DNA from: a virus
Strand: one strand, 5' to 3'
Virus record (IMG/VR): IMGVR_UViG_3300029268_000006
Span: 1-64,000 of that record
DNA length: 64,000 nucleotides
In this document: positions 1 through 64,000 of the stretch, piece by piece
Numbering within the stretch: position 1 is the stretch's first letter
How the letters are laid out: the number at the start of each line of letters is the position of its first letter
Program-made: the position numbers and the translations under genes
Notes under the pieces: generated by a model
What the model was told of the DNA's origin: nothing
Seen by the model: the letters and a program-made list of their open reading frames with translations, nothing else
Databases searched by the model: none

Positions 1-1
1 T

Positions 2-181
2 TCAGGAACTAGTGGGTCATCAAATACGTCAGGAACCAGTGGAAGTTCAGGAACTAGTGGGTCATCAAACACGTCAGGAACCAGTGGAAGTTCAGGAACT
101 AGTGGGTCATCAAAAACGTCAGGAACCAGTGGAAGTTCAGGAACCAGTGGGTCATCAAAAACGTCAGGAACCAGTGGAAAT
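2..181 (+). repeat. About 4 tandem 45-nt coding repeats (Ser/Gly/Thr linker)
   Basis: TCAGGAACTAGTGGGTCATCAAAnACGTCAGGAACCAGTGGAAGT repeated with few substitutions. Confidence 0.9.
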
Positions 182-1483
182 TCAGGGACCAGTGGAAGTT
201 CTGGTACAAATGGAACATCAGGAATTAGTGGAATTAATGGAACAACAAGTGGAACATCTGTTGAAGCATTGTGGAGTGGATCCACAACAGGAAATATATG
301 GAATTTAAACAATTTAAATGTTGGTATAGGAACAGCAGTACCACAGAATAAATTTCATGTTAAAGCTGATACTGGTGCAAATGCTTTAGTTCGTTTTGAA
401 GCATATCAATCAACACCAACTACATCATTTACATTTTATCACGCTAGGGGGACTATGGCATCACCACAATCAATGCTTAAAGATGATAGTATTGGTGGGT
501 TTGGATTTAGAGGATGTATAGATACTAGTGGAACATTTTCAAGTGGTGGTAGGGGTAATATAGTTTGTAAAGCATCTGAGGACTGGACAACATCAGCAAA
601 TGGAACATATTTTAGTTTTCACACAACATCTTCTGGGACAACTACAAATACTGAAAGAATGCGTTTAACAAGTGAAGGGATGTTAGGTATAGGTACAACA
701 AATGAAATAACAAATCCACTTACAGTATATGGACCAAGAGCTGGAGCCATTCCAAATATTCCGTTAAAATTTGTTAGAAATGTTACAACTACATCAGGAT
801 TAAATTCATCAATGATAGGTGTATCAAATACAAACGGTGATATGACGGATGGTTTTGGTGTGGGTTTATTGTTTGCCATAGAAGATAATCTTGGTGTTGA
901 AAATTATATTGCAAAATTGGGATTTTCACGTGATGGTGAGGATAATTCTGGTAAATATGAATTTCAAACATATAATAATGGAGTTAATACTACAAAAATG
1001 GTTATTAAAAAAAATGGATTAGTCGGTATAGGTACAACAGAACCAAGTCAATTATTAGTATTATCTGGTGGTACTATTCAAATTGCAAATGGAAATCAAG
1101 GAACAAATAAAATATTAACATCTAATTCCACTGGTACTGGTAATTGGTCTTCTGTTTTAGAAGATATAAAATTTGAATTTAGAGATGTTGATAATACACC
1201 ACAATCATACGTTTTAGATTTATATGCATATTATTCTTATAATGTATCTGGTATTACAGTTGAAGGTGATCAAGGGACATCCACTTTTAATATAGTAAAA
1301 TCTGGGACTAATATAATTGGTTTAACAAGTTTAACTGCAACATCTACACTGCAACATTTTTATTCAAGTACAGCAAAATCCACTTCTAATGTTAGTGTTG
1401 GTAATGAAATTGTATTGGATATAACAGGTGTATCTGGGACACCAAGAGTTATAAGAGGAAAATTAATGATTATTAGAACATAA
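2..1483 (+). CDS. Tail fibre-like virion protein, 5' end outside window
   Basis: The frame of ORF 269..1483 is open back to base 2 (SGTSGSSNTSGTSGS repeats). Repeated 'VGIGT' motifs are typical of phage tail-fibre beta-solenoid segments. Confidence 0.65.
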   Translation, partial: SGTSGSSNTSGTSGSSGTSGSSNTSGTSGSSGTSGSSKTSGTSGSSGTSGSSKTSGTSGNSGTSGSSGTNGTSGISGINGTTSGTSVEALWSGSTTGNIWNLNNLNVGIGTAVPQNKFHVKADTGANALVRFEAYQSTPTTSFTFYHARGTMASPQSMLKDDSIGGFGFRGCIDTSGTFSSGGRGNIVCKASEDWTTSANGTYFSFHTTSSGTTTNTERMRLTSEGMLGIGTTNEITNPLTVYGPRAGAIPNIPLKFVRNVTTTSGLNSSMIGVSNTNGDMTDGFGVGLLFAIEDNLGVENYIAKLGFSRDGEDNSGKYEFQTYNNGVNTTKMVIKKNGLVGIGTTEPSQLLVLSGGTIQIANGNQGTNKILTSNSTGTGNWSSVLEDIKFEFRDVDNTPQSYVLDLYAYYSYNVSGITVEGDQGTSTFNIVKSGTNIIGLTSLTATSTLQHFYSSTAKSTSNVSVGNEIVLDITGVSGTPRVIRGKLMIIRT

Positions 1484-3781
1484 TTATGATACTGTTGTTC
1501 CAGTTGTAGATTGAATAATATTTGTATTATAAAGATTATTTGAAGATGACCAACCAAAATCCAATTTCATTTGGAAAATAGCATCAATTCTTATATTTCT
1601 TTTTAATAATTCAATATCTTCAATTTTAACTCTTTGACAAACAAATACATTATTTTTATAATAAGAAATAATTCCAATTATACTTATTTCTTTTAATAGT
1701 GTATTTAATTGTGAATCACTTAAATTTGGTTTAGCATATATTACTAAATTTCTATAATAATCAAGTTGTCCTCTCGAATTTGGATTTATAACTGGTATAC
1801 CACTCGCGTCAAATTGTGGTGGTGGTGTGTTTTCTAAATTTGTACCACTACCAGAATTTGTATTATTACCTGTTTCACCACCCGTGTTTATTCCGGTGTT
1901 TATTATGTTAGTATTTCCAATTGCATTACTTGTTCCATTTACGGGTGTTCCTGTATTTATTCCATTTACGGGTGTTCCTGTATTTATTCCATTTACGGGT
2001 GTTCCTGTATTCGAAGTTGGTGTTCCAATTATTAATGGACCAGTATTATAAGTTGTGGTTGATCCGGTACTTGTAATTGGAAATAAATTATTATTTTTAC
2101 TAATATCTACAAATTTCATCGAATCAAAAATTTTAAATTTTCCACTATATAATAAAGTTTTTGTTTTATTTGAGTTTAGAATAATATAAAAATTATCAAA
2201 TTTATCTTTTGACATTTGTTTTAAAACTGGAACATCTTCTTGGTTAACTTTAAAAACAACAATTCCCAAATCAAATCTATTTTCATCTGTTTGATAATAA
2301 ATATCTTTTTCAATATATTTATTATCTGATTGAAAAACTAAATTTAGTTTTCCATTCATTATTATTTCACTTAAACTATAAGGTAAAATTGGACTATCGA
2401 TTGAATCTTGTTTTCCTATTTGAAATTTAATAACATTATCAAATGGTGTCAACACAATATTTAAAGTTCCCATTGATTTATAATCATTTTGATTATTAGT
2501 ATAATTACTTGCTAAAATTTTATAATTGTTAATTAGAATGGGGAAAGGTATTTTAACAATATTTTGATTATTTTGTATTTGATTTTGAATATTTGTATTT
2601 CCAAAATTCATTATTTTATCAGCTTTATAATTATATATTTTTGGTTTAGTAATAGTTGAAACATCTAATCTTGCTAATTTTTTACCATATTTTAGAAGAT
2701 TATTTGTTAAACCTATGGATGATAATCTACTAATAGAACTATTATCAATCAGATCAATAACTTTCATTTCAACATCAATTACGGCTGTTGTGTTTGAATA
2801 TTTAATTATGGGTCTATATTCTATTTTTTGAGAAAAATTTTCTGTTATCAAAAAAGTTGTTGGAAACCCACTAATCAAATTTTCTTCATATAGGGTAACA
2901 ACATATTCTATATTTATTTTTTTCCCTTTATTTTCCAATTCGTTTACGAAATTATCAAGATTTTCATTTGAATTATTATAAGTACCATAAATTTCAAAAA
3001 AATCCCAATCAGTAGATTCATTTATTGAAACACCCAATGATTGAAACTCTGGTTGTCTCGGTATTGATAATTTTGCAGTATCACCCAAATTAAAATAATC
3101 GGTTCCAAAAGTGTTAGTTTTTGATGTAACAAATGAGAATTCCAAAAATAATGGATTACTTAAACTTAATCCAATACCGTTTGTTAAATGATCATTTATC
3201 GAATCTGGTGTAACTTGATTTATATTTGTATTTATATCCCTTTGATTACTGATACTATTTATAGATGGGACATAAAATTGAATATATTTTCCCCATTCTT
3301 TTCCATTATAAAGAAAAGGTTGTCCTAAATTTATTATATATTCTGAATATTCATTAATACCATTTATAACTTGAATTCCGGTTTTGTCATAATAAAAATT
3401 ACTTAACCAAAATTTAGTTTTATTATAATAATCATAACTATAACAGGAAAAATAAAATCCAACATATGTATCAAAATTATAATTATTTGGAAAATACATA
3501 GTAACTTTATCATACATTACTGGTGAAGAAAAATAATTCTGAATTCTTAAAAAATTAAATTTTGTAGTATCAATTTTTGCATATTTTTTCAAAACCGGAT
3601 CAACAACAAACAAATTATGATTGATATCGTTATAATTAGTAGTACTTAAAAAATTTCTAGTTCCTCTAGAAATATCTGACCATACTTGATAATTTTCAGA
3701 TACATAATTAGAATTATATTCATATTCCAATAAAATATTTGGATTGATATTGATTAACTTTTTAGTTGGTGTTGCTGCCAT
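1484..3781 (-). CDS. Hypothetical protein (765 aa), probably structural
   Basis: Long ORF preceded by TAATATATA at 3804-3812. Contains NTGTPVNGI x3 repeats near the C-terminus. Confidence 0.75.
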   Translation of the reverse strand: MAATPTKKLININPNILLEYEYNSNYVSENYQVWSDISRGTRNFLSTTNYNDINHNLFVVDPVLKKYAKIDTTKFNFLRIQNYFSSPVMYDKVTMYFPNNYNFDTYVGFYFSCYSYDYYNKTKFWLSNFYYDKTGIQVINGINEYSEYIINLGQPFLYNGKEWGKYIQFYVPSINSISNQRDINTNINQVTPDSINDHLTNGIGLSLSNPLFLEFSFVTSKTNTFGTDYFNLGDTAKLSIPRQPEFQSLGVSINESTDWDFFEIYGTYNNSNENLDNFVNELENKGKKINIEYVVTLYEENLISGFPTTFLITENFSQKIEYRPIIKYSNTTAVIDVEMKVIDLIDNSSISRLSSIGLTNNLLKYGKKLARLDVSTITKPKIYNYKADKIMNFGNTNIQNQIQNNQNIVKIPFPILINNYKILASNYTNNQNDYKSMGTLNIVLTPFDNVIKFQIGKQDSIDSPILPYSLSEIIMNGKLNLVFQSDNKYIEKDIYYQTDENRFDLGIVVFKVNQEDVPVLKQMSKDKFDNFYIILNSNKTKTLLYSGKFKIFDSMKFVDISKNNNLFPITSTGSTTTYNTGPLIIGTPTSNTGTPVNGINTGTPVNGINTGTPVNGTSNAIGNTNIINTGINTGGETGNNTNSGSGTNLENTPPPQFDASGIPVINPNSRGQLDYYRNLVIYAKPNLSDSQLNTLLKEISIIGIISYYKNNVFVCQRVKIEDIELLKRNIRIDAIFQMKLDFGWSSSNNLYNTNIIQSTTGTTVS

Positions 3782-3917
3782 TACAGAATTATTTCTTTTT
3801 ATTTATATATTAAAAAAGTTAAGATGGAAATAAAAAGAAATAAATACTCAAATGTTTTTTTGAATTGAAAATTATATTATTTGGAAATGATATTTTATAG
3901 ATTTAAAAATGAAATGA

Positions 3918-4090
3918 AAAGTCAAACCAAAAACCAAATGAATGACCACTGTTATAGTGGCTTCAGGGTATTTTAACCCGTCTCTTTTAACGTTTCACAG
4001 ACAAGATGCTTCTTAGGTTTCACAGAGAAATGAAACGCATCCACAGAGCTAGCCTCCACGTTCAATAACCGATATTCCATCGGTCAGTAT
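3918..4090 (-). ncRNA. TnpB omegaRNA/reRNA-like scaffold plus putative guide (IS200/IS605 right end), no adjacent tnpB
   Basis: Near-copy of 57450-57608, including a 38-nt identical block (3985-4022 vs 57517-57554). Ends in hairpin CCACT-ATAAC-AGTGG followed by TTCA. Confidence 0.8.
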
Positions 4091-4211
4091 AATTTATATA
4101 TCGGGTTGGCACATCCTGTTATGGTAGGCTCCGAAAATTATTTTTACTTTATTGATTTTACCCGAACCAAGTTTTTAGTCCGGAACCAAATATCAAAGAA
4201 CAATATAAATC

Positions 4212-4220
4212 TATATATTA
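4212..4220 (-). promoter_or_regulatory. TAATATATA phage promoter-like motif upstream of the orphan omegaRNA
   Basis: The same nonamer lies just upstream of sheath, tube and other genes (e.g. 14718-14726, 23300-23395, 50401-50409). Confidence 0.6.
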
Positions 4221-4246
4221 ACTAATGAAAGTCCAAAAAATAAAAT

Positions 4247-4274
4247 AAAAAAGGGGAAACCACTCCCCTTTTTT
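4247..4274. terminator. Bidirectional rho-independent terminator
   Basis: AAAAAAGGGG-AAACCACT-CCCCTTTTTT. Confidence 0.8.
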
Positions 4275-4305
4275 GTCAAACTAAAACCAAAATAAAAACC
4301 AAATC

Positions 4306-4794
4306 TTATTTTTCATCTTCTATTATAATATTATTTTCTTCACGATATTTCAATTCATTTTCAAAAGATTCTTTGTATCTGTTCGAAATACTTTTTACAT
4401 TTTGTAATATGGCTTTAATATGTTCATTTGACATATTTTTTAAAAAAACCATTTTTAAAGGTTGATCCAAATTTTTTCCATATGTACCCCACAATATAAC
4501 TTCTCTTGGTTTAAAACCAAGATTTAACATTACATCCAAATCTTCGGTGTAATACCACATACCGGGAAAATTTGGAATTATTCCAGTATTTACTAAAAGT
4601 TGGGTGAATCTCCAATCAGGATTATCCAACCAAACTTTTTTTAATTCTTCATAAACATCATCCGAAATAATAATATTATTATATGTTAATTTTTCATCAA
4701 TTTCAGAAATATTTATTGATCTTTCTTTTAAAAGATCTAAATAAGGGATTATTCTTTCTACTGGTCTCATTTTATTGAATTTTATTGGATGCAT
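4306..4794 (-). CDS. Hypothetical protein
   Basis: ORF in a co-oriented run of small genes. Confidence 0.7.
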   Translation of the reverse strand: MHPIKFNKMRPVERIIPYLDLLKERSINISEIDEKLTYNNIIISDDVYEELKKVWLDNPDWRFTQLLVNTGIIPNFPGMWYYTEDLDVMLNLGFKPREVILWGTYGKNLDQPLKMVFLKNMSNEHIKAILQNVKSISNRYKESFENELKYREENNIIIEDEK

Positions 4795-4805
4795 ATTTGA
4801 AATTT

Positions 4806-5072
4806 TTATCTATAAGTTATTAATCCGATATATTTATATTGTAAAATACATTCCGGTGAAAACTCACAACTTATAAATTTGTGTTTTAAATCTTCGGTGG
4901 TTGTTGTAATTTCGTTTTTATTAACATATTGTACAATCATTTCATATTTTGGATTTGATTTAAGAAAAACTTTTTCTCCACACATAAAATTAGTTGGTGA
5001 ATGGTGTATTATTGTATATTGCCAATCAGATAATTGTAAATCACCTCGTTTGAAATTTTCTTCTTCCATCAC
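4806..5072 (-). CDS. Hypothetical protein
   Basis: ORF with tight spacing to its neighbours. Confidence 0.6.
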   Translation of the reverse strand: MMEEENFKRGDLQLSDWQYTIIHHSPTNFMCGEKVFLKSNPKYEMIVQYVNKNEITTTTEDLKHKFISCEFSPECILQYKYIGLITYR

Positions 5073-5198
5073 TTTGATTTTTTATTTTCAAGTAAATATA
5101 AATATGTTATTTTTGTTTTTATTTGGTATGGGTGAATATTTAAGTTAAAGAATTTATTTTTTTTTCGTATTTGTTGTGATTACCAGTAGAAAATATTA

Positions 5199-5474
5199 TC
5201 ATACTATAAATGAATCTTTTTCAATTTTACCATCTTTAAGTCTCATTCTAAATTCAACTTGTCTTTTAAAAGGTATTTCTTCGAATATTTCCCAACATTC
5301 GTCATAATAATTATAACACTTTCTTGTATTCACCCAATTTTCAATTATGTCGGTTACTATCCAATCAGTATATTTTTTGAAAAATATCTTCGAAAAAAAG
5401 TTCAAATTTCTTTTTTGAGATAATAAATCTTCTTTTTGTTTTGATAAAATATCGATGTATTTTTGTTCTATCAT
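5199..5474 (-). CDS. Hypothetical protein
   Basis: ORF in an operon-like run. Confidence 0.6.
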   Translation of the reverse strand: MIEQKYIDILSKQKEDLLSQKRNLNFFSKIFFKKYTDWIVTDIIENWVNTRKCYNYYDECWEIFEEIPFKRQVEFRMRLKDGKIEKDSFIV

Positions 5475-5478
5475 ATTT

Positions 5479-5685
5479 TTAAAATTTAATAGTCATATCT
5501 TCCACACTATTAATATCGATTTCATAATAACCATCTATATGTTTTCGATTAATTAGTGTACTTCTATTGTTGTTAAAACCAGCATCTTCTGGTACATAAA
5601 GTAAACAGTAATCTTCACTACGATCAGCACTACCCTGACAATAAGTTGTCACTCTGTATTTGAATAATTTATATACGAATTTCAT
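5479..5685 (-). CDS. Hypothetical protein
   Basis: ORF with ATGA overlap with the upstream gene. Confidence 0.6.
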   Translation of the reverse strand: MKFVYKLFKYRVTTYCQGSADRSEDYCLLYVPEDAGFNNNRSTLINRKHIDGYYEIDINSVEDMTIKF

Positions 5686-5951
5686 AATTTTGTTTTATTT
5701 TCATCATCTATAAATATAAATATATCTTTTGATAATCTAGCATGTATCCCATTATCAAGAAAAACAGTACCATATTGACCATATTGATCATTGATAACAT
5801 AATAACCCATATTACCATTTTTAATTTTTTCCGTAGAACCCTCAAAATTTGTTATCATTATTCTTTTCCTCATTTTGTAATGTGGAACATATTCTACTTC
5901 GAAAATTTCAAAACCATCAGGTGTAATATCACCAACTTTATAATCATTCAT
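5682..5951 (-). CDS. Hypothetical protein
   Basis: ORF starting 2 nt after the ligase 3' remnant stop. Confidence 0.65.
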   Translation of the reverse strand: MNDYKVGDITPDGFEIFEVEYVPHYKMRKRIMITNFEGSTEKIKNGNMGYYVINDQYGQYGTVFLDNGIHARLSKDIFIFIDDENKTKL

Positions 5952-5953
5952 AA

Positions 5954-5998
5954 TTAATTTTTCAAATAATTTTCCAATTGTTCAACAGTCCAAATAGT
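5954..5998 (-). pseudogene. Orphan copy of the DNA ligase 3' end (TIWTVEQLENYLKN*)
   Basis: Encodes the same 9 aa (TIWTVEQLE) as ligase 8235-8261, with synonymous codon differences. Confidence 0.8.
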
Positions 5999-6540
5999 TA
6001 AAAACCCCTGACAGCACGAATATAGTTGTAGACGTTCTTAGCGTAGTTGGTCTGATCCCCATTGGTGAAACCCTGGCCCCACGCGTCGTAGGAAGAGGTC
6101 TCCGAGGAACTCCAGTAGTAGTAGTAGGCAACGAAACCACCAACACCCGTTTTATGTAATAAATAAATTTTATTTAGTTCATCTTTTGTCGGTAATCTCC
6201 AATCGTCAAACCCACCACCTCTATAATCAGAACATAATTTATTAGCATTTTCCCAGTTGGTACAACCCAAATCAACATCTGACACAATTAATTTTTGTTC
6301 AATTAGTAACTTATTTGATTCGATATTTAAATTTAAAACATCGTTATCTATTATCCAATTATTATATAATTCATAATCTCGTAATATTTTATCTTCAAAG
6401 AAATCACAATTCCAAGATAAATCATATATAATTTCACCATTCTTATTTTCATAAACATCTTTTATAAATGGATAAGATGGCCACATTGAGTCATTAGACT
6501 TTTTTAATTTTAATTTTGTTCCGATTTCTAATTTTTTCAT
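5998..6540 (-). CDS. DUF1566/Lcl-type C-type-lectin-fold protein, DGR target
   Basis: WENANKLC..Y.GGGFDDWRLPTKDEL and YWSSSE...AW...F..G.......K.....IRAVR motifs. Confidence 0.85.
   Translation of the reverse strand: MKKLEIGTKLKLKKSNDSMWPSYPFIKDVYENKNGEIIYDLSWNCDFFEDKILRDYELYNNWIIDNDVLNLNIESNKLLIEQKLIVSDVDLGCTNWENANKLCSDYRGGGFDDWRLPTKDELNKIYLLHKTGVGGFVAYYYYWSSSETSSYDAWGQGFTNGDQTNYAKNVYNYIRAVRGF
6001..6150 (-). other. DGR variable region (VR)
   Basis: About 52% GC by my count (78/150) in a very AT-rich genome. 22 of 50 codons end in C and none in A, as expected for codons derived from template AAC codons. Confidence 0.8.
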
Positions 6541-6594
6541 TTTTTAATTTTAATTTTAAATATAATAATTTTATTTGTTTAAAAAAAATTTATT

Positions 6595-6780
6595 TTAAAA
6601 ATCTTTTTCGATATTTAATCCTTTTTTTTCCATATCATCTCTTATCAATTTTTCAATATATTTTGATCTATTGTTAATATCTTCATTTTTGATGTGTTCA
6701 TCAAAAATCTTTAATAATTTATCAGTAATGGAAAATGAAAATTTTCTTTTCTTTTTTTCTTCTGGTTTCTTTTTATTCAT
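6595..6780 (-). CDS. Ribbon-helix-helix (CopG-like) DNA-binding protein
   Basis: KFSFSITDKLLKIFDE...NRSKYIEKLIRDDM pattern. Confidence 0.7.
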   Translation of the reverse strand: MNKKKPEEKKKRKFSFSITDKLLKIFDEHIKNEDINNRSKYIEKLIRDDMEKKGLNIEKDF

Positions 6781-6853
6781 AAAATTTTATTACTAATTTA
6801 TCACTTTTTGACCTTTATACTTTAATATATACTAAAAAAGAATAATAGTTTAT

Positions 6854-7012
6854 ATGAAAAGAAAAAAAGAAAAAGTGGTTGTTTCCATTTCAATTGATAA
6901 AAAACTTTGTTTATACATGGATGAATTGTTTTCTAATAAATCAAAATATCTCGAATGGTTAATATACGAAGATTTATCGAAAATAAAAAATTTAGAAAAA
7001 ATAATTATTTAA
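6854..7012 (+). CDS. Second RHH protein (52 aa, below ORF-track cutoff)
   Basis: Manual translation: MKRKKEKVVVSISIDKKLCLYMDELFSNKSKYLEWLIYEDLSKIKNLEKIII. Confidence 0.65.
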   Translation: MKRKKEKVVVSISIDKKLCLYMDELFSNKSKYLEWLIYEDLSKIKNLEKIII

Positions 7013-7014
7013 AT

Positions 7015-8223
7015 ATGAAAAAGAGAAAACAAAGAGGTTATTGGACGTATGAAAGATGTAAAGATGTGGCTTTAGAATGTAAGACTAAAAAGGAATTATC
7101 TGATAAATATATAAGTGTTATTGAAGTAATTCGTAAAAATAAATGGTTTGAATTAATATTACATTTTAATGAAGTACAAAAACCAAAAGGTTATTGGACA
7201 TATGATAAATGTAAAGAATCGGCACTTGAATGTAAAACTAAAATTGAAATGATTAAAAAGTATATTAGTGCTTATAACATTATTCGTAAAAATAAATGGT
7301 TTGAATTAATAGAACATTTTATAGAATTACGAAAATCCAAAGGTTATTGGACATATGATAAATGTAAAGATGTTGCTTTGAAATGTAAAAATAATAAAGA
7401 ATTAAGAAATTTTGATAGTGTATTTAATTCAATTCGTAGAAATAAATGGTTTGATTTGACATATCATTTTATCGAATTACAGAAACATCATGGTTACTGG
7501 ACATATGAAAAATGTAAAATGGAATCTTTAAAATTTAATAGTAGAATTGAAATGCGTGAAAATACATCTGCTTATTATGCAATTTGTAAAAATAAATGGT
7601 TTGATTTGTTTGAACACATGGTAAATAATTCTAATACTAGAAAAAGACTTATATATGTTTATGAATTTAGTGATAACTGTTGTTATGTTGGTTTAACAGG
7701 GAATATAAAAGTGAGAAATAATAGACATTTAAAAATAGAAAAAACAAGACCAATATTTAAACATATGTCCAAAACAAATTTAATTCCCAATCTTAATATA
7801 AAGACGGATTATTTACCAATTGAAGATGCTAAAAAATTAGAAAATGATTTTATTAATATGTATCGAAAAAACGGATGGATTGTTTTAAATAAAATAAAAG
7901 GCGGGACATTAGGTGGTAATATAGTAAAATGGAATAAAGAATCTTGTGAAAAAGATGTTAAAAAATATAATAAATTGTCAACTTTTAGAAAAAATTCTCA
8001 AAGTTCTTATTATTCTATATTAAAAAATGGTTGGTTTGATGAAATTTGTAGTCATTTAAAAAGATCTAAAGTTAAGAATGGATATTGGAATAATAAAGAA
8101 TTATGTAAGTTTGAATCTGAAAAATATAAAAATAAAACGACTTTTTTTAAAAAATGTGGATCGGCTTATGAACATTCTAGAAAAAATGGTTGGTTAAATG
8201 AATTTTTTCCAAAAAATTATTAA
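7015..8223 (+). CDS. GIY-YIG homing endonuclease with tandem GYWTYEKC repeats
   Basis: LIYVYEF...CYVGLT...R..RH motif and repeated ~43-aa modules. ATG 7015 directly follows the RHH stop (track start 6955). Confidence 0.8.
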   Translation: MKKRKQRGYWTYERCKDVALECKTKKELSDKYISVIEVIRKNKWFELILHFNEVQKPKGYWTYDKCKESALECKTKIEMIKKYISAYNIIRKNKWFELIEHFIELRKSKGYWTYDKCKDVALKCKNNKELRNFDSVFNSIRRNKWFDLTYHFIELQKHHGYWTYEKCKMESLKFNSRIEMRENTSAYYAICKNKWFDLFEHMVNNSNTRKRLIYVYEFSDNCCYVGLTGNIKVRNNRHLKIEKTRPIFKHMSKTNLIPNLNIKTDYLPIEDAKKLENDFINMYRKNGWIVLNKIKGGTLGGNIVKWNKESCEKDVKKYNKLSTFRKNSQSSYYSILKNGWFDEICSHLKRSKVKNGYWNNKELCKFESEKYKNKTTFFKKCGSAYEHSRKNGWLNEFFPKNY

Positions 8224-10178
8224 CTTAAGAATGATTCAAGTTGTTCGACTGTCCAAATAGTCATTCCGTATTCTAAAGCTTTCTTTTCTTTTGAAGAACC
8301 ACTACCGATGGATTTCATAATCAAATTTGTGCAGTTTCTACTTATTGAATCCACTACTTTTCCACTTTCTTGTTGAATTTTTTGCTCTAAATCCTTACGC
8401 CTTATACCCGTAAAAATGAAAGTCATACCAATACATTTACTTCCAGTTGGTGTAAAAGGTTCATCTTTTTTTATTGTGATTGGAAGTGTAGACAACCATT
8501 TAAAGAAACGATCATAATTACTACAATAAATAATAGCCGATGTTTCTTCGAAACCTTTTATTTTTTTAACGTCAGTAACTGAAGGTTTTTGTGTGAAGTG
8601 TTCTAACAGAATAAGTTTTTTACTTCCTAAACTGAAACCACTTGTTGGGTCAGTAAAGAATCCTGATGCGTGTTGTAATTTTGATAACGTAATTCCATCA
8701 ATTTTAGAATGAATATCATCGTAGATATTTGATGATTTAGTATCGCCCATTCGTTCTAATTTTCTGAAATCATCAATTGACATATCAATAATTTTTTCAA
8801 TTGTATCATATCCTGAATTGAATAACTGTCGAAAAGTGGTCTCCCTCACATTTTCAACACCAAGAATATCAAAAAAAGACGTAATCTGTTTTATTATTTT
8901 GTCAGAGCAATTATTATTAGTACACATTAAATGTGTGTTGGTATCATTCCAAATTAATGTAGTGTTACAACAAGGACAATTTGATGGTAATGATAATTGT
9001 TTATCTGATTTTTTTACAACGTCAATTATAAGAGGTATAACACTTCCACTTCTACAAATTCTTACTCGTGTTCCAGTACCACCTAACTTAATAACATTTT
9101 TTATATTATTACAAGTTACATTACTAACCAATGCACCATCAAGCATAATTGGTTCTACTTGGGCAACTGGTATTAGGAAACCCATTTTCGATATTTCAAA
9201 TGTAATATTAAGAATTGTGGTTTCTTTCACTTCTTCAAAGGATGCTTTATAAGCTCTCGCATAACCCGGATTCATCACAAGTGGGTTATCTTTGGTTGAT
9301 CTTTCTGAATTAATACTTTTTCTTAAATCTTTATCATTTACTTCAATAACAAGTCCATCAATTTCGAAATTTTTATTCCATTCATCAAAAACACATCTTA
9401 AATATTCAGCATTCAAATTATCAATAGTTTGAAGAATATAAGGGACTTGAAAGTTGTCATCATTGAAATATTGATTTAAAATATCAAGTTGTACACTTTT
9501 ATCCAAATCCATACCACAATGAAAACTATATCTCATATAAACAACATCATTAAATGCTGGTTTATTTTCTTTTTTATATTTGTTGAAAAGGCCACCAACA
9601 CGATTTCTACCATTATCAAATCCATTTTCATCGCCCAAAGCTTTTTTTGAATGTTTTTTCAGAAACACATCTTTTGTTATAAGTGCTTCACCAGTGGTAT
9701 AAATAAATGGTGCGTATTGATATGATTGTAAAAAAGATTCAATTTTATCTTTTGAATATTTTTCCATCACATCCTTAAAATGTGGATCAGAATTTTGACC
9801 AATTGCACCATCACCTCTTGTCCAAGCTTTCGATGCTTTAACATCATTTAAAATAGAAAGACCGTCATATTTTGGTGTAATACAAAGAACGGTATCGAGA
9901 GGAATCCCCTTTTTAATCATCCAAGCTTTTAATTCTTCATAAGATTTAACCTTATTCATTGATGCCATAATCAATGGAAGATTTTCTTTACGATCATCAT
10001 CTGGTGGCGTTTCACCAACTTTTGTAACTCTTTTATTATCAGGATCTAAATCGTCTAATTCTTCAATGTGTGAATCATAAACAGAATCAGGGACGATTTG
10101 TTTACCTTCAAATCTGTAAGAATAATTCCATTGATCTAAAAGGATTTCTAATTCTTTAATTCTTTCGGTGTTTTCCAT
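8220..10178 (-). CDS. ligA: NAD-dependent DNA ligase
   Basis: KYDG adenylation motif, IDGLVI, zinc finger CPCC, C-terminal BRCT (FIFTG). Start placed at M10 because a promoter box overlaps the track start. Confidence 0.95.
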   Translation of the reverse strand: MENTERIKELEILLDQWNYSYRFEGKQIVPDSVYDSHIEELDDLDPDNKRVTKVGETPPDDDRKENLPLIMASMNKVKSYEELKAWMIKKGIPLDTVLCITPKYDGLSILNDVKASKAWTRGDGAIGQNSDPHFKDVMEKYSKDKIESFLQSYQYAPFIYTTGEALITKDVFLKKHSKKALGDENGFDNGRNRVGGLFNKYKKENKPAFNDVVYMRYSFHCGMDLDKSVQLDILNQYFNDDNFQVPYILQTIDNLNAEYLRCVFDEWNKNFEIDGLVIEVNDKDLRKSINSERSTKDNPLVMNPGYARAYKASFEEVKETTILNITFEISKMGFLIPVAQVEPIMLDGALVSNVTCNNIKNVIKLGGTGTRVRICRSGSVIPLIIDVVKKSDKQLSLPSNCPCCNTTLIWNDTNTHLMCTNNNCSDKIIKQITSFFDILGVENVRETTFRQLFNSGYDTIEKIIDMSIDDFRKLERMGDTKSSNIYDDIHSKIDGITLSKLQHASGFFTDPTSGFSLGSKKLILLEHFTQKPSVTDVKKIKGFEETSAIIYCSNYDRFFKWLSTLPITIKKDEPFTPTGSKCIGMTFIFTGIRRKDLEQKIQQESGKVVDSISRNCTNLIMKSIGSGSSKEKKALEYGMTIWTVEQLESFLS

Positions 10179-10202
10179 TTTATATTGTTTTGATTTATGA
10201 TA

Positions 10203-10210
10203 CAAAGATA
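10203..10210 (-). promoter_or_regulatory. Bacteroidota-type -7 box TAnnTTTG (TATCTTTG)
   Basis: The same consensus occurs at 12749-12756, 14432-14439, 32951-32958 (minus) and 59163-59170, 59227-59234 (plus), each just upstream of a gene start. Confidence 0.7.
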
Positions 10211-10239
10211 CGATGATTATGTGACATAAAAAAATTTAT

Positions 10240-10479
10240 TTAAATATAATCCTTGAAATTTTTAAACATTTCAGGTGTCATACCTTTCTTTATTAACTTC
10301 ATAGTAAATATTAATTTATCTAACTTTCTATCATCAGCTAAAAACCCACATTTTTTACACCTAAAATAAGCTGCACCGTTCTTATCTTTCCAATTGTGTT
10401 CACAATTGGATTGTTTTTTAATTCTTTTAATTGTGGGATTAAAAAGTTGAATTATTCGTTGTTTTATTTTATCTTCCAT
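10240..10479 (-). CDS. Hypothetical protein with a small zinc-ribbon motif
   Basis: CEHNW...CKKCG. Confidence 0.6.
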   Translation of the reverse strand: MEDKIKQRIIQLFNPTIKRIKKQSNCEHNWKDKNGAAYFRCKKCGFLADDRKLDKLIFTMKLIKKGMTPEMFKNFKDYI

Positions 10480-10691
10480 TATTCATCATCAATTAATCCA
10501 AAATATTCACATACTTTTTCTTTACCAATTTGTTCCAAAATATCATTTATATTAAAATGTGATAAAATTTCATCAATTGTGAATTGGTCTAAAATATTAC
10601 CATTTTCAACATCTTCTAATGATACTTCTAACATCCTATATCCCAAAGGGATTATTTTAGTACTTGATGTTTCTATTTTTAAATCTTTCAT
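10479..10691 (-). CDS. Hypothetical protein
   Basis: ATG at 10691 (MKDLKIE) follows the upstream stop. Confidence 0.55.
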   Translation of the reverse strand: MKDLKIETSSTKIIPLGYRMLEVSLEDVENGNILDQFTIDEILSHFNINDILEQIGKEKVCEYFGLIDDE

Positions 10692-10693
10692 AT

Positions 10694-11056
10694 TTAATTC
10701 CTCCACCACCAATAAGCTAAAACTAAAACGACTACACACCCAATTAAGACACCAGAATAATCTGTTTTTTGATTGGCTTCGTTGGAATCTTTTAGTCTAA
10801 CTGGTTCATATAATTCCCACCCAGTTAAAATAACAGGAACGATGACAGTTTCACTAAAAATGATGGACAAAATAACATTTCCAGCATTAACTTCATAAAC
10901 GACTGTATCTTTCATTTGGGAATTTTCATTTGCCCACCCGAAAGGTTTAGCGGTGAATTCATTACCAGATTTGTCTTTAAATGATTTAGGTTCAGCACAA
11001 GATGTAAATAATGATGTCAAAATAAGACATAAAAATAAAATTTTAATTGTTCGCAT
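10694..11056 (-). CDS. Lipoprotein with C-terminal membrane anchor
   Basis: Signal peptide with lipobox LFTSC and further hydrophobic segments. Confidence 0.7.
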   Translation of the reverse strand: MRTIKILFLCLILTSLFTSCAEPKSFKDKSGNEFTAKPFGWANENSQMKDTVVYEVNAGNVILSIIFSETVIVPVILTGWELYEPVRLKDSNEANQKTDYSGVLIGCVVVLVLAYWWWRN

Positions 11057-11153
11057 TGTTTTTCGATTTTAATTGATTTTTCTAATATTTCTATTTGATG
11101 TTGTTTTTAAGATTAAAGTAAATATAATAAAAATAATTGATATAAAAAAATTT

Positions 11154-12077
11154 TTATCTTCTTCCACCACCACTTCTAATACTTCCACCACTCCCACCAC
11201 TTCGTGATGGTGAAGAATAACTCGGTGAACTTCTTTGTGGGGAATAATAACTCGGTGAACTCCTTTGTGGGGAATAACTCGGTGAACTCCTTTGTGGGGA
11301 ATAACTCGGTGAACTCCTTTGTGGGACACTTCTTTGATATCCCGGATTGGTTGTTCTTTGTGATGGTGTTGAATATCCCGGATTGGTTGTTCTTTGTGAT
11401 GGTGTTGAATAACCCGGATTTGTAGTTCTTTGTGATGGTGTTGAATAACGAGAATTTTGTGTATTTGTTTGTCTTACACTTGGTTGCACACTTCTATAAT
11501 ATTCTTGACTACTTTTAGCTTGTCGATATATTGGAGATGTATAATTTTGTGATTTAGATGTTCTTGAATATTTAGGTTGATTTATTTTGGAATTTTTTTG
11601 GTTTGGTCTGATATAATTGTATTTGGAATTTCTTTGATTTGGTTGTGAATATTTATGATTTAAATTATTCAATCCTTGATGATTCCAATTGTGATGATTA
11701 TGATAATTCCATCCATAATTCCAATAACATCCATAATAAGGATAATAGTAATACGGGTAATAATATGGATAATATGGAAATCCCCAATAATAAGAATAAA
11801 AATAATATGGATAAAATGAATATGGGTTCCACAAATAATATTCAGGACTCCAATAAGAATAGGTTGGTAAAATATTCAAATTGTAATAAGGGACATTGTT
11901 ACTAGAATTAATATAATCATCGTAAAATGTTTGGGATATTTTTATTGTATCTGTTGATTTTGATTTAACAGAATCCACTTCAATCAAATTCCAATCTTTG
12001 TCAATTTTAGTCATGTGTTTTGTGGATGTACAACTTACTAAAATTAAAAGAGTGATATAAAGGAAAAATTTTTTCAT
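11154..12077 (-). CDS. Lipoprotein with Tyr/Pro-rich block and S/P/R/Q repeats
   Basis: Lipobox LVSC; repeats YSTPSQRTTNPG x3 and PQRSSPSYS x4. Confidence 0.75.
   Translation of the reverse strand: MKKFFLYITLLILVSCTSTKHMTKIDKDWNLIEVDSVKSKSTDTIKISQTFYDDYINSSNNVPYYNLNILPTYSYWSPEYYLWNPYSFYPYYFYSYYWGFPYYPYYYPYYYYPYYGCYWNYGWNYHNHHNWNHQGLNNLNHKYSQPNQRNSKYNYIRPNQKNSKINQPKYSRTSKSQNYTSPIYRQAKSSQEYYRSVQPSVRQTNTQNSRYSTPSQRTTNPGYSTPSQRTTNPGYSTPSQRTTNPGYQRSVPQRSSPSYSPQRSSPSYSPQRSSPSYYSPQRSSPSYSSPSRSGGSGGSIRSGGGRR
11218..11440 (-). repeat. 27-nt and 36-nt coding tandem repeats
   Basis: CTCGGTGAACTCCTTTGTGGGGAATAA and CCCGGATTGGTTGTTCTTTGTGATGGTGTTGAATA units, in frame with 11154..12077. Confidence 0.85.
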
Positions 12078-12114
12078 AATTAATAATATTATTTTTCCTT
12101 TATATCAACAAATA

Positions 12115-12744
12115 TTATACCACTTTCAATCCATTTTTAACTATTTTTTCATATTTCCAATGTGAACTGGTTTTTACATGTTTTTCACGCACCCATTTAC
12201 ATACATATTTTTGAAAATCATTATAAGAAAATTCATTTGAAATACGAATAACAAAACCTTCGTTTCTTTCTGTATCTAATTCATTGGCAATTTTAATTAA
12301 GATGTTTTTATCGAATATACCACGATAAATAACTGGAACATGAGTTAATCCCAAAAGATTACACCAAGTAATAGTATCATCATAGGAAAGACAATTGTTA
12401 TTTTCATCCCAAATATTAAATACCATGAAATAAGTTGGTAATTCATTATACACAACGCTGTGGACTGCATATAAATTTTCACCACAAATTCTCCAGTTTT
12501 CTGGAATATCATGTTTTATACTACCCCATAAACCTTTTAACCAATGATTAGATGGATGATCTGTACTATCCAATGAACGGGCATAAATATAATCACGCAT
12601 CAAACTCGAATTTTCACCGTCAAGTTTCAAACTTACAATTATTTCCTTATTTAAAAAGAAATCTAAAGTTTCTATAATTTTATCACCCCTAGTCAAACCT
12701 TTTGAAAAGGGAAGATGCTTTGTTTTTGGATATTTTACTTTCAT
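12115..12744 (-). CDS. ATP-dependent RNA ligase
   Basis: Nucleotidyltransferase motifs KLDGEN, ICGEN, EGFV and KWVR. Confidence 0.9.
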   Translation of the reverse strand: MKVKYPKTKHLPFSKGLTRGDKIIETLDFFLNKEIIVSLKLDGENSSLMRDYIYARSLDSTDHPSNHWLKGLWGSIKHDIPENWRICGENLYAVHSVVYNELPTYFMVFNIWDENNNCLSYDDTITWCNLLGLTHVPVIYRGIFDKNILIKIANELDTERNEGFVIRISNEFSYNDFQKYVCKWVREKHVKTSSHWKYEKIVKNGLKVV

Positions 12745-12823
12745 AATACAAAATTACAAATAATTTTTGAACTAAAAAAATGGAAATATATCAATTTTTT
12801 TAGTTTATATATAAATAAAAATA

Positions 12824-13828
12824 ATGATTGTTTTTATGATATGTCCTTTTTGTAAAAAATTTATTAATAATATGAATACCAAACATATTTATCAATGTGA
12901 TGAAAAACCAAATGAAAATAAAAAAGAATTGAAATATTTGTATGTTTCATATAATTATCCCGAAATAAGTATCAAAGATATATTATTTAAAAAATATCAA
13001 ATTGATTTATGTAGTTTACCTGATATAGAAAAACAATATGGGATACCATATAGTAACACCCTTTTCCTATTAGATTATTTTAATATTAAAAAAAGAACAC
13101 ATGTAGAAAGTGCAAATCTTATAACCACTGTTAAATATAAAAAAACATGTTTATCTAAATATGGTGTTGATAATTTATCGAAACTTGAAAGTGTTAAGAA
13201 TAAAAAAAAACAAACATTCATTAAAAATTACGGTGTTGATAATATTTGGAAAAGTAAAGAATATTATGAATGGTTACACAAATATATGTTTGATACATAT
13301 GGAAAAAAATCATTACCTAATAGATATGGTAAAATGAATGAATATTATGATAGATTATCAGAATATGAAATAAAACACAAGATGGATAAAGCGAGATCGG
13401 CATATATTAAATATTGGTACAATTTAACTGATGAACAAAAAACAGAATTAATTCAAAAAAGATGTACATTCAAATCTAAATTAGAAACAACAATATCAGA
13501 TTGTTTAAATAAATTGAATATATCTTTTCGTTCTCAATATTGGGTTGGTAGAAAATCTTTTGATTTTAAAATAGAACCTAATATTCTTATAGAAGTGAAT
13601 GGAGATTTTTGGCATGGGAATCCTGAAATTTACAAAGATGATGATATAATTCAACAACCATTTAAAAGTGTTATAGCTAAAGATTTATGGATTAAAGATG
13701 AAAATAAAAAATTAATGGCTGAAAATAAAGGATATAAAGTAGTATATTTTTGGGAAAGAGAATTGAAAGAAAACAAAAACAGTATTTTAGATTTCGTTAC
13801 AGATAGATTGGGTCAATATTTTTTGTAA
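12824..13828 (+). CDS. Homing endonuclease-like (Vsr/PD-(D/E)XK) with KYGVDN repeats
   Basis: FDFK..PNILIEVNGDFWHGNP nuclease motif and CLSKYGVDN repeats. Confidence 0.8.
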   Translation: MIVFMICPFCKKFINNMNTKHIYQCDEKPNENKKELKYLYVSYNYPEISIKDILFKKYQIDLCSLPDIEKQYGIPYSNTLFLLDYFNIKKRTHVESANLITTVKYKKTCLSKYGVDNLSKLESVKNKKKQTFIKNYGVDNIWKSKEYYEWLHKYMFDTYGKKSLPNRYGKMNEYYDRLSEYEIKHKMDKARSAYIKYWYNLTDEQKTELIQKRCTFKSKLETTISDCLNKLNISFRSQYWVGRKSFDFKIEPNILIEVNGDFWHGNPEIYKDDDIIQQPFKSVIAKDLWIKDENKKLMAENKGYKVVYFWERELKENKNSILDFVTDRLGQYFL

Positions 13829-13848
13829 TTTTCTATTTCTTGTAAAAT

Positions 13849-14186
13849 TTATGTACTGTTCTTCCGACATCCATATACAACTTTTACCATCAAATACCAA
13901 AAAATTATCTGGATTATTATATAGAGATGACCCATTAATTTATATCCATATTCATTAACCTCAATATTTGGTTCACCATCTATTAATTCACATGGATCTT
14001 TTTCACCAAAACGAAAAACATCATAATATCGATCAACAGTTTTATTTTCCATATTTAATAAATAATACAAATCCCAACCATATAAAACTGAAATAAAGTT
14101 TATGGACAAAATGTGGTTTTTTCCAAAGTATAAATCACCTTTGGTTTGAATGAAAACTTTGGTGATTTATGAATTGGTATTTTCAT
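13849..14186 (-). pseudogene. Frameshifted small gene
   Basis: ATG 14186 (ATGA overlap) gives 28 aa. Removing 2 nt at about 14130 joins it to ORF 13849..14109. Confidence 0.4.
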
Positions 14187-14407
14187 ATTTCTTTTATTTC
14201 TTTAATTCTTCTGTAAGAATATTTAGTATTTTCACTCACTTCCAAGTAATTACCAAATTTCATTGAATATTTTGGTATAAATATTTCTTGATAATCCGCT
14301 GGTCTATTACGGCCACCAAATTTCCCTCTTGATCTTTGATAAACAATAATATGATCTTTAAAAGTATCTATTTTAATGTTATCCCATTCTTCTTTTTTCA
14401 TAAACAA
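14183..14407 (-). CDS. Hypothetical protein
   Basis: ORF preceded by a TAATTTTG box. Confidence 0.6.
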   Translation of the reverse strand: MFMKKEEWDNIKIDTFKDHIIVYQRSRGKFGGRNRPADYQEIFIPKYSMKFGNYLEVSENTKYSYRRIKEIKEI

Positions 14408-14538
14408 TAGTTAATACTTTTCTATTTTATACAAAATTAAACAAAAAAGATTTATGAAAAAAATTATATATAGTTATAATGTAAAAAAAAAATTGAAAAA
14501 AAGATTTAATATATAAATAAAAAATAAGAAAAATTAAC

Positions 14539-14688
14539 ATGAAAAAATTAGAAAACTTATTAGATTTTGAAGATTTCAAATCGAGTTGGAAAGAAAAAGA
14601 ACAAAAGAAAACAAAGAGAACCGAAATTGGATTGGATATTGTTGAAGAAAATGTTGAAAATATTGAATTTAAAAATGATAAAAAATGA
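14539..14688 (+). CDS. Small protein (49 aa) with LLDFEDF motif
   Basis: Manual translation MKKLENLLDFEDFKSS...; TAATATATA lies upstream. Confidence 0.5.
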   Translation: MKKLENLLDFEDFKSSWKEKEQKKTKRTEIGLDIVEENVENIEFKNDKK

Positions 14689-14748
14689 AAATTAACAAAA
14701 AAGTGAGTTTTTTGTTTTAATATATACTTAAAAAATAATTAAAATAAT

Positions 14749-17700
14749 ATGCCAATAGAAAATAAAAACTTAGGTAAATACAAAAGACCGGGTATATATA
14801 TCAATGAAATTGATCAGTCAATTCTTGAACTTCCTATTCAAGATGTTTTGATAAATTTGGTTCCGGGTTTTTCAAAAAAAGGACCTTTTAACAGACCAGT
14901 AAGAGTTGATAGTCCAGCAGAATTTGAAGCTATTTTTGGAACCATTGATAAAAATTTAGAAAATAAGGGATCATTTTTCCATAGAACAGTTGAAGATATG
15001 TTGAATACCGGTCCAATTTGGGCATTAAGTTTATTGAAAACTGATCCGAATAGGGATACGTTAGAATGGGAATCCATATCAACAGCTGCAAAATATGATA
15101 ATGGACTAAAAAATACAGCCCCATATGAAAGATTTTTCAATAGACAAGATTTTTGGGAAAGGGATTCGGAATCTTTTGGTGATATTGTTACTGGTGAATA
15201 TATTGATCACCCAACTATTCAACCGAACCCAAATAATGATATATTTAGTATAACAAATATTGGAAATATACGTTCAACTATTTGGTTATTTAAATCAAGT
15301 ATCACCGGATTTGATGTTACCGCAGAAAGTTGGTATGGTGGTTCTGAAAAAGTTCCATTATTTATGAATCCGAAAGATTTGATGTCAGATTATATTATTT
15401 CAGTTTTGGCAGTGGGTGGTGATTGGACACAAAATGAAACCTTGTCTGTCGATTCATATTGGGGGAAATATTTCAATAGTAATGGTCTTATCAAATCACA
15501 AGTTTCTAATTTCTGGAACGATTCATTAACTAATACAATAGCATATTATGATGTTTCTTTAATTCCAAATTTTAGAGATTTAAATGATGTTGATATGTAT
15601 ATAAAGGATGTCATCAATAGTCAAACAGACAAAACTGGTTTGTTCTGTTATTTTAATGAAGAAGCTTTATTGAGTTCTGATTTTTATAAAGGAAATATTG
15701 ATTTAATTGGACAAACATTGGTCGGTTCATCCAAAAAATCAATTGATTTTCTTTCATATAATGGAAGTATAAGCGAAACACAAATATATTCTGAAAAGAA
15801 TTTAGATGGATTAAATAGTCCAACTAATGTTTTTGGAAATTTAAATTCCACATTTCCAAGTGGTAGAACAGCAACATATACAAACTGGTATACAAATATT
15901 TCACCAAGTGGTAATACAATGGCTGGTAAAAATGATACCTATGTTTATAATATATCATCAATTGATGATTCATATAATATTACACTCACTGACACACCTG
16001 CATTAATGTCAGTTGATGATATTATTTATTTTAATAAATCATTTAGTGAAGTTGATACAACAACCCCATATTACATTTTATCCATAGATACGACAAAAAT
16101 AAAAATTTCTGAAACAAAAGGTGGACCAATTGTCCCACTTATAAGTGGAACTATCACAAATGTTTTCATTTATTGTTTAAAACAAAATTTTGTTGATTCG
16201 AGTAGTGAGATAGCTGATCAATGGTCATATATTATTGGTCAAACCAAATATAGTGGTGATACAAAATTAACATCACATAATTTATTTTTTGATCCGTTCG
16301 CTATTTATCAAAGTGGTGCAACATATTCAAGATATGATGTTCTTTATTTGGATAGTGATTATTCAACTGTTCATACTTTAAAAGGTAATCAGTCTATTGG
16401 AATTGATCCAACATTACCAAATTATTTGTTGAGTAACGAAACTACTATTTTATTGGGATATGTCAAATTACAATATAATAGTGGATTGACTTCAGATCTT
16501 ATAAATTTCGGATATACATATACTGGAATTTCTGTTACTGCCGGAAATAGTTACAAACAATTATCTGGTGGAACTGATATAACAGCATTAAGTGGTACAA
16601 CTACAAATGGTATTAAATATTTAGATTTAATATTTGTTGATACAAAGGGTTCGACTGTTTATACCAATTATAATAAAATGAGAAAAATAAAAATCTTTAA
16701 TGAAATTTATACTAATTTATTAAACAATAAAGGTGTTATTATAAGTGGTGGTTGGTCTTCGGGTGGTGGTTACGGTGATAAATTTCCAATAACATCACCA
16801 ACTATTTATGCACAAACAACAACTACTGATGCTTATATAAGAATCTATTTCAATACAACAGATACAGTTTATCCGTTTGATTATTTTAAAACAGCAGATG
16901 GAAGTTTCTTAATTTATTATATTGATAATGAATTTGTAATGCCACTTATTAATCCTGTTAATACATTAATTACAACAAATCTACCATTGAGTGGTGTACC
17001 ATCAAAGACTGGTATTGTTGCAAAATGGAGTAATTTATATCAAGATTATTATAATGGTGTAATTAACAATGGTGATTATTTTTATATCGATAATGTAAGT
17101 GGTGATACAATGCAAAAAGTGTTTTTAAAGATGTATTTGATAGACGATGTTGATGGTGTTGAAAATTTGACTATTAAATTTGTTGATGAAAACGGAGAAA
17201 CTGTTGAGATTAGTCAATGGGAGAATAGTTATTTATCTAAACTTATTATTTATTCTGATAAGGCAAATTTAAAAGAAACTATTGAAATTGAAAATCCAGA
17301 TGATATCACAGATACAACAAATACTCGTTGGATTTATGTTGATAAAACTAGATATTCACATATCAAAAGAGGATTATATTTAGAAGCATATTATGATACT
17401 ACATATTATGATGATCCTACTGGAGAAGGTTATTTGGCAGGAATGGTTCCAAGAAAACTTGTTAGAATTATAGATATAAAGAATGATACGGTTGATACAA
17501 CTAGAAAAATTTTATATGCCGATGGTTCTATTAAAATTTCTAATAATGGTACTACCTTAGATCCTGATTATTATACTACTGTTTATACTTCAATAGATAA
17601 TTATTTTACTGAATATAAAGGTTTGACAATGAAACCATTTACAGTTCACGTAGATTCTATTCCAAATGGAACAGATGATCGTCAAATGGAAATTTTATCA

Positions 17701-18657
17701 GTAGTAGATAAAACAACAAATTTAGCTAAGGGTTTGGCCAATAAAAATAGAATCAGTTGGAGATACTTAGTTGATGGTTTTGGTTTAGGTTTAACACATA
17801 ACTCAAAACAAGAATTTGTTGATCTTTGTGGTTTGAAACTTAATTGTCTTGGTTTCTTAAATATGCCGAGTGTTCGTCAATTAAAAACATCATTAAATCC
17901 TTCGTTTATTAATGATGATAGAACCTTAAACACAGAATATTTGAAAGAAGGGGGAAATCAAGATACAAATCCTAGTTTCTTATATAGTTTTGGTGAAGGT
18001 GATGGTAGATCAACTGTTGGATATTTCTTCCCATATGTTAAGGATGTTAATGATGTCACAAAATTCATTCCACCATCAGCCAAAGTTGCGAAAGCTTATA
18101 TGAGTAAGTTTCTCACAACAACAGCTGGTATATATCCTTGGACTATTGTAGCCGGATCTATTTTGGGTAAATTACCAGATGTTGGTTCAACTGAAATGAG
18201 ATTCACTGACGATAATTTGTTGGATTTAATGGAAATGGGTTCAAATCCGATTGATTTTACTCAACAAAGAGGATACTATATTAATTCGGAAAATACCGCA
18301 CAAGTGTTCCCATATAGTTCATTAAGTGTAATTCATAGTCGTGAAGTTCTTATTGAACTTGAAAATAGATTATATGACATGTTGTTAAATTATCAATGGA
18401 GGTTTAATACCTCAGAAATAAGAAATGAAATCAAAAGTAGAGCAGATCAAATTTGTAAAGAATTATTAGACGCTAGTGCTTTATACGATTTCAAAAATAT
18501 TATGGATAAATCAAACAATACCAACTACATAATCGATTTACAGATGGGTGTACTTGATACATATTGTGAGGTGATCAAAGGAATGGGTGTTATTGTGAAC
18601 AATATTACAATATTGAAAAAAGGTACAATTTCATCGTCCGGTTTCTTACCAAAATAA
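14749..18657 (+). CDS. gp18: Contractile tail sheath protein (1302 aa, large central insertion)
   Basis: N-terminal RPGIYINEID...GFSKKGPFNRPV; C-terminal PPSAKVA, GSNPI and REVLIELE conserved sheath segments. Confidence 0.9.
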   Translation: MPIENKNLGKYKRPGIYINEIDQSILELPIQDVLINLVPGFSKKGPFNRPVRVDSPAEFEAIFGTIDKNLENKGSFFHRTVEDMLNTGPIWALSLLKTDPNRDTLEWESISTAAKYDNGLKNTAPYERFFNRQDFWERDSESFGDIVTGEYIDHPTIQPNPNNDIFSITNIGNIRSTIWLFKSSITGFDVTAESWYGGSEKVPLFMNPKDLMSDYIISVLAVGGDWTQNETLSVDSYWGKYFNSNGLIKSQVSNFWNDSLTNTIAYYDVSLIPNFRDLNDVDMYIKDVINSQTDKTGLFCYFNEEALLSSDFYKGNIDLIGQTLVGSSKKSIDFLSYNGSISETQIYSEKNLDGLNSPTNVFGNLNSTFPSGRTATYTNWYTNISPSGNTMAGKNDTYVYNISSIDDSYNITLTDTPALMSVDDIIYFNKSFSEVDTTTPYYILSIDTTKIKISETKGGPIVPLISGTITNVFIYCLKQNFVDSSSEIADQWSYIIGQTKYSGDTKLTSHNLFFDPFAIYQSGATYSRYDVLYLDSDYSTVHTLKGNQSIGIDPTLPNYLLSNETTILLGYVKLQYNSGLTSDLINFGYTYTGISVTAGNSYKQLSGGTDITALSGTTTNGIKYLDLIFVDTKGSTVYTNYNKMRKIKIFNEIYTNLLNNKGVIISGGWSSGGGYGDKFPITSPTIYAQTTTTDAYIRIYFNTTDTVYPFDYFKTADGSFLIYYIDNEFVMPLINPVNTLITTNLPLSGVPSKTGIVAKWSNLYQDYYNGVINNGDYFYIDNVSGDTMQKVFLKMYLIDDVDGVENLTIKFVDENGETVEISQWENSYLSKLIIYSDKANLKETIEIENPDDITDTTNTRWIYVDKTRYSHIKRGLYLEAYYDTTYYDDPTGEGYLAGMVPRKLVRIIDIKNDTVDTTRKILYADGSIKISNNGTTLDPDYYTTVYTSIDNYFTEYKGLTMKPFTVHVDSIPNGTDDRQMEILSVVDKTTNLAKGLANKNRISWRYLVDGFGLGLTHNSKQEFVDLCGLKLNCLGFLNMPSVRQLKTSLNPSFINDDRTLNTEYLKEGGNQDTNPSFLYSFGEGDGRSTVGYFFPYVKDVNDVTKFIPPSAKVAKAYMSKFLTTTAGIYPWTIVAGSILGKLPDVGSTEMRFTDDNLLDLMEMGSNPIDFTQQRGYYINSENTAQVFPYSSLSVIHSREVLIELENRLYDMLLNYQWRFNTSEIRNEIKSRADQICKELLDASALYDFKNIMDKSNNTNYIIDLQMGVLDTYCEVIKGMGVIVNNITILKKGTISSSGFLPK

Positions 18658-18676
18658 AAATGTTTGATAACTACAT

Positions 18677-18708
18677 AAAAAAGGGGATTTATTTCCCCTT
18701 TTTTTTTT
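18677..18708 (+). terminator. Rho-independent terminator
   Basis: AAAAAAGGGGA-TTTATT-TCCCCTTTTTTTTTT. Confidence 0.8.
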
Positions 18709-18751
18709 ATTTATTAAACTTTATATTTTTTATTTAATATATTGATTATAT

Positions 18752-20305
18752 ATGAATTACATAGAAATAATAAGAAAAGAAAACGGACCATCTGGTAGAA
18801 TGTATGTGGAAAAATACATAAAAAGAATTTATCCAGAATTACATTTAGAAATTATTAGTTATTGTAATGAAAAATTAAACGATATTTCATTTAAAGAAAA
18901 AGTTTATCATTATGTACATGATATTAAAGAAAAAATATTATGTTGTAATTCAAATTGTAATAACGAAGTAAAATTTAGAAATTCAACTTTGGGATATTAT
19001 AATTATTGTTCAAATAAATGTATAAGTAGTGATCAGAAAATAAAAGATATTAAAGAAAAGAAATCTTATGAAAAATTTGGAACTAAAGCACCATCAATGA
19101 ATATTGATGTTAAAAGAAAAATGATAAAAACGAATCAAGAAACATATGGTTACAATTCACCTTTACAAAATGAAAATATAAAAAGAAAATCCAAAAAAAC
19201 ATTATTTGAAAATTATAATGTTGATAATCCAAATCAATCTCGAATATTGGTAGAAAGAAGAATTAAAAGTTATAGTAAAAATATCAAGAAAAAATATTTA
19301 AATCTATATAAATCGATAGGTGTATATGATATTGATTATAAAAATAGAAAAATGTTTTTAAAATGTGAAAAGGGTCATTTTTTTGAATTGGAATTGGATT
19401 TGTTTCATAATAGAAGAAGAACAAATACATTATTATGTACTGTATGCAATCCAATAAATAAACATATATCTGGATGTGAATTGCAGTTACAAGATTTTAT
19501 AGATAAAAATTTTAATTTCTTTAAAATTTTAAATGATAGAAAAATTTTAAAGCCATATGAAATTGATATTTATTTACCGGATTTGAAACTAGGGTTTGAA
19601 TTTAACGGCCTTTTTTATCACTGTGAAAAACGAATTGAAAATAATTATCATTTAAAAAAAACTGAATTATCCGAAAAATTAGGAATAAAATTAATTCAAA
19701 TTTATGAAGATGAGTGGATATATAAACAGGAAATAGTTAAATCTTATATTTTAAATTTATTGAATAAATCACCAAATAAAATATTTACAAGAAAATGCAT
19801 TGTAAAAGAAATATCAGATAATAAATTAGTTGGTGATTTTCTTGAAAATAATCATTTACAAGGTTTTGTTGGTTCAAGAATTAAACTTGGTTTATTTTAT
19901 AATAATGAATTGGTTTCTTTGATGATTTTTAAAAAATGTAAAAACAATACTTATGAAATGCTAAGATTTTGTAATAAATTAAATACAAATATTATTGGGT
20001 CTGAAAATAAATTATTTAAATATTTCATTAAAAAATACAATCCGATTGAAGTGATTAGTTATGCTGATCGTTCATTGAGTCGAGGCGAATTATATTATAA
20101 ATTAGGATTTAAATTGATTTATAAAATAAAGCCAAATTATTATTATGTTATAAATAGAACAAGAAAATGTAGATCTCTTTATAAGAAAAATATTTTGATA
20201 AATCAAGGCTTTGATCAAAATAAAACGGAAAAAGAAATCATGTTGGACAGAAAAATATATCGTATTTATGATAGTGGAAGTTTGAAATTTATATGGAAAA
20301 AATAA
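18752..20305 (+). CDS. Homing endonuclease-like (Hef-type/Vsr-like)
   Basis: EIDIYLPDLKLGFEFNGLFYH nuclease motif, GY..YCS..C zinc motif and C-terminal FL..NHLQG domain. Confidence 0.8.
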   Translation: MNYIEIIRKENGPSGRMYVEKYIKRIYPELHLEIISYCNEKLNDISFKEKVYHYVHDIKEKILCCNSNCNNEVKFRNSTLGYYNYCSNKCISSDQKIKDIKEKKSYEKFGTKAPSMNIDVKRKMIKTNQETYGYNSPLQNENIKRKSKKTLFENYNVDNPNQSRILVERRIKSYSKNIKKKYLNLYKSIGVYDIDYKNRKMFLKCEKGHFFELELDLFHNRRRTNTLLCTVCNPINKHISGCELQLQDFIDKNFNFFKILNDRKILKPYEIDIYLPDLKLGFEFNGLFYHCEKRIENNYHLKKTELSEKLGIKLIQIYEDEWIYKQEIVKSYILNLLNKSPNKIFTRKCIVKEISDNKLVGDFLENNHLQGFVGSRIKLGLFYNNELVSLMIFKKCKNNTYEMLRFCNKLNTNIIGSENKLFKYFIKKYNPIEVISYADRSLSRGELYYKLGFKLIYKIKPNYYYVINRTRKCRSLYKKNILINQGFDQNKTEKEIMLDRKIYRIYDSGSLKFIWKK

Positions 20306-20361
20306 TAAGGAAGAAGAAAAAAGTAAATCGAAACATTTAAAGGAATGGAAAGAATTTAAAA

Positions 20362-21006
20362 ATGATATTTAATGATAATTGGACAAAATTGGATAACGAT
20401 TTTTATCGTCAATTAATTAGAGAAGGAAAATCTATTGATGATATAATTAGAATAATTGGTATGGACAAATTGAAATATCATCCGAAAGGTAGATATTTAT
20501 CCAGTTTTAGTGATTTTTTAATAAAAGAAATAAAATGTACACCGGAAGAAACTAGATTTAAAATGGAAATAAAAGATTCTGAACATTTTAAAAATGAATC
20601 TGATTTTCAATCAACATTTAAAACTAAATCTGAAACAACATATATTATTGATTTTGTTTATATGAAAGATACGATTGGACCATTTCCAAATAAAGATCTT
20701 TTTAATTTATCTTTTACTACATTATATCAACACGATTTAAATGATGAAATAATATATGAAAATCCAACAAATAAGAATGAACATATAGAATTAATGAAAC
20801 GATTAATTTATATTATTGAAAAATTTGACGTTTATATAAGACAATTAAAAAAAGAAGTTATATATTTTATAGGACAAACCAATGATACTAAAAAAATAAA
20901 TTTTTACAGAAGTGTAATTAAAGATAGTTTTGATAATGTTGAAGAAATTGAAGGTGAAAGTTCATTTAATAAATTAAAATATGGATTTTATTATAAAATA
21001 TTATAA
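20362..21006 (+). CDS. Hypothetical protein
   Basis: ORF only. Confidence 0.65.
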   Translation: MIFNDNWTKLDNDFYRQLIREGKSIDDIIRIIGMDKLKYHPKGRYLSSFSDFLIKEIKCTPEETRFKMEIKDSEHFKNESDFQSTFKTKSETTYIIDFVYMKDTIGPFPNKDLFNLSFTTLYQHDLNDEIIYENPTNKNEHIELMKRLIYIIEKFDVYIRQLKKEVIYFIGQTNDTKKINFYRSVIKDSFDNVEEIEGESSFNKLKYGFYYKIL

Positions 21007-21012
21007 TGTAAT

Positions 21013-22041
21013 TTAAACCAGCCAATGTTTTCTATAATCTTCTTTTGGTAGGATGGATATAAATTTAGGTGGTATATTTTCAAAAGTATAATAACCAAAT
21101 CTTCTAGAATCGATGTCAGAATAAAGTTTAATATCCAAATTATTTGCTAATATTTTTAGTATTTCACATTCTTGATTGGTGGTTCTTTCCAATTCTTTTT
21201 TCATCCCCCAAGCCAATTCTAATTCGTCAGTTAAATTAATTTTCGGTTTGGGTGTCAATCCTATTTTTAATATTTTATCTACATTTTTTACTGGTGTAAT
21301 ATAATATAAAATACTTGGTTTTATATCAATGTTTCTGATAGAGTCAAATATTGGTTTTAAAACAATATCATCAAATGACATTTCAAAAAATTCTTTTTTA
21401 TTAAATTTATATGGTGAATAATCAATATTTCCATGTGATATATACCAACCCAATTGATTGCATATTATAAAAATATCCTTAATATTATCACTAACGTGTT
21501 CTTTTCTACCAGCACTTATTTCTATTTCACCATTTGGAAGAATACTTATATAATAATCAGGAAATTTTCTTTTTAAAATTTTAACGGTTTTTTTTGTTGA
21601 GAAAGTAGATATTAAACCTTCTTCTATAAAAATATCTTTATATTCTTTGTAAGCTATTTTTTCAGCCAATTCCATAGTTAATTTTTTCCATATATTTCCT
21701 ATTTTAATTTGGAAATCACCGATAATTGGTTTTTTACTATACCAATCGGAATCAGATTCATCATCAAATATTAATTTATTTGAATCTATTTGAATTCTTA
21801 AAATTACGGAAAAAGATGGATAATTAATCATTTTACTATACATTATAGCATTAGATAATGCATCTGTTACAAAAATTTTCCCTTTACTCCATTTACCTAA
21901 TTCATCACTCCAGTTTGTTTTTCTATCTATATTTGGTGTTAAACCGAATTTTACAATTTCTGGTAAATATTCGGGTTTAGTTGCGTGATAAAATATTCTT
22001 TTGTTTTCACTTTGTTCAAATATTTGAAATTTCGTTATCAT
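21013..22041 (-). CDS. Putative ADP-ribosyltransferase-fold protein (two YHxT...I...GLxP modules)
   Basis: FYHATKPEYLPEIVKFGLTP and LYYITPVKNVDKILKIGLTP; N-terminus MITKFQIFE. Confidence 0.5.
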   Translation of the reverse strand: MITKFQIFEQSENKRIFYHATKPEYLPEIVKFGLTPNIDRKTNWSDELGKWSKGKIFVTDALSNAIMYSKMINYPSFSVILRIQIDSNKLIFDDESDSDWYSKKPIIGDFQIKIGNIWKKLTMELAEKIAYKEYKDIFIEEGLISTFSTKKTVKILKRKFPDYYISILPNGEIEISAGRKEHVSDNIKDIFIICNQLGWYISHGNIDYSPYKFNKKEFFEMSFDDIVLKPIFDSIRNIDIKPSILYYITPVKNVDKILKIGLTPKPKINLTDELELAWGMKKELERTTNQECEILKILANNLDIKLYSDIDSRRFGYYTFENIPPKFISILPKEDYRKHWLV

Positions 22042-22081
22042 TTATTTATATATAATTTTATTGAAATGAAAAATATTAAAT

Positions 22082-22723
22082 ATGAAAACATTTGAACAAT
22101 TTATAAATGATGATAAATTTTCGATAATTAGTTTTACCAATGATAAAAAATTTATCAATAAAGATATATTTGAATTGGATGTTTGTAAAGATTATTTTTA
22201 TAAAAATGAAAGTGTTTTTAATATAATAAAGGATAATACAAACAAAAAAACATACTTTGTTATTGTTGTTTTAAAAAATACAAAACAAGTTGTTGGTTAT
22301 TTCTGGAAATCTGAATATAAAGAACAATCGGAATATTTCAATAAATTTATGGGTAGATATGAAACTGATGAAAATTATAGAAAACAGGGTATTAGTAAAT
22401 TATTCACAAAACAAATGTTATTTTTCTTGAAAAAAATGTATGGTACAGTATTTTTTACTAATTTGAAATCATTAAAGACACAAATAAGTAGTGGTGCTAA
22501 AATAATTGATTCAGATAATCATTATCAACCAGATTTTTATTTTATTGTTGGTGATAAAAAAATTAAATTTGATAATTATAAAGAAGTGACAAATATGTTA
22601 AAAAACAACGAATTAAAAAATATCATTTTGGAATGTAATGGTAAAAAATATCAAAATATTCATGATAATTGGAATGAAATAAAAATTCCAATTGATGGAA
22701 AATATGTATTATTGATACAATAA
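22082..22723 (+). CDS. GNAT-family acetyltransferase-like
   Basis: ETDENYRKQGISK acetyl-CoA-binding motif; N-terminus MKTFEQFIN. Confidence 0.6.
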   Translation: MKTFEQFINDDKFSIISFTNDKKFINKDIFELDVCKDYFYKNESVFNIIKDNTNKKTYFVIVVLKNTKQVVGYFWKSEYKEQSEYFNKFMGRYETDENYRKQGISKLFTKQMLFFLKKMYGTVFFTNLKSLKTQISSGAKIIDSDNHYQPDFYFIVGDKKIKFDNYKEVTNMLKNNELKNIILECNGKKYQNIHDNWNEIKIPIDGKYVLLIQ

Positions 22724-22727
22724 AATT

Positions 22728-23018
22728 ATGAAAACATTTGAACAATTTATAAATGAATCTTTGAAAGGGGGAGATTTACCAGTTATACAAAAATGGTTAA
22801 AAGATAATGGGTTTGAATTGGCCAATTATGATTTGGATAATCCAACAAATATTGCCGGGAATCCACTTGTTAGGGATGGTTTAGATGGTATAAGGGCATC
22901 ATATCACAAAAGAAGAGATGAATTAAATATATGGTTTACCAATTTATATCAAGATTCAAATAATGAAACAAGACAAAAGGTTGAAAATTTTTTATTGGGT
23001 TTAAAAAATAATATATAA
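22728..23018 (+). CDS. Putative internal head protein
   Basis: N-terminus MKTFEQFINE. Confidence 0.6.
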   Translation: MKTFEQFINESLKGGDLPVIQKWLKDNGFELANYDLDNPTNIAGNPLVRDGLDGIRASYHKRRDELNIWFTNLYQDSNNETRQKVENFLLGLKNNI

Positions 23019-23071
23019 TGAAATAAAAAGATTTATTCTCACAATTGGAATGAAATAAAAATAAATAAATT

Positions 23072-23287
23072 ATGAAACATTTAAACGAATTTAAATTAAA
23101 CGAAATGAACGATGATAAATTTTATAATGTTTGGAAAACATTATCCGCAATTTGTAACGGAAAAAATTCAAAAGGTCAATCATATTTATCTGATTCTTGG
23201 AATGAAAGTGGTGAAAAAGATCCAGAACTTATGAAAAAATTAAGAAATTTAAAATTTTATTTGAATCAACTTGAAGATTTAGGATGA
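23072..23287 (+). CDS. Putative internal head protein
   Basis: N-terminus MKHLNEFKLNE. Confidence 0.55.
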   Translation: MKHLNEFKLNEMNDDKFYNVWKTLSAICNGKNSKGQSYLSDSWNESGEKDPELMKKLRNLKFYLNQLEDLG

Positions 23288-23298
23288 AACGAACCAAT

Positions 23299-23395
23299 AT
23301 TAATATATAATATTAGAAACTGAAAAAACCAGTTTTAAAGATTAATATATAATATTAGAAACTGAAAAAAACCAGTTTTAAAAATTAATATATAA
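23299..23395 (+). repeat. Tandem 42/43-nt repeats giving three TAATATATA motifs upstream of the tail tube gene
   Basis: ATTAATATATAATATTAGAAACTGAAAAAA(A)CCAGTTTTAAA x2, then ATTAATATATAA. Confidence 0.9.
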
Positions 23396-23416
23396 TTAAA
23401 AAATAAGATAAATAAT

Positions 23417-23992
23417 ATGCCATTAGCACATTTTACAAACATCGAAACTGCAATGAATTTACATGAACCGATTTACAAAAATTTGTTTGAAGTTCGTATT
23501 AAATTGCCGACAGCTCTTACTGCAAATAACCCACCTGATATAGCTACAAAATTATTAATGGAAAATGCTATTAAAGTGAGTTTACCAATTTATCCGGATT
23601 TGGCTGTTCAAACCCAGAGATTTAAATATTCAACACGTTTATATCCAACAACACCAGAAGAAACATCTCTTAAAGCACAAGAAATCCAATTCAACTTAAA
23701 TCAAGATAAAACATCAAATTCTGTTTTTGTTTTTAGAATGTTGAAGGATTGGTACGATTTAGTATGGAATAATGAAACTGGACAATTATCTTATAAGAGA
23801 AATCTTATGTCACCAATGGTGACAATTGATGTCCATGATAGAGAAGGTCGTGTTATTAGACGTGTTAATTGGATAAATGTTTGGATTGTTAATTTTACAG
23901 GTTTTGAAGATTTTGATTGGTCAACTGGTGATATTCAAAATCCGTTGACAGCAAAGTTCGCTGTTGATTATTGGAACGACTTATACTATTGA
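23417..23992 (+). CDS. gp19: Tail tube protein
   Basis: EPIYKNLFEV...LKDWYDLVWN..TG....KR...DVHDREG...W...F.VDYW; size and position downstream of sheath. Confidence 0.85.
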   Translation: MPLAHFTNIETAMNLHEPIYKNLFEVRIKLPTALTANNPPDIATKLLMENAIKVSLPIYPDLAVQTQRFKYSTRLYPTTPEETSLKAQEIQFNLNQDKTSNSVFVFRMLKDWYDLVWNNETGQLSYKRNLMSPMVTIDVHDREGRVIRRVNWINVWIVNFTGFEDFDWSTGDIQNPLTAKFAVDYWNDLYY

Positions 23993-24092
23993 TAAGTTGA
24001 TTATAAAAAAAATGATTAAAAAATTCACAAAAATTTTGTGAATTTTTTTTTTATTTATTTCGTGGTTGATTATTTAAAAATAAATTAAAATT

Positions 24093-25013
24093 ATGAATAC
24101 GAAATTATGTAGAATATGTGGAAAAATTAAAAACAACAATGAATTTAGAATAGACAATTTAATGAAAGATGGTTATCGAAATGAATGTAAAAAATGTTCA
24201 AATGAAATATATTATAATGGTGAGAGAAGAAGAGAATTGAATCTCGAAAAAGATATAAAAAATGAAGGAAGTAAAAAATGTAGAATTTGTGATGAATCAA
24301 AAGATATAAATGAATTTCATTTAAAAAGAGGAACAAAGGACGGACATCGTAGTGAGTGTAAAGATTGTGTTAAAAATTTTTTTAAAAAATATAAAGAAGT
24401 TCCAGATTTTAAAGAAAAACAAAAAGAATATGATAAAGAAAGATATCAAAAATTGAAAGACGAAACTATTGATAGAATGAAACAATATAGAATTGATAAT
24501 AAAGAAGAAGTTAATAAAAAGGCGAGAGAAAAAAGAAAATTACCACGTGTTAAACAAAGATATACTGAATATAATAAAAAATATATGTTTGAACACAAAG
24601 AAGAATTAAAAGAATATAGAAATAAAAATAAAAAAATGTTGGCTGAAATACAAAGTAGATATAGAGAAAATAATCCACATGTTATAGCTTGGAGATCTAT
24701 TCTTCATTCTACATTAGATAGACTAGAAACTAAAAAAGAAGGACATACTATTGATTTATTGGGTTATTCAGCATTAGAATTGAAAGAGCATTTAGAAAAC
24801 AAATTTACAAATGGTATGTGTTGGGATAATTATGGTGAGTGGCATATAGATCATCATATTCCGGTTGTATCTTTTTCAAAAGATACTGATGTTAAAATAG
24901 TTTGTGCTTTATCCAATTTAAAACCGATGTGGTCAACTACAAGAATTATTGATGGAATTCTTTATGAGGGTAATTTGAATAAAGGAGATAAGATTCCTGA
25001 TATAATTTTTTAG
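24093..25013 (+). CDS. HNH homing endonuclease with zinc-finger repeats
   Basis: CRIC...DG.R.ECK.C x2; WDNYGEWHIDHHIP...CALSNLKPMW. Confidence 0.85.
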   Translation: MNTKLCRICGKIKNNNEFRIDNLMKDGYRNECKKCSNEIYYNGERRRELNLEKDIKNEGSKKCRICDESKDINEFHLKRGTKDGHRSECKDCVKNFFKKYKEVPDFKEKQKEYDKERYQKLKDETIDRMKQYRIDNKEEVNKKAREKRKLPRVKQRYTEYNKKYMFEHKEELKEYRNKNKKMLAEIQSRYRENNPHVIAWRSILHSTLDRLETKKEGHTIDLLGYSALELKEHLENKFTNGMCWDNYGEWHIDHHIPVVSFSKDTDVKIVCALSNLKPMWSTTRIIDGILYEGNLNKGDKIPDIIF

Positions 25014-25051
25014 AGACCCGGCTATCTGTAATATATAAAAATAAAAACAAT

Positions 25052-25477
25052 ATGCCGTTAGCACATTTTGGTACTTATAAATTAAATGAAGATTTTTATA
25101 AATTATCTGGTAGAACCGAAGGTTGGGAACCAGTTTGGAATAATTTGGCACAAATAAATTTTACACCAGTTTATTTAAATGATAAATTATCTTATCAATT
25201 ATTTAGAATTGAAGAAGATGTAATGTTTTTTAATTTAAATTGGGATATAGACAAAAAAGAAGTTATTCCATTAAAAACAATTGTAGATTGGTTGAATAAA
25301 CCATTACAAGCTGAAGTTGTTTTTCACGATGTTGAAAATGTTATTATGTATAAAGTAGAATTGATTAATTTGATGTTTATTGAAATATTAGAACCTTTTT
25401 ATTTTAATTGGGAAGATCACTCAATAAAACAATTGGTTGTTAAATTTAAATATGATTCAGTAAAAATAATAGTTTAA
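25052..25477 (+). CDS. Diverged tail tube paralogue
   Basis: Starts MPLAHF like the tube; EPVWNNL aligns with EPIYKNL; C-terminal F.W......L.VKFKYD. Confidence 0.6.
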   Translation: MPLAHFGTYKLNEDFYKLSGRTEGWEPVWNNLAQINFTPVYLNDKLSYQLFRIEEDVMFFNLNWDIDKKEVIPLKTIVDWLNKPLQAEVVFHDVENVIMYKVELINLMFIEILEPFYFNWEDHSIKQLVVKFKYDSVKIIV

Positions 25478-26203
25478 GTGATTTATAAAAAAATTGAAGA
25501 TTTTGAAAGTGCAATATGTGAGGGATTGATTCATACTCATAATATAGAATCTTCAGTACATATGTTAAGTAATTGGTATGAAGTTATGACGAAATATTTT
25601 CACATTGATATTTTAGATAATGATACTTTTAAAATTATAATAAAAGATATTATTACAACAAGTTTATTTAAAGTTTTGATAAGAGATATAAATAATTTGG
25701 GTTATTTTTCATCTTTAATATATTTAGAAAATGATGGTAATATGATTAATCGTTTTGAATATAATTACGATAAAATTAATAATATCATAATGAGTAAAAA
25801 CATAATTGGAATTGAAATTATATGTGAAAAAAAATTTGATGATGAAATAAAAATATTAAATAAATTGTATCATGTTTGTAGAAAACAAAGTATAGAAAAA
25901 ATATTAAAAAATGGGTTATGTCCAAAATCAAAAAAAAGAATTAGTAATCATCCAGAAAGAATTTATTTTTGCTTAGATATACAAAGTTGTGAGGATTTAA
26001 TAAATAGATTCGAAATGAATGATACAATTAAAAAATTACCAGAACAAAAATATAAAATTTTGGAAATAGATATACCAAAATTGAAATCAGATTATTTTGA
26101 AATAAATAAAGAAATTATATTTAGAAAAGATCCAAATATGAATAAAAATGGAATTTATACTTATGATAATATTCCAAAGGAATATGTAAAAATAAATAAA
26201 TAA
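25478..26203 (+). CDS. ART-fold-like protein, paralogue of the C-half of 21013..22041
   Basis: EGLI.T and LYHVCRKQSIEKILKNGLCPK...PERIYF. Confidence 0.5.
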   Translation: MIYKKIEDFESAICEGLIHTHNIESSVHMLSNWYEVMTKYFHIDILDNDTFKIIIKDIITTSLFKVLIRDINNLGYFSSLIYLENDGNMINRFEYNYDKINNIIMSKNIIGIEIICEKKFDDEIKILNKLYHVCRKQSIEKILKNGLCPKSKKRISNHPERIYFCLDIQSCEDLINRFEMNDTIKKLPEQKYKILEIDIPKLKSDYFEINKEIIFRKDPNMNKNGIYTYDNIPKEYVKINK

Positions 26204-26208
26204 AAATT

Positions 26209-27156
26209 ATGACAGAAGAAAAAATTAAACAAGAAGATCCTTTAACAAAGTATTTACAACAAGAAACAACAACAAAAACGGAATCAGTTCCAATCGATTC
26301 GGTTGATTACGAAATGTCAAATGAGAATTTATTAGATTATTTGACTGTTGATTTAAACGCTTTACCAGCTGGAGTGTTTTACAAGCCCGGAACTAAAATT
26401 ATGATAAGAGCGGCAAGTGTTTCTGAAGTTCAGGCGTATTCTGCGATTGTAAATGAAAATTTAGTGGATGTTACAGAAAAAATGAATGAAATGTTATCAC
26501 GTTGTATTCGTATTAAATTTCCAAATGGGTTATTGGGATCATATAAAGATTTAAGGGATAATGATAGAATTTTTTTAATTTTTATGGTTAGAGAATTAAC
26601 ATTTCAAAAAAATGTAAATTTAGCAAAAGATGTTAAATGTGGTGAATGTGATCACGAATTTAAAATTCAATATCGTGCAACACCAAATAAAGAATATCCA
26701 AAAACATTTGTTAATCATGAAACTAATAATGATTTAAAACAATTTTTTAATACAAATGAAAGAGTTTTTGAATTTAATGTTAATGGAAAAATATGGAAAA
26801 TAGCACCACCGACAATTAGTTTACAGGAAGCGTTTTTTAAATCAATAAAAGACTCAGTTCAAAACGGAAAAACACCAAATGTTTCTTTTATGAAAATCAT
26901 TCCATATACTTTAACACATTTAAGAACAATATCAGAAGATGGAATTAAAGCGAAGGAAGAAGAATTTAAGAAGATGGATATGGAAGAGTTTCAATTTTTA
27001 AATCAAGCTGTTGAAAAATTACAATTTGGTATTAAAGAATTAGAAACAAAATGTCCATCGTGTGGGTTGGAGGTCCACACCGAATTTACGTTTCCCGAAG
27101 GAGCCTCAAGTATTTTCGTTATTCCAAGTATCTTTGACAAGTTTACGAAAAAATAA
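26209..27156 (+). CDS. Baseplate hub assembly protein (gp26-like)
   Basis: LPAGVFY...IRAASVSE...DRIFLIFMVRELT; CGEC and CPSC pairs; context after the tube genes. Confidence 0.7.
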   Translation: MTEEKIKQEDPLTKYLQQETTTKTESVPIDSVDYEMSNENLLDYLTVDLNALPAGVFYKPGTKIMIRAASVSEVQAYSAIVNENLVDVTEKMNEMLSRCIRIKFPNGLLGSYKDLRDNDRIFLIFMVRELTFQKNVNLAKDVKCGECDHEFKIQYRATPNKEYPKTFVNHETNNDLKQFFNTNERVFEFNVNGKIWKIAPPTISLQEAFFKSIKDSVQNGKTPNVSFMKIIPYTLTHLRTISEDGIKAKEEEFKKMDMEEFQFLNQAVEKLQFGIKELETKCPSCGLEVHTEFTFPEGASSIFVIPSIFDKFTKK

Positions 27157-27382
27157 ATTTGAATTCATGTATCAAATGAGACAACCAACATCTGTTGTTG
27201 ATAGTTGGCCTTATTATGAATTTGAAGATTATATAAATTTATTAAATGAAAGACACGAAGAAGAGAAAAAACATAGAGATAAACAGGAAACAGAACAAGG
27301 AAAAGGTGTTCCAAATTTTGGAAACTTATCCAATTTGACAAAATCTTTTAATCCTAGTAGTTTTAAACTTCCAAAATTCTAA
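27134..27382 (+). CDS. Small baseplate hub chaperone (gp51-like)
   Basis: KNKFEFMYQ...VDSWPYYEFEDYINLL overlapping the end of the hub gene. Start is TTG 27134 or ATG 27167. Confidence 0.55.
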   Translation: MTSLRKNKFEFMYQMRQPTSVVDSWPYYEFEDYINLLNERHEEEKKHRDKQETEQGKGVPNFGNLSNLTKSFNPSSFKLPKF

Positions 27383-27394
27383 AATGATTATGAA

Positions 27395-28282
27395 ATGATG
27401 ATTAAGAATTTAAAATATTTGAAAAAATTTGAAAATTTTCAAGAAAAATCTGTTCCGATTTTGTTGAAAAAAATTTCATTGATTATAAGAAAAGATATTG
27501 TTGATAGTGGTAATAAATCTTTTAAAAAATCATATTCAATAGATGGTATTGATTTTATTATAATTGTAAATTATAAGTTTGGTGAACATCAACCATATTA
27601 TTCAAATGTTAATATTTATAGTATATTATCAGATCCCGAAAAATATATTGAAATACCGATTAATGTGGTTGATAATGATATAAATATTGATTATTTAATG
27701 TCAATTATTTTACACGAATTAAGACATATATATGATATTTATACTGTGGTGGATGATATTGAAATGAATGAATTTTTAAAAATTTATGGATTTGATAAAT
27801 TTAAAGGAACTGATTTTTCTTATTTTACAAATTTAATATATTTATCATTAGAACACGAACTTATTGCACGTCATAATATGTTATATGAATTATTTAGATG
27901 GATTAATATTACAGATAAATTATATGAGATATTTAAAAAATCTTACACTTATGTTGCATTAAATAATTTTAATCATGTAAAATTTATAAATATGTATAAT
28001 TTTTCACAATTACTTATTTTCACCGAAAATTTTATAAATCATATAAAAGGTGATGAAATAATAAATAATGAAAATGATTTGATTTTATATTATAAAAAAT
28101 GGGAAGAATTTTTTATAAATAAATCAAACGAATTTATGATATATGTAGATGAATTATTAAATGATGTTATTGATGATGTTGTTAATGATAAAGTTTATGA
28201 AAGATTATGTGGTTATGTTTCATATAATGAAGATATTAATAATAAAGTTTCATTAAAAATGTTTGAAAAAATGATAAAATAA
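27395..28282 (+). CDS. HExxH zinc metallopeptidase-like protein
   Basis: ILHELRHIYD with downstream EHELIAR; N-terminus LKYLKKFENF. Confidence 0.55.
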   Translation: MMIKNLKYLKKFENFQEKSVPILLKKISLIIRKDIVDSGNKSFKKSYSIDGIDFIIIVNYKFGEHQPYYSNVNIYSILSDPEKYIEIPINVVDNDINIDYLMSIILHELRHIYDIYTVVDDIEMNEFLKIYGFDKFKGTDFSYFTNLIYLSLEHELIARHNMLYELFRWINITDKLYEIFKKSYTYVALNNFNHVKFINMYNFSQLLIFTENFINHIKGDEIINNENDLILYYKKWEEFFINKSNEFMIYVDELLNDVIDDVVNDKVYERLCGYVSYNEDINNKVSLKMFEKMIK

Positions 28283-28330
28283 AAATGAATATCATTTTTT
28301 AATATATAATGGAAATATAAATGATATTAA

Positions 28331-29197
28331 ATGAATAAGAAGATAGTTTTCTTTGATTTGGACGGTTCTTTGTGGAATAATGATAACGATATATGGATCA
28401 TAGACAAAGAACGTCCTAGCAAACCTGTGGTGGTTTTAAACCCAATTGAATTTGCATTAATTAAAAGGGGACATTATAAGAAAGATAATATTGTTTTGGA
28501 TTATAATGGTCAATGTTTTTATATTAGTGAAGAATTATCAAAACGTATCCAGAAAAAAGTCAAAACAGAAAATATGGAACGTTTTGGTATATCTTTAATG
28601 CCATTTGTTAGTAAAGAATTGCTTAATAAATCAAAAATTGAATTTCTATTAAAAAATATAGAACATTTAAGATTTGATAAATTTGTTGATATTGGAATAT
28701 TAACAGCAAGATCCAATCAAAGAACCAGTTCAGATCAATTAAACAAATTAAGATTGGAATTAAAAAACATAAATATTGATTTGAAAAAAATTTATTTTGT
28801 TGGTACTAGTGTTAATACCGGACAAAATTACATGAATAAAATAAATATTTTACTTGAACATTTAATTGGTTTTAAAATTAAAACAGGTAAATTTGTATCA
28901 TTGAAACAAGATTGGTATCCCAATGTTAGTTTTTATGATGATGATACCCAAAACATTTTTTATGCAAATGATATTCAAAAATTCTTCGAAGAAATAATAA
29001 GAAAAACTGATGATGAAATGTTACATCTGATAATGGAAAGATTAGATACAGTTAAAATTCAACTGGATAATTATTTAGTAACTTCAAACGATATAAATAG
29101 ATTTGTTAAATCAACAGTAATATTACAAAAACCAATGAGATTTCCTATAAGAGAAAGAATGAAATATATTAAGGATTTTAAAGGTTTTAAATTGTGA
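28331..29197 (+). CDS. HAD-superfamily phosphatase-like
   Basis: VFFDLDGSLW (motif I), ILTAR (II) and FYDDD (IV). Confidence 0.7.
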   Translation: MNKKIVFFDLDGSLWNNDNDIWIIDKERPSKPVVVLNPIEFALIKRGHYKKDNIVLDYNGQCFYISEELSKRIQKKVKTENMERFGISLMPFVSKELLNKSKIEFLLKNIEHLRFDKFVDIGILTARSNQRTSSDQLNKLRLELKNINIDLKKIYFVGTSVNTGQNYMNKINILLEHLIGFKIKTGKFVSLKQDWYPNVSFYDDDTQNIFYANDIQKFFEEIIRKTDDEMLHLIMERLDTVKIQLDNYLVTSNDINRFVKSTVILQKPMRFPIRERMKYIKDFKGFKL

Positions 29198-29260
29198 ATT
29201 CAAAAGAAATCTACGACATCTTTAGTAAATGAATTTTGATGAAATGGTCTTTAAATAATT

Positions 29261-29509
29261 TCATATCGTGAATTCTATTCCAAGTTCATCGTACTTTTCA
29301 ATCCAAAGTAGTGTTAGAAAATCATTAAGTTTTTTATATTTTTCATCAATAAATTTGTTTTTACATATCGGTTTAAACATTTTAAAATATAAATCTATGA
29401 GTTTTCTGGAATTTTTAAGATGTTCTTCTTTTACACATGAATCAATAGTATCTACAATTTTATAAAATGATTCAAATTCGTTTGGTTTTTTATTACTTGA
29501 TATTTTCAT
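29261..29509 (-). CDS. Hypothetical protein
   Basis: ORF coupled to the upstream gene. Confidence 0.6.
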   Translation of the reverse strand: MKISSNKKPNEFESFYKIVDTIDSCVKEEHLKNSRKLIDLYFKMFKPICKNKFIDEKYKKLNDFLTLLWIEKYDELGIEFTI

Positions 29510-29510
29510 T

Positions 29511-30065
29511 TTAAGCCAATTTTTTACCGTAAATTAATTCTTTCAATTTTGCGTTTTGTTGTCCACCAACAAGATGAACCCAACTTAAAAATTCTGTATT
29601 CAAGTTTTCAGATTCATCATATGGTGGTTCCATTTCTTTTTCATCGTCAGATAAATGATAAAACTCAGAAACCCATTTAATAAAAGGTGGATATGTTTCC
29701 CAATCAAAAACTTTTTCATCACAAATGAAACAAAGAGATGAAAGTGAATTGTTTAAATCAGGTTCACGAAAAGATGAAAATGGGATTTTATTATCAATGA
29801 GATATCTTTCGTATAATTCCATTGTTCCCAATTTGGATTCATCAATATAAATATTTTTATCACCGTGAACAATTCCATCATTACTTACGCCACCATTGAG
29901 TAAAATAAAAGTTTTATGGTTATTAAACCAATCCTTATATAATTTGGTTTTTCCAAATTGATTTGAATATTCTTGTGAACAATGTCCGGCTTGTATCCCT
30001 TTATCAATTGTTCCAATGTTTCCCATAACAAAAAAATACATTCTTAATTCTTTTTCTTTTTTCAT
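29511..30065 (-). CDS. Peptidyl-tRNA hydrolase 2-like protein
   Basis: RMYFFV...KGIQAGH...W...HKTFILLNGG...FREPDLN..LSSLCF. Confidence 0.65.
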   Translation of the reverse strand: MKKEKELRMYFFVMGNIGTIDKGIQAGHCSQEYSNQFGKTKLYKDWFNNHKTFILLNGGVSNDGIVHGDKNIYIDESKLGTMELYERYLIDNKIPFSSFREPDLNNSLSSLCFICDEKVFDWETYPPFIKWVSEFYHLSDDEKEMEPPYDESENLNTEFLSWVHLVGGQQNAKLKELIYGKKLA

Positions 30066-30105
30066 TTATTTATACTTATAGTATGATTGTGAATACAAAA
30101 TTAAA

Positions 30106-30489
30106 CTATTCTTCAAAATTTTCAAATAAAACAGAAATTGCTTCTCTGATGGTTGGTTTCCAATTATCTTTTTCTACAAAAAAGGTAAGACTACAATCTG
30201 ATGGTACTGTTGATACAGAACTGTATCCATCTGTTCCCATAGCAAAGTTTCCATTATCATCGTATAAAATAGAAGCATCACCACCCAATTTTGTCAATGT
30301 TTCAAGAATGAAATCGACTGGTAAGTTTTTATGATGTAGTGATAATAAATCGTGAATTTCTTCACCCAATTCATCAATTTCTTTTGGTTCTTCCATATCG
30401 TAATCCAGTGTTTCTTCGTTCCAACTATTTTCGTATTGGTTAAGAAATGATTCACGAATTTTTAATTTATTTTCTATAATATTTATCAT
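30106..30489 (-). CDS. Hypothetical protein
   Basis: ATG 30489 follows the upstream stop. Confidence 0.6.
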   Translation of the reverse strand: MINIIENKLKIRESFLNQYENSWNEETLDYDMEEPKEIDELGEEIHDLLSLHHKNLPVDFILETLTKLGGDASILYDDNGNFAMGTDGYSSVSTVPSDCSLTFFVEKDNWKPTIREAISVLFENFEE

Positions 30490-30503
30490 AATTATATTAT
30501 TTT

Positions 30504-31874
30504 TTATTTTTGATAATCTAAACCACATTCCAAAGTGGAATTCAGTTCTTTTTTAATATAATCCAAATACCATTTTCCAAAATCGGATTTGATGTCATCA
30601 GAATTTGTATCTTTAAAAAATTGTTCATTTTTTTCTTTACGATATTCAGTAATAACATTACCCAATTCTTTTCCTTTTAATCCAGACCATTCCATCACCA
30701 ATTCACCATTGAATTTAGCCCTTATCTTTTGATTATCTTCATCTTTCTTTTTCAAAATTTCAATTTGTTCAAGAAAATGAACTTCCGGAAAACTGGAATC
30801 GATTAAATTCAATACATCATTTGTTAATTTTTCATTATCGAATTGAAAATCTTTAATATATTCCAAAAATTTATTAAAAGTTGGACGTTTCTTGTTTCTT
30901 TTTCTATCATCTTGATTTAAATTTTCCAAGAAAAATATTTGTGGTTTAAAATATTTACATGAAATAATCCAATCATAAATTTCTTCTAATGTTTCAAATC
31001 CATTATATTTACGATTAATGTCCAATCCCATAAATGGAAACATTTTATTTATATCTTTTGTGATTAAAATTTCACCCAATTTATTAGACAGTGATTTATT
31101 GAAAATGATAGCATATAATCCATCTGGTCTATATTTTAAATATCCACGAATAGTATTATCATATTTTTTAATTAATCCCATTTTATATCCTTTTTTTGTA
31201 TAACTTTCAATTTCTTTTTTTAAAACGTATAAATTTTTATTTCCGTTATTCATCCAAGTTTTACCATAAGATGAATTATCATTTCCACAATTTTTACCTT
31301 TTTTTGATAATGATAATTTATTTTTTGTTTCTTCTGACATTGGTATATTTTTGTTCCAAGGTATATTACCGATGTTTTTTCCTTTTGTTGCTTTTGATAT
31401 TTTTATACGAGTTTCTTCTGATGTTAAATGTCCTGTTTGTGTTTTAAATTTATCTTTTTGTTCTTGAGTCCATTTTTTACCTTTATTATATTCGGATAAT
31501 TTTAATTTTGTAATATCAGATAATTTTTTCCCTTTATGTTTTTTAGATATTTTTTCTTTTGTTTCATTAGAATGTTTATACCATTTTCTATTTTCTATTG
31601 TTTTTTTATATATTTCATTCTTTTTTTCTTCTGAATATCCTTTGATAACATTTCCACCATCACCACCTTTTGCTATATTATAAAATTGATTCGATTCACA
31701 TGCTTTGTAAAAATCAATCCAATATTTTTCTTTTTCCTTTAATTCTTCCGATGTATTACAATGTTCAATTATTTCTTTTTTGAAATTTTCTTTACCATAT
31801 TTTTTTACAGATCTAGTTAAATGTATTCCAGAACCAAAATAATTTGAATCATTTTTTTCATCTTAAATTACCAT
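30504..31874 (-). pseudogene. GIY-YIG/NUMOD3 endonuclease (5'-deleted, stop at codon 4) fused in frame to the C-half of a nucleotidyltransferase
   Basis: Manual reading: MVI* DEKNDSNYFGSG...KKEIIE..., open without stops into YDNTIRGYLKYRPDGL... Confidence 0.75.
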
Positions 31875-31907
31875 TATGATTTTTATTTTTATATATAAAA
31901 ATCATAA
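31874..31907 (-). promoter_or_regulatory. 13-bp hairpin containing a TATATA promoter-like core and abutting the endonuclease start
   Basis: TTATGATTTTTAT ... ATAAAAATCATAA inverted repeat. Confidence 0.65.
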
Positions 31908-31921
31908 GGTTCGTTATCGGG

Positions 31922-32332
31922 TCATTCTTCAAATTTTATAGATCTAAATAATTTTCCCAACAAATTACTTGTTGGGTCGTAATCCATCCAAAATTTAGTG
32001 GATTCCCAAACAGATTCAGCGACCGGAATTAAATCAATTTGAAATTGTTCAAAATCAAAAGTTGTTGTTCCATCATTTACCACAATTTCATTTGGTGATA
32101 AATGTTTATCGATTTCTTTACGAATATTTATACCTTTATTATAAAACTGATTATCTACTTTCAATAGAATATCCATATCACCATGATCCGGTTTGGTATG
32201 GTAAAATTTCAGAACATAAATTTCAGTTCCAAAAATTTCTTTCAATTTCGGAATTAAACGACTTTGAATGTCATAAAACTGTTCTGTCGTTTTACGCTCG
32301 GTGAATGTATGCTTTAACGCCTTTCCTCCCAT
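31922..32332 (-). CDS. Nucleotidyltransferase, N-terminal half
   Basis: MGGKAL...HGDMDIL...QIDLI polymerase-beta-type motif. Ends abruptly at the insertion. Confidence 0.7.
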   Translation of the reverse strand: MGGKALKHTFTERKTTEQFYDIQSRLIPKLKEIFGTEIYVLKFYHTKPDHGDMDILLKVDNQFYNKGINIRKEIDKHLSPNEIVVNDGTTTFDFEQFQIDLIPVAESVWESTKFWMDYDPTSNLLGKLFRSIKFEE

Positions 32333-32625
32333 TATTTCAAAAGTTTTATTTGTTTCATATATTTTTTGAATATTTTTATGTCAGGTGTTGTGATCCAATC
32401 CTTATTGTTTTGTAAATCATCTTCACTATTATAAATATAATATATGGTTTGATGTGAAAATAATAATGTATTGTTTTTTTGTCTTTTATATTTATTCCAC
32501 AATTTTTTATCCGATGTTATTAAACAAGGGATTTTATCGTTTGCTAAATCTGATTCACTTCTATAAACATAGAATGTGGTTTGAGCTAAAAAAATTTTAC
32601 CGTTTATTATTTCACGAACTACCAT
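32332..32625 (-). CDS. Hypothetical protein with internal duplication
   Basis: ATG 32625 follows the upstream stop; two Y.Y.SE.DL.N.K modules. Confidence 0.6.
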   Translation of the reverse strand: MVVREIINGKIFLAQTTFYVYRSESDLANDKIPCLITSDKKLWNKYKRQKNNTLLFSHQTIYYIYNSEDDLQNNKDWITTPDIKIFKKYMKQIKLLK

Positions 32626-32626
32626 T

Positions 32627-32923
32627 TCACCCCCATTGACTTCTAAGTTCGTCCCCTGCATCATCATCCCCATCTAACCAATTGGCTGCCATTGTAGCGG
32701 AATTATTCATATCATAAACTTCATCCGGATTCCATTGATCATAAACTTCATCCGGATTCCATTGATCATCAACTTGATCGGTGTCCATTTCTTCTTCAAT
32801 GACTTGAATTTGAGCATCAAGTTGTGCATGATTATCTTCCCCAAAAAAATTAAAGTGTGGGGCCTTTTCTTTTTGTCCTTCTAATAAGGAAACCATTTCA
32901 TTTCTTTCGGCAAGTGTTCTCAT
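32627..32923 (-). CDS. Acidic hypothetical protein
   Basis: ORF preceded by a TAGTTTTG box; in-frame 27-nt duplication at 32711-32764. Confidence 0.65.
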   Translation of the reverse strand: MRTLAERNEMVSLLEGQKEKAPHFNFFGEDNHAQLDAQIQVIEEEMDTDQVDDQWNPDEVYDQWNPDEVYDMNNSATMAANWLDGDDDAGDELRSQWG

Positions 32924-33013
32924 AATATTTTTATATTTTTATTTGAATTACAAAACTACAACAAACTTTTGAAATAAAAAAATAATATATAAAATAAATC
33001 AAATTAATTTAAT

Positions 33014-33436
33014 ATGAAAAATTATAAGAATTTCATTAACGAAGAAATGGTAAGTTTCGATACCGTTTTTAAAACAGAAGTTAGTGATGTAACAATATAT
33101 GGATTGGAAGAAACATTATCTAATAGTCCAGATGATGTGGATATAAGTCCAAGTAATGCAATTGTAACTTGGAATTTACAACCGGATATGAGACAAGATA
33201 GAATAAAATCTATGGATTTAGTTGTTACAAGAATAGAATGTCAAATTGAATGGAGTATTTATAAAGAAGGTTTGAATAATGCTAGACTTAAAGATAATTA
33301 TATTTATTTTGATACTGATTCACAAGATTTTAAAGATTGGGAAATAGATCCACATATAGATTTTGAAACAGATGGTGGTGTTTGTCCAGATTGTGTGGAA
33401 ATTGATTATAATTACAAAAAGATTACTATTACTTAA
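33014..33436 (+). CDS. Putative internal head protein
   Basis: N-terminus MKNYKNFINEE; TAATATATA upstream. Confidence 0.6.
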   Translation: MKNYKNFINEEMVSFDTVFKTEVSDVTIYGLEETLSNSPDDVDISPSNAIVTWNLQPDMRQDRIKSMDLVVTRIECQIEWSIYKEGLNNARLKDNYIYFDTDSQDFKDWEIDPHIDFETDGGVCPDCVEIDYNYKKITIT

Positions 33437-33562
33437 TTTTCTGATTTTACAAATGAAAGTCCAGAATTAATTACAGAAATTTTCAAATCAATTTTTATTT
33501 TAAATCCGGGATAATGATTTGATTAAAAATGAAGTCATAGACGAAAAAGAATTTTATATAGT

Positions 33563-34558
33563 ATGATATTAGATGAATTTGTTTTAATGTATTGGAATAA
33601 TTATGATAAAAAATATTATGTTGATAAAGGATATGTTTTCACAAAAAGATTTGATAAATTTGAAGTAAATATTAAAGATTTAATGTTGTGTAGTAACTTG
33701 AAGATAAATGTTAAATGCGATATTTGTGGTAAAGAAAAACTATTATCATATCGTAAATATTTAAAAAATATGAATAATGGTGATTATTATTCTTGTTCTC
33801 AGAAATGTTCTCATAATAAATCTAAACAAACTAGTTTAAAAAATTATGGAGTGGAACATTATTTACAATCTGATATTGGTATAAAAAGAATACAAAATAC
33901 ATGTTTGGAAAGATATGGATTTGAAAATGTATCTAAAAACAATGAAATAAAAAAAAGGAAAAAACAAACTTGTTTAAAAAATTATGGAACTGAATATCCA
34001 AGTCAATCGAAAGAAATACAAGAAAGATATAAACAAACTTGTTTAAAAAAATATGGTTGCGAATGGCCTTGGTTAAATATAGAAGTGAAAGAAAAAGTTG
34101 AAAATACTATGTTAAAAAAATATGGAACAAAAAACCCAACACAAAACATAAATATAATGAATAGTATAATTCAAACACAAATAGATAAATATGGTGAAAT
34201 TTGGAAAAATCATGTTCCTAGATATAATCCAAATTCAATAATGTATTTAGATTTAATATCAAAAAAATTAAATATACCAATTCAGCATGCTTTAAATGGT
34301 GGTGAAAAGAAATTCATAAAATATTGGATAGATGGATATATTGATAAATATAATATATGTATTGAATGGGATGAAGAATGTCATAATTTAGAAAATGATA
34401 AAAAAAGAGATGAATATTTAAAAGATAATTTTAATTGTAAAATGATAAGAATTAGACAAAAAACATTTCTTAAAAATATAGATATTGAAATTGAAAAAAT
34501 AGTTGATGAAATAAATGATTATATTTTATCATTAAAATCGTATGAAAAGAAAAAATAA
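33563..34558 (+). CDS. Homing endonuclease-like (PD-(D/E)XK) with CL.KYG repeats
   Basis: YWIDGY...ICIEWDE..H nuclease motif and repeated TCL.KYG. Confidence 0.8.
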   Translation: MILDEFVLMYWNNYDKKYYVDKGYVFTKRFDKFEVNIKDLMLCSNLKINVKCDICGKEKLLSYRKYLKNMNNGDYYSCSQKCSHNKSKQTSLKNYGVEHYLQSDIGIKRIQNTCLERYGFENVSKNNEIKKRKKQTCLKNYGTEYPSQSKEIQERYKQTCLKKYGCEWPWLNIEVKEKVENTMLKKYGTKNPTQNINIMNSIIQTQIDKYGEIWKNHVPRYNPNSIMYLDLISKKLNIPIQHALNGGEKKFIKYWIDGYIDKYNICIEWDEECHNLENDKKRDEYLKDNFNCKMIRIRQKTFLKNIDIEIEKIVDEINDYILSLKSYEKKK

Positions 34559-34590
34559 AAAAGGGATGAAAATAAATTTCATCCCCTTTT
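34557..34590. terminator. Bidirectional terminator
   Basis: AAAAGGGATGAAA-ATAAA-TTTCATCCCCTTTT between convergent genes. Confidence 0.8.
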
Positions 34591-34644
34591 GTTCATTTTT
34601 TTCATCTGTTCATTGATAATGAACAGTAGATTAAAATGAACAGT

Positions 34645-36252
34645 TTAGATTTCAACTGCTTCAATCTTGTGAATCAAAGCCTGACGATCTTGTTCCAACA
34701 TTTTCATTAAATCGAAAACTTTATCTGAAAATCCAGCCAAAGCGTAAACTTTGTTTTCTGGGAATTGTAAAGTTCCGTAACCTTTAAGGTCAATAGAATA
34801 GATATGAGACTGACATTTATACTTTTTACAGTATTCTTTGAAAGTTGTTGTTGGTGCGTGATATCCAACCCAACCTTGTTCATCAGATAAAATAATTATT
34901 CTATCGTAAGCTTTATTGGCTTTTTGAAAGATACTATGGAAATTAGTACCAGCACAAGCGAACTTGTAAATGTTTGTAATAGTCATCAAACTATCAGATG
35001 GGTTATAGTTTTTGTATTCTGCATGATCATCAAATCTCATCAAATCACAACCATTACGTTTTGCGATAGCGGCTGCGAATTGTGCACCAGCTTCAGCACA
35101 ACTAATTGTACTTTTTGCTACTTTATTTGATGTCATAGAACCAGATGTATCTAAAACAACCAATGTTTCACCATCAAATTTCGGAATATTATTAAGTGAA
35201 ATTTCAGTAGCTTCGTTGATGGCAGTTAGAACTTTTCTGTATTTAGAATCCGAAGTACCAAGACTTTGTAATTCTTTGTAAGCTACAAGAAATCTGAATG
35301 GTAAAACCAATGATTTCTTAATTAACTTTTCATCAGTTAAAAGTTCACAAGCGACATCAATCATTTCCGGTGCTTGTTCAACAATGTTTCTTAGGTTACG
35401 AAGTAAAGCGAAGTAACCGATTTTACGTTCACTAAGAAGCTTTGTCCAAGCGTCTTTTTTAAGGTCTTGTTTTTCATCTTCATTGTTAGCTATTTGACCA
35501 GCTTTTGACAATTCAGATTCCCAAGTGTCTTTACTACGAAGTAAATCAATTACAAGTGCTTCAAGAGCGTGAATTTTGATAGTTCCACCTTCTTGTGATT
35601 TAACCCAATTAAGTTTCTTTTCAATTTCTTTCTTATCTTCAGCTTTCTTTTTCAAAGATAATTTCTTGTTAAGTATGTCAATGTATTCTTGACGATTAAC
35701 AGTTACCAAAAATTTATCACCCTGTGTTGGTACTGGGTGTACCAAGTTGGCAATATCAACTAATTTGAAGTCTTTACCTTCACCTCTCCATTTTCCAAGT
35801 TGGTATGCATCGAATCTTGAAATAGCTTCAGCGAAGCCTTTTTTCATCGAATTGGTAATTTTGTTGTCTTTCTTTTTCATGTAGTAAGCCAAGATTTCCA
35901 TCATATCATCCGGTCTACGGACAATTTTGTTATAGAAATTTTTTGCCCAAGGTAAGTTGGACAAATATTTAGCCAATTCAGCAGCTGTAATATGTGATAT
36001 GGATCTCATACCAAATTCATTACGGGCATAAAGTGCAGATTTAGCTACAAAATCCGGTTGTGTCTTACCAATAAGATCAATCAATCTGTTATTGGTTTGT
36101 TCTTCAGTTTCGTAAAAAGAATTCTGTACAAAGGATGTTAACAAAATAGAAACTAATTCTAATTTATTTGATTCTTTGTAGGCTTCACCACCTGCTAAGT
36201 TAACAGTTTTTTCTGCTTTGTAAGCAACTTTTTTTTCATTGAATTTTGACAT
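34645..36252 (-). CDS. rsr: Ro60 / TROVE-domain RNA-binding protein with vWA domain
   Basis: NLAGGEAY, ALYARNEFGMRS, FDAYQLGKWR, ALLRNLRNI, LPFRF and VVLDTSGSM (MIDAS). Confidence 0.95.
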   Translation of the reverse strand: MSKFNEKKVAYKAEKTVNLAGGEAYKESNKLELVSILLTSFVQNSFYETEEQTNNRLIDLIGKTQPDFVAKSALYARNEFGMRSISHITAAELAKYLSNLPWAKNFYNKIVRRPDDMMEILAYYMKKKDNKITNSMKKGFAEAISRFDAYQLGKWRGEGKDFKLVDIANLVHPVPTQGDKFLVTVNRQEYIDILNKKLSLKKKAEDKKEIEKKLNWVKSQEGGTIKIHALEALVIDLLRSKDTWESELSKAGQIANNEDEKQDLKKDAWTKLLSERKIGYFALLRNLRNIVEQAPEMIDVACELLTDEKLIKKSLVLPFRFLVAYKELQSLGTSDSKYRKVLTAINEATEISLNNIPKFDGETLVVLDTSGSMTSNKVAKSTISCAEAGAQFAAAIAKRNGCDLMRFDDHAEYKNYNPSDSLMTITNIYKFACAGTNFHSIFQKANKAYDRIIILSDEQGWVGYHAPTTTFKEYCKKYKCQSHIYSIDLKGYGTLQFPENKVYALAGFSDKVFDLMKMLEQDRQALIHKIEAVEI

Positions 36253-36300
36253 AATAATCCTTTCTTTTTTATTTTTTGTTTGTTTGTAATTTAAAGTTAA

Positions 36301-36342
36301 AAAAAAAAGGGACTATCGAAATAAATTTCAGTAGCCCCTTTT
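36301..36342 (-). terminator. Rho-independent terminator between the RNA cluster and Ro60
   Basis: Minus strand GGGGCUA...UAGUCCC followed by U8. Confidence 0.75.
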
Positions 36343-36375
36343 GGTGACATTCATTTCTGAATGTCTTAATCTATA

Positions 36376-36612
36376 GATGAAGAAAACGATAAGTGAGATG
36401 TGAAATTTAGGTTTTCACTAAAATGAAAGATTTATCATCTTTCATATTCAACCCCGATTTTGGGTTAATTGGAACCTTGACTTTTTGGATGTCAAATCCT
36501 CGGTTTTAGGTAGAACCGAACCACCTGTTATCACCTTATTGGTGATAACGTTTCTGATGCCCGAAGGCTTCTTCCATAATTGTCGAAGTAACACTCAATC
36601 TTACTATCATCA
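36376..36612 (-). ncRNA. Y-RNA-like RNA 3 (multi-hairpin, ~240 nt)
   Basis: 5'/3' ends pair; UACUUCG at 36584-36590; seven internal hairpins including two perfect 9-bp stems and a cUUCGg loop. Confidence 0.75.
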
Positions 36613-36621
36613 GTAAATATT

Positions 36622-36688
36622 ATAAGGAGTAAATCTAAAATAACTTTTTTTCATTTCCTACGAAGTAAGTTATTTTATCACTACCTTT
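36622..36688 (-). ncRNA. Y-RNA-like RNA 2 (minimal stem-loop)
   Basis: UAAAAUAACU/AGUUAUUUUA 10-bp helix plus AAGG/CCUU bulged helix; UACUUCG at 36661-36667. Confidence 0.65.
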
Positions 36689-36757
36689 TTTAAAAATCAT
36701 TAAAATTAAGAACGTTTGTTTTATTTATATTTCAAAAAAACATAAAAGTTTAAAAAA

Positions 36758-36865
36758 TTGTAAAGATATTTTTTTAAGAGTTTTGATAAAAAGCGACTTT
36801 TTGGTGCTTTCTATTGGAGTCGAACCAATTAGAACCGAAGTATCTCTTAAAATTGCTATTACAAC
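36758..36865 (-). ncRNA. Y-RNA-like RNA 1 with tRNA-like T-arm (YrlA-like)
   Basis: UUGUAA/UUACAA and UUUUAAGAG/CUCUUAAAA terminal helices; UACUUCG at 36836-36842; AUUGG-UUCGACU-CCAAU T-arm. Confidence 0.75.
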
Positions 36866-36955
36866 ATTTATTTTATATATTTGTCAAAAAAAGTCTATTT
36901 TTTCCATTTTTGATAAATATACATCTTTTTTATTAAGAAAAAAATAAAAAGTTTA

Positions 36956-39382
36956 TTAAATATTATATTTTTTTGGCCAAAATTGTTTTTTTTGTGAATT
37001 TGGCCAAAATAATGGATTTTTATTTTCATCATCATTTTTTCTAAATGGGTCAGGTTCTCTCCAAGGATTTCGTTTAAATATTTCGTTTGAATCATCTTCT
37101 CTCCAAGGATTATTTGGTTTAATAGAATTTATTTGTGACATCACATCAACTTTATTTATGAATTGTTTTCTAGCTAATCTGAATGATTTGTAGTTTATTG
37201 TATTTTCAAGTGGTGCAGTTTCTAAGAAATTTTTAACAATTTCTTTTTCTATATCTGTTGCATTAAAGTCAATATAAGTGTCAATTATATTTTTCCAATC
37301 AATATGACTATAAATAGTTGCCAAGTTTATAATTGACATCACACAGTCATCAGTACCACTTTGAGATTTATATGTCACTTCACCATTTGCCAATTCTTTT
37401 TTGGAGAATGAACTTAATTCTATTATGGTTCCACTGTGATGTAATACCATCGCGTCTTTTTTGATACAATCTTGAAAATCTTTTATCATTAGTTTCTTGC
37501 CTTTTTCTCCACTTTTCACAAGGAAACCAACAGTTAGGTAAGTATCAGTTTCATTTTGTTTGTAACGAACAAATACCGAATCACCATAATTGTTGATATC
37601 ATTAAATACATGTTTCATATTATCTAGAAGTCTATCACCCAGATTTTTATTTTTTTCAAGAACTATTTTTACTTTTTCAGAATCGAATAATTCAAATCCT
37701 ATTAAATATAATATATGTGATATTTCATTTGCGTTATAAATATTATTTTGAAAAACACCAATTTGTTCCAATTTAAATAAATCATATTTGCTTTCATACA
37801 TTAGTCTTTTTCTATTTATAATATCTTTATCTTTCATCATTAATCTAAAAATATTTATCACAGTGTAATTTTGTGCAAGTCCTTCACCCATGTCAATTCC
37901 TATAAATATATTATAATTTTTTACTTGTCTAATATCAAATAGATCCGGTCTATTTTTTATCCATTTTAAATCTGTATAAGGAAATTTTAATTTATTTTCA
38001 AATTGTGGTATTTCTTTATATTCAAATGGTGTTTCATTATTAGTTAAACTTTCAAATATAATACTATCAAATAATAAATTTTGATCTGTTATAAATTGAA
38101 GTCCGTATTCTTGTTTGAATTTATCTTCACCACCTATAAGATTTGTTTCTTCTTCTTCCCAATTAGAAATATATGCAATTTCAGTAAAAGGAATTTCACT
38201 TTCAAATTCCATATTGTCATCTCTTGTTTCTAAATTTGTTGCAATTCTTAATGAACGGATACTGGAAATATCAGATTGAAGTGATGGGGTTATTTCATCA
38301 TCTTCGTAAAATTTAATATGATGTATAGCTATACCATCAAGTACCTTATCATAAAGTTTATAACCCAATTCATTTCTCAAATAATTCAAAACATAACCTT
38401 CAGTTAATCCGTGTTTTTTGAGTTTGTCGTCAATGAATTTTATTTTAGTATCCCTCCTACCTTTTATTTGATACCAATAAACTTTAAGTGCTTTATATGG
38501 GTTTTTATGTGGATCACCTTCTGGTAATTCGGCATCTCTTAATAATTCAAAGAATAAATTTCTACCGTCCGGGGTTGATGTAATAATAATTTTTGAATTT
38601 GTAATTGATGATACAGTTGGTACAACGGATGAATAATAAGCTCTAATTATATTATCTGGAATTTTAGCAAACTCATCGAGATATAGTAAATCTATTGTAA
38701 AACCAATGGCCGGTTCTTTGGATCTATTTTGTGTTTGTATTCTACTACCATTTTCAAAAGATAGTGATCTTTCGTTCCAGTTGTTTATACCGGCCTTTAA
38801 GTAGAATGGTAATAATTTATATATGTCTTTTATTTTTCTTATAATTTCTTTAACAGTATTAGATACGTTAGCAACAACCATAACCCCTTTATCTTTATTA
38901 AATAAAACAGTCCACAACATTACAATTGCAGCACTAACTGTATTTAAACTTAAAATATCATTTGTATAATAACTATGTTCATTGGATTGAATTGATAAAT
39001 CGAACATAGAAACTTTATAGTTTTGTTTAATAATAGATTTTATTTTTGATGGACCCCTTTTGGTTAAAACTATATCATCGTGTGTTAAATCTTTAACAAA
39101 TTTAATTATATGATTTTCACAAAAAACACCATGAACATCCGCACAATTTAATTTAATACCATTTTCCAATTTTAGTGTATAAAATGTATATGGTTGTGTT
39201 AAATTAATTTCTTCAATTGGAACAAAACCATAATCTGTTTCGACTAATAAATTTTCTAATGGTAAAAAATTTAATATTTTTTTTGTTTCATCATTTTCAT
39301 CTAAATCTATGTTTCTATATTCATAATTTTCTAATTTTTCAATTAAAAAATATATAATATTTCTTAATATTTTCTTAAACAT
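36956..39382 (-). CDS. terL: Large terminase C-terminal part with N-terminal C-intein
   Basis: Walker B LYLDEFA, ITSTPDG and RuvC IGIDMGEG; first 147 aa are intein-like, ending ILSLN/T. Confidence 0.9.
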   Translation of the reverse strand: MFKKILRNIIYFLIEKLENYEYRNIDLDENDETKKILNFLPLENLLVETDYGFVPIEEINLTQPYTFYTLKLENGIKLNCADVHGVFCENHIIKFVKDLTHDDIVLTKRGPSKIKSIIKQNYKVSMFDLSIQSNEHSYYTNDILSLNTVSAAIVMLWTVLFNKDKGVMVVANVSNTVKEIIRKIKDIYKLLPFYLKAGINNWNERSLSFENGSRIQTQNRSKEPAIGFTIDLLYLDEFAKIPDNIIRAYYSSVVPTVSSITNSKIIITSTPDGRNLFFELLRDAELPEGDPHKNPYKALKVYWYQIKGRRDTKIKFIDDKLKKHGLTEGYVLNYLRNELGYKLYDKVLDGIAIHHIKFYEDDEITPSLQSDISSIRSLRIATNLETRDDNMEFESEIPFTEIAYISNWEEEETNLIGGEDKFKQEYGLQFITDQNLLFDSIIFESLTNNETPFEYKEIPQFENKLKFPYTDLKWIKNRPDLFDIRQVKNYNIFIGIDMGEGLAQNYTVINIFRLMMKDKDIINRKRLMYESKYDLFKLEQIGVFQNNIYNANEISHILYLIGFELFDSEKVKIVLEKNKNLGDRLLDNMKHVFNDINNYGDSVFVRYKQNETDTYLTVGFLVKSGEKGKKLMIKDFQDCIKKDAMVLHHSGTIIELSSFSKKELANGEVTYKSQSGTDDCVMSIINLATIYSHIDWKNIIDTYIDFNATDIEKEIVKNFLETAPLENTINYKSFRLARKQFINKVDVMSQINSIKPNNPWREDDSNEIFKRNPWREPDPFRKNDDENKNPLFWPNSQKKQFWPKKYNI
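38942..39382 (-). mobile_element. Split intein C-fragment (TerL), 147 aa
   Basis: Contains block B (CADVH) and blocks F/G (MFDLS...YYTNDILSLN); +1 residue is Thr. Confidence 0.85.
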
Positions 39383-40520
39383 TTTTATTTTTTATTAATT
39401 TTAAAATAATAGATTTTATATATTTATTATTATTTTTCCATTCTTTTTCCCATACATGTATTAAATTGATATTTTTATTTTTACAATTATTTGTTTTATC
39501 ATTATGATAATTTTCATTTTTATAGATATTACTATGCCAATAATCACCGTTATATTCAAATGCTAAATTTAAATCTGGTAAATAAATGTCTAATTCTTTA
39601 CCATTTAATATTTTTCTATCATTTTTAATTATTACCCCTTTATAATTTTCTTTTATGAATTTAAATAATTTTCTTTCACCGTCTGATGTTAAAGAATGTT
39701 CTGGATAACATATTGTACATGTTGTTATGTTATGTGACAACCTATTATGAAATAAATTAATATTTATTTCATAATTATGTCCTTCTTCACAACAACAGAA
39801 ATATTTTTTATTTTCGTAATCTATTTTTTTAATAAATAAATATTTAGATAACATTTTTTTATTATAATATTTTTGTGTTTTTTCTTTATGTTCTGGTAAT
39901 TGTGATACATTTTCAATATTATATTTTGTTTTACATGTTTTTTTAATTTTTATAATGTTATTGTAATTTTCATTATCATATTTTTTGTTTTTTGTATTTT
40001 TCGCTTTTTCAACAAAAAATGAATTTTGTGCTGGTCTATCACAATTGTATTTTTCATTATTTGTTTTTATAGATTTTTGTAAAATTTCTTTATTTTGTTG
40101 TGGATAGTCACAATCATATTTTTCATTATTTGTTAATTTAATTTTATTTTTAATTTCTTCATTTTGAAAAACATTTTCAAATCCATAAATTTCCAAATTT
40201 GTTTTTTTACATTTATTTCTATTATTATAAGTTTTATTATTATATTTTTTTTGACATGTTAATTTGTTTTTAATGGATGAACATTTGTGACAAGTATATA
40301 AATTATATTTATTAAAATTATTATTATAACTTTGATAAGATATAATTTTTTCACATCCACAAATATCACAAATTCCTGTTATTTTAACATGTGATTTTAA
40401 TGAGACGTGTTCTATTTTTATTAAAATTTCATCATTTAAATTACAAACATAACCAAAATTTCTAAATTTTTTAATTGTTTTGTCTGCAATTTTGATGTTT
40501 ACTTCTTTTTCTTTTATCAT
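39375..40520 (-). CDS. Free-standing homing endonuclease-like gene inside terL
   Basis: ELDIYLPDLNLAFEYNGDYWHS; stop overlaps the terL-C start. Confidence 0.85.
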   Translation of the reverse strand: MIKEKEVNIKIADKTIKKFRNFGYVCNLNDEILIKIEHVSLKSHVKITGICDICGCEKIISYQSYNNNFNKYNLYTCHKCSSIKNKLTCQKKYNNKTYNNRNKCKKTNLEIYGFENVFQNEEIKNKIKLTNNEKYDCDYPQQNKEILQKSIKTNNEKYNCDRPAQNSFFVEKAKNTKNKKYDNENYNNIIKIKKTCKTKYNIENVSQLPEHKEKTQKYYNKKMLSKYLFIKKIDYENKKYFCCCEEGHNYEININLFHNRLSHNITTCTICYPEHSLTSDGERKLFKFIKENYKGVIIKNDRKILNGKELDIYLPDLNLAFEYNGDYWHSNIYKNENYHNDKTNNCKNKNINLIHVWEKEWKNNNKYIKSIILKLIKNKNV

Positions 40521-40528
40521 TTTTTATT

Positions 40529-41506
40529 TTATTTTAAAAATTTTAAACATTTTTGAATTGTTTTTTCTGGATCGTTTTTATAATCCGATTCCCATATGAT
40601 CAAAATGCTAAAATTTTTCTTTTCGGCTGCTAATATTTTTTCTTTATCGTGTTTCCAAATATCTTCGGATTTTAACCATTTTCTATATGGGTGTGGATTA
40701 TCATTATTTTTCCATTTGATTGGATTTGCGTGATACATATCACTATTAAATTCGATTATCTTTTTTTTATTTTTATCAGTAAAATCATATTGATAAAATT
40801 TATTTTTTTCAGATAAATTTTCATTTTTTTCAGATATGAAATATTCTTTGTTTTTAGTTGCAAAATAAACATTTATTCTATCTTTAATTTCATATTGTTC
40901 TAAAATATCATAGAAAAGTTTTTGAGATATTTTAGAGAACCCACATTTTAAATTTCCATTTTCCAATAAAGATTTTTGCCATTTATTTTGACGTTCATTC
41001 CATATTTTTAAACCATCAATTTCACCGTGTTTTTCTATATATTTTTCTAAAGTAAATGTTCTTTGTCTTTCAGATAATTTTTGTTTTGCATCAATTTCAT
41101 TGTATCCTTTCTTTAACCAATATTCAATTCTGGTAGATTGTTGTTCTGGTGTTATATTTTCATGAACCTTTTTTGAAAATTCAATAGCTTCATTTTCATT
41201 TTCATACTTTATAAAATTTTTTGAAAAAGGACTTCTCTGTTTTCTTTGTTCTTCTGTTGTTTTTGATTTACTGTTTGGATTTTTTTGTCCTGTTATTTTG
41301 TCTGAAAATAATTTTTTATATTTTTCTTGTTTCATGTGTAATCCACCATTTTTAGTTGTTTCTTTATAATCGGATTCTGAATATAAAGGTTCACCGGGAT
41401 ATAACTTTAAATATTCGTCTGATGTTAAACCATGTTTTTTTAAATGTCTACCATATATTCTGGTTGATTTTTTTCCACATATTTTACAAGTAATTAAATT
41501 TTCCAT
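40529..41506 (-). CDS. Second free-standing endonuclease-like gene inside terL
   Basis: CKICG..H zinc finger; YDF...KIIEFNSDMYHANP...IIWE.D Vsr-like motif. Confidence 0.85.
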   Translation of the reverse strand: MENLITCKICGKKSTRIYGRHLKKHGLTSDEYLKLYPGEPLYSESDYKETTKNGGLHMKQEKYKKLFSDKITGQKNPNSKSKTTEEQRKQRSPFSKNFIKYENENEAIEFSKKVHENITPEQQSTRIEYWLKKGYNEIDAKQKLSERQRTFTLEKYIEKHGEIDGLKIWNERQNKWQKSLLENGNLKCGFSKISQKLFYDILEQYEIKDRINVYFATKNKEYFISEKNENLSEKNKFYQYDFTDKNKKKIIEFNSDMYHANPIKWKNNDNPHPYRKWLKSEDIWKHDKEKILAAEKKNFSILIIWESDYKNDPEKTIQKCLKFLK

Positions 41507-41555
41507 TGTTGTTTTTATTTTTATATATTAATAGCAAGCGGACAAAATGGGATAT

Positions 41556-42089
41556 TTATTCTACATATTTTAGAATTTTATAAAGAAATAATTTAGTTTT
41601 TTCAATAATGGTTAATTTTCTATATTTTTTAAGCGTTTCGTAATATAATTCACCAATTGAAATTTTAAAAATATATCCATTTTCATCTTTTAAATTTGCT
41701 AACGTATTGAAAATTAAGCACTTACCGGATTGTCTACTAGCCATTAGTATCGAATATCTGTTTTCAGTATATAATTTTATAATATCTTTTTGGTATTCAC
41801 GAAGTTTCATTTGTCCGATGCTACCATCTTCCAATTTAATTTTACAGTAGTGTTCCGCGAAGTAATATACAGATAATTTACATCTGACATATTCACGTAT
41901 CTCTTCTTCTGTCATAGCGAATTTTAATCCCGGTCTTCTAATACCCGGATTATTCTTAAACCACAGTCTTTCAGTTAGTTTAAGTGGTAATGCTAATCTT
42001 TCTTTCTCTTGAATTTCTTTAACTTTTTCAGTAGTTAATATGTGACTTTGATCAATATTTTTATTTTTGGGTGATGTTGTTTTTGCCAT
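41556..42089 (-). CDS. terL: Large terminase N-terminal part ending in N-intein
   Basis: T4 gp17-like LREYQKDII...MASRQSGK followed by CLIFNTL. Confidence 0.9.
   Translation of the reverse strand: MAKTTSPKNKNIDQSHILTTEKVKEIQEKERLALPLKLTERLWFKNNPGIRRPGLKFAMTEEEIREYVRCKLSVYYFAEHYCKIKLEDGSIGQMKLREYQKDIIKLYTENRYSILMASRQSGKCLIFNTLANLKDENGYIFKISIGELYYETLKKYRKLTIIEKTKLFLYKILKYVE
41559..41720 (-). mobile_element. Split intein N-fragment (TerL), 54 aa
   Basis: Block A CLIFNT follows Walker A GK. Confidence 0.85.
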
Positions 42090-42193
42090 AATTGTATTTA
42101 TTTCTTTTTCAACGTATTATATATATTAAATTTTTAATGTCATTTTTTTAAACTTAATTTCATATTTTATTTATAAAAAAATAAAAATTATTA

Positions 42194-43015
42194 ATGAATA
42201 GAACAGAAATTTTAGGAACTGGAAATAAAAATATTTTAGTATTAACTGGTGTTCATGGAAATGAAATATCACCAGTTTATGCTGGATATATATTAAAGAA
42301 ATTTGATTTTGATAAATCTAAATTTAAAAAATTAACAATTTTAAATGCTGTAAATACTGATGGAATAAAAAACAATATAAGGGAAATTCCAAATGATAAT
42401 ACTAGTGATTTAAATAGAATGTTTAAAGTTGATTTTGATAATAATATATCTATTGATGAATTAACAAAATTATTTAATGATAATGATATTATTATTGATG
42501 TACATTCATCTCCAAGATGTTGTGAATTTATATTGTTAAATCAGGATGAAACAACAAATTCGTATGTTGAATTTGCATTAAAACATGATATTAAATATCT
42601 TATTCGTTATTCTGATTCAAATACAATTAAGAAATACGGTTTAGATAAAGGGAAGATTAGTTTTACAATTGAAATAAATCAAATGAATTATATTGATTAT
42701 GATAGTGCAAAAAGATGTTCCGAATTGATAATTAATATTATAAATAATTGTGATGATTTTAAATTAACTTTATGTGAACCCAAATACGATGAATTTTTTG
42801 AATTTTTCACTTATAAAGATGGATTATTTTTACCTAAAGTAAAAATTGGTGATATTATATCAGAAGGTGATTGGTTGGGTGAATTGTTGGATCTAACTAC
42901 TTTTGATACAGAAAAGATTTTTTATAGAAAAGATAGAAAGTCTAGAATTATATGTAGTGGTGAAAGTCAATATGTATCCGCTGGGAGAAGTATGTTCTTT
43001 TTACAACCAGTTTAA
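42194..43015 (+). CDS. M14 / succinylglutamate desuccinylase-aspartoacylase family hydrolase
   Basis: GVHGNE, DLNR, IDVHS and catalytic FTIEI motifs. Confidence 0.8.
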   Translation: MNRTEILGTGNKNILVLTGVHGNEISPVYAGYILKKFDFDKSKFKKLTILNAVNTDGIKNNIREIPNDNTSDLNRMFKVDFDNNISIDELTKLFNDNDIIIDVHSSPRCCEFILLNQDETTNSYVEFALKHDIKYLIRYSDSNTIKKYGLDKGKISFTIEINQMNYIDYDSAKRCSELIINIINNCDDFKLTLCEPKYDEFFEFFTYKDGLFLPKVKIGDIISEGDWLGELLDLTTFDTEKIFYRKDRKSRIICSGESQYVSAGRSMFFLQPV

Positions 43016-43340
43016 ATTATATATACTAAAAATAAATATATTTTTATGAAACACATAAAGGAATAGAAATGAATACGATCCTAATACATATAAAGAAACT
43101 GGTTGGAAGAAATTACAAAAAAGATGGTGGTGTGGATTTTTTAGATTTTTAAAAATTATATTAAAAAATGAATGAAGATATTTTAATTGGATCATCATTT
43201 TTTGCACCTTGGATGTTAATGGATTATATTACGGATGGATATGTTATTGTAAGTATGAGTGATGTTTATTATAAGACCGCAAAGGGATTGCTGATAGAAT
43301 GGGTTTTGCATTACCAAAAATAAAATTTCACAAATTTTAA

Positions 43341-44231
43341 TCATTCTCTTTTATTAGTGTCATAAATTTGAAATATTTCGTTCAAATGATCAACCATATC
43401 TGATTCTGCGTTATCTATTAAAATATTTCTTATATCGTTATTATCTTTTATTTTAATATCCTTTTCAATTTTTGTACTTTCAGTAAAGTACACATTATGA
43501 AAATCATTTTTTGATATAAAAATATCCACTTTATTTTTATTTTCAGTTTTTTCTACAACTTTAGAATTTATAATTAAATCGACAAAATCATTAGATATTT
43601 TATCTATTTCATTCAATTGAGAAATATCATCAATATATATTTCTTTGAATTTAGGACTGTAATTATTTTCAATAAATCTAACTTCATTTTGTTTTAAACT
43701 AAAAGCATAAAACCCATGTGGTGATGTTGTATAATCTTTATTTAATTGATAAGGTGATGTAATATTTATATTTATATCACTACCTTTTTCATTGTCGTAA
43801 AACCCGTTAAATGTTTTTTTGATATCTTTTATTTCTTTTGGTGTGTTATTATAAAATAGATATTCAGTATCATTGTCTGGCATTAAAAAATTACCATTTG
43901 GTATGAACATTAAATTTTTAACTTTTTTGGTTTCTTTAAATATTTTTATATTCTTTCTATTGAATAAATCTATTGATAAATCATCATTAGACCCTTTCAG
44001 AACGAATATTTGTATAAAGGTGGATAGTTCATCAAATATATCAAAGACATCCCTCAAAACCTTAAAATGTGTAGATTGTTTGTTATAAAATATGTTTCCG
44101 GTATGAACAAGAATATCACCTTCACGATATACTTTTTTCAAGTATGGTATGAAAGAATTTTTAAAATAATTAATTTGAATGTCGAACATTTTCGGGTATC
44201 CAAATAGTGTGTTCCCTATAATATATATCAT
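43341..44231 (-). CDS. gp47/Mre11-like nuclease homologue with degenerate metal ligands
   Basis: Motif spacing retained (IIGNTLFG, VHTGNIF, KGSND) but the D/H ligands are substituted. Confidence 0.6.
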   Translation of the reverse strand: MIYIIGNTLFGYPKMFDIQINYFKNSFIPYLKKVYREGDILVHTGNIFYNKQSTHFKVLRDVFDIFDELSTFIQIFVLKGSNDDLSIDLFNRKNIKIFKETKKVKNLMFIPNGNFLMPDNDTEYLFYNNTPKEIKDIKKTFNGFYDNEKGSDININITSPYQLNKDYTTSPHGFYAFSLKQNEVRFIENNYSPKFKEIYIDDISQLNEIDKISNDFVDLIINSKVVEKTENKNKVDIFISKNDFHNVYFTESTKIEKDIKIKDNNDIRNILIDNAESDMVDHLNEIFQIYDTNKRE

Positions 44232-44276
44232 GTATATTTTATAATATTTTTAGTTAAAAGTTTTAATTCATGGCAC

Positions 44277-44302
44277 AAAAAACCCCGTCCTGTCGGCGGG
44301 GT
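44277..44302 (-). terminator. Rho-independent terminator
   Basis: Minus strand ACCCCG...CGGGGU followed by U-run. Confidence 0.75.
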
Positions 44303-44317
44303 AATATTTAATTTAAA

Positions 44318-45169
44318 TTATTTTGATAAAAGGACAATTAGACCATTTCTTATTAAATCGTATAAATCTTTTGGGATATTTGATATAATAGAAAAATTAT
44401 TGTTTCCTTTAATTTTTATTTGTGATGAATTTTCATTTAATTTTTTATTTTTAATTTGAATTTCCATGAAACTTAATACAAAAGGTTGAATTTTGAAACC
44501 TTTATCATTATTTCTAATAACGTGAATTTCATCATTTTTTTCAGAAACCATATACCAACATTTTTCCTTGATACCTTTTGTTGTTAAAAAATCTTCAACA
44601 TCTTGAAGTTTCAATCCTGTATAATGTGTAACTTTTCCAATGACTTTAATTTCCTTCTTCGAATCTAACATTTCGTTTGTTGGGTTTGAATTATCTGGAT
44701 TTTTTTCAATTTCCTCTTTTTCGAGTTTTTTCGGATCAGTTAAAACTTTTTGTGGTTGTTCTCCCTTATCTACTTTATGTGATGGTTTTTCTGGTTCTAC
44801 TTTATTTTCTATTATGGATTTTATTGGAACTTTATTTTCCACTTTTTTTACGGGTGGTTTTAATATTTGTTTCGGTTCTTCTTTTCGAACAGTTTCGAAC
44901 TTATTATTTTTTGGATAATGTTCTAAAATATTTTCAAATTTAACAGATATTATTGTTTGACCCACTTTAACGTCATAGGTTTCAATTCCGTTTTTTTCAT
45001 ATGTTTTACAAATTTCACCCCTAAACTCACGTCCTTTGAATTCAGTAACAACTATATCACCATCTTTTATCATACTAACAACTTTTTGTGGTTGTTGTTG
45101 AATGGGTATTTGTGGAGATAAATTATTATCTTCAAATAGTTTATACAAATCTTTAATATCTAATTCCAT
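44318..45169 (-). CDS. Hypothetical protein
   Basis: ATG 45169 follows the upstream stop; the longer track ORF overlaps the neighbour. Confidence 0.65.
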   Translation of the reverse strand: MELDIKDLYKLFEDNNLSPQIPIQQQPQKVVSMIKDGDIVVTEFKGREFRGEICKTYEKNGIETYDVKVGQTIISVKFENILEHYPKNNKFETVRKEEPKQILKPPVKKVENKVPIKSIIENKVEPEKPSHKVDKGEQPQKVLTDPKKLEKEEIEKNPDNSNPTNEMLDSKKEIKVIGKVTHYTGLKLQDVEDFLTTKGIKEKCWYMVSEKNDEIHVIRNNDKGFKIQPFVLSFMEIQIKNKKLNENSSQIKIKGNNNFSIISNIPKDLYDLIRNGLIVLLSK

Positions 45170-45182
45170 ATTTAATATATTT

Positions 45183-45677
45183 TTATTGTTCAGTTGCTGG
45201 TATTTGTTGTGCTGTTTGTTGAGGATTTGGTTGTCCTGATGTTGCCGGTGGACTTTGAATTTGCTGTCCTTGTCCACCTTGTGATGTTTGTGCTGGTGGT
45301 TGTGATTGAATTTGTGCTGGTGGTTGAGCAATTTGAGCTTGAGTAGATTGAGCAGATTGAGCTTTTTGTTCACCTTCAGTTCCAGTTGCAATTGATACTG
45401 GAAAATTCTCAATTATCATTAAGTGTGAAGTGGATGTGGCATAATCAACTAAAGTTCTAGCAATTAAATCATCTGACCATATACCACCTTTGGCTATATC
45501 TTTACCTGTTTCATCCAGTACTTTTTTAATAAAACTTTTTACTAAGGCCAAAGGAAAATTTACCATTTTGACTATTGGTATTGAATCCATTTGTGATTGT
45601 GAAGCTTCAATAATTTTAGATTCATTAGTAGATTTTTTTTCACGAAAATCTTCGAAATTTGTTAAGTTTTTTGCCAT
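45183..45677 (-). CDS. Hypothetical protein with Gln/Pro-rich tail
   Basis: N-terminus MAKNLTNFEDF; TAATATATA upstream. Confidence 0.7.
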   Translation of the reverse strand: MAKNLTNFEDFREKKSTNESKIIEASQSQMDSIPIVKMVNFPLALVKSFIKKVLDETGKDIAKGGIWSDDLIARTLVDYATSTSHLMIIENFPVSIATGTEGEQKAQSAQSTQAQIAQPPAQIQSQPPAQTSQGGQGQQIQSPPATSGQPNPQQTAQQIPATEQ

Positions 45678-45786
45678 AATATTTTTTAATTATTTTTCTA
45701 GTATATATTAAAGTAAAAAACTCATTTTTAAATGAGTTTTTTACAGGTAATTTCTATATATTAAAAAATAAAGGACTAAAATTGAT

Positions 45787-46611
45787 TTATTTCTTTTTAC
45801 CGAATCTCCATTGAAGAATGTCATAATGTATAGAAAATCCCATACTCCAACCAAATCTGGGATTTGCTAAATTATAATCTGTATTTAAACCAAATCCAAT
45901 ATATGGTCCTATTGCCCAATTTTTTGATTTATCTATTAATGGTTGTGGTGCTTTTTTGTAGAAAAAACCACCATCTAATTCTATCAATTTTATTTTTGGT
46001 GATTCTGATATGGCGAAAACTCTATATTTGTCATCTAAATCTTTTAATCCGTATGTTATTTTTATTGTTGTTAAATTAGTATCAATTATAGTAATATCTG
46101 GTTGTATTGTCCATTTTTTAGTTATTTCATTTGGTAATAAATAAAATCTACTAGAACCGACAAGTTTTTGTTCAAAACCTTTATCTTGATAAAATGATTT
46201 AAATTTTAAACCATATTGAAATTTAGTAGAGTCGATAGTGATTAATTCATTGGATGTTTTAATACCACCCAAATCACCTTGAACTTTTGAATTTATTGCA
46301 GCTATAATATCACCTTGAACTTTTTTAAGTTTATCATATAATACTTTATTATAATTTTCTAAATCTTTCAATTGTTCCAAAACATAATTATCTTTTGAAA
46401 ACTCATATGCTTTTAATTTTTCATTAAATTCCACTCTAATACTATCTGTCATAGCACTTATATTTTGAGTTCTAATTTTTTCTTGAAAAACTCTATCTTC
46501 ACGTTCTTTTTTTAAATTTGAACACGTTTGAAATAAAAAAACGGATAAAACAAGTATGATGCCGAATAATATTATCGAATAATATTTCTTAATGAATTCT
46601 AAAATTTTCAT
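45787..46611 (-). CDS. Membrane-anchored coiled-coil protein (possible spanin-like)
   Basis: N-terminal TM helix, coiled coil and C-terminal amphipathic beta strands. Confidence 0.45.
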   Translation of the reverse strand: MKILEFIKKYYSIILFGIILVLSVFLFQTCSNLKKEREDRVFQEKIRTQNISAMTDSIRVEFNEKLKAYEFSKDNYVLEQLKDLENYNKVLYDKLKKVQGDIIAAINSKVQGDLGGIKTSNELITIDSTKFQYGLKFKSFYQDKGFEQKLVGSSRFYLLPNEITKKWTIQPDITIIDTNLTTIKITYGLKDLDDKYRVFAISESPKIKLIELDGGFFYKKAPQPLIDKSKNWAIGPYIGFGLNTDYNLANPRFGWSMGFSIHYDILQWRFGKKK

Positions 46612-46664
46612 AATTTTAATTTTAATTTAATTTATGTTTTATATAAATAAAATATTTTTTTGTT

Positions 46665-48773
46665 TTATAAATTATAAGTATTTATTGCTGTTTTATTAGA
46701 TATTTGATAATTTTTTTTAATGGACAGTGTTATGATTTGATTTGTCCAATTATAACCCCCAAAATAACCATTTATCCATTGTCCACCCAAATAAACACCA
46801 TAAAAATATCCTTCGTGAAATACACCATTAAAAAACGCACCACTTGATGGAATGTTTGTAGTTAAACCATAACGATTATTATAAAATTTTCCACCGTAAA
46901 AATCACCATTATACCAATTTATTATTGATGGTGTTAATGTATAACTTGATTCCGGTTCTGGGTTAACATCAGTTGAAATATTATCAGAATTACCAAAAAT
47001 ACCATTATTAAATGTTCCGCCACTCCAATTGATTTGGGGTGGATCATACAAAATTGATGATGATATTTTCATTTTTATGCCCATTGTACCATTATTAAAT
47101 GTTCCATTATACCAATTAACTGCATGAAATGTGGAATCGTTGACAATACCATTTTTCCAAATACCATAAAGCCAAACCGAATTATTAAAATTACCATAAT
47201 TAAAAGTTCCACCACTCCACATACTATTTGTGAAATTACCACCATTAAATATTCCATTTAACCAAAAAGAATTTACAAAATTACCACTATTAAATGTACC
47301 ATTTTTCCATTGCTGTGTAATTCCAGATGATAGAAAAACATTTGTATTATTAACACCTGTATTGAAAATTCCATTATTGAAAATTCCATTATACCAAGTA
47401 CTATTTTCAAAAGTTCCATTATTAAATGTCCCACCTGACCAAATACTATCTTTAAAAATTCCATTATTAAATGTCCCACCACTCCACATACTATTGTCAA
47501 AAGTTCCATTATTAAAAGTTCCATCTGACCATATTGATGACTCTAAAAAATTTTCACCATTAAAACAACCACCCAACCAATTGGAATTGAAAAATTTTCC
47601 ACCATTGAAAGTTCCACCACTCCAATTACTGAAAGAAAAATCGGGATCATCCGGATCTTTAAAAATACTACTATTTCCATTAAATATACCACCCAACCAA
47701 GTACTATATTCAAAAATTCCATTATTAAAAATTCCAGTTACCCATGTTTTTCCATTAAATACCCCCTCATTCCAAATTCCATTATACCATATATTTGGAC
47801 CAAAATTTGTAGTTAAACCACTACCGTACCAAATACCATATTTCCATATTGATTTATTATCTATATTACAATTTATAAAATTACCATATTCAACTGTTAA
47901 TCCCTTAAAATCACAATTTATAAAATTCCCGTTATATATCGTTCCACCAGAAAATGTACAATTTGAATAATATCCATTATTTATTATTGAACAAAAGAAT
48001 TTTGTGTATGATATATAAGTGTAACCATATAAATTATTATTTTTCGTATAATAACTAGTTACAGGGTTTTCTGTTTTTATATTATAATCATATTTTTTAT
48101 ATTTATATGGATTTATAGAAATTGGTGATTTTTTTGTTAAAGATGATAATTGAGAATTAACAGATGTATATTGTGTATCATATTTATCTTTAATATCAAT
48201 ATAATAAGCATTATAAACATTTCCTAAAAGAACACTCGAATTGGTTCCACCACTTAATATAATACACTGTTTAATATCAATATCAATATAAGTATCTGTT
48301 TGACTATTCAAATCTACAGATCTAAAACAAACACCATCGACCCAACCACCATAAAAATTTATTTTATTTATATATATTTTACATAAATAGTGATTATTTA
48401 ATTGAATATTATCCAAATTTGAATTATAATATCGTTTAATTGTTATTTCATTGTTTGATTCGTTGGTGTTCAAAACTTCATAACCTTGACTTGATTTTAA
48501 ATAAATCCAATTTGTATTTCCACTATATTCATAATAATTATCTAATATTGTTTGTCCGGTTCCACTATATCCATTATCATCAAACATTATAAAAACATAA
48601 TCACCTTTATTAATTGACATATTTGTTTCAGTATATAACTTAACATAATTATTATCATTTGATATTACGGGTAATAATTTGACAGAATTTGGTGAAATTG
48701 AATATTTTGTATTATTATTTATATTTAATATTTCTCCAAATTTTTGATTGGATACATTTGTTTGGGTTGTCAT
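46665..48773 (-). CDS. Beta-helix-like protein with W-x-x-G-x-F-x-x-G-x-F repeats
   Basis: More than 20 units such as WSGGTFNNGIF. Confidence 0.75.
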   Translation of the reverse strand: MTTQTNVSNQKFGEILNINNNTKYSISPNSVKLLPVISNDNNYVKLYTETNMSINKGDYVFIMFDDNGYSGTGQTILDNYYEYSGNTNWIYLKSSQGYEVLNTNESNNEITIKRYYNSNLDNIQLNNHYLCKIYINKINFYGGWVDGVCFRSVDLNSQTDTYIDIDIKQCIILSGGTNSSVLLGNVYNAYYIDIKDKYDTQYTSVNSQLSSLTKKSPISINPYKYKKYDYNIKTENPVTSYYTKNNNLYGYTYISYTKFFCSIINNGYYSNCTFSGGTIYNGNFINCDFKGLTVEYGNFINCNIDNKSIWKYGIWYGSGLTTNFGPNIWYNGIWNEGVFNGKTWVTGIFNNGIFEYSTWLGGIFNGNSSIFKDPDDPDFSFSNWSGGTFNGGKFFNSNWLGGCFNGENFLESSIWSDGTFNNGTFDNSMWSGGTFNNGIFKDSIWSGGTFNNGTFENSTWYNGIFNNGIFNTGVNNTNVFLSSGITQQWKNGTFNSGNFVNSFWLNGIFNGGNFTNSMWSGGTFNYGNFNNSVWLYGIWKNGIVNDSTFHAVNWYNGTFNNGTMGIKMKISSSILYDPPQINWSGGTFNNGIFGNSDNISTDVNPEPESSYTLTPSIINWYNGDFYGGKFYNNRYGLTTNIPSSGAFFNGVFHEGYFYGVYLGGQWINGYFGGYNWTNQIITLSIKKNYQISNKTAINTYNL

Positions 48774-48871
48774 TAAATTGGTTACACTTTTTATTGTATA
48801 TATTAAAAAGTGTTTGTTAAATTAAACTTTTTTTATTTTGATAAGTATATTAGAAAAATAATATTTATTGA

Positions 48872-49198
48872 ATGATTAGTCAATCTGAAGAAGAATATAA
48901 AAAATTTCTAACATCTATTTTTGTTGAAAAAAGGGATATTTTTAAAAAAATGATAATTGAAGTTAATAAGGCATTGAAAGATTCCATGAAATTGGATTTT
49001 CAATATAATTATGATGATTTTTGTACAGATTATATGACTGTTTTTATATCTTTTTTTAAAAGACACCCGGATGTGGATTATCTGGATATGAATATGGTAA
49101 CGTTTTATACAAATATTATTTTGGGGGAGATTTTTTTAAAAATAAAAATTAAGTATTCTAACAATGAAGGAAGAAATGTTGATAATGTTGACAAATGA
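48872..49198 (+). CDS. Hypothetical protein
   Basis: Shares Y(D/N)(D/E)FC motif with the next ORF. Confidence 0.6.
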   Translation: MISQSEEEYKKFLTSIFVEKRDIFKKMIIEVNKALKDSMKLDFQYNYDDFCTDYMTVFISFFKRHPDVDYLDMNMVTFYTNIILGEIFLKIKIKYSNNEGRNVDNVDK

Positions 49199-49502
49199 TT
49201 TAGTTGAAAATAGAGAAAAATTTAAAGAAATGAAAGATGATGTTTCTAAATTGGTTGAAAGATATGATGGAAAAGGTATCGATTGGTCATATGATGAATT
49301 TTGTATAAAATTCATCAATAATTTAAAAAGAAAAAATATAAAAACTAATTTTACAGTTGAACAAATGAAAATGGTTTTTCTAGATTGCATGGTGGAAATC
49401 GGAGTTGAAGAATTACACTACCGGGGGAAAGAAAGTGAATCTGAAATATTGTATAGAATATTGAAAAATAAAGAATATGATTATGAAAAATCCAGTATTT
49501 GA
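49164..49502 (+). CDS. Hypothetical protein, probable tandem paralogue
   Basis: WSYDEFC motif. Confidence 0.6.
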   Translation: MKEEMLIMLTNDLVENREKFKEMKDDVSKLVERYDGKGIDWSYDEFCIKFINNLKRKNIKTNFTVEQMKMVFLDCMVEIGVEELHYRGKESESEILYRILKNKEYDYEKSSI

Positions 49503-49507
49503 AAAAA

Positions 49508-50333
49508 TTATAATTTCAATTTAATATTTGATATATCAAATTCAGAATTATTTTGTTTAATAATCCAAAAATTTCTTTTTACGAATCTATAATTTTTTAT
49601 CGCATCATATACATTTCTTGTACATATACCAACAAATTTTGAACATTCTTCAACATTATTAAAATTATTAATTATTTCTAAATTTTGATTTAATAGATAT
49701 AATGGTGTTTCATGACTTCTAATACCTAAGTGAGATTTACTTATTTTTTCTTTGGTAATATCTGAATGTTTTCTTCCTGTTTGTGATATACTCATTTTTT
49801 TCTTCGTTTCATTGGAAATTTTCCCCCCTACTTTTCCAAGATTCAATCATTTTTGATTTGGTTTCCATAGAATGTTTTTTACCATAAAAATGATTATTAT
49901 TACCGATTGTAGAATTTCTAATTTTTTCAATTGTTTTATTTGAAACTTCTTTATTTAAATTTATTTGTCTTAGTTTTTCTTTTGTAATATCACTAACTTT
50001 ACTATTTTTTCCTCCGGGTCTAATATTATATCCAATTTTTTTATCTGTTGATTTATAAAATTCTATATAATATAATTCTTTTTCATTTAATTCTTCAATT
50101 GAATTTGCATAATATAAAATTTCACACTGAAAATTTTTATATCCATATTTGTGAATAGATTTCGATATTATTTGTTTGGAATTTTTTTTGGAATTTTTGT
50201 GTTTATTTAGTCTTGATTTTAAATTTATTGATTGTCCAATATATATTTTATTATTGATATTATTTTTTAATAAATAAATTGTAAAATTTGTTTTATTTTC
50301 TAATAAAAAATTATCAATTAAACTTATCATCAT
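49508..50333 (-). pseudogene. GIY-YIG/NUMOD3 endonuclease split by a 1-nt frameshift in a G6 run
   Basis: TIY...KIYIGQS; removing one G at 49823-49828 joins 49809..50333 to 49508..49846 (SRGKISNETKKKM). Confidence 0.75.
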
Positions 50334-50550
50334 AATATTTATATATTAAAAAATAAATTGAAAATAAATTAAAAAAACACCAATTTGGACCGATTAAATT
50401 TAATATATAAAAAAGCCTATTATAATTTTTAAACTTTTTTGTTTTGATGTTATAAAAGGTTTTGAAAGGCAATTTTTAAATTTTTAGGATTAATTGGCTT
50501 AACGAAAGACTTCACATTTAAAGGCTTTCTAAAAAACAATCAAAGCATGT

Positions 50551-51558
50551 ATGGAATACAAGGAATTTGATGACAAATTTTTGTTCGAATCTGACGCAGA
50601 TCAACAAAAAGAAGAAATGAGTTTTCTTAATAAGAAAACTAAAAACCAAGACGGTATTTATCGTCCAACACTCGAAGAAGCCGCTGATGTAAAAGTGGGC
50701 TACAAATCAAAAATTCGTTTTCTTCGTAATTTAACTAGAGGTGGTAAATTAGGACCAGCTTCAGTTGAAAAACATGTGCATTATGTTGCACGTGGACCAT
50801 TTGACAATCATCCTGATTTAATCGGGTATTATGATTGTGAACGTAATTTTAAAGAAAAATGTGATCTTTGCACAATGTTTTGGAAATTGAAAAAATCTAA
50901 AAATCAAGCTGATGTTGAAAAGGCAGAACTGTTGAATAGGAATACTAAATATTACAGTTATGTTGAAATAATTGAAGATGTTCAACACCCAGAATTGGTT
51001 GGAAAGATTTTAGTTTTCCCTTACGGGTACAAAATTAAAGAGAAGATTAATCTCGAAATGACAGGTGAAGTTACCGGAACGAAGTGTAATATTTTTGATT
51101 TCGCGAAAGGAAAAGATTTTATCTTAATCATTAAAGAAAGAAAAACGGCAGTTGGTACTTTCCCAGACTATGATAATAGTACATTTTTGGAATCATCACC
51201 ATTAAAAATCTATAACGAAAAATCACAAAAATTTGTGGCAGTTCAATTAGATGAAAATAATGAAATTTCTGATAAGAAATGGCAATCAAAAATTAGAGAA
51301 GTTCTTTTGGGTCGTGATGAAAAAGTAAATATTGAAGATCATATTCCCAACAAGGAATGGACTGATGAAGAAAGAGATAAAGTTGGTAGGATTATCAATG
51401 TGTTAAATGGATCTGATGTATTTGCAGCAGAATCGGCAACCAGAGAAGTACGTAATACTAACCCATCCACAACATCAAAACCACAATCACAATCAGTTGT
51501 GGCTGATGCTGAACTTGACGATTTTTTTAATTTCGCAGAAGCTGAAGATGAAAAATAA
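50551..51558 (+). CDS. gp32: Single-stranded DNA-binding protein (gp32-like)
   Basis: KIRFL, C..C zinc ligands, KYYSYV.II.D..HPE..GKI.VF.YG.KI, G.DF.L, PDYD.S.F; acidic tail LDDFF. Confidence 0.85.
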   Translation: MEYKEFDDKFLFESDADQQKEEMSFLNKKTKNQDGIYRPTLEEAADVKVGYKSKIRFLRNLTRGGKLGPASVEKHVHYVARGPFDNHPDLIGYYDCERNFKEKCDLCTMFWKLKKSKNQADVEKAELLNRNTKYYSYVEIIEDVQHPELVGKILVFPYGYKIKEKINLEMTGEVTGTKCNIFDFAKGKDFILIIKERKTAVGTFPDYDNSTFLESSPLKIYNEKSQKFVAVQLDENNEISDKKWQSKIREVLLGRDEKVNIEDHIPNKEWTDEERDKVGRIINVLNGSDVFAAESATREVRNTNPSTTSKPQSQSVVADAELDDFFNFAEAEDEK

Positions 51559-51581
51559 ATAAGATTATTTTTCTAAAATAG

Positions 51582-51615
51582 AAAAGGACTGAATTAACAT
51601 TCAGTCTTTTTTTTT
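51582..51615 (+). terminator. Rho-independent terminator
   Basis: GGACTGAAT-TAAC-ATTCAGTCT followed by T-run. Confidence 0.8.
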
Positions 51616-51760
51616 GAAATACGAAAAAAATTTAGTTCGTGCCGTAAGGAATTTTTAACTAAAAAAATTTTAAATATTTTTAAAACAAAAATGTAAAAGT
51701 GAAATATAATAAATTATATTTCAAAAAACCATTTAAGTTTAAAAAATAATTACAAATTTA

Positions 51761-52456
51761 ATGATTAAACCCATCGATGAAATTGAAAAAAATGAAGAAG
51801 ATACTATATGGGATGACATAGAAAATAAATTAGACACAGTTCAAAATGAAGAAATAGAAGATATATTAATTGATAATAGTGAGATGGGGGAATTAGAACA
51901 AGATGATATAATAAGTAATATAAATGATGAATCTGAAAGTGATTTAGATATTTATTTTAAATTCGGTACAAATAATCATAAATTAGATGGAAAACATAGC
52001 TTAAAAAGAGATACAATTTTAAATGGTAAAGTGGATGAGGTGGAAGTGGAGGGAATGGAAACTTATAAACAAGATATGGATTATTTTTCATCACACGATC
52101 CAGTAGAACATGGATCAATTTTTGAAGATGAAAGTAGAAATAATGAAGAATTAGCGAATAGAAGAAATTTATCACAAGATATTTATACAATTTTAAAAGA
52201 AAAAACAAATATAGATTTTAATGTGAATCGTAGAAAACCAAATAAAATAACATTCAATTCGTATTATAAAATGTTATTAAATGACGTTGGAAAAACATAT
52301 ACTAAATCGGAAATATTTGTGGAATTGGCGTATTATTTCACAGATAATATTTTCAATATGTATAAACTTTTGGATAAGAAATATGCTATCGGTATTATTG
52401 AAGAATTAAGAGATAAGGGTTATTTATCTAATCTTAAATCAATAAATTTCATGTAA
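51761..52456 (+). CDS. Hypothetical acidic protein
   Basis: ORF only. Confidence 0.7.
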   Translation: MIKPIDEIEKNEEDTIWDDIENKLDTVQNEEIEDILIDNSEMGELEQDDIISNINDESESDLDIYFKFGTNNHKLDGKHSLKRDTILNGKVDEVEVEGMETYKQDMDYFSSHDPVEHGSIFEDESRNNEELANRRNLSQDIYTILKEKTNIDFNVNRRKPNKITFNSYYKMLLNDVGKTYTKSEIFVELAYYFTDNIFNMYKLLDKKYAIGIIEELRDKGYLSNLKSINFM

Positions 52457-53530
52457 ATGAATAAAACAGAAAATTTTATTAAAAAATCTATTGATATTCA
52501 TGGTAATTTATATGATTATTCATTGGTTGAATATATTAATAATAATACCAAAGTAAAAATTTTATGTAATGAACATGGTGAATTTAAACAAAAACCAGTA
52601 AATCATATATATTTTAAATGTGGTTGTCCTAAATGTGCAGGAAAAAATATAACTACACAAGAATTTATAGAAAAATGTAATAAAATTCATGGTAATTTAT
52701 ATGATTATTCATTGGTTGATTATAAAACAATGCACATTAAAATAAAGATAATATGTCCAGAACACGGTATTTTTGAACAAACACCATCTAATCATATTCA
52801 TCATGGATGTAAAAAATGTTTTTTTGATAAAAAGAGAAATAATGAAAAAATAATAATTGAAAAATTCAAAAAATTACATAATAATTTATATGATTATTCA
52901 TTGATTGATTATAAAACTATGAATACCAAAATAAAAATAGTTTGTTTAAAACACGGTATTTTTGAACAAACACCAGTGAATCATTTACAAGGTAAAGGAT
53001 GTTATAAATGTTCACCAAATAGTAAAAAAGATATTTTTTTAATTTTAGAAAAATTAAATGAATTACATAATAATAAATATAATTATGATATGAATTTTAA
53101 TAAAACTTCAAATAAAATTGAAATTTTATGTGACAAACACGGTATTTTTTACCAAACACTAAATAATCATTTGGATGGTCATGGGTGTCCTTTTTGTAAT
53201 GAAAGTAGTGGTGAAAAGAAAATTAATCAATATTTAAGTGAAAAAAATATAAAATTTGAAAGACAAAAAACATTTTCATCTTGTAAAGATAAAAGAAAAT
53301 TACCATTTGATTTTTATTTATGTGATTATAATTTATGTATTGAATATGATGGTGAACAGCATTTTATGATTGTGGAAGAATGGGGTGGTGAAGAAAAATT
53401 TTTAATTATTAAAAAACATGATGAAATAAAAAATGAATTCTGTTGGAAAAATTCAATAAAATTATTGAGAATTAATTATGAAGAAAAAATAGAAGAAAAA
53501 ATATCTAATTTTTTTTTAGACATTCTTTAA
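52457..53530 (+). CDS. Homing endonuclease-like with YDYS.V.Y...C..HG.F repeats
   Basis: Four repeats plus LPFDFY...CIEYDG.QH nuclease motif. Confidence 0.85.
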   Translation: MNKTENFIKKSIDIHGNLYDYSLVEYINNNTKVKILCNEHGEFKQKPVNHIYFKCGCPKCAGKNITTQEFIEKCNKIHGNLYDYSLVDYKTMHIKIKIICPEHGIFEQTPSNHIHHGCKKCFFDKKRNNEKIIIEKFKKLHNNLYDYSLIDYKTMNTKIKIVCLKHGIFEQTPVNHLQGKGCYKCSPNSKKDIFLILEKLNELHNNKYNYDMNFNKTSNKIEILCDKHGIFYQTLNNHLDGHGCPFCNESSGEKKINQYLSEKNIKFERQKTFSSCKDKRKLPFDFYLCDYNLCIEYDGEQHFMIVEEWGGEEKFLIIKKHDEIKNEFCWKNSIKLLRINYEEKIEEKISNFFLDIL

Positions 53531-53564
53531 AAATTATTATATAAATAAAAAATAAATATATTTT

Positions 53565-54746
53565 ATGGATAGAAAAAACGTATTCGACTCAACTTTGAAA
53601 TATTTTAATGGAGATACTTTAGCAGCTGATGTTTGGGTGAATAAATATTGTTTAAAAAATGTTGAAAATGGTGAAATAGTATATTATGAAAATACACCCG
53701 ATGATATGCATCGAAGAATATCAGATGAATTATATAGAATTGAAAACAAATATAAAAATCCTCTTGAAAAAGAAAAAATATTTGATTTACTTAAAAATTT
53801 TAAATATATTATACCACAGGGATCTCCAATGTCTGGTATAGGTAATAATTTTCAAATAGTGAGTTTAAGTAATTGTTTTGTCATTGGACATGAATATGAT
53901 TCATATGGTTCCATTATCATGTGTGATGAAGAACAGATTCAATTGATGAAAAGAAGGGGTGGTGTAGGACACGATTTATCACATATCAGACCAACAGGAA
54001 CCGTAGTTCAAAATTCCGCGTTGACATCAACTGGTATTGTTCCGTTTATGGAAAGATATTCAAATTCAACAAAAGAAGTGGCACAGGATGGTAGAAGAGG
54101 AGCTTTAATGCTTACAATTTCAGTCAAACATCCGGACGCTGAAAATTTTATTGATGCAAAACTAGAGCAAGGAAAAGTGACAGGTTCAAATATTTCAATA
54201 AAAATTGATGATGAATTTATGAATTGTGTTTTAAATGATACACCATATATTCAAAAATTTCCAATAAATTCAGACAATCCAAAGGTTACTAAAAGTATCG
54301 ATGCTAAAAAATTATGGAAAAAAATAATTTACAATGCATGGAAATCAGCAGAACCGGGGGTTTTATTTTGGGATACTGTTATTAGAGAATCTGTTCCAGA
54401 TTGTTATAAAGAAGATGGTTTCACTACAATCAGTACTAATCCTTGTTTATCTGGTGATTCTCTTATTACAACAACAAAGGGTGAAATATCAATTAAAGAA
54501 ATTTTTAATAATTTCAAAAATGAAAAATATCAAGTTTTAACATATAATGAAAAAAATAAAAATTTAGAATATAATAATGTATCTGATGCTATTTTAACAA
54601 AAAGAAATGCCAATATAATAGAAATTGAATTAGTTGATGGAACTACATTAAGATTAACACCAGATCATAAAGTTTATACGAAAAATAGAAAATGGATAGA
54701 AGCATCAAAATTAACAAATGATGATATATTAATAAAAATAGATTAA
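53565..54746 (+). CDS. nrdJ: Class II ribonucleotide reductase N-terminal part ending in N-intein
   Basis: SLSNCFV, GGVG, AEPG, STNP followed by CLSGDS. Confidence 0.95.
   Translation: MDRKNVFDSTLKYFNGDTLAADVWVNKYCLKNVENGEIVYYENTPDDMHRRISDELYRIENKYKNPLEKEKIFDLLKNFKYIIPQGSPMSGIGNNFQIVSLSNCFVIGHEYDSYGSIIMCDEEQIQLMKRRGGVGHDLSHIRPTGTVVQNSALTSTGIVPFMERYSNSTKEVAQDGRRGALMLTISVKHPDAENFIDAKLEQGKVTGSNISIKIDDEFMNCVLNDTPYIQKFPINSDNPKVTKSIDAKKLWKKIIYNAWKSAEPGVLFWDTVIRESVPDCYKEDGFTTISTNPCLSGDSLITTTKGEISIKEIFNNFKNEKYQVLTYNEKNKNLEYNNVSDAILTKRNANIIEIELVDGTTLRLTPDHKVYTKNRKWIEASKLTNDDILIKID
54444..54743 (+). mobile_element. Split intein N-fragment (NrdJ), 100 aa
   Basis: Block A CLSGDS; block B LTPDHKV. Confidence 0.9.
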
Positions 54747-54748
54747 TA

Positions 54749-54796
54749 AATCCATGTGATTATTTTATATATAGGTATAAAATAATCACATGGATT
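54749..54796 (+). promoter_or_regulatory. Perfect 21-bp hairpin before the endonuclease start, with TATATA in the left arm and loop
   Basis: AATCCATGTGATTATTTTATA-TATAGG-TATAAAATAATCACATGGATT. Confidence 0.85.
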
Positions 54797-55562
54797 GATG
54801 GAAAAAATATTATCCTTTTTTAATGATGTAAAATTAAAAAAATTTAAAACAAGAAATGGTGGTTCAATTTATCATGATAAAGACAAAATAAAATCAGATA
54901 TTAGATATGATTTGGTTAAAGAATTTATAGAAAAAAATTATTATACTAATGGTATGGGAATAAAATCAATTATTAAAAAATATAATTTACCAATTACATA
55001 TTCTATTTTAAGATTTTATTTTATAAATTTTTTTAAAATTAAAATTAGAGATAATAAAGAAATAACAGATTTTATAAGAAAATCAAGAAGAGAAAAGGCA
55101 ACATATGAACGAGATAATAAAATTGGGTTTTTTAATCAAAATTTACAAGATAACCTTAAAATTAGAAATAGTACAATAAGAGGGATACAAGGTTATTATT
55201 TTAATATTTCATTAAATAAATATGTATGGTTGAGAAGTTCTTGGGAATATATTTTTGCGAAATGGTTAGATAAAAATAATTATAAATGGGATGTCGAAAT
55301 TAAAACTTTTGAAATTTCGAATAATAAAAAATATAGACCCGATTTTTTTATATTTGATAATAATGATAATATTATTAAAATAATAGAAGTTAAAGGTTAT
55401 TGGAAAGATAAACTTTATAAATTTGTAGAACTAAAAAATATGTTAAATAAATCTAATATTGAATTTATTTTGGTTGATAAAATAAAAACATATTCATATA
55501 ATGGATTTAAACAAGATTTGAATAATTGGAAAAGAGAAAGAATTTTGGATTTAAAAAAATAA
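54795..55562 (+). CDS. Free-standing PD-(D/E)XK endonuclease inside nrdJ
   Basis: WLRSSWE...YRPDFF...IIEVKGYW. Confidence 0.85.
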   Translation: MMEKILSFFNDVKLKKFKTRNGGSIYHDKDKIKSDIRYDLVKEFIEKNYYTNGMGIKSIIKKYNLPITYSILRFYFINFFKIKIRDNKEITDFIRKSRREKATYERDNKIGFFNQNLQDNLKIRNSTIRGIQGYYFNISLNKYVWLRSSWEYIFAKWLDKNNYKWDVEIKTFEISNNKKYRPDFFIFDNNDNIIKIIEVKGYWKDKLYKFVELKNMLNKSNIEFILVDKIKTYSYNGFKQDLNNWKRERILDLKK

Positions 55563-55569
55563 TTTTAAT

Positions 55570-55680
55570 ATGAAAGAGATAAAAATTAAAAAAATAAACA
55601 TTAAACAAAATGATGATGTATATGATTTAAAAATAGAAAATAATCATAACTTTTTTGCAAATAAAATATTAGTTCACAAC
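55570..55680 (+). mobile_element. Split intein C-fragment (NrdJ), 37 aa
   Basis: Terminal HN; +1 is the Cys of NPCGE. Confidence 0.9.
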
Positions 55681-57333
55681 TGTGGTGAGATTCCATTATG
55701 TCCAAATGATTCTTGCCGCTTATTGGCAATAAATTTATATAATTTTGTAAAAAATCCATTTACTAAAGATCCAATTTTTGATTGGGAATGGTTTAAAAAA
55801 TGTGTTTTGTATGCAGAAAGATTCATGGATGATATTATAGATTTGGAAATTGAAAAAATTGAAAAAATTATTGAAAAAATAAAATTAGATCCAGAACCAG
55901 AATATATGAAAAAAGTGGAAATGGAAGTTTGGAATAAAATTATGAATATGACTAAAAAAGGTCGTAGAACTGGATTGGGTGTTACAGCAGAGGGAGATAT
56001 GTTAGCTGGTATGGGTTTAATTTATGGAACCCCGGAAGCAACTGAATTTTCAACTAAAATTCATAAAACACTCGCAATCGAAGCTTATCGTTCATCCTGT
56101 ATTTTAGCTAAAGAAAGAGGTACATTTCCTATATATGATTACAATAAAGAAATAAATAATCCATTTATTAGCAGATTAAAAAATGATGATCCAGAATTGG
56201 ATGAAATGTTAAAAAAATATGGAAGAAGAAATATATCATTACTTACAATTGCACCAACCGGCAGTGTGAGTATTTTAACACAAACGACATCAGGTGTCGA
56301 ACCTGTTTTTCTTGTGTCTTATAAAAGAAGAAGAAAAATAAATCCATCAGATAAAGATATGATGGTGAATTTTGTTGACGATGAGGGAATTAAATGGCAA
56401 GAATATAATGTATTTCATCATAAATTTGAAGTTTGGTTGAAAAACAATGGATATAATATCGATGAAGTGAAACTTATGAAGGAAGAAGATTTGAAAGAAA
56501 TAATCAAATTATCACCTTACTATAAAGCAACATCAAATGATGTTGATTGGGTTGAAAAAATTAAAATGCAAGGTAGTATTCAAAAATATGTCGATCATTC
56601 TATTTCAGTAACAGTAAATTTACCGAAAACTGCAACAGAAGAAATGGTTTCCCAAGTGTATGAAACCGGATGGAGTAGTGGGTGTAAAGGCGTTACTGTA
56701 TATAGAGATGGTTCAAGACAGGGTGTTATTATTTCTAATGAAAGTAAAGATAAAAAAACATCAACAAATAATATTCCAAAAAGGCCAGTAAAATTACAAT
56801 GTGATGTACTTAGATTTGTAAGTAGAGGTAATAAATGGGTTGGTTTTGTTGGTTTAATGGAAGATACTGATGAAACCTATCCATATGAAATGTTTACTGG
56901 ATTGGCTGATGATTTTGTTATTCCTAATTATGTCGAAAAGGGTTTTATTAGAAAGGAAAAAATAAAAGATAGTGAAAACAATTTAATTTCCAGATACGAT
57001 TTTATTTACCATGATAAAGATGGATTTGAAGTGACAATGCAGGGTCTTAATCGTGCATTTGATAGAGAATATTGGAATATTGGTAAATTATTAAGTGGTT
57101 TACTTCGTCATAGAATGCATTTTCCATCAATTATAAAAATCATAGAATCTTTAAAATTAGACGGTGATACTTTGGGTACTTGGAAAAAAGGTGTTATCAG
57201 AATTTTAAAAAGATATATCAAAGAAGGTGAGATGGAAACTGATGAAGAATGTCCAATTTGTAAATCTAAAAATTTGGTTCATAAAGAAGGTTGTGTTTCA
57301 TGTTTGGACTGTCAATGGTCGAGATGTTCTTGA
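55570..57333 (+). CDS. nrdJ: Class II RNR C-terminal part beginning with C-intein
   Basis: 37-aa IntC (VYDL...NFFANKILVHN), then CGEIPL, IAPTGS and C-terminal zinc ribbon. Confidence 0.95.
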   Translation: MKEIKIKKINIKQNDDVYDLKIENNHNFFANKILVHNCGEIPLCPNDSCRLLAINLYNFVKNPFTKDPIFDWEWFKKCVLYAERFMDDIIDLEIEKIEKIIEKIKLDPEPEYMKKVEMEVWNKIMNMTKKGRRTGLGVTAEGDMLAGMGLIYGTPEATEFSTKIHKTLAIEAYRSSCILAKERGTFPIYDYNKEINNPFISRLKNDDPELDEMLKKYGRRNISLLTIAPTGSVSILTQTTSGVEPVFLVSYKRRRKINPSDKDMMVNFVDDEGIKWQEYNVFHHKFEVWLKNNGYNIDEVKLMKEEDLKEIIKLSPYYKATSNDVDWVEKIKMQGSIQKYVDHSISVTVNLPKTATEEMVSQVYETGWSSGCKGVTVYRDGSRQGVIISNESKDKKTSTNNIPKRPVKLQCDVLRFVSRGNKWVGFVGLMEDTDETYPYEMFTGLADDFVIPNYVEKGFIRKEKIKDSENNLISRYDFIYHDKDGFEVTMQGLNRAFDREYWNIGKLLSGLLRHRMHFPSIIKIIESLKLDGDTLGTWKKGVIRILKRYIKEGEMETDEECPICKSKNLVHKEGCVSCLDCQWSRCS

Positions 57334-57386
57334 TTTGAGAACAAAATTTTTGGGATAATTATGTCCAAATTTTTGTATACATATCA

Positions 57387-57608
57387 TGGGTGTGTTCGGT
57401 TTGTGGTGAAAAACATGATCGTGATGTAAATGCAGCAAAAAATATAAAAAATTGGCCGATGGAATGTCGGTTGTTGAACGTGGAGGCCGGCTCTGTGGAC
57501 GAACGTTTCATTTCGATGAAACCTAAGAAGCATCTTGTCTGTGAAACGTTAAAAAAGATGGGTTGAAAACCCAGAAACCACTACATCTTTAGTGTAGTGG
57601 TAATTCAT
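57387..57608 (+). mobile_element. tnpB: IS200/IS605 remnant: TnpB C-terminal zinc ribbon plus omegaRNA/right end
   Basis: WVCSVCGEKHDRDVNAAKNI with no start codon; hairpin ACCACTACA-TCTTTAG-TGTAGTGGT followed by AATTCA. Confidence 0.85.
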
Positions 57609-59130
57609 ATGGTTCCATTTGATTATCTATTCTATCCATTAAACTATAAATATCGGGAATCCCAATTTTTTTAGAATAATCATCAATATTTTGAATTAAT
57701 TCATTATACATATCATAAAAGTCACAAGGTGATGGTAAATATACAACGAATTTATACATGTGTGTGACTGGTTTTTTAAAGTCTATGATGATATAAACAT
57801 GACCACCTAATGCGTAATCATTCCAAAATTCATAGCTTTCACGAGCGAAACACCACAAAGTATTATTACCAAGGGTGATCATATCCCGATTACTACCAAC
57901 CAAAATTATCATAACTTTATTTTTTTCATATACAATATTTGACGATTTACAATATTTAACTTCTTCCCTAATTTGAACTGGTGTTATATCATTTACTAAA
58001 AAATTTTTAATGTCTTTTAAATGTAGTAAAACAGAATCAATTGTTTTATTTTTACTGGAAAATGCCTTTTTAAATATTTTATCAGAATAAACAGGATTGA
58101 TGGTTTTTAATGTATTGAATTGAGACCTTAAATCTTTCATTTTTTGAAATAATTGAACAAATTCCCATCTTGTTCTTGGTTTTCTTATATCATCTCTTAT
58201 ATTACGAAGATAAATACGATCAAAATTTTCTCTAACAAAACCAACAACATATGATCTGTCTTGTAATGCTTCTAATAATTCTAAAATATGTAATTTTGGT
58301 TTCACAATATTATTTGGATCATAATCCACAATAGGGAAAAAATTATTATCATAATCCTTAATATATTCGTACATTTTTTTCATCATCCGGATTGAATTCG
58401 GATTCCAATCATCTTTGTCTTGTTCAAATTGTTTAAAATGATGAAAAGCGTCAGCTATCAATTTTGTATAATTATCTCCACCAGTAATAGATAAAATTAG
58501 TTTTTTATCATTATCAGTAAGTTCACCAGTTTTGAAATATAATTTATTTGCCAATTGAAGATTTTCAGATAATACTAATTTTTTGTTTTGTACTTTTTCA
58601 ATATGATTTTCAATTTTATCAATAATATAATTATCAAATCCATAACTTATCAAATCATATAAATTACTAATTTGTAAATCAATATTATTTGCTGACCAAG
58701 CTTCAATTTTAATATTATTATAAATTGTAAATGTGATGCATAATTTAGATAAATTTACAAAATCATCATCTTCCATTAATTTTTCTAATCTTTCTTGTTC
58801 TTTTTTTGTTAAATCTTCACCATCTTCTTTTTTCTTATTCAAGTAATAATATAATTCGGAATTTTTTTCATTTCTACTAGTTATTTTATCTTTTTTGATT
58901 AAAATAATTAATCCAGTATCACTATATTCATCATTTGGGACATTATCACTATCCCATATTTCTATATATGAACCGTCTGAAACACTAGTACACCAATGTG
59001 TAAAAGCACCATATTTCATGGAAGCTTTTGCGGTTAATGGTGCAACTAAAATATATTTGTTGTCCCTAAAAATATCTATTCTTTCAGATGATTTAACGGA
59101 ACCTTCGAAAATTTTAAAATTAGTAATCAT
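57589..59130 (-). CDS. Hypothetical modular protein
   Basis: N-terminus MITNFKIFE; two G..T.WC modules; last codons lie in the IS end. Confidence 0.7.
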   Translation of the reverse strand: MITNFKIFEGSVKSSERIDIFRDNKYILVAPLTAKASMKYGAFTHWCTSVSDGSYIEIWDSDNVPNDEYSDTGLIILIKKDKITSRNEKNSELYYYLNKKKEDGEDLTKKEQERLEKLMEDDDFVNLSKLCITFTIYNNIKIEAWSANNIDLQISNLYDLISYGFDNYIIDKIENHIEKVQNKKLVLSENLQLANKLYFKTGELTDNDKKLILSITGGDNYTKLIADAFHHFKQFEQDKDDWNPNSIRMMKKMYEYIKDYDNNFFPIVDYDPNNIVKPKLHILELLEALQDRSYVVGFVRENFDRIYLRNIRDDIRKPRTRWEFVQLFQKMKDLRSQFNTLKTINPVYSDKIFKKAFSSKNKTIDSVLLHLKDIKNFLVNDITPVQIREEVKYCKSSNIVYEKNKVMIILVGSNRDMITLGNNTLWCFARESYEFWNDYALGGHVYIIIDFKKPVTHMYKFVVYLPSPCDFYDMYNELIQNIDDYSKKIGIPDIYSLMDRIDNQMEPYELPLH

Positions 59131-59248
59131 ATATATTATTTTTTTATTTTATATAAATTTTGTAATTTTGTATCAAATTAAATAATCATATCATATATAT
59201 TATTTTTTTATTTCATATAAATTTTGTAATTTTGTATCAAATTAAATA
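59126..59248. repeat. 59-nt direct repeat (1 mismatch) duplicating a divergent promoter region
   Basis: 59126-59184 vs 59190-59248, each containing TAATTTTG. Confidence 0.9.
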
Positions 59249-59249
59249 T

Positions 59250-61370
59250 ATGTCAGATTTAGAAAAATATTCGGGAAATTTAGGAAAAGAAATCGAAATT
59301 ATAAAATCATTTCTTGAAAAAGTTTTGGGATCAGATGTTTTAGAAATAGGTGATATTTTTATACAACCATCTTCATCTTATATCGCTGTTAAAGTTACTA
59401 ATATAACATATAAAGAAAATGACAATAAGAATCAAGATCATCTGGGATATAAAGTTATAGTAACTTATAAAAGAGCCTCAAATTGGGAATTGAGTGATTG
59501 GGAAGATGAACATAATTCAGATTTCAATAATTTTAATAGTACTTGGATTAGAAATTCAACAAAGGTTAAACACGGTGAAAATATTTCAGACTATTTAGAC
59601 AAAGCAAAAAAGATTATTTCCGGTGAAATAGATATTGAATCATTAAATGATAATAACGATGATGATACAAATACAGAAACATCACTTATATCAAAAAACT
59701 CAAAAACCAATCTTTTGACACTTCAAAATGATTTAGAAGAAAAAAGGAAAAATGCGGAACTGATTAAATCCTTCGTTTCTATTGAAATGGAGAAAAAGAA
59801 AAGAGAACTTGATAAGATAAGACAAAAATTAAACGGGGTAATCGATATTTTTAAGAAAAAAATAGTCAAAATAATGAAAGTTATCACTACCATTGAATTA
59901 TATCTTGGTATTGATGAAGAATTATTTCAAATTCAAGATGGTGAATTAGCACCAAAAGATACCCCAATATCATTTCGTCAAGCAGTTCTTTATATGGATG
60001 AAGAAATTGGTCATTGGGAAAATGGTGGGTTGGATTTTACAAATATTGACTGGTTTGATCAATGGTTGATAAAAGATAATAATTATAAAAAATTATTACC
60101 TGAAGAAAAAGGGTTGGTTGTTTTCAGACCTAGAAGATATGAAAAGGATTATGGTGGTGATCCTAGATATAATAGTGCAATGAATCAGGAAAATAAATAC
60201 AGAACTTATCTTCTCATAAGAAATGGTGAATGTCTTTATAGGGTTTATACTGAAAATATTGTAATCTTACCTAGATTGTTTCCTAAACGTGATGAGTTAC
60301 AGAAATTGATGAATGAAATTCAAAAAGAAAATTTGAGTTCGTGGAGTGAAGAAAAAAAGCAAGAAAATGTTGAAGATTTGGTTTATCAGTATAAAAAAAG
60401 AGCAATATTACTTCAAGGATTAGTTGATAGAACTGAAGTTTTTCATCCATTACCAGTTGATAAGATAAATATTTTTGATATGACAAATCTTGAAGGAAAA
60501 GTAAATTTCATTTATGATGATGAATATTTATTACCATCCGATAGATTATCATTTTGGGATTGGCATAAAGAAATAAATAGGAAAATAGGAAAAGGTAGTA
60601 GGATATTATTAACTGGATTTCATGATGGTAAACATGGTGTTCGAGATAGAATTTATTATTATTGTAGTGAATATCGAATACCTGATAGACCATCCGTTGG
60701 AATTTATGAAGTCGAAGAATATTTACAGGAAGAAAAAAAGGATATGAAAATGTCCGATTTTGAAGAACTGAAAAAAGTATGGGATGAAAGAGGAATTAAA
60801 TATGAAATAAAAGAAACTCGTAAAAATCAATATCATATAAATTGGGAAAGTAATTTTTCACGTGAAAAAGATTATGTTCCAATATATGAAGATGGTGTTA
60901 TAGTAAAAAGTACATTCATACATTTAACCATTCTTTATAATCCAAAAGATGAAGTTTATGGGCCTTGGGGAACATATGATCCACATGATCGTAAGAAAAG
61001 AATTCGTTTAAGAATATATCCATCTGATGATTTTGTTTTAAATTATGATCAAATAAGTCTGAATGATATTGAATTTTATCTTACGAGTAGGGTGGATAGA
61101 CCTAACTATTTGAAGATGTTACCAATGTTGAATGATATGAAAAAATGGAGAATTCAGGAATTGGAAAATGAAAAGAATTTTACCAAACTTATTTATTCTC
61201 AAGTTTATAAAAATTTCAAAGGAAAATCCGAAGAATATATTTATAATAAAATATGGGAAACTATCGATTGGTGGAAATATAAAAATATGTGGAAAAGACC
61301 TATCGATAAGGATGATACCAAAGCTTTACGAATGATTGTAAAAAAATTGAAAGGTACAACAAATGATTAA
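59250..61370 (+). CDS. Hypothetical protein (~706 aa) with coiled coil
   Basis: Long ORF; ATG 59250 preferred over track TTG 59232. Confidence 0.75.
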   Translation: MSDLEKYSGNLGKEIEIIKSFLEKVLGSDVLEIGDIFIQPSSSYIAVKVTNITYKENDNKNQDHLGYKVIVTYKRASNWELSDWEDEHNSDFNNFNSTWIRNSTKVKHGENISDYLDKAKKIISGEIDIESLNDNNDDDTNTETSLISKNSKTNLLTLQNDLEEKRKNAELIKSFVSIEMEKKKRELDKIRQKLNGVIDIFKKKIVKIMKVITTIELYLGIDEELFQIQDGELAPKDTPISFRQAVLYMDEEIGHWENGGLDFTNIDWFDQWLIKDNNYKKLLPEEKGLVVFRPRRYEKDYGGDPRYNSAMNQENKYRTYLLIRNGECLYRVYTENIVILPRLFPKRDELQKLMNEIQKENLSSWSEEKKQENVEDLVYQYKKRAILLQGLVDRTEVFHPLPVDKINIFDMTNLEGKVNFIYDDEYLLPSDRLSFWDWHKEINRKIGKGSRILLTGFHDGKHGVRDRIYYYCSEYRIPDRPSVGIYEVEEYLQEEKKDMKMSDFEELKKVWDERGIKYEIKETRKNQYHINWESNFSREKDYVPIYEDGVIVKSTFIHLTILYNPKDEVYGPWGTYDPHDRKKRIRLRIYPSDDFVLNYDQISLNDIEFYLTSRVDRPNYLKMLPMLNDMKKWRIQELENEKNFTKLIYSQVYKNFKGKSEEYIYNKIWETIDWWKYKNMWKRPIDKDDTKALRMIVKKLKGTTND

Positions 61371-61521
61371 TTTCGATAACATTGATGATTCAGTCGATCT
61401 AAAAAGAAGATATACCCAAGAACAATTACTGAAGATATGGGATGATACATATCCTAAATTATCAGAAATTAGTAGTGATAAAATTATTATAACAATTACA
61501 CCACCTGAAAGGTGTTTATAA
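61363..61521 (+). CDS. Small hypothetical protein (52 aa)
   Basis: Manual translation; overlaps the upstream stop. Confidence 0.4.
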   Translation: MINFDNIDDSVDLKRRYTQEQLLKIWDDTYPKLSEISSDKIIITITPPERCL

Positions 61522-62610
61522 TTTTCCTGTTCCCTCTAAGTTATCATTTTCAATGGATAAATATCTTGGATGAAAATCGAAACCAATTATTTCACCTTTA
61601 TGATCACCGTCGCGAAGTTTAAGAATTTTTAAACGATATTTGTTATTCTTTCTCATTTCGTTATTTCTGATAATAGCCCATACACAATCCGCTGTTTCAG
61701 CGACAGCTTTACTTTCTGGAATATCCGCCAACTTAATATCATTTGCACCCCAAACAGATTTATCGGTTTGTGTAGCTGTTATCATAGCAACGTTGTATTT
61801 GTCTGCTAAATACCTTAATCCTTCTGCCAGATGTTTTCCTTTTAAGAAAAGGTTGTTACCCATTTCTTTATGTAATTTATCAACAGACATGAGATTAATG
61901 TAGTCAATAATAATCATATCGAATTTAACATTTCTAACTTCAATATATTTATTTATAAGATTATCCAAATCATCGATTGTACATTGACCAGTATTGAATT
62001 TTTTGACCCAAATTTTTCCAATTTTCCCATTATTAAATAAACCTAGATTTGTTGTGTTTTTTAATTGTGATATTTTTGATTTAATAAAATTTGGATCTTT
62101 ACTTAATTCGTCATATTGATCTGCATCAATTTTTAATCTCATTGCACCTAAACGTTTCATAACTTTTCTCTTAGATAATTCGACTGAAACTACTAATACG
62201 TTCGCACCACTATCTGCTGCGTTTTTTGCAGTATTATATAACCACATTGAATTATGACTCAAAATATCATTTGTCCAAAATCTATGATTTTCATCGTTTA
62301 GTTGAAAATCAAACATATTTGATTTTTTATCATGAATATCTTTATAACATTTACAAACAACTTCCACACCATTTTTTGTTTGTATTTTATCACCTGATAC
62401 TAAGTCTTTAACAAAAACTTCGTTCATATTTTCATCAAAAACAATATGGGTATCTGCACATATTAATTCAGATGTTTGTGTTATTAAAACCCATTCATCA
62501 TATTCTATTGTTTTACCTATTGATTTGATATCTGACCAACCATTATCGGTTTCTATTTGCCATTCATCTATTTCTACTGTATCTATAAATTTTCTTTCAA
62601 AATCTAACAT
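61516..62610 (-). CDS. gp41: Replicative helicase C-terminal part beginning with C-intein
   Basis: 120-aa IntC ending ILSHN/S, then SVELS, IIIDYINLM, ITATQ and ILKLRDG DnaB-family motifs. Confidence 0.9.
   Translation of the reverse strand: MLDFERKFIDTVEIDEWQIETDNGWSDIKSIGKTIEYDEWVLITQTSELICADTHIVFDENMNEVFVKDLVSGDKIQTKNGVEVVCKCYKDIHDKKSNMFDFQLNDENHRFWTNDILSHNSMWLYNTAKNAADSGANVLVVSVELSKRKVMKRLGAMRLKIDADQYDELSKDPNFIKSKISQLKNTTNLGLFNNGKIGKIWVKKFNTGQCTIDDLDNLINKYIEVRNVKFDMIIIDYINLMSVDKLHKEMGNNLFLKGKHLAEGLRYLADKYNVAMITATQTDKSVWGANDIKLADIPESKAVAETADCVWAIIRNNEMRKNNKYRLKILKLRDGDHKGEIIGFDFHPRYLSIENDNLEGTGKL
62251..62610 (-). mobile_element. Split intein C-fragment (helicase), 120 aa
   Basis: CADTH block B; MFDF...FWTNDILSHN. 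Confidence 0.9.
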
Positions 62611-62628
62611 TTTTTATTTTATTCTTTT

Positions 62629-63657
62629 TTAACCATTCAAAAAATCTATACACGTTTGAATAGTTTTTTCTTTATGAAATTTATAATCACATTCCCATAC
62701 AATTAAAATATTATATCCAACATCTTTTATAGAATCAATTTTCAATTTATCTTTTTCCCAAATTTCATATGCAAACATTTGGAGATATTTATGAAAATAA
62801 TTTTTATTATATGTTTTAGGATTACAGTGCCAGTAATCACCGTTGAATTCTATTATTTTTTTATTATATACAAAATCATATGAGAATGTTTTTCCCAATT
62901 CTTTAAAATGTCTAAAAAATTGTTTTTTTCCGTAATGAACATTTTCTAATTTTATTTTTTCCAAAATATTTTCAAATAATTCTAATTCTGGTCCGGAATA
63001 ATTATCATATTTAAATTTTACAAAATCACCATTTTTATATTTGGCTTCTATTTTTTCACTCCATTTATTTTGTCTATTATTCCATATTTCTAGACCTTTA
63101 ATTTCACCATATTTTTCTATACATTTTTCTAATGTGAATGTTTTTTGTCTTTCCGATACTTTATTTTTAGATTCATCTTCCGTGAATCCTTTTTTCATCC
63201 AATATAATTTTTGTGTTGGGTTTACATCAGTATATAAGTGTTTATTATCGTGTCTTTTTTTTATTGCTTTTTTAGATATATCATTTTGTATATTTTTTAT
63301 TATTTTTAATGAATCTTCATTATTAAATCCTCTTTTCAACCAAAATTCGATACTTTGTCTGGATTTTTCCTTAAAAAAATTCTTATTTTTTTCGAATGAT
63401 TTTTGTAATCCAATTGTAATTTTTTCACCTCTGTTTAATGCTCTATCATTCATTAAATCAATAGCATCTTTTTTTGATAAACCATATTTATACATAAGAA
63501 ATTCATACGTTCCTGTGGCTCTAGTTTTTCCCAAACACTCTTTGGAATTACATATCCTATGATACCCCCCACTTATATTAAAAAAAATTGAAGGGTTTCC
63601 ACAGTAATAACAAGTACCTTCATTTTCCTTTTTAAAGTGTTTATCATAGTATTCAAA
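62629..63657 (-). CDS. Free-standing Vsr-like endonuclease inside the helicase gene, 5'-truncated
   Basis: YDFV...IIEFNGDYWHCNP. The frame is open to 63657 (FEYYDKHFKK..CYYCG) with no ATG. Confidence 0.75.
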   Translation of the reverse strand, partial: FEYYDKHFKKENEGTCYYCGNPSIFFNISGGYHRICNSKECLGKTRATGTYEFLMYKYGLSKKDAIDLMNDRALNRGEKITIGLQKSFEKNKNFFKEKSRQSIEFWLKRGFNNEDSLKIIKNIQNDISKKAIKKRHDNKHLYTDVNPTQKLYWMKKGFTEDESKNKVSERQKTFTLEKCIEKYGEIKGLEIWNNRQNKWSEKIEAKYKNGDFVKFKYDNYSGPELELFENILEKIKLENVHYGKKQFFRHFKELGKTFSYDFVYNKKIIEFNGDYWHCNPKTYNKNYFHKYLQMFAYEIWEKDKLKIDSIKDVGYNILIVWECDYKFHKEKTIQTCIDFLNG

Positions 63658-64000
63658 TTACAGTTTTAGATAATTGAAAAATTCACCAATTGTAATTTCC
63701 TTTATTTCTTTGGTTTTTTTATTTTTAATTTTTATGTGAGTATTTGATTTACAGCACTTACCAACTCCAGTTTCACCAAGAAATACATTGAATGTTGATT
63801 TATCCCATCCACCGTGCAAAAGTGTGTCTACACTAGACCAACCGGATGTTATTTTATTTTTGGAAACTTCTTGTTTATGTGATTCTGGATCATCAAAATC
63901 GTCACCCAAATCTTCTTCATCTTCAAGTATTGATATATTACTAAATACTGTTTTTACTTTAGATAAAACATCGACAACATTATCATAATCTATTTCTTTC
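63658..64000 (-). CDS. gp41: Replicative helicase N-terminal part ending in N-intein (5' end outside window)
   Basis: ITSGWSSVD..L.GGW...FLGETGVGK then CCKSNT; frame open to the window edge. Confidence 0.9.
   Translation of the reverse strand, partial: KEIDYDNVVDVLSKVKTVFSNISILEDEEDLGDDFDDPESHKQEVSKNKITSGWSSVDTLLHGGWDKSTFNVFLGETGVGKCCKSNTHIKIKNKKTKEIKEITIGEFFNYLKL
63661..63756 (-). mobile_element. Split intein N-fragment (helicase), 32 aa
   Basis: CCKSNTHIKIKNKKTKEIKEITIGEFFNYLKL*. Confidence 0.85.

What the first reader, a model, noticed from the sequence alone, without database searches (positions are those of the whole stretch)
36376..36612. Seven-hairpin ~240 nt RNA
Seen: stems at 36400-18, 36423-45 (9 bp perfect), 36450-66, 36477-95, 36501-18, 36527-49 (9 bp perfect) and 36559-68 (GCC-UUCG-GGC), enclosed by GAUGA/UCAUC and UAAG-UGAG/CUCA-CUUA. 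This is much larger than the ~100 nt Y RNAs I know. Inference: a multivalent scaffold or decoy.
Basis: partly seen in the sequence, partly recalled or inferred. Interest (0 to 1): 0.75.

Follow-up and report, generated by a model that had tools for sequence, protein, structure and literature searches.

The report
Oversized Y RNA beside phage Ro60
This is a real, conserved 237-nt structured RNA on the minus strand, just upstream of a huge phage's Ro60 gene; it keeps the conserved "handle" of Y RNAs (the partner RNAs of Ro60) but carries seven hairpins where known bacterial Y RNAs carry a tRNA-like domain.

Summary
All seven hairpins and the terminal GAUGA/UCAUC pairing are present. The fold beats shuffles (z -4.4 to -5.7). 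On six distinct homologues, 30 of 67 pairs show two-sided changes, against 17 in shuffles and 10-13 in slid controls.

The RNA lies on the minus strand. It is the third of three co-oriented Y-type RNAs between the terminase gene and a Ro60/Rsr gene (TROVE + Ro60 vWA), and an intrinsic terminator follows it. The record is an incomplete huge-phage contig (132 kb, CheckV 19%).

Its two ends form a bulged "handle": RG-U-AG-Y-RA ... stem ... UACUUCG. This handle recurs about 135 times upstream of Ro60 in 80 related phage loci, against 6 on the opposite strand. It covaries strongly in 33 short relatives. In tRNA-like relatives it aligns with Rfam YrlA, below threshold but significantly.

RNA3 itself gives no Rfam hit, has no T or D arm and holds no conserved ORF.

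Best reading: a Ro60-bound Y RNA whose non-tRNA cargo acts as a scaffold. The cargo is repeated hairpins with ACC(A/U)NAA loops joined by AGGU linkers. The partner is unknown, and binding and expression are untested.

It is a new variant of a known kind. This scan has already noted oversized Y RNAs in other huge-phage genomes.

The parts
36376..36612 (-). RNA3: the 237-nt Y-type RNA (handle plus seven-hairpin cargo)
   Evidence: Fold z -4.5 and -5.7. Six homologues show covariation. The rsr-strand MFE is lower than the reverse complement in all six.
36584..36611 (-). Handle, 5' strand: GAUGA-U-AG-U-AA-GAU-UG-AGUG-UUACUUCG, with the invariant UACUUCG at 36584-36590
   Evidence: Shared with RNA1, RNA2 and about 135 copies upstream of Ro60 in 80 loci. 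The same architecture covaries in 33 short relatives. It aligns with the YrlA 5' region in L086.
36376..36395 (-). Handle, 3' strand: CACU-U-AUC-G-UUUU-CU-UCAUC
   Evidence: All handle pairs are kept in 6/6 homologues. The GAU:AUC helix changes to GAG:CUC in L014 and L096 and to GAU:GUC in L102.
36559..36568 (-). Hairpin Ha: GCC-UUCG-GGC
   Evidence: Replaced by GGCUG-GAAA-CGGCC, AACCC-UUCG-GGGUU and AAUCC-UUCG-GGAUU in homologues. The stable tetraloops exist only on this strand.
36527..36549 (-). Hairpin Hb: 9-bp GUUAUCACC/GGUGAUAAC
   Evidence: 9/9 pairs are kept in window, L011 and L012, with compensatory changes.
36500..36525 (-). Repeat unit A: UCGGUU[CUACCUAA]AACCGA. The 5' flank GGUGG (36521-36525) can pair with loop CUACC (36509-36513) as an H-type pseudoknot
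   Evidence: The stem covaries: 5 of 6 pairs have two-sided changes. Flank:loop pairing is seen but is only suggestive (permutation p 0.17 by base pairs, 0.015 by energy).
36477..36499 (-). Repeat unit B: UUGAC[AUCCAAAAA]GUCAA. The 5' flank GGAU (36496-36499) is complementary to loop AUCC (36487-36490)
   Evidence: Stem 96.7% paired, 3 of 5 pairs with two-sided changes. GGAU:AUCC here becomes GGUU:AACC in L011.
36448..36476 (-). GGUU..AACC(C)..GGGGUUGA region with two competing helices
   Evidence: The GGUU:AACC helix is only 54% paired on the alignment. The motif AAAAU-YGGGGUUGAA is shared with the large Y RNAs of L016/L019, L024 and L026/L027.
36423..36445 (-). Hairpin Hd: 9-bp AUGAAAGAU/AUCUUUCAU
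   Evidence: The sequence is replaced entirely but the hairpin is kept (GUGACUU..GAGUCAC in L011, UGACUACA..UGUAGUCA in L096). 8 of 9 pairs have two-sided changes.
36400..36418 (-). Hairpin He: GUGAAA[ACCUAAA]UUUCAC
   Evidence: 97% paired. Loop ACCU(A/U/C)AA is kept in all six.
36346..36365 (-). Extra hairpin GACAUUCA-GAAA-UGAAUGUC between RNA3 and the terminator
   Evidence: Absent in L011; other hairpins occupy this place in L012 and L102.
36299..36338 (-). Intrinsic terminator: GGGGCUACU..AGUCCC hairpin plus U10
   Evidence: Equivalent terminators lie at the same place in L001, L011, L012, L014, L096 and L102.
36624..36686 (-). RNA2: short Y RNA (handle with a bare loop)
36758..36865 (-). 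RNA1: Y RNA with a T-arm (AUUGG-UUCGACU-CCAAU) and a closed acceptor-like hairpin
   Evidence: No tRNA and no YrlA hit at E<=10.
34645..36252 (-). Ro60/Rsr gene, 535 aa
   Evidence: Pfam TROVE 2.8e-20 and vWA_Ro60 8.7e-11. PDB: phiLo phiRo60 9L5Y/9KOP 2.7e-28; also Ro60 1YVP and Rsr 2NVO.

Best explanation
RNA3 is a Y RNA, a partner RNA of the phage-encoded Ro60.

Shown:
- It lies on the Ro60 strand, about 125 nt upstream of the gene, as the last of three tandem Y-type RNAs, and a terminator follows it.
- Its 5' and 3' ends pair into a bulged helix. The sequence and architecture of this handle (RG-U-AG-Y-RA, variable stem, UACUUCG) are the signature of a large family of RNAs found next to Ro60 genes of related phages. 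The tRNA-like members of that family resemble Rfam YrlA.
- Its interior is a conserved set of hairpins whose sequences drift while the pairing is kept.

Inferred:
- Ro60 binds the handle on its outer surface, as it does the bulged helix of other Y RNAs.
- The 190-nt cargo takes the place of the tRNA-like effector module of YrlA. It works as a scaffold that brings one or several copies of a partner to Ro60, or gates Ro60.
- The repeated unit (5-7 bp stem, loop ACC(A/U)NAA, AGGU linker) points to a multimeric or multi-copy partner. By analogy with RYPER and phage phiLo, host PNPase, a trimer, is the leading candidate. That is a guess.
- The three RNAs are probably made as one or two precursors and then trimmed.
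For: Context:
- Ro60 identity of the neighbouring gene.
- Phage origin: terminase next door; IMG/VR record of 132 kb, 19% complete; the nearest annotated relative is a 634-kb uncultured phage.

Strand:
- ACTTCG occurs 135 times on the Ro60 strand against 6 on the opposite strand in the 700 nt upstream of Ro60 across 80 loci.
- UUCG and GAAA tetraloops and G-U pairs exist only on this strand.
- MFE is lower than the reverse complement in 6/6 homologues.
- A conserved terminator follows.

Handle:
- In 33 short relatives, 89.5% of cells are paired against 69.7% shuffled. 117 cells have two-sided changes against 42.7 +/- 4.9 (0/500 shuffles), and slid controls give 23-47.
- RNA3 keeps every handle pair in 6/6 homologues, with one compensatory U-A to G-C change.

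Link to known Y RNAs:
- RF02553 YrlA hits the tRNA-like members of the same handle family at E 2e-11 to 3e-2 (28-53 bits, gathering 69). The L086 alignment places the phage GGUAGUGA over the YrlA GgCgaAUG and UUAC over CUAc.
- Chen et al. 2014 define bacterial and phage Y RNAs as lying on the same strand within 4 kb of Ro60, with 5'-strand conservation (PMC4201824).

Cargo:
- 82.3% of cells are paired against 71.9% shuffled. 30 pairs have two-sided changes against 17.1 +/- 2.4 (0/500), and slid controls give 10-13.
- The hairpin-type repeat was read.

Scaffold precedent: phiLo Yrl1 and Yrl2 lie upstream of phiRo60, bind it, and assemble with host PNPase at 1:1 and 1:2 (PMC12135203).

Oversized Y-type RNAs are common in this clade: 218-285 nt in 13 loci.
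Against: - There is no evidence of expression, of ends, or of Ro60 binding.
- The published Ro60 motifs (GNCGAAN0-1G, GGUCCGA, CGAA) are not literally present in RNA3.
- RNA3 gives no Rfam hit, not even a weak one.
- The relative with the closest Ro60 (L010, 81% identity) lacks RNA3 altogether, so it is dispensable.
- Only six distinct homologues exist, all from phages whose Ro60 is at least 70% identical, so the covariation rests on few independent events. The shuffle control ignores relatedness.
- L102 folds no better than shuffles (z -0.5).
- Only about 14-17 nt separate RNA2 from RNA3, which leaves no room for a full promoter. RNA3 may therefore never exist as a separate 237-nt species.
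Confidence: 0.7

Rival explanations
1. It is a cis-acting leader of the Ro60 mRNA. The Y-like modules and the terminator just before the Ro60 ribosome-binding site form an attenuator. Ro60 binds the handles in its own leader and sets read-through, so the gene regulates itself.
For: The three modules are co-oriented with Ro60 and lie directly upstream. A strong terminator sits 47 nt before the start codon, and no clear promoter lies between them. The arrangement is conserved.
Against: Known Y RNAs are also encoded beside and co-oriented with Ro60. An attenuator needs no 190-nt cargo of drifting hairpins, and no tRNA-like domains as seen in sister modules. The closest relative has lost RNA3 while the terminator is kept unchanged. 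I saw no alternative antiterminator pairing.
Confidence: 0.1
2. It acts independently of Ro60 as a decoy or sponge. The repeated hairpins or the SD-like GGAGGU/GAGGU linkers soak up a host factor, such as a defence nuclease, an RNA chaperone, or the 30S subunit through its anti-SD. The handle serves only for stability or processing.
For: A repeated hairpin unit with conserved ACC(A/U)NAA loops and purine-rich AGGU/GGAGGU linkers occurs in all six homologues. Multi-hairpin sponges such as CsrB/RsmZ are an established principle (my own knowledge).
Against: The handle is the best-conserved part of the RNA and is tied to Ro60 loci. The CsrA-type signature, GGA in loops, is absent: here GG lies in the linkers and CC in the loops. 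The loops lack U33 and R37, so they are not anticodon-loop mimics. Nothing identifies a target.
Confidence: 0.1
3. It is a precursor that is cut into several small hairpin RNAs with separate functions.
For: The RNAs are packed tightly, with 14-17 nt between RNA2 and RNA3, which implies processing of a longer transcript. The hairpins are discrete.
Against: The conserved pairing of the two ends, 190 nt apart, argues that the molecule works as one unit. Individual hairpin sequences are not conserved, apart from He.
Confidence: 0.06
4. It is non-functional intergenic DNA with chance or relic hairpins.
For: RNA3 is absent from L010. L102 has z -0.5.
Against: The covariation exceeds all controls. 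The handle is invariant across phages whose intergenic DNA otherwise diverges. The window's fold has z -5.7.
Confidence: 0.03

Closest known systems
YrlA / YrlB bacterial and mycobacteriophage Y RNAs with Rsr (Rfam RF02553; Chen et al. 2014, PMC4201824; structure preprint 10.1101/312249)
   Same: It is encoded beside Ro60 on the same strand. It is modular: the 5' and 3' ends pair into a Ro60-binding stem in which mainly the 5' strand is conserved, and a second module sits at the far end. Sister RNAs with the same handle in related phage loci carry true T, acceptor-like and D arms and hit the YrlA model.
   Different: RNA3 has no T or D arm and no YrlA hit. It is about twice as long (237 nt against a 114-position model). 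Its cargo is seven hairpins with a repeated ACC-loop unit. The handle motif is RGUAGYRA...UACUUCG rather than GNCGAAN0-1G.
Thermus phage phiLo Yrl1 and Yrl2 with phiRo60 (PMC12135203; PDB 9KOP, 9L5Y)
   Same: These are phage-encoded Y-like RNAs directly upstream of a phage Ro60. This Ro60's best solved relative is phiRo60. They were shown to scaffold phiRo60 and host PNPase.
   Different: Per that paper, the phiLo RNAs are small stem-bulge-stem RNAs with one or two hairpins and a CGAA motif. RNA3 has a different motif and a large multi-hairpin cargo. Nothing has been tested biochemically for RNA3.
Metazoan Y RNAs and D. radiodurans Yrn1 (RYPER)
   Same: The Ro60 site is a bulged terminal helix, with a single-nucleotide bulge on the 5' strand and a larger bulge on the 3' strand. 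The loop and stem-loop end binds effectors: ZBP1 in mammals, PNPase KH/S1 domains in Deinococcus.
   Different: Those RNAs are 84-121 nt with one internal loop. RNA3 lacks the GGUCCGA helix. It is a bacteriophage RNA ending at a bacterial-type terminator.
Oversized Y RNAs of other huge phages, noted earlier in this scan (e1-5878503, e1-5858256) and seen here in L001 and L019-L059
   Same: They have the same handle and the same position upstream of Ro60, with 218-285 nt and many hairpins. The L016/L019, L024 and L026/L027 subgroup shares the AAAAU-YGGGGUUGAA ... RACCUAAA sub-motif with RNA3.
   Different: The cargo is otherwise not alignable: nhmmer with the RNA3 interior finds only L011. The closing helices also differ (GCAAACA:UGUUUGC there).

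Membership tests
Y RNA (Ro60-associated RNA, general definition) | Encoded near the Ro60 gene (within about 4 kb) on the same strand | tested here: met
   RNA3 ends 124 nt upstream of the Ro60 start, on the same strand.
Y RNA (Ro60-associated RNA, general definition) | 5' and 3' ends pair into a long stem that holds a conserved bulged helix | tested here: met
   Handle pairs are kept in 6/6 homologues with one compensatory change. The same architecture covaries in 33 short relatives.
Y RNA (Ro60-associated RNA, general definition) | Published Ro60-binding sequence on the 5' strand (GGUCCGA; GNCGAAN0-1G; CGAA) | tested here: not met
   RNA3 reads GAUAGUAAGA ... UUACUUCGAC, which contains none of these motifs. 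In L086 the YrlA model aligns the phage GGUAGUGA to GgCgaAUG, so a diverged equivalent is plausible but not shown.
Y RNA (Ro60-associated RNA, general definition) | Physically bound by Ro60 | not testable with these tools
   Needs EMSA or RIP.
Y RNA (Ro60-associated RNA, general definition) | Second module of loops or stem-loops at the far end | tested here: met
   Seven hairpins, supported by covariation.
YrlA (Rfam RF02553) | Scores at or above the gathering threshold (69 bits) | tested here: not met
   No hit for RNA3 even at E<=10. Handle relatives in other loci reach 28-53 bits.
YrlA (Rfam RF02553) | tRNA-like domain: T arm, D arm and closed acceptor-like stem | tested here: not met
   ARAGORN finds nothing. 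RNA3 has no GGUUCGAAUCC-type T loop and no GUAGCUCAGUUGGUAGAGC-type D arm. The T-loop-like GGUGG-UUCGGUU-CUACC is not kept in L011.
tRNA anticodon-arm mimic hairpins (noted on phage Y RNAs elsewhere in this scan) | 5-bp stem, 7-nt loop with U33 and purine 37 | tested here: not met
   The 7-nt loops read ACCAUAA, ACCACAA, UCCUAAG and ACCUAAA. Position 33 is C, not U.
CsrB/RsmZ-type protein sponge | Many GGA motifs displayed in hairpin loops | tested here: not met
   GG lies in the linkers between hairpins, and the loops carry CC.

The most novel reading that the evidence does not exclude
The cargo is an array of two to four copies of one small fold: a hairpin whose ACC loop pairs with the AGGU linker before it, forming a mini-pseudoknot. 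The array docks several subunits or copies of one host machine onto a single Ro60 ring. Candidates are the three KH/S1 arms of PNPase, or 30S subunits through the SD-like GGAGGU linkers. That would make it a multivalent Ro60 RNP unlike any described Y RNP, and cargo swapping on a common handle would be how huge phages retarget Ro60.
Probability: 0.15. Interest if true: 0.75.

Novelty: new variant of a known kind. Interest (0 to 1): 0.5.

Why it matters
The RNA module of a Y RNA decides what Ro60 does. So far only tRNA-like (YrlA) and small-loop effector modules are described.

A conserved Ro60 handle carrying a 190-nt multi-hairpin cargo shows that the effector module is exchangeable. In the same locus, sister RNAs carry a T-arm module or a bare loop on the same handle, and a near relative has lost the large RNA. 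Phages therefore field several Ro60 RNPs at once.

This gives natural variants for asking what Y RNA cargo binds and what Ro60 does during infection. It also defines a handle signature, absent from Rfam as such, that can find many more Y RNAs in viral metagenomes.

Tried and rejected
- Rfam at gathering threshold on the whole window, and at E<=10 on the intergenic region: only chance-level hits.
- ARAGORN: no tRNA or tmRNA.
- blastn of the intergenic region against GenBank phages: nothing.
- nhmmer with the RNA3 interior against all fetched loci: only L011. The cargo cannot be followed by sequence.
- Coding: the longest open frames differ in strand and frame among the six homologues, so there is no conserved ORF.
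- Pseudoknot hypothesis (5' linker pairs with the loop): own flank against permuted flanks gave p 0.17 by Watson-Crick count and p 0.015 by duplex energy, and the 3' flank does about as well as the 5' flank. I keep it only as a possibility.
- Long-range ACUUCG:YGGGGU pairing suggested by RNAalifold: ACUUCG never varies, so it cannot be tested, and the partner is one of the generic AGGU-type linkers.
- A third match to the handle pattern inside the Ro60 CDS (35409-35434): it arises from the codons of the conserved KIGYFAL motif. Only 8 of 56 distinct loci keep ACTTCG there and the 5' box is not kept, so it is coincidence.
- Promoter: a TATAAT lies 7 nt before the first G of RNA3 (36619-36624, minus strand), but it is not conserved in L011, L012 or L014. 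The consensus scan found no promoter there.
- Pfam on ten neighbouring ORFs at 25.5-33 kb: no RNA-repair family detected at E<=0.01.

Full report
**Observation**

The region 36376-36612 lies in a 703-nt gap between two minus-strand genes. Both strands fold far better than dinucleotide shuffles: z -4.44 on the plus strand and -4.53 on the minus strand, and -5.7 in my own shuffles. The GCC-UUCG-GGC hairpin reads that way only on the minus strand.

**Context**

- The gene immediately downstream on the minus strand (34645-36252) is a Ro60/Rsr orthologue. Pfam gives TROVE 2.8e-20 and Ro60 vWA 8.7e-11. Its best solved relative is the Ro60 of Thermus phage phiLo (2.7e-28), followed by vertebrate Ro60 and Deinococcus Rsr.
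- The upstream gene is a terminase large subunit.
- The window is the first half of a 132-kb IMG/VR virus record that CheckV rates 19% complete.
- The nearest annotated relative of the Ro60 is in a 634-kb uncultured phage. This is therefore a huge phage.

**Strand and transcription unit**

On the minus strand the RNA is followed by a GAAA-capped hairpin and then by a strong intrinsic terminator, a GGGGCUACU...AGUCCC hairpin plus U10, 47 nt before the Ro60 start. Equivalent terminators sit at the same place in the relatives. In all six homologues the Ro60-strand fold is 3-10 kcal/mol more stable than its reverse complement, as expected from G-U pairs and UUCG/GAAA tetraloops.

**Three Y-type RNAs**

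A close relative (L004/L011, Ro60 79% identical) has a homologous intergenic region. That alignment shows three modules. Each has paired ends and the heptamer UACUUCG just after the 5' strand.

- RNA1 (36758-36865) has a T-arm and a closed acceptor-like hairpin.
- RNA2 (36624-36686) is a short stem-loop.
- RNA3 is the finding.

**The handle family**

I fetched 80 related Ro60 loci from IMG/VR. ACTTCG occurs 135 times on the Ro60 strand in the 700 nt upstream of the gene, against 6 times on the other strand. It is nearly always preceded by RGUAGYRA and a short variable stem.

For 33 short members the consensus structure is a four-pair stem, a bulged U, two pairs, a mismatch, two pairs, a 3-4-nt 3' bulge and a 10-pair variable stem. 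It is 89.5% paired against 69.7% in shuffles. It has 117 two-sided changes against 43 +/- 5, and slid controls give 23-47.

The handle of RNA3 has the same architecture. Every pair is kept in six homologues, and GAU:AUC becomes GAG:CUC in two of them.

In the 132-kb record a strict form of the handle pattern matches only RNA1, RNA3 and one place inside the Ro60 CDS, all on the Ro60 strand. RNA2 escapes it at one degenerate position. The CDS match is explained by the codons of a conserved protein motif.

**Link to known Y RNAs**

Rfam's YrlA model (RF02553) gives significant but sub-threshold hits (28-53 bits, gathering 69) to the members of this family that carry T, acceptor-like and D arms. 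In L086 the full-length alignment puts the phage GGUAGUGA over the YrlA Ro60-motif region and UUAC over the conserved CUAc. That CUAc holds the kink dinucleotide of the YrlA crystal structure.

Chen et al. 2014 defined bacterial and phage Y RNAs by exactly this genomic relation to Ro60 and by 5'-strand conservation. The handle is therefore a diverged Y RNA Ro60-binding module. RNA3 itself gets no Rfam hit at E<=10 and no tRNA-like call.

**RNA3 homologues and covariation**

DNA pattern scans of IMG/VR and JGI metagenomes added L096 and L102, plus the more distant L104. This gives six distinct RNA3 sequences of 220-268 nt, taking L014 to the end of its handle.

On the plain MAFFT alignment (A4), a 67-pair structure derived from the window gives these figures:

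| Measure | Observed | Shuffled | Slid controls |
|---|---|---|---|
| Cells paired | 82.3% | 71.9% | 39-51% |
| Pairs with two-sided changes | 30 | 17.1 +/- 2.4 (0/500) | 10-13 |
| Covariation score | 0.36 | 0.185 | 0.10-0.15 |

Hairpins Hb, unit A, unit B, Hd and He carry most of the signal. The GGUU:AACC helix is poorly kept. The sample is small and related, so these numbers are supportive, not a probability.

There is no conserved ORF.

**Anatomy of the cargo**

Besides simple hairpins (a tetraloop hairpin, two 9-bp hairpins and He), the cargo holds 2-4 copies of one unit. The unit is a 4-7-bp stem with a loop that begins (A/U)ACC(A/U) and ends A-rich, flanked by (A)GGU(U) linkers that are often GGAGGU or GAGGU. 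The number of units varies: two in the window, four in L096, L012 and L102.

The linker before a hairpin can pair with its loop: GGUGG:CUACC and GGAU:AUCC in the window, and GGUU:AACC at the same place in L011. That would make H-type pseudoknots. The permutation test is only suggestive (p 0.17 and 0.015), and the 3' linker fits about as well.

The loops are not anticodon-like or T-loop-like, and the GG/CC layout is the reverse of CsrB-type sponges.

**Evolution**

- The relative with the closest Ro60 (L010, 81%) lacks RNA3, yet it is nearly identical to L102 downstream of it. RNA3 is therefore gained or lost as a unit, plausibly by recombination between tandem handles.
- Phages whose Ro60 is about 50% identical carry other oversized Y-type RNAs of 218-285 nt on the same handle.
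- One subgroup shares a short sub-motif with RNA3, but the cargos are otherwise not alignable.
- This scan had already noted oversized Y RNAs in other huge-phage genomes.

**Mechanism**

By homology of the handle and by context, the phage Ro60 most likely binds RNA3. The cargo takes the place of the effector module.

Precedents:
- Deinococcus Yrn1 tethers Rsr to PNPase through its loop end.
- The two small phiLo Y-like RNAs scaffold phiRo60 with host PNPase at 1:1 and 1:2 and damp its activity.

A repeated hairpin unit suggests a multimeric or multi-copy partner, and PNPase is the leading guess. The steps that are shown are position, strand, handle homology and a conserved fold. The steps that are inferred are transcription and processing, Ro60 binding, scaffold function and the identity of the partner.

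**Literature**

In the held library I found no paper that describes Y RNAs of this size or this handle motif.

Noticed in passing
window 36758-36865 (-): RNA1 has the same handle and UACUUCG, then a good T-arm (AUUGG-UUCGACU-CCAAU) and a 9-bp closed hairpin (AUAGAAAGC..GCUUUUUAU), but no D arm. It is conserved in L010-L014 and L046. It gets no tRNA or YrlA hit at E<=10.
   Followed up: partly
window 36624-36686 (-): RNA2 is a 63-nt short Y RNA with the handle and a bare loop. It belongs to a well-covarying family of at least 33 short RNAs upstream of phage Ro60 genes (alignment A6), many with a GAAAAAACAC box opposite UACUUCG.
   Followed up: yes
L010:1775-2000 against L102:560-1075: The phage with the closest Ro60 lacks RNA3 but is nearly identical downstream of it. 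This is a presence/absence polymorphism, consistent with recombination between tandem handles.
   Followed up: partly
L001:2625-2909 and 12 further loci (L020-L059): Huge phages with about 50% identical Ro60 carry a different oversized Y-type RNA of 218-285 nt. It is closed by GCAAACA:UGUUUGC and has the conserved boxes GGUGAAAAAGUCCG and GCAAAGUUUCGGGAGAAUUCUUUGU.
   Followed up: partly
L086:3444-3828, L015:1519-1593, L055 and L050: Canonical tRNA genes and partial tRNA hits sit among or next to the Y-type RNAs in several related Ro60 loci. L055:1423-1485 and L050:1825-1888 match tRNA model positions 5-66, directly after a handle.
   Followed up: no
window 36722-36736 (-) and 51711-51747 (-): A conserved AT-rich block between RNA1 and RNA2 contains TATAAATA, which by my own recollection is like the T4 late promoter. 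A 34-nt near-copy lies at 51714-51747. Loose matches to TTTGAAATATAAATA number 16 in the window against 8.5 +/- 2.4 expected. It may be a phage promoter that drives RNA2 and RNA3.
   Followed up: partly
window 36956-39382 (-): The terminase large subunit ORF of 808 aa has a weak intein-splicing hit (E 5e-4, below the Pfam cut-off) besides Terminase_6N.
   Followed up: no
window 33563-34558 (+) and 39375-40520 (-): Two DUF7487 paralogues flank the Ro60/terminase block.
   Followed up: no
window 35409-35434 (-): The handle 5' pattern (UAGUGA-N12-GGUUACUUCG) also occurs inside the Ro60 CDS. It arises from the codons for SERKIGYF and is not conserved at synonymous sites in relatives.
   Followed up: yes
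L104:2310-2525 (+): A more distant RNA3-like molecule of about 215 nt lies on a 2.6-kb metagenome contig. Its ends are AGUAGUGAUAGUAAGAGGUGUGAUACUUCG ... CACUCACUGCUCGUCUUCUUCAG and its cargo is different.
   Followed up: no
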